This document shows, in pieces, positions 1-64,000 of a stretch of DNA of 64,000 bases (positions are counted from its first letter, which is position 1; every line of letters starts with the position of its first letter). Both the position numbers and the translations under genes were made by a program. The notes beneath the pieces were generated by a model that made no database searches, had not been told where the DNA came from, and saw nothing but the letters and a program-made list of their open reading frames with translations. Origin of the DNA: Pavona decussata. Taxonomy: Eukaryota. The DNA lies in assembly GCA_977016875.1 (NCBI GenBank), contig CDRNST010000218.1, forward strand, positions 1,674,001 to 1,738,000, written 5' to 3'.

Positions 1-344
1 AATGCCTTTCGTTAATTGCAAACCTCGCTACGTGTAACAAAGTAAAACCAAAAAAAAAAAAAAAACATTCCCTACGTACTGTCTTTAAACTTTCCGTGTT
101 CACTGGTGCGCCCAAACCGAACTTTACTTTAGCGTCTCACTAAAATTATTAAGGGCACCAAACGACAAGCTAATCATTACTTATCATTATCTAGTCTAAC
201 AATATAGGCTTTCCCCGATTACTTTACTTTAAATTACTTTACTTGTTCATCCAAGTATTCGATGGTTGGTGAATGTCTGTACACGATAGCTAGCAATTAA
301 ATTCATCCCAATTCCTAGAGAACGAAAACTATATTTAAACTGAC

Positions 345-467
345 CACATGTTGAAGGCATATGAGAACCATCTTGACAAACTGGTAACTTGTCTTGGTGA
401 CATGTTGACGACCACGGAATACATGTACCGTCTGCGCACTGAAACAAGTTACTGGAACACGAGGTTC
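345..467 (-). CDS. Exon 19: divergent LDLa repeat
   Basis: SCSSNLFQCADGTCIPWSSTCHQDKLPVCQDGSHMPSTC. Confidence 0.88.
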
Positions 468-3400
468 CTGCAATTTTAAAGTTTGGAAAATTATGCATAA
501 TATTGTGGCATGGCAACAAACAACATATCAAACTATTTGTGCTGTAAACACGGACTACACGTGTTAGCACAAGGAATACTACTCTTCTGAATAAAGTGTT
601 TGTATAAATTCATGTGCTTGGGGAAATAAAGAAAAACGATTTATTAGTTAGATAAGATGGAAGTTCAATGAGGCTGTTTGGAAGGAAAGTATAAATGTGT
701 TATGACATCCCTAGTAATGAAAGTTGAATTGTATTTTAAGCTTAAAAGTAAAGCCCATTCTATACAAAAAATAGTTATATCTCTTTCTGTATTGCACCCC
801 ACTTCCAAGAAAATTCCTATTTTTTCCCTTCAGCGTAATTTCTGCAGGATAAGGTGCTACTTTGACAAAAAAATCAGCTAATCATTTCCCTTTATGAAAA
901 TCTAACCTGTGCAGTTGTTCAGTTATTAATGAATTCGCAAACATTGAAGCCTGCTATTTTCTTATAAAGCTGCCCGCTCACTGACGACATTTAAGTACTT
1001 CGGCCCAAGTTTCATGTCAATTTTGAAAGATAACAGCGAATCACAATGCAAGTATACTCATGACGGAAAAAAACTGAATAAACGTAATAAACTTACCACA
1101 AAACCGTTCATCTTTAGAATCTGAACAGTCATTTATTCCATCGCATAAGTTACCTGATGGAATACAACCACCTGAAGAACATGGGAACTCAACGGTTAAA
1201 CAAGTGCAACCCTCTTCATCGGACCCATCCAGACAGTTGACGTCACTATCACAGCGGTGTGTAGCGCTAATGCATTCGCCATTAACACACTGAAATTCAG
1301 TGGGACTACAAGCAAAATCTGAAAATAATAATCATGAAACGACTTAAATCAACAGAACATTTATATGGTGAGCCAAGGCAAGTGCATGGTATGTTACGGT
1401 ATGGTATGGTACGTCGTGGTATGGTATAGTATGGCATGGAATGGTATGGTATGATATGGCATGGTATGGCATTGTATGGTATGTATGCTATGACAAGGCA
1501 TTGGATTGTATGGTACGGTATGGTATGGCATGGCATGGCATTGTATGGAATTGTATGGTACGGCATGGTATGGTATTACATGGTATGGTATGGTATGTGT
1601 TGCATGGCATTAGATGGTATGGTATGGTATGGTATGGTATGGTATGGTATGGTATGGTATGGTATGGTATAGTATGGCATGACATAACATGGTGTAGTAT
1701 TGCATGGTATGGAATGGTATGGCATGGCATGGCATTAGATGGTGTAGTATGGTATGGATGGTATGGTATGGTATGGTATGGTATAGTATGGCATGGTACG
1801 GTATTGTGCAGTACTCTTTGTAGGAGCAATAAAGGGTTAAAGATGCAGCAGAACTCCGTTATATGAATGGATGGCTATCTCGAATCCCCAACATTTAGCT
1901 TGTGTAACAAAACCTTCATAAAGTGAGTTCTTCGTGATTTACCTGGTGATGCATGGGAAGGCGCCAGCGTACATGTCTCCGTTGTTATCGTAATATTATC
2001 CAATAGTATGGTTGGGGTGCCGTTCACTGCACCTAGGCCTTCAAATATGATCTACAGTATGACAGGACAATGGAATGATAAGTTGTTAAAAAATATGTAT
2101 AATATGATGAAGCAGAATAACATATCGATAAAATAGAACTGTAAGATAAACTAATAGAATAACATCAGTGTTTCAACGATACAAAAAGATAACACAACAG
2201 AATGATACCAGTTGTTAATACGATGGCACAATAGGCTAGTGATATTTAAATAACATTGGATCTACAACATGATAGATTGGAATATGATGTTAATACTAGC
2301 AACAATATGACTGAGCTCAGGTAAAGTCATATTTAGAACTTGGAGAACAATCTGTCCTAGGTGTAACACAGCGAGGTCTCTCCTATGCCCGCCAACGTGC
2401 TGCTTCTAGCAATTTGGTCTCCCGCCTTGTCTCCTCTCAAGTTTTATGCTTACATATTAGTAGTTTTAGTTATTTAGCATTTTTTTCATATAAATAATTA
2501 ACGAGGGATCCGCTGAAATTGGCTACGCTGTAGTGGTCTCCCTGCCTAATTATTATATCTTTGGAATTTTTTTGTTTCTATTGTTTGTTTCCATTCTGTT
2601 TGTATTTTAGTAAGGCGAAGCTAAATAAATAAATAAATAAATAAATAAATATTTGACGTTAGCACACTCAAGGAGACCGCTCGCGGTCTAAATCAAGAAA
2701 CATCGTGATTAAAAAAAATCGTTATTTATACGCTGTACAATGTGTTTTACTTTCACTTCCCATGGTGATTATAAGGTAAACTAAATGAAAAATATGAAGG
2801 AGATTTACTTGATTTTTCTCGTGTGGCTTCCAAGTAACTTTGGCCTTGTTCCATTTGTTCCCTTGAAACCCTCGTAACTTCCAAATTAAAACCTCTTTTT
2901 CACCTGTCTTAGTGTACACCTTTAGCGAAGAAAGGAACTTGGAAGGAAGTTGGAACTTGAAGCGTAGGCATAACCCAACATCTTTATAAAATGGTTTCCA
3001 TGGTAAAAAAGGACTTTCTAGCCGGCTATTAAGGGGTTCGTTGACCATACCAAGATCACCTGAAATTTGAGGTGAGTAAAAAAATAGAGAAATATTAATA
3101 TAAATAATTGAGAAAAAATAAAATAAATACGCTTCAATAAAAATAGAAATAATTTTTTAGACTTACCTGAAATTTTCCATCCTTTGACTTCCCAGTCTTC
3201 ATAATCCTTTGAAAAGGTAACCTGTGTTACTGAAGCCACTAAAAACATAATTTCAAAAACTTTAGTCACTAATGCTAAGTGAAGAAACTACGACTCCCGT
3301 AGCTTTCATACAGTGAGTGTCCATTTTAGGTAGAATGAGGAGGCACGGAATATTGTCACGCTCCTTAAGATTCAACCCCCTGATGAGGAGACCTCATAAC

Positions 3401-4937
3401 TCTTCTTCAAGCAACATCGTTGAAATGCTGTATCTTTTTTAGACATGTGTTACCTTTAATATTGACATCAACAACTTTTCTTCTTCCTTTCTTTGCTGTC
3501 ACGTCATTTGTGAATGAGTAATGTATCTATTGAGTGAATGTTGAAAAGAGGTTGTGTCACTGGCTTGTACAAAAATCAACTGCATTGATCGAACTGAGAA
3601 ACAATTTACATAACAGTACATATAAAATTTTTGTAACCAAAATTGAACAATTCAAAATGGCTGTAATGCTACTTTAATACCTCCATAGAACTGTCTCCTG
3701 GCTGAGTTATCACTTCAATGTCTACTTGGAATATGTTCTCAGAACATGTTAACTTGACAGATGGATTTACAAGGTATGATTTGCCAAAGGCGTGGAACTC
3801 CAGTGCAACGGGGCAGTCAGGACAGTAGATACCCTCACAACAGTACTTATATGATGCTGAAAACAAACAACAACTGTGATCTGGTTAATGCAAAGTTTAC
3901 ATAATGACAAAAGTGATAAAGAGTTTGAAAACTGTTAAACAGATAATGAGTTACTTGCCAGTGATACGAATAACTGAGCCAAGATCGACCTGTTGGATAA
4001 TGCTGTCATTTGGACGCAGAAGAGTAAAAGACAAACTTCTTATTCCTATTGAGGAAACGTACCAAGACTGAAATCAGTTATGAAAAATGTGGGTCTTTCA
4101 CATCTTTTTCCTTTCAGCTACATTCATCAAAATATATTTAGTAAAACGTCAGTCGCATTTTTCTAAGCTAACCTCTCTTGGGATCAGGAAAGGTGGTCGA
4201 TAACGCCAGTATTGTACAAAACTAACGATTGAACACGCCCATTCTTTTCAAGAGATATTGGAGAACCTAAAGTATCCCTCTTCTCACAGAGTATGTGAAC
4301 TCTAAAATCAAAATGGCAGCTGATAGTCCACAATCAACTACAGTCATAGATCGCATCACTGCCATCATCACTCTTGCTGATCTCAGCTTACAGTGGTATG
4401 AATTTCGGACGCCTTTCGCATAAGGTGTTAGCTTTCAACCCATAGATAGCGTATATCATTATAGAGAACCACAAGAGCTGCAAAACATCGTCTTGGAACA
4501 TGTATGGAGGTCATGTGTTTTAATGTTATAACAAACAGCCCCACTACAAACCTTGTATGCACAAAATATTTGATATTCTGGCTTCAAAGGAGAATGGAGA
4601 TCAGGAAACAAAACACAGACAAACCGTATATAACCTACCAGGAGGAATTGCAAACAAATGGCTCCCTTGGATCGGTTCTTGTTGAATTTCCTTTGGTCTG
4701 CTCATCCCAACAGACAAACATTTAAACCGCAGTTCGTCTTTCATGTACACGGTTAGTACATACAGCTTACATTTACTTAGAGATAAACTTGACTTGGACA
4801 GCTTCTTTAAGCACCTGTTAAAAAAAATCGAAATTAAACGTCAGTTCCACCAGTGGCCGATTTTATACTAGAGGACGCGTTATCCGTCTGGGCAAACTTG
4901 GGGAAACATTCGTTGTTCGTCTGGTTATTCGTCCGAC

Positions 4938-4974
<37 letters not shown>

Positions 4975-7900
4975 CGAACTGTCTTCCGCTGTTCGTCGTT
5001 CAAGACGTACAATGGATTACAGTTCGTCCAGACGCATAATTTGTCTTCTGCCCGTCTTTATACTAGAGACGCATCGCTAACTGTCAAGGACGCCTAATTC
5101 TTGCCAAGAGTTGACGACTCATTTGATGTATTGAGTGGCTCAAAACGGCGTTTTGCACTTGATATCTTTCCCTCTGTCACTGGCAAGAAGTGATTGATAC
5201 AACCACAGGTAAAACTGCACTTTTCACCTCACTGAGTAGGCTTCAGGAGTGGAATGTTATGTCATCTGGGCTTTGTAATGCGCCGAGTGCGTTTAAAAGA
5301 CTGATGTAGCTTATGCTTTTGAAAATTGGCCTGGTTCATCTTGATAATATTATTTTCACGGGAGGAATATTTGAAGGACTGTTACAGCGGCATAAGGGAA
5401 GCATTTAAGCGTTTATGCAGCAGTGTAGGATTGAGACGTTAGCCGACGTTAGCGAGTTTCCTTCGTTCTGTCATGTTGTCACAGAGGAAGGCTTTTTCTG
5501 AAAAAATACACAAATTTAAACATGGCCCTTTCCAGAAAATGTCACATAGATCAAATGTCCTCTTGGCCTTGCCTCTAATTATCGATGGTTTCTTGACAAC
5601 AACTCGGCCACTGTATAAATCAACAGAGACAGCGATAGAGTTTCTTTGGACGCCATCATGCCAGCTGGCTTTTGACAGATTTTTAAAACAACATTGCATT
5701 ATCTACCAGCAAGAAAATTATTTATACGAAGAGATCACACTTTAAGTACGGAAATTATGATCATCCGTGTTAGTGTAGTGCTGAGAAGGACTGTTTGTGG
5801 TGACTTTGACTGACGTCTCCACAACCTGAGCGGAAGTCATCTTCAGAGCTTTCACTTTCTTGTGGTCGATCCCTAAGGTCAGGATTCCACTAGAGAAACT
5901 GACACTTGCATTGAATTTCTCCTTACGTTTGATTTTAAAATCGAGTATCGACCAGGTTAATGACACCAGAGGGCACTCTTCGATCCCCATTGAAAATGGT
6001 CCAACTGTTGGAATGCTGACAATGTGCCCCGGCCTATCATATTGATCTTCATTCTGAGATACTTGGCAACAATGTTTGCAAGGTGCACCCTTAGGACTGT
6101 TTGCATCAGTGTGCGACCGTTGTGCCACAAGTTTGAACCAAGATATAGGAAGGGGACCCTGATCTTTAGGTCATAATTGGATGGAAGACGTTCAGCGATG
6201 AAAAAAACCATCATGAGAGAATGTCTCACCTTAAAGTTCTGAAATAAAGTCACCAGATTGTAACGGGAACAGATGTTCTTCAGAGAGGACGTTCTTTGTC
6301 GTCGGTTGGAAGTGACACGAGAGACCAAATCATGCGTCAAGACGTTCTCTTCCCAGCCGTGTCCGATAGATTGCCTTCGCCGCAGGTCATCGTGGTGTAC
6401 AGAGGACTCTGAGTGTTCTTATGTCCCATTGGCCGAAGCTTTTTTCATCATTGCAGAGATGAGGTTGCAGGTTGCAATGTGTGACGTGTACCTCGTGAGC
6501 CTCTGAAGTGGTATGTGGTGGGACCATGGACCAATTGCTGTCGATATTTATTCGACCCCTACCAGAAACTCCACGAAGGAAGACGTTCGCGCTGGAAGGT
6601 AGTAATTGCTTCTCTAAATGAAGTGAATGCTGGCCGATTCCAAACTAAAAGTCATAACGTTGCCGAGAAGCTGATCAGTGAATTAACTGTTGTTTCAGTG
6701 TACCCCGTCAAACTTCAAAGTGACCAAGGAAGCAATTTGAATCAAGCGTATTGTGGAGGTCTGCAACTATTGGGCATTGCAAAGACTCCCATTACACCAC
6801 CGAATCACCATGTTGAACGTTTCAATAAAAGCCGCACGGAAATTTTGAATTGAAAGATCAGGGAAGTCCAAACAGAGTGGGACTTGCAGCATCCAACTTG
6901 CGTGATGGCATGAAGTTCGGTCCATGAGTCAACGAGACTATCCCTAATCAAGTGATGCTGGTCCGAGAAGTGAGCGATGCCTTACGTGCCATGACCGACA
7001 CACCTCCAAGACAGACTTTGCTAAATTAAAGCTCTTCAAAAGAAATTTACCAGTGCGCATGATTTGGCAAGAAAATACATGAGCATGGCAGCCTTACGCC
7101 AGAAATGCAATTTTATAAACACCTCCTGGAAGAAAACTTGTTATTCGTGATTGCGTTTGGTCACACAATATTCGGAGAAGAAAAGGAAGAAATGCTAAAC
7201 TTGAATGCCCTTAGTAGATCCTGTGTCTGTTTGTACCAGCTGTCTTGTCATATGTAGTTTACCGCATCCAGACGAGTACGAAGGCCAAGCCAAAGGTCAT
7301 TTGCTCAGATAGATTAAAGCCTCAATTGGGTCCCCGGTGGACAGCTGGATTCCAAAAAAGTGGCTATCAAGTTTTGGTTGAAGATGTAGAAACTGTTTCG
7401 GTTGTCGAGAGTGGAGGGTTTGCGCCGTCAAAAAGGAGTCATTGTGGGAGGGGAAGAGGAAGATGACACCCGACGACCTCGGACGGTTGATACAACTGAG
7501 GTTGACAACAATGACCTGCCTGGTATTAACTCCTATTATGAAAGACCAGAGATCTGAGGAAGTTGATGATCAATCAGCATTATCGCCTGTCCACACTACA
7601 CCTGAGGCATATTCTCGGAATCATGTAGACCTTCAAGGAAACAAAGGTCCCCTCGCCCTCGCGGTTTTGGGTGGATGGTTAGTTATGGCTGCAATGAGCT
7701 TAACATAACATTTTCAAGGAAACTAGGGAAGAATTAAGAACTTTTGTTGACAATTGGTGGGGGGTTACGGGTTATGAACGATTTTTGTTGTTAGAGTCAT
7801 TTGTGTAAAATCCAAGTACAAAAGCACTAGGGACAGTGCTTATGAAGGGGGGTGTGGTACGGCGATGAGGAATGTGCGCACGTTGAAAACATAGTCTGTT

Positions 7901-10900
7901 TTCCTTGTTGCTAAGCCCAGTTAATAACTAAATGGCTATTTCCTCGAGTCGAGCACAGTGACCTATCTTTTTCATCTCGTTATTTTAAGTCAGCTATTAT
8001 CCTCTTTACGTTTAAACATTTTTAGAAAAAAAATTGACGACAGAAAAAAAGTTATTACCAGGAATACGAGCTTGCCCACCACCCTTAGGCCCGAGAACTC
8101 ACACACAAGAAACGTGTTGGCTGGATACTGCTTCATATTGTGCTTCTCTGCCAAGAAATGCACCTTAAATTGCCAATTATATTTTATACATCCTATGCAT
8201 AACGTTTTTATAAGTTCTGCTTTATCTATGTAACTTATGTTACCACCAGACATGACAATAACTGACCTATCTTATCATATTCATTTCTCGAAGTAATACT
8301 AGAAGTGAACAATCACAGACAGTTTGAGAAAATTTTCACAACAATTTTTATTTCACGGGAATCACCTTAACAAGTTTAACCGTGACACTTCGTAATTAGC
8401 CATTTCTTTTTTAACCTACGTTATTGGACAATTGGGCCGTAAACTAAAAATAGCTAACAATGTTAAAGGAAAAAGGGTTGTTTGTCAAGTCTTTCCTTTT
8501 GTTACATTTTCAAAGCCCCTCGTAAACTGTCGTTGTATTTCCCTTACTCCTTAATCGGCCGAAAATCCTCTGGAACGTATAGAAAACATGTAAAAAAAAT
8601 TTCCGATTCATCTTAAAAGTTGCTTCATGCAACTGGACCAAACTTCCTACCCAACTCGGCAGCCTTGGTGAAGGCAAATCCAGTTCGATCGGTCTGTTCA
8701 GTCGGTCAAAAAATTATGCATGTCTTATGAAACTAGTAAAGGACGTATGAACTAATGCGACAGTAAATAACATGCAAATCTAAGAGGCCTAAAAAGTAAA
8801 GAGTAACACTGAACTCTTGGAATTTACTCACCCGTCTGACTCACTATTGGCGGCCCAACGTTGTAACTGAACGAGCATAATTTCTTTTTCTGAATAAGAA
8901 GCAGGACCGTCCTCAAATGAAAGCTCTCTTTCTGGGAATTCTGTAAACCACAATTCACATTCATCTCCACAAGAAAGAGAAAACTCGTAGCTCGCACTCA
9001 TCGGTACCTAGAATGTTCAATAACTTTATCACTTTCGAGCTGAACGTGTGCGTAAAGCGACACTTTACAGAATGTAGGCATTATACGAGTTGTTTGCGCG
9101 AGTATCAGTCATTGCCGGTCCTAACAACATTCACTTAGACGATCGCATTTGACTTACGGACCACGTTTGATACTGAATTACATTTTTCGGAGGCGATTTA
9201 ACAAAGCAACTTATATAAAACCTCGCTACTTTAAATAGCTCACAGTGATATGAAGTTTCTATAACGTTTAGAGAGTTCAGGAATACTTTGATGTTACAAA
9301 TGACATTGCAAGAGTCCAAAAATACACCACAGTTATGGGTCTACGTCCTATGTACACAGGTACCCCTTTAGGAGAAAAAATGGAGGAAAATTGAAATCGT
9401 TCTATTATTGCTTAGAGATAAGGTTATTCTACCTGTAAATAGGAAGTCATTCTTTCGCCATAGTTGTCGCTGACCTCAAATGTCGTAGACATGTTGAACG
9501 TGGTTGTATAACCATCAGGTGGCTGATCAAAGATTGGATTTTCGCGAAGAGTTGTAAATCCCTCAGTATTCACATACCTATACCATAATTCCCGGCGAGC
9601 TCCTTGGGCCTCAACGACAGAATCTGTACAGGTGAGAGAGGTTTATTTGTTTTTAAAAATGACCGGACGACAGTTTGAAAAGACCCTTTCGATAATAAAC
9701 TGGTCTTGATAGCGAATGCAAGGATGTTTACTTTTTGATGAGAATTCCCCTCCAAATATTGTAAGAATTACTTTTACAAACTTGTTTTTCAATGGAAAAA
9801 AATCGGGCACGCAAATAATATTAAGTTTTAAACTGTACATTTTGTCAAATGAAATGCTCATAACATGTAGTTTATGGAAAAATAATTGAATAATATCGGA
9901 CATAATTAAGAAATCATCTCTCTAATATGTCGATACACAGGCGAGTTTTGGGATGAAAGAGATCAAATTGTAAACATCGTATTATGAGTTAATATCAACC
10001 ATTGTTACTCTACACCAAGACAAATAACAGTGCACAATGTCTAATCATGGTACTCACGCACCGAAAGAAGCTACAGCGACGCTACCGGCAGGGGGAAAGG
10101 AGTGGCTGACGAATTCCACTATTACGTAGCTGCCGGTTCTTGGAGGCGTGCATTGGAACAATAACTTGGAGGGGCTGTTAGAAATGCTCATATCGCTACA
10201 CTCGGAGTAAGGGCTGTTATCATCAGTCACGAATAATGTTGATGATTCAGCGTGTTCGTCACAGCAGTTAACAAACAGATCCACTGTAACTGTGAATACG
10301 AAAGTCTGCTTGGCTAGGGTTATTATCCATCTCGGATTACGTATCTACAGAGAAAAAAATTCGATGAGAATAACATCCAGTTTTCAAATATTGTAATAGA
10401 ATGCACATAAAGGAAAAATTAATCTTACGATATCTCGAAAAAATGATGTATACGGTAGGATATCCGATAAAGAAAATGTTTCTTGTCCCTCAATCTGGCC
10501 TTGGGTCCAGCTTTTATCCTTAATCATATTCACTGTAGATATGAAACGCAAACAAAATTAGCCTCAGTTTGTTACCTTCGTCTAAAAAGTAACTTTATGG
10601 AAAGGGAGACCAAACAAATTGATTGTTTAGTTACATATTCAAAAACCGTTTCCAGAGAGAGAAATGATCTGGTCTCAAGTACCTTGGAAGCTTTCACATA
10701 TAAAACCATTCATATTTGTGCAATCAGCGTTCAACAGCTTTGTCTCATGTCTGCTGAGTGCCCCACATGAACTCTTGACATCCATAAGCGGGTAGCCATT
10801 TTTCCATTGTTTATGATCAACAATGTTTCCGTCATTCCAAAGCCAGGTATCAAGTCCATTCTTAAATCTCGTTCGATGGAATCCCACAAAAAAGTCCGTT

Positions 10901-13900
10901 TCGGAGTTAGTGATGCTCATAAGCAGCCTAATCAAGTCATCGCTGGATAAAACAGCATTCTTTAGTATTGCCAGGTCCCCTCCTTGCTGCCTACAGGATG
11001 CACGGGCGCCGTCCCAGGTTCTTCGCGTATCCACGAAGAAACGAAGGCAAGATTGGCCAACAGGTATCCAGCCAGGGTAACAGCTTCTATTACTCTCTGC
11101 AACAAATATTACATACATATACTACTGATTCGAAAACAAAAACATTGATTCAAAACAATAATAAATCAAGACTCGGATTAACAAAGCTCTCTCAAGTGAA
11201 GACAATTCTAAGAATGGATTTTGGATAATAGGCTTTTTATCTAAGCAATACATATGAAATAGATCATCCTGCGATAGCTTGCAAAGACCATGATAAGTAA
11301 ATCAATACATGTTATCATTCTTTTTTAAGAAGACACCGCCGGTAGGCAATGAGATATCTATTGCAGCACAGTAGTAACACCTGATGGCTGGGAGAAACGC
11401 TATGGTAATGGTGTTTGCATTTCACTCTAATTATGAAGCACAAAGCCCTCTCAGCAGAAGTTTGAAGATAAAGATGACGAGTGTTTGCACAGGCAGCGTT
11501 ATTGAGCTCTCCCAAACGTTTTCGAGTGTTGCCGTAATTCATGGAAACTACTTTACAAAAATTGGACGTTTATCGAGCTCCAAACTTACCTGGAAGAAGA
11601 GTAACGGGAAATGTTGCTGTTCCAACTATTGAGCAACAGTCCACTGACGTGTTAGAAATGCTTATCCTACTGGAGTTAGAACTTAAAGCAAATTCAAAGA
11701 TTTCATCAGTAGCTTCGTTTCTTTTAGCAATGAAAAAGTCCTGGGGAAAGCGCTGAGAGTCGTTAAGGTAGAGAACTGTTGATATGATGGGTCTTCTGTT
11801 GTTGAATGCAGGATAAATGAACATCATGGTGTCGTTCTCACTGCGCCAGCTCTGATGAGCTGTAAACTGAAATTTGTGCCGCCATTGATCGTGGGCTGGT
11901 ATGGAGTGAACTCGATAAATCTCACTGTTTTTTTCCCTCCTTGAAGCGACATGGAACACTTGAGGGTCTGCGATAAACGCAAATACAATGCAAGAGATGT
12001 TTAGCATTAACACAAGAGGAAAAGTAAATCGGTAATTTTAAGACAAAAAATAATACTTTCTCAGTTAAGGTACAAACCACGTTTGCAAGATCCTTTTATG
12101 AAGCTAACTTCATCCAAAGCAGCATCGCCAAAGTATGAACTCCCTCTTATTCCGTCTATGATAATCTAACAAACAAGCAATATATTGCTGAAGGTGAGTT
12201 ATGTCGGTCAGTGTGTCCTTATACAGGGCCCCTCAGGATAACAGCCCCGTAGCTGATTGGGCCACCCTGTCTTAAATAAAGTTCACTTANNNNNNNNNNN
12301 NNNNNNNNNNNNNNNNNNNNNNNNNNNNNNNNNNNNNNNNNNNNNNNNNNNNNNNNNNNNNNNNNNNNNNNNNNNNNNNNNNNNNNNNNNNNNNNNNNNN
12401 NNNNNNNNNNNNNNNNNNNNNNNNNCTTGCTTACTTACTTATACACAATTGATTTTGTGATCATACGTTTTAGTGCCTCTTAGTTCACCTATTGTCTTTT
12501 TTTACCCCTTTTTACCTTTTTATCCCCTCTTATCACCATTTTTAATTTCGTAAGGGTGGGGTGGGGGAGCGGCGGTGGAGGCGCTGTCATTCGACTCAGT
12601 TTTTTTCTCCTATCTTTTTAAATCAGTTCCTACCCCTCAACACGTAGCCAGTGGTTTCAAAATCAAGATATTAACTAAATTTTTAGAAAAAAAAGTGATA
12701 AAAGAGACTACGTTATACTAACGAAATGGCGTTGGAAATTACACCAGCATAACAGTGCTGGAGGAGCTTACTGATAGTTTTTCAGGCTGATTTTGCAGAA
12801 AGGAAAAGTATTTCTTGCAGAACTTATTGGTCAGTCCTCTAATCTGGCATTACGACACACTAGAAGGTGACCAGCGAAACATAGTTTGTAGTGATGAGAT
12901 GATAAGTCCCGAGAAGCCATCCTGAAAAGTGACGGAATAAAAAGACATGTCTGTCTGTAAAAGTCACGACACTGCTTTATGTTCCACATAGCGATATCAT
13001 ATAAGGGGTTGTCAAACAATATCTTGATACAAACCTGATACTCAGATTTCCCTTCAGTTATCTCAATCTGTGCTTTAATCCAGCGGTCTCCCCAATGACC
13101 AGACTTAACCCATACGATCTTTTCCGAGCCATTCATGGTTTTCATGCTGATCACAACACAACTCATAGTACTACCGTAGAAATTATAATGGAATGTCATG
13201 CACTTGGTACCATTCAAAGGAGGGCTCCATAATCTTGCTTTGTCTAGTGAACGGCCAGAAGACGATTCTATGTAAATGTAATATCCATTACCTATAAAGA
13301 CAAAAAAATAAAACATTCATTGAAGACTTCTAATCTTTCAGCTGCTCGAATCCAGTCACAATAGCATAATATCTTAACTAATACTAGTCAGCTTGTTTTT
13401 GTTTGCTAGAAATCACGCTTTGACTATCAATGGCTGTTCTGTATTCTGCAGAAAATAGTAAAGTAAAGCGCGCGCGTTTCAGAAATTAATGGAAGGGTTT
13501 TAAAATGAATAAATCCCTTCCTGACTTGCTGGTATGTTGGATGAGAATGATAATGCCCTTGGCTAAAAACTAAAAAAATTGTCTCAAAATTTCGCAGTTG
13601 CCCTCGAAACTTCGCTTCTAGACCAAATCTTCATTTTGTTGGACAATCATTCAGCTTTGGGCATTATCCATCGATATACCAGCCGCCTGATTATTTAATA
13701 AATATTTTCGTTTGCACTCCACCAGCGAAGCAGCACCATAGTTTCTTTAGAAACTGCTCCCCTTATGAATTACCCGACATGCAACTTCCATGGACATCAA
13801 AATATCGTTTGCACGTGAACTGCACGTCTCTGACACTTCTTGTCATTCAGCAACTTGTTAATGTGCGGCTGCCTTATGGAGGTTTTTGCCTTACCTCACT

Positions 13901-14921
13901 TAGAGACATAATCATGGAAAAAGAAGAATGGTTTAACCTGACACGTCTCGAGACGGGCCTGTGAACCTTGTGGGAGACTCCCCTCGATATCTTTCCCAGT
14001 CCGTCTCGTCCGTTTGCTTCTCGTTTGTCCATCCACACAAATCTTTATCAAAGGAACAGTTTCCTGCAATAGAGTAAATATAATACGCTAATTGAAACAT
14101 TTTGACACTATTTTATCTCCTACCACAGTTATCGATTGAATACAAATAAAACTTCGTAGCCTTTACGATATTCTTATGTTAAAAATCTTTTCAATCAGTT
14201 TTCAATCTTGTGAGGTTTCTGTTCGAAATTTATCCGTTACACCAAGTATATTCGATAGACTGACTTTCGCCGACTTAATCTAAATTATTCTGCATGCAAA
14301 CTATAGGCCATTTCCGAGTTACTTTGAACCTCATTATGAAAGCGAGGCCATGTGCAAAGTTTTTATTATAAAAATTGGTTTTCATTCATATGCAAACAAA
14401 ACTCATTTTCATATGAAAAGTTTTGCACTTAGCCTCGCTTCCATAATGAGGTTAAAGCAACTCGGAAATGGCCTATTTAATTTATTTAAAATTGACGAAA
14501 GAAGCCTTTTTTTCATACGTGAATAACTTTTATTCCACTCTTTCATTGTCTTAGTCAATGATAATTTGCTGGATCTTAATTTATGGTCTTACTCCCCGGA
14601 CTTACAAATTCATCTAAAAATGAGGGATGAACCTCATCAAACTTTCGGTACATTTTCCAGCTGTATAAAGTTTGAAAATTGAAAAAGTTGACCTTTGAGA
14701 TGTCGCCCAATTTAAAATTCACTGCGCTGGTTGAAACTCCAAATTAAAGTTTATACTTGGAGTGTCGCTGCTTTTGGTGGAGGAGTAGTAAGCTCATTCG
14801 CGTGCTTAAGATTCCTTCATGCAGACTGGTTGAACAGCTTACCTTGATTTGCATCCGCTGCCAATGCTACATTTAGCCACGAACACCAGAATATCAAAAT
14901 AGCGAATTCGATGAACTTCAT
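345..14921 (-). CDS. Multi-exon secreted/cell-surface mosaic protein (SP-MAM-X-CTL-F-type lectin-like-PA14-Cys-rich-MAM-LDLa x3...), 3' end outside window
   Basis: 19 exons with AG acceptors and GT (one GC) donors join in a single open frame, 3385 nt in total; recognisable domain motifs in most exons. Confidence 0.9.
1097..1318 (-). CDS. Exon 18: two LDL-receptor class A repeats
   Basis: [35 protein letters not shown] and [35 protein letters not shown]. Confidence 0.93.
1385..1805 (+). repeat. (TGGTA)n degenerate pentanucleotide microsatellite, intronic
   Basis: Direct tandem atggt/atggc units. Confidence 0.95.
1943..2051 (-). CDS. Exon 17: MAM domain 2 end
   Basis: IIFEGLGAVNGTPTILLDNITITTETCTLAPSHASP. 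Confidence 0.88.
2809..3059 (-). CDS. Exon 16: MAM domain 2 core
   Basis: SRLESPF...GLCLRFKFQL...LIWKLRGFQGNKWNKAKV. Confidence 0.9.
3167..3238 (-). CDS. Exon 15: MAM domain 2 start (divergent)
   Basis: VASVTQVTFSKDYEDWEVKGWKIS; phase 1-1. Confidence 0.8.
3454..3526 (-). CDS. Exon 14
   Basis: IHYSFTNDVTAKKGRRKVVDVNIK; phase 0-1. Confidence 0.75.
3681..3856 (-). CDS. Exon 13: Cys-rich unassigned domain
   Basis: SYKYCCEGIYCPDCPVALEF...LTCSENIFQVDIEV. Confidence 0.8.
3959..4045 (-). CDS. Exon 12 (followed by GC-AG intron)
   Basis: GIRSLSFTLLRPNDSIIQQVDLGSVIRIT; only the G|gcaagt donor keeps the frame. Confidence 0.72.
4639..4814 (-). CDS. Exon 11: PA14 domain C-part
   Basis: LSLSKCKLYVLTVYMKDELRFKCLSVGMSRP...EPIQGSHLF; phase 2-1. 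Confidence 0.85.
4853..5078. mobile_element. Palindromic MITE-like element
   Basis: gtataaagacgggc...tctggacgaactgt is inverted as acagttcgtccaga...gcccgtctttatac. Confidence 0.6.
5080..7870 (+). mobile_element. Decayed Gypsy/Ty3 LTR retrotransposon pol in intron 10
   Basis: Frameshifted RT (LPRVDDSFDVLSG; VMSSGLCNAPSAF; HLDNI), WTPSCQLAF, integrase (SDQGSN; VERFN), polypurine tract gaagggggg followed by TG near 7845-7856. Confidence 0.8.
5740..5855 (-). mobile_element. Short PLE-derived repeat with degenerate minimal hammerhead motif
   Basis: Minus strand: CTGAAGA T GAC...GTG GAGAC GTC agtca; core GAAAC is mutated. Confidence 0.6.
8832..9007 (-). CDS. Exon 10: PA14 domain middle
   Basis: VPMSASYEFSLSCGDECELWF; phase 0-2. 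Confidence 0.87.
9433..9623 (-). CDS. Exon 9: PA14 domain N-part
   Basis: GARRELWY...DQPPD...DNYGERMTSYLQ. Confidence 0.85.
10062..10344 (-). CDS. Exon 8: F-type lectin/galactose-binding-like domain
   Basis: NPRWIITL...VNCCDEH...FQCTPPRTGSYVIV, resembling NPWWRVDL...DCC...C.PP..GRYV; donor gtgcgt. Confidence 0.8.
10429..10532 (-). CDS. Exon 7: start of F-type lectin/galactose-binding-like domain
   Basis: VNMIKDKSWTQGQIEGQETFSLSDILPYTSFFRDI; needed to bridge phase 1 to phase 0. Confidence 0.75.
10683..11096 (-). CDS. Exon 6: C-type lectin domain
   Basis: CYPGWIPVGQSCLRFF...TWDGARASCRQQGGDLA...FFVGFH...WLWNDG...GFICE. Confidence 0.93.
11590..11967 (-). CDS. Exon 5: unassigned ~126 aa domain (possibly divergent cadherin/Ig-like)
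   Basis: 378-nt open exon, cgcag acceptor and gtaag donor, phase 1-1; domain identity uncertain. Confidence 0.75.
12078..12165 (-). CDS. Exon 4: MAM domain 1 C-end
   Basis: IIIDGIRGSSYFGDAALDEVSFIKGSC; phase 0-1. Confidence 0.9.
12290..12425. other. Assembly gap (136 N), probably within a (CTTA)n tract of a LINE tail
   Basis: Ns flanked by aataaagttcactta and cttgcttacttactta. Confidence 0.9.
13035..13291 (-). CDS. Exon 3: MAM domain 1 core
   Basis: GNGYYIYIESS...ARLWSP...CMTFHYNFYG...GHWGDRWIKAQI. Confidence 0.92.
13938..14063 (-). CDS. Exon 2: MAM domain 1, N-part
   Basis: NCSFDKDLCGWTNEKQTDETDWERYRGESPTRFTGPSRDVS; phase 1-1. Confidence 0.9.
14303..14476. mobile_element. Palindromic MITE
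   Basis: TIR ataggccatttccgagtt / aactcggaaatggcctat plus internal inverted arms. Confidence 0.85.
14843..14921 (-). CDS. Coding exon 1: signal peptide
   Basis: MKFIEFAILIFWCSWLNVALAADANQ then G|gtaag; an acceptor (ttgcag) 15 nt upstream of the ATG implies a non-coding exon further upstream. Confidence 0.85.
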
Positions 14922-17900
14922 TTCTTTCTTCTGGCCCTGCAAGTAAAATCACGTGCAAATAACTACATTGTAATGTAAGGGCAGTCCGTACCCTTAATAA
15001 CTCAGTGCTGACACAAAGTATTATTTGAATTTCAACAAAAATTGATCTCTCCTAATAAGCAGCGAATCCGCGCACAGCGGAACTTGCCTGATTTTTTAGC
15101 CACAAACTTTAATTGAATTTGCTAAGCTTCAAACAAGCCTTCGACATCTTCGTTGTCGTGATTTTTTTGTGGATTGCTTCAACAAATTTCAGCGCCAGTT
15201 TTGCAAGAACTGAGCATAACTTTAAATGAATCTTTTAAACATTATCTGCTATTTTTCTTTCTTCGGTCTTTTTTAATATATCAATTACCTTAATCCAATG
15301 TCTTTTATTTTGGTACTGGTTTAATTTCGTTATTTTGACTCACAATTAAAGCACACGAAAATTAAACATCAGGAAATTTATCTGTAGAGAGTAATTGTGA
15401 AGGAGGCTGGTCGCTTAAACGCCATGATGCAAAGTGTGTGGTAGCAATCTATCTCCGGCACACTTAGCCCATGACGATTTTGCCCCTCTACATATGTTTT
15501 TAGAGATAAAACTATATATTCTTTGGTACTGGCGTTTTTTGCTTTATCAGTTTTTCTAAATAATGGATCAACTATAGCATGAATTTTAGCTGATACGTTT
15601 GCACGATATTTTGTGAATCCTTATACACGCAAATTAAACAAGTGTTATTGTACTTGGTAATACTTGACAATACACTTGCTTTAGGTGTTGTTGGAACAAC
15701 TCTACTTTCACACAGTTAAACCAGACCGAACGCACTGTGTTAGGCTTGTATCCACTAACATATGTATTTGTGAAGTATTAAATGCATCGAAAAAGAATTA
15801 ACATGCCGTGAACGGCTAAATGTAATTTATAATTTGCAATTTGCAACATCTTGTAATCCAAACATTACTCGTACTTTTTTTCTTCTTTTCAATTCATGAG
15901 GAAAGGAGTGCATGGTTTGTTCTTCAATTTCCTTACAGTTAACTTTAAAACTAGAATTCATCAATTTATTTTTTGATGATGAGAGACTAGGCAATAACTG
16001 CTCATGAATCAGGAGTTTATTTCTTTAAATTTGTAAGCTGCACAACTGTGGAGTCAGTAAACTGAATAAAATAACACAATTAAAAATGTTTTACCAGCGT
16101 GTCAATCATTTACGGGGAAGAAGTTTACCCTTTTTTATTTTTGCTTCCTGTACCTATTCTTCCTTTTTCAAATGCTTTTTATAATGGAAAGAATTTAGTT
16201 TTAAATCGCAAATAAAGAAGACAAAATAACAGGCAAATAGCGAAAGTGCAGCCAGCGCCAGCTTTTATCACTGATAGACACCACAGCTTGGTAAAACATT
16301 CATGTGTTCAAAAAGATAAAGCCAAAATAAATAAAATAAAACAGCCTCTAACACAGGCTCTTTTTAAAAGAATAGATAACAACAAAGTGACATATACCCA
16401 CAAACTTGCAAGGAGAGTCGGTGAACGTAATGGAGCTGAAACTTTTGAAAGCTTCAGAAACGCGAAACGATGGCGAGCCAAATCGTCGTTATTGTAGTTA
16501 CATGGTCATGACCACAAACACAGATTGTTGCAAAGCAAATAGTGCTATGCTTGAATGTAAATAAAGAAATTAAACTCAATGTACCATCTGCCTATACAGT
16601 CAAAAGTATCTCACAAGATCACTACAAAGCCGCAAACCTGGGTAAGATGCAATCAACATCACATCCTTTTTGTGTAAACAAAAGGTTGTTTTAATTTGAG
16701 TAACGAACATGTATCAGATGTATACGGAGAAGATATCTTGTGAAGAAGTTACGATAAGAGCACAACAACCAAATTAGCTCACGGCTTTAAATAAAAAATA
16801 CAGGCAGGCAACTGATGCTTCAAAATTTACCGTACGCTCTCATTCCAATTCTAATTGCCAAAATATGTAACGACAGGATTGTGTGGTGGAAAGGGGTTCC
16901 TGAAAGAATAGAGCACGTCACTACTCGAATTACGTTTATCAAAAAAAGAGGAAAATAGCATAATAACGCTTTCCAAAAGTGTAAAAAGAGAAAAAAAAAA
17001 AAAATCATACCTATAGTAGGACTTCTTTCCATGAAGAGTCCTCTGTTTCAAAACAACTCGATGAAAAAACCGAAAAACAGGGATGTTCTTGTTTTTCAGT
17101 TGACAAAAAGAACACACTCTAAAGGGAAAACAAATCTGTAACTACCTGCAGTAATTTCCATGACATCAAAGCTTAAATTTGAAGCCTATCTTGAGTAATT
17201 AAACCCGTAACATTTTCACCAAGATAGTACGAACTCCTCGTGTAGTGTTCGTGAAAAAGGATCAAGGATCTTGAGCGGTTATTACCAATGAAATTAATGT
17301 CTTATGTTTGCTGTCACTGGGTCAATAAAGCGGTATCATGAATTATTCTTCGTCTTCCTAAACCCATGTTCAGTTCAGTCCTACGAAGCCTTTGCACGGC
17401 GGGTTAATCGTGATCCACATAATGTTTAAACTGAATTATCAAATGTAAGCAGAGCGAGGTAAAATATCAAAATATTGTTGGAGAGATTTGAGAATATCCA
17501 TCTTCTACATGACCAGAGAGATTTGAAATGTCATGGGATCTTGATTGATTGATCCTGGTTTGATGGTTTCATAGGCGTTTTGACAGATACGTACTATTTT
17601 ACCGTCAGTTTTGCTAATTGAAGTTTTTACTGTTATGCAAATATCAGAGGGAGCCTTTAACTGAGCGGCCTTCTGACTGAGGAAGTCTCTTTCGGCGTTT
17701 TTCAAACCTAAATTTCTTGCAATGAACTGATCTTCAAAGAACACTCCTTGCTGAAGCAATGTGATCATATTTCAAGCCCTGTAAATTGAGCGTGCCTGAC
17801 AACTGAACAAATATTTATATTATATAGACTCTGGGGGCTTGTTCGATGAAAAAAATATATTTATCCCTTTTTACGTTTTTATTTTATCGCTTAACAGTAG

Positions 17901-19613
17901 CCAGTGTTTTCAGTAGTGTGAACCCAACATACATGGAAGGAAAGCTAAATGCTTTGACATTCATTTTGATTTCATTCCAGTTTTTTTTTTGCAAGAAAAC
18001 ATAACTTTCCTGACGTGGTTTGTGAGTAAAAATAAATTTCCGCATCAAGCCACGGTGTCCCAGTTGGTGGTAAAGTGAATCACCATGGTCAGTTTGATAA
18101 ATATATCAGAGGATGAATTAATTTCGAGGAGGAACTTTACCTAAAAATGGGTCATCTGCATCACATTTTGGTTAGGTTAGTCTTAGAAAAAACGTTCAGT
18201 ATCAGGTTTGTATAAAAGCCTCGATAATTGTAAAGATTTATCCTGTTTCTACTGATCTGTCGATAATTAACGAATCAGGCAACTGAAATTATCAATTTGG
18301 ATGTAAACGTTAAGCTTTCTTGAAGCCTACGAACAACTGTTACATTTCAAAGGTTATTTGCCGTGTTTCATACCTGAAATACTGTCACTGAGTTTTTTGC
18401 TCAGTGTTGCTGTTGTTGAAAAGGAGACAAACGTTCATAAAATTGAATAGCCGGGCTAACCGGTTGTCAAGAGTCCCTTGAACTATCGCTCCATGCAAAG
18501 TTTGTTAACTAAACTCATTAACCAGAGAAGGTTTGGCATGGCAACCTAATTAGTGCAACCGGTAACTCCAGCTGCCATCTCGCAACTCTTGAAGTTTTTA
18601 ACGTTTGGCTTTCTAATTAGTGAAGCCGTAAAAAAAGCTATTTTCGTTTATTGGCTATGCTTTTTTGATAAGTTGTCGATTCACCTGCAGTACAATTTCT
18701 TTTTGGTGGAATAAACAATTATATCCAACTTGCAAGCCTGTGGTGATTGATGATTACTATCCATGCACTTACAGGGAAAAAATTACCCAATTTACGCCCA
18801 ATGAATTGCTCCCGATTTTCTGTTGCGGGTACAAAATTATCAACAAATGGAAAAAAATATTGTTGGCAATTGTTACATTAATCAACACCAATTAGTACCA
18901 AAAATTCATTACATTACCAACGATATCTTTAAAGGCGTCTTGAACTGAATAAGTGATGACTCAGGACGTTTTAATGACACTTTTGTGAGAACAAACAACT
19001 TTTAGTAATCGTTCATAAAGAAACTTAAATCGAACTTCAAAACCCGGTATTCTTCGTGAAGTATCCCTACGTTTCATGATATTTCCTTCGCTTAAGATGC
19101 TAACTTTTTTCAAATAGTTGTTGGCAGGTGAAAAAATGTCAACTCACTAAGCTAGCTAGGGAAACATTACCGCAATGATGAAGATCGATGTATAGATAAA
19201 TCAAAGTAACTACCATCCACAAAGTGTTGATGGTTAGCCTTCTATCCAATCAGCTTACAATCGACACGTCACGCGTTCTAACTTGATGTCACTTGTTTAG
19301 GGTCTTAATGTTCGCGATTTTGGCAACGAAAATAACTAGACCGGAGAAACGTATGTCGCGGATTATTTTTGTTCGTTGTGTGACATTTAGCTTAGCGTTA
19401 CATATTTTGAACATTTTTCTTATAGCACCTGGACAGATCACGCGGTTGACACACGTGATCACGTGAACATTGAACATGCTGTATTTTTTGATGAAGGAGA
19501 ATTTTCTGTTTTGTACGGAGTGTGGTTGTAGAGTTAGGTTTTGAAACCCGTTCGCTTGCTGGAAATCTGTATTTTTATGCAACATTAAAGACGATCAATA
19601 AATTAATGACGAG

Positions 19614-19631
19614 TGGTCCTCAGAGCCGGAT
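19614..19631 (+). promoter_or_regulatory. Primer-binding site (tRNA-Tyr-like) of the BEL element
   Basis: tggtcctcagagccggat, close to the TGGTCCTTCGAGCCGG PBS typical of BEL/Pao. Confidence 0.7.
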
Positions 19632-20927
19632 GTGATCGACATGCCGGGAAAATTGGCCATGAATAAGAAGATTCGAGAAACGCACAGAAAACATACGAAG
19701 AAAGTGCTTGTAGCCGTAAACGAAGCTCTGTGTGAATTTGATGGTTCAGCTGTCGCAAAGGATAAGGTTACACGGATTATTACTATGCTCAACAATAAAT
19801 TAGCGACCTTAAAAGCACAGGATGAGTCAATTCTGGCGGCAGTAGAGGAGCCGAACATTGTAATTGAAGTAGAAGAATCGGAGAAATTTCGCGCCCAAAT
19901 CCATGCCGCGCTGGTAAAACTACAAAGATGCCAAACTAGCGAAAACGAATCTAATGAACTGCTCCAGAGTGCTCCAGGTGTTTCAACTCCACCTGTTAAT
20001 GCGAAATTGCCGAAATTGGACATTAAGAAGTTTATTGGCGATCCGAAAGAATGGCAGTCCTTTTGGGACGTGTTTAGTTCAGCCTCACACCCAAACAAGG
20101 CGCTCAAGAATGTCGACAAATTTAACTACCTGAGGAGCTTGCTTGAAGGCACAGCTTTATCGGCTATAACTGGACTGGCATTGACAGAGTCTAATTACGC
20201 GAATGCTGTTGATATCCTGAAGCAGAAGTTTGGAAACAAACAGTTTATAATCAGTTCCCACATGGAAGCTCCTTTGAGGTGGAAACCGGTGACGGCGTTG
20301 GCAGACATCAAGGGCTTGCGCGTTGTGCTCGATAAGGTGGAAATCCAAGTGAGGGGTTTACAGGCCCTTGGAATCGAATCGGATCAATATGGTGCCTTAC
20401 GGATACCGATTTTTATGGAAAAATTACCGGAAGAGTTACGTTTGATAGTAAGTCGGGGAAACAAGGATGACTGGAAGCTCGACTCTGTACTTCGCTCCGT
20501 AAAATTCGAAGTGGATGCTCGTGAGCGCTGTAACATTCGCCCGTCTGCTGAAAAATCGCCCGTTAAGAAGCCGTACACAACTGGGAGTGCACTACTGAGT
20601 GGAAATCGAGCGGAGTTTAACTGTTTGTTTTGCAAAGGAAACCACCGAGCAGCCGAGTGTCGTGTTGTGACAAATATTGATCAGAGGAGGGATATTCTAA
20701 GGAAACAAGGGAGATGTTTTATTTGTTTGCGCCGCGGAGGACACTTGGCCCGAAATTGTGACTCAAAAATTCAGTGTTTTACATGTAAAAGCCGTCATCA
20801 CGTGGCTGTTTGTGATAGTGGGAATTCTTGTGGTAGTGCCAATTCTGCAATGGTGGGTGCATGTAATTTGCCTGAAATGTCCACACCCGTAATGCATGTC
20901 AGTTCAGGAATGCATGTGTTTCTTTAA
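19632..20927 (+). pseudogene. BEL/Pao gag (DUF1759-like and zinc knuckles)
   Basis: KLPKLDIKKFIGDPKEWQSFWD; CLFCKGNH, CFICLRRGGHLARNC, CFTCKSRHHVAVC. Confidence 0.88.
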
Positions 20928-20983
20928 ACTGTTTAAGTTGTTGTATCAAGACCAGGAATGGCATCCAGCCAAAGTTTAAAGGT

Positions 20984-23817
20984 TTGTGCTATTTTGACAC
21001 TGGGGCTCAGAGATCGTATGTTTCCCAAAGAGTTGTGAATGCACTGAAACTGGAGACTGTCAAGACAGAGACACTACGGATTACAACATTTGGTAGCCGG
21101 GACCAACAGTTGCAAGCAGTTAATCTCGGTGAACTAACTCTAACTAAGCCAGAGACAGGCTTTGCAATGACTTTGAATGCCTTCTCAGTTCCTCATATTT
21201 GTAGTGATTTGCAAGGCCAAGACCTTCACTGGGTAAAGGAGAACTATCAACGCCTTAAGGACATTGATTTTGCTGACACGTGCACTGATTGTGGTCCTAT
21301 GCAGATTGATTTATTGATTGGTTCAGACTACATCTGGAATTTCCTTGATGGCAAGACGATACGGGGGGAGAAGTCGGGTCATGGTGGTCCCGCTGCTGTC
21401 TCAACGAAAGTGGGATGGGTGTTGTCCGTCCCGGTTGAAAACCTTCCCCAGGAGAAGCTGTCCGGTATGCAGTTTTTGTCGACTCATGACTTGAGAGTAG
21501 ATTCGCGAGAAACCGAAGAAACCCTGCAGAAGGATCTGCAGCAACTATGGGACTTGGATTCTTTTGGTATTCGAGATCAAGATACAGTCCATGAAGCTTT
21601 CGAGAAGAATTTAACTTTTAAAGACGGCAGGTATTCCTTGCACTTGCCCTGGAAGGAGCACCATGAGTTGCTTCCCGATAACTTTGAGAACTGTGTAGCG
21701 CGATTGAGCTCACAATTGAAACGCCTAAGGAGAGAACCAGAGATCTTGAGAGAGTATAATTCCATTATTCAGGATCAGTTGCGGTGTGGGATAATTGACC
21801 GTATGAAAGGCCCAGATGTTGGAAACGTATATTACTTACCTCACCATGTAGTGGTGCGCAAGGACGCCCTAACAATCAAGTTGTGTGTTGTTTTTGATGC
21901 TTTGTCCAATGCAACCAAGGACAGCCCTAGTCTGAATGATTGCCTTTATTCAGGGCCGGTCTTAATCCCTACGATTTTCAAGATTCTCCTGCGGTTCAGA
22001 GAAAGGAAAATTGCCCTAGTGGGCGACATCGAAAAGGCATTTCTGAAGATTGGAATTAGAGAGGAGGATCGTGATGCCCGACGCTTAATTTGGGTTGATA
22101 GTGTGATGGAGAATGATCCAGGACTGGTGCTGTACAGATTTTGTCGTGTCGTGTTTGGTGTCAATGCCAGCCCATTTTTGTTGAATGCTTCTTTGAAACA
22201 CCACATCAGTCAGTACCAAGCAAATCCACAGTTTGTTGTGAACTTGATGAACTCATTTTTTGTGAATGACTTAGTGTCAGGTGAAAGGAGTGTCGAGAGA
22301 GGGTTGTTCCTTCACCGGAAGCCAAAGAAGTGCTTGTCAGAATGAGGTTTTAACCTAAGGAAGTGGGTTTCAAATTCACCCACGCTCCTGGAACTAATAT
22401 CTGAAGAGCAAGCTAGAGTTGGGGAAAGTAACCCTGAATCTAAGATGGTAGTGGAGGACACTGAGTCTTATGCAAAAACCACCACAGGAAACCTGGAAAG
22501 GCTTGAGATGAAGAATCGACATAAGGTGCTGGGTCTAAATTGGGACTGTGTTTCAGACAAATTCACCTTCAAATTTGAAGCGTTGAGGCTTGCAGAAGGT
22601 CTGGAACCAACCAAAAGAAATTTTTTGAAGGTCACATCAAGTCTCTTTGATCCCCTTGGAATTCTCAGTTCTGTTCTAGTACATATGAAGGTGCTGTTTT
22701 AAACTCTTTGTGAGGAGAATGTCTACTGGGATGTACCACTCCTGAAAGAGGCACGAAAACAGTGGAACAAGTAGCTTAGGGATCTGCAAGAGGTGCAGGA
22801 AATCCTAGTTCCTCGATGCGTGTATGAAGGTGTGGAAGAGGTGGTAACGTCTTACTCTCTTCATGCTGTTACATTACTCTCTTCATGCTGTACTTGGTTC
22901 TAGAGGCGAGCAGTGGCTACTTTCCAGTTTTGTTGCCATCAAAACCCAGAGTTGCTCTATTTTCAAGGGATTCTATTTCTAGGATAGAATTACTATCAGG
23001 AGTAATTCTCGCAAGACTAGCGTCTTCAGTAAGGGAAGCACTGCAATCTCAGACCAAAATTGACAAGACCTACTTATAGTTAGACAGCAAGACTGCAATT
23101 TGCTGGATCAAGGGGTCCAAGGAGTGGAAGCAGTTCGTCCAGAATCGCGTGAATGAAATTTTGTCCCTTTCAGAGAAATCAATGTGGAATCATTGCCCGG
23201 GGATCGAAAACCCTGCAGATATTGGATCGCGAGGACAGTTTGCTTCGAATTTGAAGAGCAATCGATTATGGTGGAAGGGACCCACATGGCTATCGGAGCC
23301 AGCGTCCAGTTGGCCAAGGTCTGAAGATGAACCCCAACCTGTGACTGAAGAATGCCGTGCAGAGTTGAAGAAACGAGCAGCAGGGAAGGGTTCCGATGTA
23401 TCACTACTCCTCACCACGGACAGCAGACCTGATCTTGAAGCCTGTATTCCAGTTAAAAACTTTAGCTGTTGCGACACATTATTCCGTGTTACAGCCTTGG
23501 TGCTACGTTTTGTCAGAAATTTAAAGATCAAGGCCAAAATATTATAAGAAGGAACTGTCTTTTGCAGGGAGAAATCACAGAAGCTGAAGTTGCGAATGCC
23601 GAAACACAATGGTTGAGAAGTGTCCAGAAAAACTTGAAGTCCCAAGCAAATTACAATCAATTGAAACACAGGTTTGGTCTTTACGAAGATGACAGTGGAG
23701 CGATGAGATGTAAGAGACGAATCGCCAATGCTGATCTACCACACGAAACTAGATTTCCAGCCCTGCTACCTCGAGACCACTATATTGTGACATTAATAGC
23801 GAGACAAGCCCACAAGA
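20984..23817 (+). pseudogene. BEL/Pao pol (protease-RT-RNase H), interrupted
   Basis: ORF pieces 20984-22345, 22445-22702, 22885-23079, 23149-23547. Confidence 0.88.
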
Positions 23818-24590
23818 CAAGCCTCCGTCGCATCTGTTCCACAGACATTAAATTTAAACTTCGTACTAACGAATTAAAAACATATCTTCTCGCTCGAGGT
23901 TACCATAACACTTTCCTTGATGAACAATTCCCACTGGCTGCTAACATTCCTCATATTAACGCGTTATAAACTAAACTTAAACATTCCACTGACCTTTTAC
24001 CCCTTGTGGTTACATATAACCAAGAACTTCCTAACATCTCTAATATCTTACGCAAACATTTTAACGTATTACTCTCCTCTAAACGCTACAAGGACGTTCT
24101 CAGGCAAACACCCTTCGGTGTTTACAGACGTAGCCCTAATCTTCGAGACCTTCTAGTTAGAGCGCAATTGCCCATCACCAATAATTTTTTACCGTGCTCA
24201 ATGCGCTGTGGACAAAATTGTGCCACTTGCCCTTGCATTACTAACGGCCTCACACATTATACTTTTTATTCCACAGGCGAAACTGGTTTTATCACTTTAC
24301 AGATAACTTGTGACATTTAAAACGAAATCTACATGTTACACATATAACACATAGGTGAAACCGAACGACGTGTCAAATACAGATTCAATTACGAACACAG
24401 ACGTTCAGTTGACAAACCTAAAATTATATCTAAACCCGCGTTCGTTTCTGAACATTTTCTTCCTCATACTAACCAGTCTAACACCGAAATGCAACTTATT
24501 CCACTAGAAATAATCCACTCTTTGCGTGATTCATTTTTTTCTGTTATATGTCTAGTTATTAACGTGAAGAAACATTGAATGTTTAAAAAA
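23818..24590 (+). mobile_element. Penelope-like element 3' fragment (RT thumb, Cys linker, GIY-YIG)
   Basis: LRRICS...LLARGY; VTYNQELP; YRRSPNLRDLLVRA; CGQNCATC; IGETERR; VSEHF. Confidence 0.85.
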
Positions 24591-24691
24591 AAAAACAATT
24601 GGCCTTAACCGTTCGTGACTGTTTGCAGAATGTTTTACATACAAGTCTGAAACGTCAACAAAATTTTATTTATTTAATGGCCAAGAGGTGA

Positions 24692-25900
24692 TTAAAGGCT
24701 AGAAGAAATTTGCATGTTATTTTGCAGACTTTCACTCGCCCACTTTTTATCCCTTGTCGCATTATTTTTCTTTTTGAATTCGACTTTTTGTACGTTTTTC
24801 TTTTACTAGGGCGTTTCTCAAATGTACTGTTAACTGAAAATTATTTTTTGTGCGATACCCCGAACGGAAAGACAATTATTATTTTTAAGCTAAATGTTAA
24901 TACATTCATCATGATTTTGGATAACATATGCGCAAGTTTTAACCACAAATTCTTGCTTGATCAGTTAAAGAAAATAAAATGAGTACTAATTTGCCCAAAA
25001 GGTTTTCTGGTCTCTCAAAAAATGGGCTTCATGTACCCTATTCTCAGAAAGAGAGTTACTGACAAAATTTATGACGGCGTGTGATACACTTTCAATAAAA
25101 TTTAAGTTATTCTTTGAATGATACCAGAAGACTTATGCTACCCGGGCATGGAAAGTCTTTCCTCATTTTTTACTTGCTCGTGGGTAAAGGGTGAACACGC
25201 GTTTGTTGATGACTTTGAAAGGCTATGTATAATTTCTCACACTAACGAGTTTTCCTTGGTCGCGGCAGTAGTACTAGTCTGTTACAAGCGACAGAGCAAT
25301 TTTCTCTATCAAGCAACTTTGTCCATAAATCGGCGTGAAACGTGCACTCTATTTTTTGAACAAGACTTACTACAGAAAAATTCTCCAAACATCTTCATAG
25401 GCCACAACAACTCAATATTGTCTTTAACAGCCTTATGTTATTTCTGTCAGTGAAATTGGTATTTTGGATTTCTTATGGACGACAAAATTCTTTAGCGATG
25501 TTTTAAACACTTTGACAACAGAACATTCATCTGCTGGCAAATCACACCCACCTTCGGCAAATGATGACTTTGCAACGATCCAAATAAAGATGATTTTTAG
25601 CTTAGGACAACGCTCGGCCAGCAGTCGTGTAGTCGTATTTTGATAACTTGTGTGTACAGGTGTAGATGAGTCAGCAAGGGAATATAGTTTATTGGCCAAT
25701 TTGAAACGGAAGTTGTTTCTTATTGGTCGTAATGCCCATAACCTAGTGTGTAATAAAACACACCTGTACTTTTTAATCTATCGGACCATATCAGAAGTCC
25801 ATAAGAGTGGCTAATTATAGAAAGATCAAGCGTACTAGTTTTGGTCAGTGTAAGTAACTACGGAACATTAATTTCCTGTATTTTCTGTTGGCCACCAGAA
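24692..25900. mobile_element. Probable non-autonomous DNA transposon remnant
   Basis: Begins ttaaaggctagaag (TTAA-type start); decayed coding-like sequence on minus strand; right end not found. Confidence 0.35.
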
Positions 25901-26082
25901 TTGTTGTGCACGATGTTTGCACTCCTTTCTGAAAACGTGAAGCATCGGTTTACTGCTAAGTGCGCCAGCTATAACGGGAAGCTTTAGAAACTGCCACCGA
26001 ATACATTACTTTTATAAAAACGATTAATTTCGACGTTATAACTTCTAGACGTTGCAGCTCATCAGTAGGGACCTTACGGAAC

Positions 26083-26404
26083 TACGACGGCAACGGCAAC
26101 GAAAACTCGTTACCCAGAAATACATACCCACATTAGCTGGTCTATTGTGTGATGATTCCAAACCGTTCTTCTTGTAGCGCGTAGTTGAATTATGTCGGAA
26201 CATAATTAGTACAAAATGCGTTTCCAGGTTCTGTTCTCCTAAGAACTTTTGATTTGATCATTTCACGTTGTTTTAATCTGCCGAGGACGTCAAACAAATG
26301 CATTAAGATTTTCCATGACGCAAAGGCATTATTTTAATATTTTCTCAATTTCTTTGTTTTTGGCTTCAATTGTCATTACCTTCGTGTTTGCGTATTAGGT
26401 TCCT
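26083..26404. mobile_element. MITE family (tagggaccttacg...gacggcaacggcaacgaaaac); related copies near 43429-43760 and 56450-56798
   Basis: Shared gacg(a/g)c..ggcaacga(g/a)aa and ttcacgt motifs; weak terminal inverted repeats. Confidence 0.6.
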
Positions 26405-29400
26405 CACGGAATGGCTTGCAAAGCAGATTAAGTGAAAATACTAATAAAAAAGGATTCTGGTAAGGTTCTTATTATCATTATGTTTTGACTTTTGTAATTA
26501 TTAGTTGCTTAGTTGGTGTTAGTTGGCCACAATTTTTAAGGCCAAAAAATAATAATCATAGATGAGTTAAAAAACAGATTAAACAAACTCATTTTCAGCT
26601 TCACTTAAGCTGATCAGAAAAAATAAACAGAAATGCAAAAGAAAGTTAAAACATTAAAGCTTTAGTTCAAACATTATAAGCAGTACATCTTCTTTTCTCG
26701 CCAAAGCCGTTATAACATGCAACAAGCTTTTCGAATTAAAAAGACATTAATGAGAAATTTATTTCCGCCTATGTAAGCTTTGTATAAGACTTAGGCTCAA
26801 CTTTATACATAGGCAATTAAAATTGCCTTGAAAATTTTTGCCCACTTGTGAAAGATATTTAGTTGGAGTCGCAGCTTTAATCTCTGTCGACAAAAAAGTC
26901 TTTGCAAGCTTCCGTCCAGTAGTCCTTAGACAGCTGTGTATATGGTTACTGTTTCACACGCACATGGCATTAAACGTTTTTATGTTTAACTGTGTCTTAA
27001 TCCTTTCTTATTCCTTGTCTAATTATTTTTAACCGTTCGCGATTAATGTATATCTTAAAAGTATTTCTCATGAACGCAGTTTGAGGAAGTGGTCAGTCTT
27101 AAATCGGCCTTCCGAGCACTTCCAACACAGTTTGAAAGAAAGAAAAAAGGTTGAAAGGAACTTTTCGAAAAAACGGTTTTACAATCATGTAATACTAATA
27201 GAACGGTAATTTGCCTTCCAAACGGTTGGAATGAAAAACTGAAAGTGAAATAATACGTCCGAAGGTCTTCCGCTCCCGTGTCATTTGCATTTCAAATGTT
27301 TGAACCGAGAATTTTAGCTAAATAAAAAACGCCTCACCAGGAGCTCTTTTTTTATTTAGCCCAAATTTTGGTTTATACTTCCGGAAACGTTCCGACTATT
27401 TAGCATCCAGGCGAAGAGCCTGTTTTTTTTATTGGTAGATCAAGACACTTATGTTATGTCCCGCTTAATGGCGAGCGAATCCAATAAAATGAAAATGGAT
27501 ATTTTGTACAAATAGAAGGTAATTTCCGTTCCACCGAACGAAACATTGGAGTGCTGACTCCAATTTAGGTCGTCCGTTTGTTACGGGAAGTGTCCGTTAT
27601 ATGCGGGCTATACAGTTGCAATTAACGGTTTTGCTAAATGGAAAGTGCTTCAGATGATACCGTACATAAGTTAACCTGTGCAAAACGTCTGTTATTTTAC
27701 TGGTACGTGGTTAGGCTAGGGTTGACGACTGCACAGCACTAAATGCACCAGAAACATTCCCCCCTCCATTGCTCTGATTTTCGTGTCATTTATTTATTTA
27801 CTTACTTGTTTATTTTTAAACTTTTTCACTGTCCTACTTCAGAGCGAAATCAAATCTTTCCAGTTCCTTCTACGACTTCGTTTGCTCTTTAATTGCACTT
27901 TATCGTATTCCTGGCTTGCTTGTTGCGTCCTTACTTGAACTATCCTTACCTATTGATCAAAGCAGTCATCCATTTAGAAAACCGAACACGTACGTCTGGT
28001 GGTTTTTCGCTAAAGAGAAGACAGTCATGGATTAAGTCATTTTCACGGCATGTTACTGAAGGAAGATACTGTTTTACCGCACCAGTAAGCGGGTGAAGCT
28101 GTTGAATTTATATTTGGTTTCATGTAGCAAACTCCTGATTTTTTTAAGAATTGTCAATAAAAAGAAATTAAGTATGACTCAGTTATAAATTTGTTCAGTT
28201 CAGTTTGTTCCAGAAAGGTTTCAATTAATTTGTTTAAAACCATTCAAAGAGAGCTTCAATTTGGTCACCTACTGCGCACTAAATACCCTAAACACCTTTT
28301 GGGTATGATTAACCTACTGTACTTAGATTTCATTGCTTCCTTCTCACACACCTCACACGTCAAATTAAAATTTCAATTTTCTCAAAACTGTGTTACCTTT
28401 CAATTTAGTGCCAAGGTGAATCAGTGATGATTGAAAGTTCACGAACGGGTTGGTTGTCGTCTGGCCAGCACTGATATCCAAGATATGCTACGACAGTAAA
28501 CACCGTTAGAGTCGGCACCTTTTAACACAAGCGATGGTGCTGACAAATGAATCACAACGTGAATGATTACAAAAACACAAGAGGAAGATATGCAAATATC
28601 CTGAGGTATTCATAACTTTAAAACACAACAAGCAGACCTTAAGATACTAACCGCAGGCAATACAGGTTGGTATCAGTAAATATATTGAGAGGCTTTACAC
28701 ACATTCTCTTCGCGCCCCCGAAAAAATTAGTTAAAAAAAGTCGAAAAAGTGCGAACGCCAATTAGCTGCTGTATTGTTTGAAACGCAATCTGAACAGACC
28801 ATACAAATACTTTTTCAGCTTGTTCGAGTTCGTACTATTTTATCCCACCAAAGATGTACAAATCTAGATTTGTAAGTTTCGAAAATAGGCACTCGGTGAG
28901 TATTGCATGTATTTTCACGTCTTGACCTTTGTATTCGTGTTTGTGGCTGGATTAGTTTTACTCAAATGACTGACGGAAATTAACATTTGGCGTACCTCAG
29001 CACCTTGCACTGCATCATCGCATATGCGTTTGTTCCTTCTCACGATGAAAATGAGAGTGATATCTCGGACAAATTGAAACTGTCGTTTTTTGCCTTTTAA
29101 ACAAATTTAAATAAACATATTTTCATCATACTTCGCTAATTAGTTGCCATTATAAATCGTTTCAGATTTAGCATGACAGCCTGAGTTTCGTTCTATATTT
29201 CCGACATTTAAATAACAAAATACTTAATCGCTTCTTATTTTGACGCCGAGCCCTGTTTAAAACAGGAAAGAATCTCAGAATAACGTCTGTGACCAGCTGC
29301 TTGGTAATTATTGGGTTTAACCCCATCGTTATCACATCGAAAATTAAAGTCGTAAACGAAATAGCAATCTAAACAAGTGATTTAGATTTACGATTGTCAA

Positions 29401-30408
29401 ATGCTATCATACTTCAAGCTTAAGAGAGGAATATAAAAAACAATGCATGTATATCTTGTCTTAATCTATCAAAAAACGGTTAGTAAATACAAAGTCAGAA
29501 AATGTATCCGCAAAAAAAAAGTAATAAATAAGTGCACGATATTAAACCTGCTTAATTGTTTACATGTTAAACTTTTTGGTTGATGAATCCGCATGTTTGT
29601 GAAATGAAATGCGATATTTTGCCTTTACAATACAGAACTCTTACAATTTGATCAGGTTCGTTTCGCTGGAATATCTGTTCGGACTGAAGGCATTACCCAC
29701 CTAAAAAATAAGACTACATTGTGATGAAAAACTAGAGTTTTCCCCAGCAAAATGTCACCTCAGACTTTCTAAACACCGGAAAACTAATTTCTTTTGTTTT
29801 CGGAAGGGAACTGAAATGTCTCCCTTTGTGCGAAATAAGACCAGATAAGATAGCCTGATCAGAAAGCCGACATCAGCTCCCTAACATTTTATGCGATTTA
29901 AATTTTTAGCTGATCAATCCGAACAAAGAAAGTTGTGTTAGCTGTCGTGTAAGCTTACACTAATTTTCCTGGAAAAAATGCAATGAACTGGAAATAAAGA
30001 AGACAACATTTCAGAATTTTCTTGAATGTTCTCGCTGGGTGTTCCTGTTTAATAAAATTAAGATTAGGTGGCCGACCACGAACTCGCTTCTTCCCCATTT
30101 TCCTTGCGATCCCACGGCCAAAATGTCGCTACTTCGTGTTCGTCACTCACGCTAACGGACAGGAGCGGTTGTCGTATTATATACTGCAACAGTCGTTTCC
30201 ATATTTGGCAAAGATATTGGATAACTGGAGCAGTTTTCAATCTGCTTAAATATCTAAGGGTGAGTTTGATTGTATTGGGGGACAGCGGGGTTGACATTTC
30301 ACAGATGAATGGATGCATGAAAGAATGAATGAATTTTGGTCAATTTTAAGACGTCTTAAAAAGTAGCAGTTTTAAGAAGTTGCAAAAAGTGGCAATTTTA
30401 AGGAGTCT

Positions 30409-30834
30409 TTAAGGGAACCTCCACTCTCACCACAAATTGACGGGTAAGCGTTGGAAATAGTGTCTAAATTCTAAATTTTTGTCTAAAACGTAGAAATTAC
30501 ATTCAAGTGTGTTAAATATTAGATATGATTATCGACAACTTTCGCTTTTTTTTTTCCTGGGGGCAGCCATTTTGAATTTTATGACGAGTAATGGTTACCG
30601 CTATTGTTATTCAGCAGAAGTTCTTTTGTGTAAAACAATTGAGCAACCGTATTACGTCATGAAATCCAAGATGGCGGCGCGCGGGAAATTTAAAAGCGAA
30701 AATAGCCGATAATCAAATCATTTTTTTCCGACACTGAAATATTTATTTCCATGTTTCCCAATGAAATTTTAAAGAAAATTATATTTTCAATAATGTAACG
30801 TTAACATGTTTCGAGAGTGGAGGTTTCCTTTGAA
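30409..30834. mobile_element. TTAA-type (Kolobok-like) MITE
   Basis: ttaa gggaacctccactctc ... gagagtggaggtttcctt tgaa. Confidence 0.75.
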
Positions 30835-31012
30835 AGAGACAATTTTAAGGGATCTAAAAGTGGCAAATTTATGGAGTCTTTAAAGTGTACATGTTAATTA
30901 AGAAAAACATTTAAAAAGAGTTACCGAGGAACAATTAAACAATGGCACGTACAGTTCCTCTTGAAATTTTTAATTTAAAATTTTAAAATTTAAAAATTTA
31001 AATTTAAATCTT

Positions 31013-31313
31013 AATACTTATATAGCGCCCTTTAACATCTAAATGATCAAAGGCGCTTTACAATTCAAGAAAGCTAATATTTTTATAACAGACAATTACA
31101 ATAAAGATGCTATTTTACAACAGATAATTACAAATCAAATCAAATGTTGGTTTTTGAGGAGAGGGGAAAACCGGAGTACCCGGAGAAAAACCTCTCGGAG
31201 CAGAGTAGAGAGGCAACAAACTCAGCCCACTTATGACGCCGAGTCCGGGAATCGAACCCGGGCCATATTGGTGGAAGGCGAGTGCTCAACCACTGCGCCA
31301 ACCCTGCTCCCCA
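31013..31313 (-). mobile_element. tRNA-derived SINE, near full length
   Basis: Minus strand A box TGGCGCAGTGG, B box GGTTCGATTCC, central gtttttctccgggtactccggttttcc domain, LINE-like tail. Confidence 0.88.
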
Positions 31314-33324
31314 TTGCTCTTGTAAATACTTTCATACGTTTCAGTTATAAAGAACGATTCTACTCCTCATTTGCATATTTGAGGTCCCGTGAGTGAGAGA
31401 TAGCGCATGCGCAGTGAAGATCATTACAGCGTTGTGTTCAGTGAGGTTAAGTATGAAAAATCTTTTCGAATCTTTCGCTTTAGCTAATGACAAAATGTTC
31501 GAAAATTCTTTGCATCGTTCACTAAAAACACTCTCTGATTACAAGCAAAAGTGTGTGCGGAGACAACGGTGTCAGTTGTTGTAAAACCCTTGTCAGAATT
31601 GCCATCAACAAAACAAGGATTTAATCTAGTTTCTCACCCTGGCGAAGACCGCGAGGACGCCGCCAAGATAACTGCAGACGGAAGTCTCATTGTTGTACAC
31701 TTTCACGTACATGATGTACCATCGCCTGATAACAAAACGGTTGAAAACAAACGCGAAAGGTGGAGAAATCCTGAAAAGCCTACTACGACTGCAAATGATG
31801 TCAGTAAACAGGGCAGAGAAAAATCCTCGACCAAATCTGGTCCACCCAAAACCGTGAGGCGGAAAGATTCTTACGGCGCAGAACAGTGCTGCCGCTAGTT
31901 CATCCTCGTTGTTGGAGGATATCGATGACATAATATAACAACTGAAACTCTTACTGGCTCTCTGGCAAAAATAGGACCAGTTATAACTGAGACAAAATCG
32001 GCCTATGACAATTATATCAGGTTCTTGATTGCGAGGGCCATGATAACGATGGACCTAAGTCTGAACTTGAACCGACGAGCCTCCAAAGAAAAAGCAAGAG
32101 AGGAATTTAACATGCTAACTGGTATGGCAAAAGTGGTAAAGAAGCCACAACAGGATGGTAAGGAATTTGACTGTGAACTGTCAGAGCTTGTGAAACAATT
32201 TCTTAGTCAGTAAGTAAAGAAGTGAGTAAAAAAGCACGCGTGGACTTGATGGACAAATTTCCTATCCTAGCAACTGCAACTGCAATCGAGTAGAGGTTGT
32301 GCGAGTCAGCCCAGAGATATTAAATAACAGTGTTAGAAAAGAGGTCAAAACTGACGATGTGATGCTCCAGAAAGATGAAAACTCCCTATTAAGGGGTATA
32401 ACTGCATTTAGCAAGTCAGTCAAAGAAGTCAGTGACTTCTAAAGTAGTATTTAAACAGTAGAGACCTCATGGTAGTGGTCAGCATTTTCAAGGAAAGTGG
32501 AAATACATAAGACCAGTCCTTCTTTTTAGGTCGGGGCAGAGGCTCTGTTGGAAAAACAGAGGATCGGATACAAAAATCCACCACAACGAAGCCAATCTCA
32601 ATACCAGCCTCGAGTGACAGTAAAGAAGCCCGGAGAAAAAATAAATAATTACCTGCTAAGACCAGACAAGTCTGGGTTGAAATGTGAGAGTACACTGGTT
32701 AATGAACAAATTGTACAGCCTGGTAGACTGAAATCTCATCAAAAGGAATGGGAAAATATCTAATCAGAATAAGTAATTTTGGACATTGTGAAGGGTTACA
32801 ACATTGATTTCATTTAAGAACCCACTCAGAACCGTCTACCTAAACAACCAACTGACCTGATGGAACTGAGAAAATAGCTTTAAACACACTATTAAAATAA
32901 CTGTTACAGACAGGAGTAATTGAAAATGTGTTCATGATCATGAAGAAGGGGAGGTTATTTCACAAGTTCGTCTGCGCCCAAAAAAGAACAGGAAATGTCG
33001 TATCATGTTAAACTTTGTAAAGAGTTCAAACAAGCATGTGTAAGTAATTGATTTCAAGGTAAATTCACTTCATTTAATGAAAAAGAATTGCTTTATGGGC
33101 TCCCTTGATTTAACAGATGGATATTATTCAGTTTCAATAGCTCAGAATTACAAAAATGTTTGAATTTCAAGAGTACAAGATCAATTTTACTAATTTATTA
33201 CTTTGCCTAATGGTCTGAGCTCTGCACCTGGAATGTTCACGACACTTATGAAGCCAGTTTACTCTACTTTGCGAACTAGAGTTTCTAGTTACTATCTGGA
33301 TGACAGTTTTTTTTTTGGTGAAAC

Positions 33325-33326
<2 letters not shown>

Positions 33327-33400
<74 letters not shown>
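33327..33400 (+). repeat. (AAT)n microsatellite, tail of PLE insertion
   Basis: About 24 perfect AAT units. Confidence 0.95.
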
Positions 33401-33401
<1 letters not shown>

Positions 33402-34140
33402 TTAACTATAAAAGTTAACGTTGAAAAAGAACGACGTTTCGACTTTCCAACGGTCATTTTCAAGTTCAAGATAAGAAGTAAAATTAGCATGTCCTTTTTA
33501 TACAATTGTGAAAGGACTGATGAGATACTGACTAAAAGCTCCAAGAGATCTACATCGAAACAATACAAGAAAATAATAGCGTGAATGATAAAAAAGGAAC
33601 GCTAAATACAATAAAAGGTATTTAAAAGTGAAATAATTAAACAAATAACTTCGCACGGATAGAGCCGCATTGTTTATCCAGTATCGGCTTTAGGGTCGCG
33701 AATAAAAACATCTCGAAGATCAAGCAGTCGAGTTTGCTCTGGCACTTTTTTAGGATTTTAAAGTTGCTTGCAATGGTCTCTGGATCCTTTCCATACTCAT
33801 CCTTTACGTGATTGCCGATTGTTGATCGCCTGTGTCGACTCGTGAAGCCAACATAGTCTGCATCGCACAGACCACACTTGAAACAATAAACAACGTTTTG
33901 TTGATTCACAGTTGGAGGTTTATGTTCCTTTTTTTGCGTTCCCTTTTTTATCATTCACGCTATTATTTTCTTGTATTGTTCCGATGTAGATATCTTGGAG
34001 CTTTTAGTCAGTATCTCATTAGTCCTTTCACAATTGTATAAAAAGGACACGCTAATTTTACTTCTTATCTTGAACTTGAAAATGACCGTTGGACGGTCGA
34101 CCCGTCGTTCTTTTTTAACGTTAACTTTTATAGTTAATCC
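33401..34140 (-). mobile_element. Truncated Penelope-like element: GIY-YIG fragment between ~200-bp inverted pLTRs
   Basis: VVYCFKCGLCDADYVGFTSR...IGNH; 33401-33602 is inverted at 33937-34136. Confidence 0.9.
33429..33467 (-). ncRNA. Minimal type I hammerhead ribozyme motif (PLE type)
   Basis: GAAC-TTGAAAA-T-GAC-CGTTGGAAA-GTC-GAAAC-GTC-GTTC; helix I GAAC/GTTC, helix II GAC/GTC. Confidence 0.75.
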
Positions 34141-34252
34141 GTTTCAAAAAAAAAAATAATAATATACATCTGTACGATAAATATACTAGATTACAGAGAC
34201 AAGAAAGAAAGAAAACCACGAAAATATAATATGTAAAACTTAATCTTAGATC

Positions 34253-34437
34253 TTAAAGGAACCTAGTCAGCCTCCGCCATTTTCGATGCCATCGAAATTA
34301 TTGATATTGCATGGTGAAGCGAAATCTTATTGCTTTACTGTAAGTTGTGTTCCTGAAAGTATGTTCCATTATTTTCACAGTGATTTCGTTCATTTCGACA
34401 TGCTCTGAATAAAATATAATGGCCAAACTCTCGCATA

Positions 34438-34469
<32 letters not shown>

Positions 34470-34473
34470 TTAA
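34253..34473. mobile_element. TTAA-flanked MITE inside DIRS
   Basis: ttaaaggaacctagtcagcc ... ggctgactagggcttaa. Confidence 0.7.
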
Positions 34474-34669
34474 AATCTTAAACAATGAAATGGCTATAGA
34501 AATGTAAACTAACATTTGTCCAATGTCAGACAAACTGACATTTGTCCAATTTCAGACAAATGTACACAATACCCAGTGCACAATACCTATGCCTTGTTTA
34601 GTGACCTAGGATTTAATGTTTCAGAGGAAAAATCAATCACCAAACCAACCCAAGTTGTAGTACACCTAG

Positions 34670-35176
34670 TGAAACTGCAAAACTGCACTGTCCGAAGGAC
34701 TTAGGTGGGTTGTAATTAACAACGCTACGAACGATGCAAAGTGTAGGTTGAAACTGTAATACAAACGAGACTAAAAGTTACAAAAGATTGATAAAATAAA
34801 AGATACGCAAAGGAAATACATCGTATAAGAAACGACGTTAATGATTACTTTCATTGTAAGACCACGGAAAAACGTGGACGAAAGAAAACTCCCACTGGCG
34901 AAGAATCAAAACGAACTGCAAAAGCTTGACTCAGTGCGCTAAGCACGACTGCAAAAAAAAAAAAAAGCCTGTATTGCTGCAAAACTGACACGTATATATA
35001 TAAGATAAATTATGCCAAAAGGAAGAGAAAGCGACGTAAATGAAAAGAAACGTACAAAAGACACTAATGAACAAGTGAAACATAACGCAAAATAACTACA
35101 AGAAAAAACCACGAATGCGTAGAGGGAAAAAACATGAACAAACAAAGAAATTAAGCAAAATGTCGCTTTTAGATCC
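34670..35176 (-). mobile_element. Non-coding insertion with Helitron-like ends inside DIRS RT
   Basis: Splits KPTQVV/HLGFVLNS; flanked by duplicated tacacctag; minus strand reads A|TC...gtccttcggac...CTAG. Confidence 0.55.
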
Positions 35177-35532
35177 TACACCTAGGGTTTGTTTTAAATT
35201 CTCCTACTCTGACAGTTTCACTAGAGAAAAAGTTGAGACACTAACTTGTTTGGGACAAGACCCTCTAAACAGACAGACGTGCTTAATTGGAGAAGCTGCT
35301 CAACTGATTGCCACTTTCGTCTCTCTTTTCCTCCTGGTGTAGAATACGGACCATTTTCTTCAAACAGCTTAAAATTGAAAAAAGAAATTGTTGCTCTTAA
35401 AAAACATCAAGGTTCCTTTTAAGCTTAAATGCAGTTTTTAGATCTATCTAAAACAGATATTCGGTGGTGGACGGAAGAAAGCTGGCAATATGCAAAGAAA
35501 ATTTCTCATGGCAATCCTAATTTTACACTGAC

Positions 35533-35700
35533 AATAGACCAATTTCGATATATTAAAATTCCAGCTTGACTTTGAGGCTTAGGAGAATAAAACAATAGAA
35601 ATTGCATTGAGGTTCAGAGATGAATAATTTATTTCTTTTGTTTAATTCCCCCAAGCCTCGTAGCCAAACTAGAATTTTAATATATCGAAGTTGGTCTATT
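35533..35700. mobile_element. Palindromic MITE inside DIRS RNase H
   Basis: aatagaccaatttcgatatattaaaattc / gaattttaatatatcgaagttggtctatt; inserted just before DASPEGWG. Confidence 0.85.
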
Positions 35701-37571
35701 GATGCCTCCCCGGAAGGATGGGTGCACACCGAGATGACATGAAACCCACTGGTAGCAGGAGGCTTGCACAAGAAATTTCTGAAAATAAACACATCAATTG
35801 CCTTGAACTTGAGGCAGCTAAACCAGGCATCTAAGCTATCTGTGATAAAAAAGATGTGCATATTCTGGTACAACTTGACAATGTTACTGCAGTAATCTAT
35901 TTTAATAATATGGGTGATACCCACTCTAAACCGTACAATAAGGTAATGACAGACATTTGCAATTGGCTTTGTTTCTCAAAAGAAGGCTGCCAACGATATT
36001 CCCGAAATTCATAAGGAAACTTCAGATAGGCTTAGCTGTGAATTTCAAGATAGGACTGAATGGCAGTTAAATCCAAGTGTTTTCAAAATGAGGCGATTGG
36101 GAAGACCAGAAACAGATTTGTTTGCTTCACGACATAACAATCAGCCGGAAGTCCTGTGTCATGGCATGCAGATCCTTATGCCTATGCAAATAATGCAATG
36201 TGTTTAAGATGGAAAGATAAATACGTATATATCTTCCCTCCTTTCAGCATGTTGTCTAGAGTTATCCAAAAGTTGCAGGAAGACCAAGGCCGAGCTTTAG
36301 TCATGATAGCATTATTATCGAGAACACAAGTTCGGTTTCCAAAGATGTGTCACATGTTAATCAGCCAGTCAGTACTTCTACCCTAGGAGGAATCTGTTCT
36401 TCGGCTGCCACACGACAAGACCAAGCTCCATGGCATGTCTCTTGTCCGGACGAGACTCCGACAGAAAATTATTTCTAAATGAACTTGCGATATCCTCTTG
36501 GAATCATGGAGGACTGGGACCACCAAACAGTACAGAGTGTATCTGGAGAAGTGGACCAAATTTACAACAGCAAGAAATGATAATCTCATTCATCCACCTT
36601 TAGCCAACGTTATTGTGTTTTTGACACATTCGTATGACACTGGTAGTAGTTAGTAGTTAGTCAGCAATTAACACTTCCAGGTCTGCAGCAGAAGACCACC
36701 CTGAAAGCCTACTAACAATGAACGAAGACCCTTTGATCAAGAGCTATAGTTTAATAGCTTCCCGTCAAGATTACTCCTTCCAAGATATGTGGCAACCTGG
36801 GATGTGTCTGAAGCTTTGGACTTACTAAAAACGTGGAGTCTTGCACAACAACTGAACTTGAAATTGTGAATGCTTAAATTAGTTATGCTGTGTATGTTAG
36901 TTACTGGACAAAGATGCTTGTTAGTCCATTTAATGGCCATGAAACATATGTCCAAAGGAATCATCATACAAGTTTCACATTGACAAAATTAATTAAAAAC
37001 GACCAGGACAGGGAAGCCACAGGCAGCTCTGGTTTGCCTGCATATCCTGCAGACAGGCGAATATGTGCAGTGACACATATTTAGAAAGTTACACAGTATA
37101 AACATACTAGACTATTTCTTAGCTATGGTAAATCACATCACCCTGTTTTTCAAAGTACTATTTCTAGGTGGGTCAAAAAAGTAATGAAGAAAGCAGTAAG
37201 AGACACTCAAGCCACCAAGTACCAGAGCGGTTTCTACTTCAGCTGCCTTTAGCTACCCCAAGAAACAATCATGGCTGCCGCAGGATGGTTAGCAGAGTGT
37301 ACTTTTGCCACTTATTACAAAAAAGAAGTCAAAGAAGAGGTTAGATTTTGACAATTTGTACTACACTGCTACCATTAGTTGTTACAAGTGTTGCTAGAGG
37401 ACAGAGGCTGTAATAAACCAAATGTTATTGTTATGGATTTTTGTCCAATGCTTTTTTAGTGTAGGGCCCATGTGTTTTAAAGTCTCAAGGGACCTCAAAT
37501 AGGCAAACGAGAAAATAGAATTAAGAACCTGAACAAGCCTTACCTGTAAGGTGAAGCTTGATTGAGGTTCT

Positions 37572-39852
37572 TGAACAAATTCATCAGGCTGGTAGAAGAT
37601 AAACAGTCGATTTAAATGTTCTTACATCATAGCCAGTCTTATTAACGTCTTATTAATGCTGACAGTTTCGGTGACTGTCAGCCATCTTTATCAAAACTTG
37701 AAAAAACATGTAAAGTGTCAGAAGCCTTAAATAGGCTTCTGAAGGTGTTAATTATTGCGATAAATGCGTAAAGTCACTCTGTAGACGCCCCCTCCCCCCC
37801 TGGTTTGGGGGTGACATCATAGTAGCTACGGAATCGCTCCCTGCCATCGAAGTAACCCAACTGAGAACAGAAATAGTCGGAGCGATCAAGTCATCAAAGG
37901 TCCCGAAGAGCAACGTTTCGAAAGGAGAAAAAACGGCACTTCGGTCAATGAAACAGGAGGATTCCATCATGATACTGCCAGCAGACAAGGGAAGAGCCAC
38001 CGTAGTCATGGATAAGACCGAGTATGAGGAAAAAGTCAACACCATGTTGAATGACGCTCACACTTATGAGAAATTGCAGGCCGATCCAACCAGTTCTTAT
38101 AAGAGAAAGCTGATCGAAAAGCTGAGCAAGTTAAAGAAGGATGGTAAGATAACGGAAGATCAGTACAAATACTTGTACCTTACATCTGAGGCCACACCCA
38201 GATTGTACTGCACACCAAAATCCACAAGGCTAACAACCCTCTGAGACCTATTGTGGATTACACAGGATCGATTGGTTACAATACATCTAGAGCCCTAGCT
38301 GACCTCCTGGGACCTCTGGTCGGCACTACGGAACATCATGTCAAAAATTCCAAAGAGCTTGCTGAAGAATTATCTTCAGTCACATTAGAACAAGGAGACA
38401 TGTTCAACTCCCACGATGTTGTGTCACTATTTACCGAGACCCCTGTACAGGAGACAATAACCATCATAAGAGAACGCTTAGATCAAGATCAAGATCTAAA
38501 GAAAAGAACAAACCTAGAGGTTGATGATATAATGGATCTCACAGAATTTATTGCCACCACCACATACTTCAGTTTCAGAGGACAATTATTCAAACAGAAG
38601 TTCGGTGCAGCCATGGGCATCTCAGTATCCCCGATCCTGGCTAACTTCTTTATGGAATGGCTAGAACAACAGGCCATCGCCACTGCTCCCATAGACTGTA
38701 AACCTAAGCTATGGAAACGATATGTGGATGACATCCTTCAAATCATTGAGAGGGAAAATGTGGAGGCTCTGACAGATCATCTCAACGGAATAGACAAAAC
38801 AAACAGCATCAAATTCACGCACGAACCAGAGAAAAATGCCCAGATCCCATTTCTAGACACCCTTATCACCAGGAGGGAGGACGGATCCATCAAACTACTG
38901 GTTAACAGGAACGCCACACACACAGACCAGTACCTGCACATCATCCACTTCAGCACAAACTTGCTGTCATACGGACGTTATTGGAAAGAAGCGACAGTAT
39001 TGTCACGGAGGAAGAAGACCGTAAACAAGAGGAAGAACACACAAGAACAGCCCTCCATACATGTGGTTACCCGGATTGGGCGATAAAGAAGTCAAAGAGC
39101 AAATGAACAGCAAGAAAGCTATTAGAAAGATAAAGCACATAAAAATCAAGAGCAGTGGTGATTGTCTCATATGTCCATTTATTCACGGAGGAAATACAAT
39201 GTATATTCACCAAACACAGGGTAGCCACAGTGATTTAAAAACCTCAAACCACCCTCAGACAGGTTTTAGTTCACCCGAAGGACAATGTTGAGAAGCACAA
39301 AAAGGCTGGAGTGGTGTACAAAATTCCATGCAGCCAATGCGAAAAGATATATATCGGTGAAACAGGGAGACAGCTGGGAACCAGGATCACAGAACACAGA
39401 AAGGAAGCAGAAAAGATCTCTAACAGAAATTTCACAAGAACCACCCGCAGAGCTTCTACCAATGAACACTATGAATCAGCCATAACAGATCACGTCTGTC
39501 AGAACAATCATATTATCAATTGGGAAGCAAGTGAAATAGTTGAGCAGGAAAGCGACAAGTTTAAGCGATGGATTAAGGAAAGCATATGTATTAGATCGAA
39601 CACTCCTACTATGAACAGGGACGAGGGAGCCTATCAGCTTTCTCCCATATGGACACAAGTGATCTCCATTCCCAAACCAGGGGGGAGGGGGCGTCCACAG
39701 AGTCACTTTACGCATTTATCGCAATAATTAACACCTTCAGAAGCCTATTTAAGGCTTCTGACACTTTACATGTTTTTTCAAGTTTTGATAAAGATGGCTA
39801 ACAGTCATCGAAACTGTCAGTATTAATAAGACGTTAATATAAGACTGGCTTT
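37572..39852 (+). mobile_element. Penelope/Poseidon-type PLE, 5'-truncated with inverted pLTR; frameshifted RT + GIY-YIG
   Basis: PADKGRATVVMD, SHDVVSLFT, QKFGAAMG, WKRYVDD, VVYKIPCSQCEKIYIGETGR; 37627-37809 is inverted at 39671-39850; TSD gatt(g/c)aggttct. Confidence 0.93.
39783..39822 (+). ncRNA. Minimal hammerhead-like motif in 3' pLTR (inverted copy at 37657-37697)
   Basis: TTGATAA-A-GATGGC-TAACA-GTCATC-GAAAC-TGTC-AG; 6-bp helix II, weak helix I. Confidence 0.6.
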
Positions 39853-53029: not shown

Positions 53030-53401
53030 TTTAAGTTTCAAACAGCACTAATTAGGGGCACTCTCCAGATCGAATTGAATTGTGGAAATGTTATTGTTTT
53101 CCTTTTTTTTAAGAGAGGGGAATAACCGGAGTACAGTGAACTCTGGCCTTGCGGACACCTCACTATTACGGACACCCCGATAACACGGACAGCAGCTAAA
53201 TCCCCGGCAAAAACAAATTACAGATGTTTGACTGAAATAAATTCCCGCTATTACGGACTCTCGCTATTAAGGACACTAATTCGCGGTCCCGAGGGTGTCC
53301 ACAATAAAGGGAGTTGACTGCACCCAGAGAAAAACCTCTCGGAGCACGGACGAGAACTAACAACAAGCCACTGCGCCATCCCTACTCCATCTCTGCTCCC
53401 C
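53030..53401 (-). mobile_element. SINE copy interrupted by a Tc1/pogo-like MITE (53132-53321)
   Basis: ccggagta|[cagtgaactc...gagttgactg]ca|cccagagaaaaacc; related MITE piece near 47166-47297. Confidence 0.75.
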
Positions 53402-55471
53402 AGTTCAAAATTTGTTCAAACCGGCTCAAACAGGCTGGCAGTACAGTGTATCAGCTGAAATTTCAGGGGGGCAGCGTTAGTGATAACTACTACTAGTTTA
53501 TGTCTGAAGTGAGTTTGATCAACAAGTTAGCTTTTTTGCTATATATAATCCAGTGGTCACCGACAACAGCGCTCATCCCTAACCTTGTACAAAGATGTAC
53601 AGTACATTGTCTTCAAACATACCACCGAACATTTACAGCAAGTGCCTTTCATTTTTTTCATTGTTTACGCAATTACCGAGTTTGTTGAGGCGTCAAATCA
53701 ACTCATGCAGCTGACACAGCGTGGAATAATCCAGTGAGACCTGAGTGTGCTGTGGCGCTTGTCATACACCGTGAAATATAACTGAACTATTTTGAATTGT
53801 AATTAAAAACGTTTGCAGTCAACCTACTGGCCATAAAAAGTCATTCACACAGTGGAATACATTCGTCCCAATCTGACTACTTCTACGTTTAGTACTTCAA
53901 GATAATGAAAAGGTTACAGTAGGTCATTGCATGGATGCTAATGGCCACAATATGGAAAGGATGATCAGTATGGCGATCATTTTTTAAAGAACGCCGAGGA
54001 ACGAGACAAGCAAGGGTGGACGTGTATTACAGCTGAGGAGAAAAGTCTCAGTACTCTAATTCAATAAATTACAAATTTAGTCCACAACTGAAATTGCGGC
54101 TTGATTAATTTTAGGACGAAAAATAAAGCAAAAAGTAACAAAAGCCTAATTACGAGTTTTAGAATCCCTGTAATGGTCTCCTAAGTGTTCTAGCAAGGAA
54201 TTTTACTTTTTCTGGCTTTTTATGGGGAGTATGTCAACATATTTTGATAATACTTTGAAAAGTCAAACGTTACAGCTTCATCAATTCAAACCTAAAACTA
54301 ATAGTCCAGTTTTGTTCAACTTTTCTATACTAGTGCGCTGCGAGCGCTGCTAAAACCATTTCTAGGATGGCCAGGATGAAAATGGATTGCAACTTGAAAA
54401 AATATAATAGGCCAACGCTTTTACGTCCTACCGCTGCGTCAGGCAAAAATGGCTGAAAAAAAAGGCTTGTTCTTCTTTCATGAATTCACAAGAAATCTTT
54501 TTCTTAGTGCTATAGGACCGTTTTTTTTTCGTCGCGAGGGTGAAGGTACGTGTACACAATTTTTGAATAATTTTGAAAAATTTCCCATCACTGTTATACG
54601 TATACGGTCTTGCCCTCGGAAAATTTTTCATCCGTAGTGTTCAATGCATATGATTACTACTAAAATGACATCTTATACTACTACAATAACAATACGCTAT
54701 AACAAGGGCAGTTAAGAAATTTAAAGGGTACCTGACGACAAAATTTGTACACTTTTTATCATTCCTATGATTTCTTCTCAGCAAAAGTAAATTAAACAGG
54801 AATTTTTTTCCGCGCTCATTTGCGTCCGTCATCTAAAAGGATCTCCTCAGATCGACCTGTGGAAGTCAGGCTCTTTTGTTGTGTTTGTACTGAGGCACAT
54901 GATGTGATGTTAACGACAAGAGAACCTTCTTTATTTACAGTGGCAATAAACACAGATTAAAAGTGACAAACTGGTTAATCAACGTTTCGGTTCTTCACAG
55001 CCATTGTTGGCCCACAAAGCACGAAGAGCAAAGAATGAGATCCTGCTTTGTTTTGATCGAAGTTTGCCTCCAACAGGCTGGTTCCCAGTCAATATTAATG
55101 AGTCATTATGAGTATTGGGCGCGAACGAAATCTGATGGAGTCATGAATCTTAATTACGCGCCCGTGGAAGGCGTCTCACAAACATGTTTCATGCAACATG
55201 ACTTAACATTTCTTTTGTTGTCATTGGTAGTTAAATGATGATTTCATTTGGTCTACTGGTTTAACACAAGGGAGCGTTCAAAAGTGAATGTATACGTACA
55301 ATATCATTAACAAGCAATGTACCGATACCTATTAATTAATTTTAAAGTTATGCGTTGTGAATAGGGGGACTGCCTTGTAAAAGCCCGCAAGGGTTTGTTC
55401 AGTTTCCCCACCGAATAGTTATCTTATTTTGTCACATTTCAAATTGTAAATGATTTCAAATATGGGTAAAT

Positions 55472-55561
<90 letters not shown>
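55472..55561 (+). repeat. (AATC)n microsatellite, likely a LINE 3' tail
   Basis: About 22 perfect units. Confidence 0.95.
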
Positions 55562-55628
55562 CAAAGACTGCCCATCCCAGTTCTGGATTTAAGGGATAGT
55601 AGCTTCAATTTTTTTCATTTTCCAAGTT

Positions 55629-55813
55629 TATTACAAAGTGCGACAGCTTATTTTATTACAAAGTGGGATGAACTGTTCTTATAAAGTGCGACAGTTATTA
55701 CAAAATGAGATAATTTTATTACAAAGTGCGACAAGAATTATTTCAAAGTGCGACAGTTATCACAAAGTGCAACAATTTTATTACAAAGTGCGACGATTAT
55801 TACAGAGTGTGAC
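55629..55813 (+). repeat. Minisatellite of ttattacaaagtgcgaca-like units
   Basis: About 9 degenerate 19-25 bp units. Confidence 0.85.
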
Positions 55814-58800
55814 ACTGCCACTGCCATTGTCTGTAATACCCGTCCCCCTTCTTGCTTTGGAGGGCCGTTTTTTTTTTTGTTAAAAAATTAAAATGCTGAG
55901 ATGAAAAACATACTCTTATCACCCATTTGAGAGAAGGTAAGTTATATGTGAAGGGGAGGGGGGGAGGGTCATAACAGTGTAACTTTGTTTGCTGGTATCA
56001 TATGAGGGTGTCTAGAATAATTTCCCTTAGAATATCAGGGGGTGGGGAAGGGAAGGGTGCTTCTAAAACACTACGGGGAAAAACTAAAAATGGCGGTGCC
56101 CCACCCCACTACGCTAAATAAATAATGGAGGCTCCCGTAATAAGTCTAACCTGCATGGAAAGAGGAGACGTCTGTGCACAGGCTACCCAGGTCAGGAACG
56201 AGCACAGTGATCAAACATTACATGTTGAATTTGTTTGGACTGCTGGCCTTTGGGAATGCGGACTCCTGGATTTCGTTTTACAACATTTTTACTTTGACTA
56301 CTATCAATCTGGCAATAGAAAACTTATTGAATAATCGTTACAATTTGTCGGTCGATTTTTCCCCCAAGTTTTTTCCTAGTTTCTCCCACTCACTCAATTT
56401 CTTTGTCCAATTGGCCTTAATAGGTCCGATTAATCGGCACGTTAGCCTTTTTAAGAGCAACGACGACGACTACGGCAACGAGAATGCCACAAAACAATCA
56501 GCCGGTTTCACGAGCGAAAACAATTGCTCTGCACTTGCGTTATGCATTTCGGCACATTTCCCTCTTGTCCTCCACAAAACGACAACGTGAAATCACTGAA
56601 TGCAAGACTTTCTGGCGAACGTGAGCACATGATGATGAATTTTTCATTCGTTTTCTTAAACTTGAACGCTGTTCCTTCCAATTTAGTTCCTGGACAGTAA
56701 GTTGTACGAGCTCGAATAAGCGCAAAGCATTCAAACAACGAGAGTCTACATTATCAAGTGACGCTTGCGTTGGTGTTGCTGTTGCTTAAGCTTCCTAATG
56801 CGGGGCCTGTGTTTATACAATTAACTTCAATTTTTAGTGCAAATAAAACAAAAAAAGGTGTAATATTCAGCATGTGACGAGGGTAGGACAAAAGTCCCAG
56901 GCAATAATCGAATCCTGTCATAACCAATCAAAATGTCTGCACCATTACAAGCTCTCCGGTTAGTAGCCTGTAGACAAACACAATTAAAGGCCGACTGTGA
57001 AGCTTCTCCTTGTAGGCTAATGGGCTATGATATCAAAGTGAGTGGACATGGGGCGGGCTTAATCGTGGATTAATATTGACATAACTTGTGTGAACCATAC
57101 AATCTTTTCGCAGGTCTTTAAAATTCAGTGTCTTCACTGTTCTGGTTAAAATAAATTTTAACAGCCGTGGCTTTTCTTGGCAGGGTAAATGAATCCGTGA
57201 GACCTAAACTCGTACTAAGATGACTTCATTTTTTAACGACCACGCCCATATGCTAATAACGGTAACCGTGGGACGAAGCGGAAGCTGTAGAATCTTTCAA
57301 GGTATCATTGACGCTTGATCTTTTAACCCTCAGGAAATTTTGTTGGAAGTACATGTTTGGGTACTTTAAGGGATAAAAATATGTCACAAGTAAGCACAAA
57401 TCTGAAGCTAGGTTTAAATACCTAGTTTGACTCGTGTCTTCGGAATAATTCTAACAGCAAGTATAATCGTTTGTCCAAATCTCATGAAATAATCACAAGT
57501 TATAGTCTCGTTAAGATTAAACATTACAAAGCCTGATCAGGTTTTTTATGTCTATTTTTTGGAGGAATTTATAAACTTTTGATTAGTTGGGAACGCTCAG
57601 AGCTTCACATAAAACTTTCCCTGTAACGCATTCCGCTGTTCGATCATCAACAGTCGTTTTTACCGAATTCATATTTATTTTTTGTCAAAAGAATCTGCGT
57701 AATTTGATTCGATATTAGCTTTCATTACTTAAGACTGTATATCTAAAAAGTCTCTGCCACGACGCTGGGCTTGGCGTCTCTGTAGAATGATCGGCTCGGT
57801 TGCTAAGTTACCAGCTGTACTGCACCAAAACAATCTCAAAACAGCATCCACTTATATACCATACATGGGCCTATAAAGTGCGTATGTGGTTGATGTTAAT
57901 TACTGTCACTGCCACAGACTGTATTGATAGCCGCCTCCATACATTAAATATAATAAAACTGTCTTTTGGTGTCTGTTTGTGACTTTTGCAACGAAAATAT
58001 TTGAGACCATAAAATTGTTCGAGCCTAAAATAATTTTCCTCTGTCATCCCCCGAGAAGGAAATGTTGGTACGTCAACCCTGAGCACTCCACCTCTGAGCG
58101 GAAGGAAGGGCACGCGTAAAACAAGCAACTCGAAAAAGAAACTGAAAATTTTTATTTGCATGTCAAGGAATATAAACAGGCAACTTCAGACCTTCTGCTT
58201 CGGTTAATATAAGAGACACGTTTTACTGAGAAACCATGTTTTGACTTCACTATAGCAAACTGCACGTGGTAAGAAAGTTTTTAAATGTTGAAGACTGGGG
58301 CAAACTCGGATTCTGTTCATTCAAGGAATAAGAGAAGTAAACAATAAAAGCTGAACTGGCATTTCCATAGTATTGGGCACGCTCTGATAATTATTTTCAA
58401 TACTGCTTTTGTTCTTTTTTGCGTCAACAAAAGGAAAGCAAACGAGTTATTTGTCGAGGATTTTTGTTTATCTTGTTGTCTCTGGATGTAAATTCAGAAC
58501 AATCGAACTTATAGGATACTCTGAAATACAATCATGAGGACAGCTACACTGTGCACGAGCAGAAAACTTTCTGTTACACTACACTGACACTACAGGCACA
58601 CAATACCGATTCAATGTTTCGTGTTGGTTGCTGTTTTGTCTTCACATGCCATTTTGTTTATGAAGGTTCATTTGCACTTGTTCATCCCATAATCACGCCT
58701 TCTTTGTCCACAGTAACTTTCAATTCACACCTCTGGCGACAGCCAATGTATAATTTGTTTAATACTCGGGCAAAATAATGCACAGTCTGTAGATTACAAA

Positions 58801-59233
58801 ACAACATTAAGTTTTAACAAACTAATTCATTTGAGTTTACCGCTAGGTTGTGTTTAATTAAGATAACTTCTAAACGACAGTCATCTGAAGTGTGTTTGGC
58901 TATTTTAGCTCTCCATTCACCCGCAAAATGACCACTGCCCCAAAAAATCAGCATGTACAATTATTTTCTAAGTCAGCTCTCAACCGAAGTGTGACCACAA
59001 TTTTCCTCGGTTTATTGAACACAGTACTTGATAGGAATTTCAAAACCCTGTAATCAGAAAGAACGTTTCGATCTGTGGCCGTTCAGTTTGCCCGAGCTAA
59101 ACAAATATTAGCTTTATCTTGCACACTTATTGAATATTCGTAGTATGTTATTTTGGTGTGAATTGTTGGGAATAATTCCGGCGTGGCTGGCTGCACTGCT
59201 CAGCGAATGTCGGGCGTGCACATGAACAATATA

Positions 59234-59250
59234 GTGGGCGGCTATAAAAT
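59234..59250 (+). promoter_or_regulatory. Putative core promoter (GC box-like and TATA) of the TGF-beta gene
   Basis: gtgggcggctataaaat about 125 nt upstream of the ATG. Confidence 0.5.
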
Positions 59251-59368
59251 CACAAATGAACCATTCGGCTACTTCAGTAATCAGTGTAACATACGACAAG
59301 CACACCGACCGAACGATTAGCGGATGAGAACAGCCAACTGATGCCAAGGAATCCCGCACAGCTACCAA

Positions 59369-60603
59369 ATGAATTCTACTACCTTCATTTTAGTTTTAAT
59401 GTGCTTCATGACAGTATCTCTCCAAAACGGAGACGAGTTTAGCCATCTCCAAACTGATTTGCTCAACCTGCTAGAAATCAAGGAAAAGCCAAGCGTGTCA
59501 CGAAGCAGGTCTCAAGTGCCTAAATATGTTATGGACCTGTTCAAGGAGCAAGCTCACACCAGTGGCTTTACTAGGGGAGGCAAGTCAGCTCCTGGAAAGA
59601 CAATACGAACTTTCTTTCGAGGTATGTAAATCTGACATTCTTGTTACAACAACGAAGTACCTGAGTGAATTATTTCGGCACATAAATATCATCGTGATTT
59701 GCATGGTTAACATTGTCTTTTATCATTGTAGATAAACGGCTAAGCGTCGACGAGCGCCATTTCTTCTTCAATTTATCTGCCCTTCAAGGAAAAGAAAAAA
59801 TCCAAAAAGCAGAGTTAAGAATATTTAAAAGACGCTCAAAGCTTGAGACCACTAATGGCCACTTCAAGGTGACAGTCAATCGTTTGAACCGCAGAGCAGT
59901 GGACGGTAGCAGTAGCTGGAAGAGAAAGCTGACTGTAGTCGACACCAAACTCGTCAAATGTCGCCGAGTTGGCGGCTGGATCGTATTAAATGTCACCTCA
60001 GCTGTGGCGTTTTGGAGTTCTTGGCCGTCGCGTAATTTCGGCCTGTGGATCACAGTAACTGGGATAGGAGCTCCACAGTCGGATTTCTACATTGCATCGG
60101 GTGGACGAAAAGAACCTATCTTGATTATTTATGGGGATAATAGCGCGAAAGGCAATCACAGAGGACTGAAAACTGTCGACGAGATTCCACAAGAAACGCG
60201 ACACACGTCCGAACAAATAAACAGATCGAAACGAAAAGACGAACATAATCCACTCACGTCTGCAAGAAGCAGAAGATCTTTACACGAGGAGAGGTGCGCA
60301 AGACGAAAACTGTTTGTGAAGTTTCGTGACTTAAAGTGGGACAAATGGATTATTGCGCCCCGTGGATTCAGCGCTTTCTACTGCATGGGTACATGTCCAG
60401 AGATCATCGACAAGTTTTTCAATCCAACAAACCATGCAATAATACAAAACCTCATTCACCACCGCTATAATAAAAAAATTCCAGCGGCTTGTTGCGTACC
60501 GACGAGTTTGCACTCGATGAGTTTGATGTACTTTGAACTAGATGGCAGCATTGTGTTGAGGGAATACTCTGGTATGGTTGCGTCAGCGTGCGGCTGTCGC
60601 TAA
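59369..60603 (+). CDS. TGF-beta superfamily ligand (BMP-like; possibly Nodal-related/ADMP/Vg1-like); exons 59369-59621 and 59732-60603, 374 aa
   Basis: Signal peptide, prodomain (VPKYVMDLF; TIRTF; FFFNLS; AELRIF; GWIVLNVT), RSKR and RSRR sites, 7-Cys knot CARRKLFVKF...WIIAPRG...C.GTC...NHAIIQ...CCVPT...CGCR; phase-1 GT-AG intron. Confidence 0.95.
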
Positions 60604-63600
60604 GACATACACAGGCCTGGAATTGGACCCATTCAGTTAAATAATTGAAAGTATAGAGAACAAATTAAGAGTCAAAGAACGTATTTATATTGATAAATGG
60701 TGTTTAGCACCCTAATACAATATTGGAAGATAGTGAACAGATTTACTAGAGACTTTAGAGACTGTTGTCTGTCTCAAGACAGATTGGCAGAGAGGCAGAA
60801 TGAAGTTAAATTTGATGCACTAAGTGCAGTCAAGAGTTAAACACAAGAATACAGGCTTCACCTACACTAGCTAATGGTGCGCTAATATTTACGTTTAAAC
60901 TAATTCTTCAATTTCGGAGAACAGTTTAATCGCTAAAGAGTTTATGGGGGTTAGAAGTTTATCAGTTCAGCTCACTGTGAGCAATAAAAGGCCTCAAGCG
61001 AGCACTGCTGTTCAAAGACAATTTTATTTATTTCCGGTCAGGTAACTAGCCGCCGTCTATTTCTTGAGAAATTTGCATGAAATTCAGACTTGTTATATCA
61101 CGCTCCTGTAAACACGAGTTCAATAAATGTAGTTGCGGGTTCCAGGTGTTCCGCAATCACGTACATTGAAGAGTCTCAATTCCTTCTCTTGTTCCTTAAT
61201 CTTCCTGTTTCAGCACGTTGTTGATGTTGGTTTTCACGAGTTTTAGCAAACCTCCCATTTTAGTAACCGACTAAATTTGACATTCTTAGAAACAGTTGCA
61301 CTTGAAAGTGAAGAGCAAAGTGTTGACTTAAGATATGGATGCTTTACACAAGTGTTGTGTTCTGTCATCTTATTGGTTACTTAAACAAATATCACGACAA
61401 GGCTCGCGCAGAGGATTCTAGAATAAAGTTTAACGACAGGCAAGGTAGAAACAACCAATACGTTTGATGTGGTGTGCAAAGAATAGCATTTATTCCATGT
61501 AGGCATCACGCCAAAGAGTGATAGTTTATCAGTATACACTAAGATTGACAAAACGGGCAAATTTTTCATGTTTGCTCCTGTGTTTACTTAATTTCAACAT
61601 CGTCTATTTGTGGAAAAGTGTGAAGAAAAAGTGTAACCTTTTCCCTCCGGGTATATAGCGAAAATGAACCTTTTTTAACCCGGGATTACATGATAAGGCT
61701 AGTAGACATGACAAAAAACGCTTTTAATAAAATATAACAATTGTTTCAGTTTACTGAACTTTAACACGGTAGTGTTCTCAAACTTTCAAGTAAGTTTTTG
61801 GCGCTGTCAAAAAATTTTTCGTTTTATCGAGAGGTTGAACGAAACGAATTAGGGAAGAAAGAGAGAACAAAAAAATTCAATTCAAAGCCTGCATGAAGAC
61901 TTTTTTCTTTTGCGCAATCACGCATAAAATTAATCAACAGTGTTCTTAACATTTAAGATGTCTGATCGCTATTCATTTGGTCTTCACAGTCGATGCGGCA
62001 CTCTAAAAAATGTTTTAAATTCCTCTGCTTTTTTCCCCTTAGTTCACCTGGAAAGGTGCGACAAGCACTTTATCGGAGAGCAAAAATAGTGCACGTTTCG
62101 CAAGCATATCAGTAAAAATTACCTTAGCAAAGTTAAGGAACATGAGCGCGAAAACTCATTTGCCTTTACTCTTGAACGAACTGACCAAATGAAATATTTG
62201 GTACGTTATAGGTAAAAAATTTATTGAAACCATACTAACAAACATCTCGAACCTTAACTTGAAGAGTTTCGGGAAAACAAACATAAAACTCGCTTAAGAT
62301 ATTCAAGTCCTTGATCACTTTACTCATGCAATGTCAAATAGGGTCAGCGCAGAGTCGACGGAGACCGTCGGCGCCTAGCATAAAATTGCACCGAAAACAT
62401 TCCTCTTTTTTCTACTAACAAGTAACTTCCTGTGGAAACAAAGCCCATTTTACGCTACACTTTAGTTCCACACACACAGGTCTTGTCGGCTGTACTGTTA
62501 GTGGATTCGATCAAGTGAACTCTTTACAAAGTCTTACTCGACCCAACGTCGCCCCCGCCTGCTTAAAACGTTTTAAAAATAACTTCAAAATTATTCAAGC
62601 AATAAATATCAAACTTTGTGCCTTTATCCGCCAAACGTAGGACTGATAATATTGCTCGCAGGACTTGATGTTTGCAACACTATTTTTAGACAGGCATCTG
62701 TATCATCAGTAACTTTCAATTTCCTGTTTAAGTTTTAACTTTGTTCCAATGACGTCCATAGTGATCACTTTAGGGGTCAATTAAGGCGGTTTTTCTTCTC
62801 AAGTAGTCTAAGATGGTTATTCAAGACGGCGACATTTTTGGTTCGGTTATGACGTCTCAAACGTCATTGTGGCCAGCTAAAAATTCCACACTATTCTCGT
62901 TTCACTTTCATGGGATCATTGACCTTCGAATGTCGGGAGGCGGTCCAATAGGAGTAGAACAAGGAAATGGCAAAAAGACCAATAGCTGGTAGTTCTTATA
63001 AATCAGCATTTTTTACATAAGTTATCCTCATAAATAACTTGTCGCCGGACAGCAACTTCTCGATTCACAGTTTGGTGTAACATAAGGTAAATCTTCACTG
63101 TTATAATATTTGTCGTCCCGACCGTATATTGAATCCACTTGGAAGTTAAGCTTGGCTCCCGCTAGCTGGCTGTTCCACGAGCCCTCGCTCTATAGTGGCC
63201 AGATCTTGCAGGTCGTCTTTGATTATTGCTATCAGATGCATCAAGCCCTCTTGTTGACGCTCAAGATGCTGCGACAAAGAACAACTGTCCATTAACAACT
63301 AACTTCGCTCAACGGGACGTCAACAGTTAATGACCAAGCTCCCAAGAAATGACATTTTTAACGCATGGACGGGAGTCTCTCGAATTATTAAATTTATCGG
63401 GGCCAACAAACTACCGGAATATTCAAACCCTTACCCTTTCACATACCAGTTTTCAAAAAAATTGTACCCCGTTCACATACAGAAAACAAAAAATATTCTA
63501 CCCTTCTTATACCTCAAAGAATTATCCTTCGGTTTTAAGTTGTTTTTGCAACCATTTGAAAAATTTCGCTACCCTTTTGCAAACTACGAGGGTAAACAGG

Positions 63601-64000
63601 CACCACTTTCGGTGCTTATGGAGTGCCCCCACCCACCCACTCACTGATGTGCTCGGGCTTTAGGGAAACGTACTACTTATGAAAGTAAACTTCACTAAAA
63701 ACTTTCCAGGCATATTGGCAGACATTGGAAGTGCATCAAGTTTCTTTGGCGATTGGTATTTTTTGCCAATACTTCAGCCACTAGTGTGAAAATTTGTTAG
63801 GCGAGACGTGTCCCAAGTTTTCATCCCCCAAAGAATACAGCATCCAGAACAAAATGATGCTGAAAGAACAAAGGCACTTTCAATGTTCTCTTGCTGTAGT
63901 TAAACACTGCTATACTGTGGGAAATTTACCGTGATATTCCGAAACCTGTGATGAAACGAGAACCCAATTGACAAAAAAAAAAAAAAAAAACAAAAAAAAA

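Follow-up and report, generated by a model that had tools for sequence, protein, structure and literature searches.

The minus strand between positions 14921 and 345 of the window, by which is meant the whole 64,000-nucleotide stretch of the Pavona decussata contig CDRNST010000218.1 that was analysed, probably encodes the N-terminal ~1,070 residues of a single very large receptor gene that ends in an RXFP/GRL101-like 7TM. The multi-domain portion seen in the window makes up the initial third of a coral gene of roughly 50 kb, which extends over ~48 kb up to the stop of the 7TM exon and over ~54 kb when the tail exons are included. This gene is a variant of the type C (GRL101/RXFP-like) LGRs, for which database predictions exist, all of them uncharacterised, and a member of a small tandem family that is itself uncharacterised. 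For the protein, at least 2,892 residues are predicted from a phase-consistent chain of 47 exons (8,679 nt), in which AG and GT flank each junction, the phases match and 2,892 codons run without a stop. From the N- to the C-terminus, it is predicted to contain a signal peptide, a MAM, a domain here called X, C-type lectin-like, F-type-lectin-like and PA14-like domains, a Cys-rich piece, a second MAM, three LDLa and a short linker. These are followed by two further MAMs, two F5/8C, a WSC-like domain, a short unnamed exon, a pentraxin, a MAM and a CUB, and then by LRRNT, ~9 LRRs, a hinge and a rhodopsin-class 7TM of the type C LGR (RXFP/GRL101) kind.

Seventeen GT-AG exons were recovered on the minus strand of the window (Table 1), phase-consistent and with no stop inside an exon or in a split codon. 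The first-pass annotation of this DNA had described 19 exons spliced into one frame and a gene model ending at 345. The single frame holds; the remaining two exons were not found, and the model stopped too early, given that exon 17 has no stop and RNA contigs splice onward from it. The domain order that it proposed, SP-MAM-X-CTL-F-type-like-PA14-Cys-rich-MAM-LDLa x3, was recovered in substance by an exon-by-exon search, PA14 being reached only via Acropora homologues. The chain was built with our own dynamic-programming exon chainer and corrected by hand using homology and phases. The chainer recovered the RNA-confirmed junctions among those that it included. The exons that it placed at window 12921, window 8889 and L003 5756-4336 were spurious and were replaced using homology and phases; it also left out the LDLa3 exon, which has RNA support, and picked a wrong acceptor for MAM4a. 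Domain searches and comparisons were performed exon by exon, and the joined protein was checked for phases and split codons only.

Table 1. Exons and other features between positions 345 and 14921 of the window
Feature	Position	Strand	Evidence and remarks
Exon 1: ATG and signal peptide	14843..14921	-	ends in phase 1; sole candidate there in hydrophobic-start scan
Exon 2: MAM1, N-terminal part	13938..14063	-	phase 1 to 1; Pfam MAM E 8e-6, profile 1-38
Exon 3: MAM1, middle	13035..13291	-	phase 1 to 0; Pfam MAM E 2.5e-16, profile 41-147
Exon 4: MAM1, C-terminal part	12078..12165	-	phase 0 to 1; Pfam MAM E 0.09, profile 131-158; Acropora profile E 8e-4
Exon 5: domain X, all-beta, no known family	11590..11967	-	conserved single-exon domain
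Exon 6: C-type lectin-like domain without EPN/WND	10683..11096	-	Pfam Lectin_C E 1.2e-12
Exon 7: F-type-lectin-like/galactose-binding-like, first part	10429..10532	-	phase 1 to 0; splice sites and phases; no direct family match
Exon 8: F-type-lectin-like, main part	10062..10344	-	phase 0 to 1; Pfam F5_F8_type_C_2 E 2e-4
Exon 9: PA14-like part a	9433..9623	-	phase 1 to 0; Acropora profile 462-529, E 0.046; paralog match
Exon 10: PA14-like part b	8832..9007	-	phase 0 to 2, GTGAGT donor; Acropora profile 530-551 (directly after exon 9), E 1.8; paralog comparison
Exon 11: PA14-like part c	4639..4814	-	phase 2 to 1; Acropora profile 586-638, E 0.003; paralog E 3e-7
Exon 12: Cys-rich piece after PA14	3681..3856	-	phase 1 to 0; Acropora profile E 3e-5; paralog E 5e-9; no Pfam family
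Exon 13: MAM2 start, short, Cys-less	3167..3221	-	phase 0 to 1; splice sites and phases only
Exon 14: MAM2, middle	2809..3059	-	phase 1 to 0; Pfam MAM E 2.8e-7
Exon 15: MAM2, C-terminal part	1943..2051	-	phase 0 to 1; splice sites and phases
Exon 16: LDLa 1 and 2	1097..1318	-	phase 1 to 1; Pfam Ldl_recept_a E 1.2e-21, two stretches
Exon 17: LDLa 3	345..467	-	phase 1 to 1; Pfam E 8e-5; no stop; RNA contigs (runs X1, X2) join next exon
Assembly gap, 136 N, unfilled	12290..12425	.	inside intron 3 (window 13034-12166), between second and third MAM exons
Decayed retroelement pol remnants	4850..7700 (ends approximate)	+	in 4-kb intron 10, antisense to gene; RT-/integrase-like motifs by eye in plus-strand ORFs; only faint RVT_1 match
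Microsatellite, 5-nt (ATGGT), ~84 copies	1386..1804	.	in intron 15

The exons on either side of the assembly gap join in phase 0, and the positions of the MAM profile continue from one to the other (about 41-130, then 131-158). In a paralog on contig C4 the equivalents of these two exons lie ~490 bp apart, with no query exon matching between them, and no part seems to be missing at the gap. The Rfam scan of window 1-16000 gave no match. MAM membership was established by matching the profile across the split exons, from MAM1 and MAM2 in the window to MAM3, MAM4 and MAM5 downstream. The proposal that the gene was built by phase-1 exon shuffling agrees well with the chain, given that 19 of the 20 introns between domains, by our own assignment of the boundaries, are in phase 1, and those within domains are in phase 0 or 2.

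Beyond the window, the gene is spliced from LDLa3 through the fourth MAM. Two studies of the same species supplied spliced RNA contigs, whose GT..AG joints connect LDLa3 to a 78-nt exon and this, in turn, to MAM3a, MAM3b, MAM3c, MAM4a and MAM4b. These contigs cover 7 of the ~46 junctions at a depth of 2-4x; they are spliced, but their label as RNA is a guess. RNA support for the junctions, which the first-pass annotation had named, as RNA-seq, among the checks on its model, covers LDLa3 through MAM4b, whereas the junctions of exons 1 to 16 rest on splice signals, phases and homology, and those of exons 23 to 47 are likewise models. A TAA with an AATAAA after MAM3c was considered as the end of the gene and rejected, because the RNA joints show a GTAAAT donor at this place and the TAA is therefore intronic. 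Further downstream, Pfam identifies MAM, F5/8C, WSC (weak), pentaxin (weak), CUB (E 4.6e-30) and 7tm_1 (E 4.5e-30). Scanned for hydrophobic starts, the intron before MAM4 holds no first exon that resembles a signal peptide. Across all later introns, the scan gave a single candidate at a domain boundary, before LRRNT, and this short hydrophobic ORF is weak, its GTGTCT donor being poor.

The first-pass annotation had guessed at a giant LGR-like GPCR, and reading of the adjacent DNA bears this out: LRRNT, eight 72-nt LRR exons and a 7TM exon are found on the same strand, 25-33 kb past the window start. The best solved relative of the exon that encodes the 7TM and hinge is RXFP1 (E 1e-61), followed by TSHR (5e-39), LHCGR (4e-37) and FSHR, and its motifs are DRL at the DRY position, CWMP and NPLLY. 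The eight LRR exons after LRRNT are in phase 2, follow the LRR pattern and precede the hinge and 7TM, and the 9 split codons of the LRRs all specify L, I or M. Comparison with the paralog gives matches for LRRNT and one LRR, and LRRNT also matches the Acropora muricata model P0061; Pfam did not detect LRRs in the gene's own exons, single exons of 23 residues being unscorable by Pfam. The gene has features of a type C LGR, namely a 7TM like those of RXFP and the glycoprotein-hormone receptors, an LRR ectodomain with an N-terminal cap, and LDLa, of which there are three, not adjacent to the LRRs. Ectodomain and 7TM may lie on one polypeptide, a reading for which the RNA joints cover LDLa3 to MAM4b only and which otherwise draws on the phase chain, the paralogs and the Acropora models.

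An intracellular kinase-like domain probably follows the 7TM, its attachment being a model. The tail ORF at L005 3197-2943 matches positions 71-134 of the Pkinase profile (E 3.4e-7), and the tail exons here and in the paralog both match Acropora tails. Active protein kinases have an HRD catalytic loop with its Asn, and the Asp of DFG. The tail reads HND...S, with GHFG at the DFG position in the next exon, and these replacements make the kinase-like domain probably inactive. If the proposed donor of the 7TM exon is not used, its frame closes at a stop 30 nt further on, and the kinase-like tail may thus be an optional part of the protein or no part of it.

Domain X is paired with this 7TM clade in the paralogs, and equivalent gene models exist in Acropora. 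X occurs in seven other copies in the Pavona decussata genome, and six of these are followed on their strand, at 44-79 kb, by a 7TM of 59-61% identity; at the present locus the distance is 44 kb. Colinearity with the present gene extends from MAM1 to the 7TM in one paralog on contig C4, which lacks MAM2, both F5/8C and WSC and keeps the pentraxin. The A. millepora model XP_044177330.1 (P0046) contains a signal peptide, MAM, X, CTL, F5/8C_2, PA14, the Cys-rich piece, LDLa and MAM. Its end is 89% identical to the first 419 residues of a single A. digitifera model, LOC107348826 (P0137), that runs through PA14c, the Cys-rich piece, LDLa, MAM, MAM, CUB, LRR, 7TM and kinase-like tail. The first-pass annotation had not recognised this domain order, and no characterised protein has it, the relatives being only predicted models called 'uncharacterized' or 'GRL101-like', and a literature search found no paper describing the architecture.

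These relatives bear on whether the locus holds one gene or two. P0137 and P0061 bridge both halves, and colinearity persists among the paralogs despite divergence to 30-60% identity, which makes it unlikely that a secreted multi-domain protein, from the signal peptide to about MAM3 or CUB, stands beside an ordinary GRL101-like LGR with its own promoter and that the contigs represent occasional read-through, even if RefSeq splits the equivalent A. millepora locus in just this way, into the secreted P0046 and a separate GRL101-like P0149 (isoform X2). The low RNA depth across the joints is a point for read-through; nonetheless, the MAM3c/MAM4a junction is spliced in both RNA runs that cover it, and the intron just past the donor is covered by none. 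The absence of a start candidate before MAM4 and the 2,892 codons without a stop also argue for one gene, the short hydrophobic ORF just upstream of LRRNT, with its phase-1 donor, being a point in favor of two. Somewhat less probable still is that the locus yields two products and that, alongside the full receptor, intron retention or polyadenylation just after MAM3c gives a soluble 'decoy'. The donor of MAM3c, GTAAATAAA, contains a stop and AATAAA, and P0046 ends 11 residues after the MAM3-equivalent exon, exactly at the homologous position where the A. digitifera and A. muricata models splice on. However, introns usually carry early stops, so that a stop after MAM3c alone means little, and no contig in the two RNA runs covers the intron that would be retained.

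The domains with lectin folds were compared with sugar-binding representatives of their families. C-type lectins that bind sugars have an EPN or QPD triad and a WND motif at Ca2+ site 2. The CTLD exon belongs to the fold according to its Pfam match, and its closest solved relatives are CTLDs of the mannose-receptor family; aligned with these, it shows YPL where EPN would stand and LLN in place of WND, and thus lacks the residues of the sugar site. In its aligned relatives, which conserve this exon at 59-93%, YP is invariant, and L follows it in all but one. A word search with the CTLD exon for spliced transcript proteins returned unspliced genomic ORFs as every match, and these give no junction evidence. 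For exon 8, the best match among solved structures is the eel F-type lectin 1K12, which is weak (E 0.089). The fucose-binding triad of the eel agglutinin, His52, Arg79 and Arg86, is not kept in this domain, which has F at R79 and H at R86, the position of H52 falling in the preceding exon, outside the alignment. Pfam did not detect PA14 in exons 9, 10 or 11 taken singly; these exons are colinear with the PA14 region of the Acropora homologues (local profile E 0.046, 1.8 and 0.003), which themselves score 21-29.5 bits for Pfam PA14 against a cut-off of 24. Since the canonical residues are absent from the C-type and F-type domains, two of the three, "lectin" denotes here a fold and not a shown function, and caution is needed before such domains are equated with sugar binders. 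The glycan or microbe sensing that the first-pass annotation proposed draws no support from these two domains. The loss of these motifs, together with the retroelement remnant, the microsatellite and a tRNA gene held in introns, could be taken to mean a decaying or non-functional relic of domain shuffling whose transcripts yield no receptor, which is very improbable given that none of the 47 exons is interrupted by a stop or has lost its splice sites, the insertions are confined to introns, the 7TM retains DRL, CWMP and NPLLY, and the CTLD exon is conserved in relatives.

Domain X has no Pfam family. A large protein search found 17 relatives among 1.84 billion representatives, all of them short ORF-level fragments that carry no annotation apart from the members of the Acropora cluster. 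The AF2 model of X, made from 18 sequences, has a pLDDT of 68 and a pTM of 0.44. A Foldseek search of this model against the PDB gave no match better than E 2.8, and a wide VIA-align search gave a best Z of 3.1, with no fold match. Given the weakness of the model, neither a fold assignment nor a claim of a new fold is made for X.

The type C2 (GRL101-like) LGRs count as orphans. No gene family is more amplified in coral genomes than the rhodopsin-class GPCRs, which have no known function (PMC10236652). The locus gives a concrete and testable architecture for one coral clade of these receptors, with a relaxin-receptor-type core, ~20 shuffled modules and a probable pseudokinase tail. Elsewhere, the modules of the ectodomain serve adhesion and pattern recognition. 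Here, they would bind an extracellular ligand, for which a surface, the matrix, a microbe or a symbiont is conceivable and which need not be a sugar. The binding would be relayed through the LRRs and hinge to the 7TM, and this may couple to a G protein, for which RXFP1 and the glycoprotein-hormone receptors suggest Gs by analogy, with the kinase-like tail serving as a putative scaffold. If the single protein is real, exon shuffling could turn a hormone-type GPCR into a candidate sensor of surfaces or microbes, fusions of GPCRs with kinase folds would extend to cnidarians, and public annotations would have divided such genes, as appears to have happened with the A. millepora models. The broader picture is tentative, and we lean slightly against it as a whole: a coral tandem family, with at least seven loci here and members also in Acropora, of ~3,000-residue receptors that join a mosaic of lectin-fold and adhesion domains and X to a relaxin-receptor-type LRR-7TM and an intracellular pseudokinase, forming a GPCR-kinase-fold fusion in a eumetazoan that would sense surfaces, microbes or symbionts via G proteins.

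Among known systems, the Acropora models P0046, P0137 and P0149 have the same module order and are computer-predicted only and unnamed. Over the matching modules they are 25-48% identical to the present gene; they carry a second CTLD, and MAM2, both F5/8C, the WSC-like domain and the pentraxin are missing from them, which places them closer in module content to the C4 paralog than to this gene. MALRD1-like proteins, named 'MAM and LDL-receptor class A domain-containing', are the commonest named matches to the MAM parts and share MAM, LDLa and phase-1 introns with the coral gene. Their alternation of MAM and LDLa is, however, without X, lectin folds, LRRs or 7TM, and the similarity is one of single modules. 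GPCR-kinase fusions have been reported in oomycetes, amoebozoans, choanoflagellates and sponges, and none there in cnidarians (PMC12716839). They share with the coral gene a 7TM followed by a C-terminal kinase-fold domain, but their 7TMs are not LGRs, and the coral kinase-like domain differs in having HND/GHFG, in being probably inactive and in an attachment that is modelled. GRL101 of Lymnaea and the GRL101-type (type C2) LGRs of cnidarians resemble the present gene as orphan LGRs with several LDLa; as described, they consist of LDLa arrays and LRRs (PMC4079206), and the MAM, X, CTLD, F-type-like, PA14, F5/8C, WSC, pentraxin, CUB and kinase-like tail are outside that description. Cnidarian and placozoan LGRs are reported to group near type C1, the cnidarian ones having multiple LDLa (Roch and Sherwood 2014, PMC4079206). 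With the type C1 receptors RXFP1 and RXFP2, the coral gene shares LDLa, an LRR ectodomain, a hinge and a rhodopsin-class 7TM, and its ~9-10 LRRs are encoded by separate 72-nt phase-2 exons. In RXFP1, a single LDLa directly precedes the LRRs with no other module, whereas in the coral gene the three LDLa lie ~1,200 residues upstream of the LRRs, within a mosaic of ~20 modules, and the 7TM is probably followed by a kinase-like tail.

It is clear that the gene starting at position 14921 of the window, on the minus strand, is not confined to the window. Its window part, established by stop-to-stop reading and by direct reading of the sequence, consists of 17 exons down to position 345. Exon 1 opens with an ATG followed by hydrophobic residues resembling a signal peptide, and its end is in phase 1; all 17 exons are bordered by AG and GT, all junctions are phase-matched, and no stops occur in the exons or split codons. 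The single open spliced frame of the first-pass annotation is therefore retained, but not its count of 19 exons, given that 17 were found and two others were not located. An assembly gap of 136 N falls within intron 3. Given that both flanking exons have phase 0 at this intron, that the MAM profile is continuous over both, and that their counterparts in a paralog are ~490 bp apart with no query exon matching in between, the gap most likely conceals no exon. Intron 15 is mostly filled by a 5-nt microsatellite, ATGGT (~84 copies, 74% matches), which gives rise to lengthy but spurious ORFs on either strand.

Family scans and searches were run exon by exon. Pfam PA14 matched no single exon of the gene, and a local profile was built for this region from seven Acropora family members, which themselves score 21-29.5 bits for PA14 there against a cut-off of 24. 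Exons 9, 10, and 11 are colinear on this profile (positions 462-529, 530-551, and 586-638), which located exon 11 past a 4-kb intron with a decayed retroelement and set the junction phases at 0>2 and 2>1. The pol remnants in this intron, which separates PA14 exons b and c, are antisense to the gene and show by eye reverse-transcriptase- and integrase-like motifs interrupted by frame changes, while Pfam gives only a faint RVT_1 match.

Features of the receptor gene and its introns; L002, L004, and L005 are 10-kb pieces of contig CDRNST010000218.1 (C218) beyond the window start, at C218:1664001-1674000, 1644001-1654000, and 1634001-1644000; the window is C218:1674001-1738000
Feature	Position	Strand	Match or remark
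MAM1, three exons		minus	Pfam MAM, profile 1-38, 41-147, 131-158
Assembly gap	window 12290-12425		
Domain X, exon 5	window 11590-11967	minus	
C-type lectin-like, exon 6		minus	Lectin_C E 1.2e-12
F-type-lectin-like		minus	F5_F8_type_C_2 E 2e-4
pol remnants	window ~4850-7700	plus	
PA14-like, exon 11	window 4814-4639	minus	
MAM2		minus	MAM E 2.8e-7
ATGGT microsatellite, intron 15	window 1386-1804		
LDLa x3		minus	Ldl_recept_a E 1.2e-21 and 8e-5
78-nt exon, between LDLa3 and MAM3	L002 9433-9356	minus	Three Cys; RNA-supported
tRNA-Thr (AGT)	L002 6421-6494	plus	
Hydrophobic ORF	L004 8922-8877	minus	
Kinase-like exons	L005 5069-4848, 3197-2943, 2142-1906	minus	Follow 7TM exon

Domain X matched no Pfam family, and among 1.84 billion representative proteins only 17 relatives were found, all short. 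Their alignment shows a conserved domain in which Y, P, D, F, and C positions are invariant, and in two of them the open frame passes straight from a MAM C-terminus into X. AlphaFold, given 18 sequences, predicts nine strands in an all-beta arrangement at moderate confidence (pLDDT 68), and no solved fold matched the model. Given the conserved alignment, the few relatives, and the lack of a fold match, X is a real, lineage-restricted domain without an assigned fold, and the model does not support a claim of a new fold.

The F-type-like domain has the eel F-type lectin 1K12 as its best, weak solved relative (E 0.089), with the fucose-binding R79 and R86 replaced by F and H. The C-type lectin-like domain is closest to those of the mannose-receptor family and carries YPL and LLN at the EPN and WND positions of sugar-binding domains; this YP does not vary in related species, all but one of which also have L as the third residue. 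Therefore, the term "multi-lectin" used in the first reading holds as a description of folds, while the canonical sugar-binding residues are absent in two of the three.

The LDLa3 exon ends in phase 1 without a stop, and the 50 kb downstream of the window part were also analysed. Contigs of four RNA runs were aligned to C218:1669001-1675000. Two runs, from the same organism and different studies, show GT..AG joints on the minus strand that connect LDLa3 to the 78-nt exon, for which no family was detected, and then to MAM3a, MAM3b, MAM3c, MAM4a, and MAM4b. RNA thus confirms the junctions from LDLa3 through MAM4b, the stretch covered, and the gene does not end at 345, where the first-pass model stops. 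One RNA contig has 144 extra bases 5' of LDLa3 that are absent from the adjacent intron, which fits splicing from the LDLa1-2 exon, outside the aligned stretch. A TAA after MAM3c was rejected as the gene end because it lies inside the GTAAAT donor of this exon. The gene may also give a secreted isoform that stops after MAM3c; none was seen in the RNA contigs. MAM3c and MAM4a are separated by a 2.3-kb intron holding an antisense tRNA-Thr gene, where the RNA contigs reach very high depth.

Further downstream, on the same strand, are two F5/8C modules, a WSC-like module, a pentraxin spread over three exons, MAM5, and CUB (E 4.6e-30), followed by an LRRNT exon, eight exons of 72 nt each that follow the LRR pattern, and a single 1,072-nt exon containing hinge and 7TM (7tm_1 E 4.5e-30). 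The adjacent DNA therefore holds the LRR and 7TM exons that had been envisaged there. The closest solved structure to the hinge/7TM exon is RXFP1 (E 1e-61), with TSHR, LHCGR, and FSHR behind. Once curated, the model comprises 47 exons (8,679 nt, 2,892 codons) whose phases agree all the way from the ATG to the stop in the 7TM exon, and each of the nine split codons in the LRRs specifies L, I, or M, as expected for this repeat. With domain boundaries assigned by hand on the phase table, 19 of the 20 inter-domain introns are in phase 1, the classical signature of the exon shuffling that had been suggested. Introns were also scanned for ATG-led hydrophobic first exons with the correct donor phase, with exon 1 recovered as a control. 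The intron before MAM4 gave no candidate, and all later introns gave only one weak candidate at a domain boundary, before LRRNT. This short ORF lies directly upstream of LRRNT and its phase-1 donor is weak; a short LRR-7TM isoform could use it as its own first exon, or it could be chance in an AT-rich intron.

Seven copies of X occur elsewhere in the genome. Identity to the nine closest 7TM paralogs is 59-61%, and six of the nine are each found downstream of a different one of these X copies, 44-79 kb away and on the same strand; the spacing in the receptor gene is 44 kb. Five pairs form a same-strand tandem array on contig C4 (~1.65-2.10 Mb, spacing 44-77 kb) and one further unit lies on contig C239 (~1.65-1.73 Mb); the seventh X copy (C4:1298993) has no partner among the 7TM paralogs listed. 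One C4 unit is colinear with the receptor gene from MAM1 to 7TM (29-62% identity); MAM2, the two F5/8C modules, and the WSC-like one are missing from it.

In Acropora millepora, XP_044177330.1 ("uncharacterized") has signal peptide, MAM, X, two CTL, F5/8C_2, PA14, Cys-rich, two LDLa, and MAM, and the downstream half is a separate "GRL101-like" model. A. digitifera LOC107348826 starts in PA14, is 89% identical to XP_044177330.1 until the latter meets a stop, and continues with MAM, CUB, LRR, and 7tm_1; an A. muricata model also splices onward at this point. Public annotation therefore already holds pieces of such genes, sometimes cut in two and none characterised.

Past the 7TM, the Acropora models have a domain with weak protein-kinase profile scores, matched by ORFs that lie 1.5-4.7 kb beyond the 7TM exon of the receptor gene, one of them with Pkinase E 3.4e-7. 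A GTAAGA donor in the 7TM exon, 30 nt short of its stop, gives a phase-consistent route into these exons, and they are also present in the C4 paralog. As a gene model, the kinase-like tail is a probable part of the receptor. In a 2025 survey, 7TM-kinase fusions were found only in oomycetes, amoebozoans, choanoflagellates, and sponges, with none reported in cnidarians (PMC12716839). The tail has HND...S in the catalytic loop and GHFG at the expected DFG position and, if attached to the 7TM, judging from its sequence, is probably a pseudokinase.

Signalling by RXFP1 and the glycoprotein-hormone receptors goes mainly through Gs, to which their rhodopsin-class 7TM couples under the control of an LRR ectodomain and hinge. 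By analogy, the receptor would use an LRR-hinge-7TM core of this type, and its 7TM retains DRL (at the DRY position), CWMP, and NPLLY. The module array of ~2,000 residues may act as the ligand-capturing part. A sugar ligand is not implied; surfaces, matrix, microbes, or symbionts are candidates.

Apart from continuity of the whole polypeptide, which is only partly shown, the type C LGR features that were tested are present, in agreement with the giant LGR-like GPCR that had been considered possible. A literature search found no paper describing this architecture, and the Acropora relatives are all uncharacterised, which bears out the earlier statement that it was not recognised from a characterised protein. 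Compared with RXFP1/2, and likewise with the described GRL101-type receptors (PMC4079206), the receptor adds the ectodomain mosaic and the putative tail.
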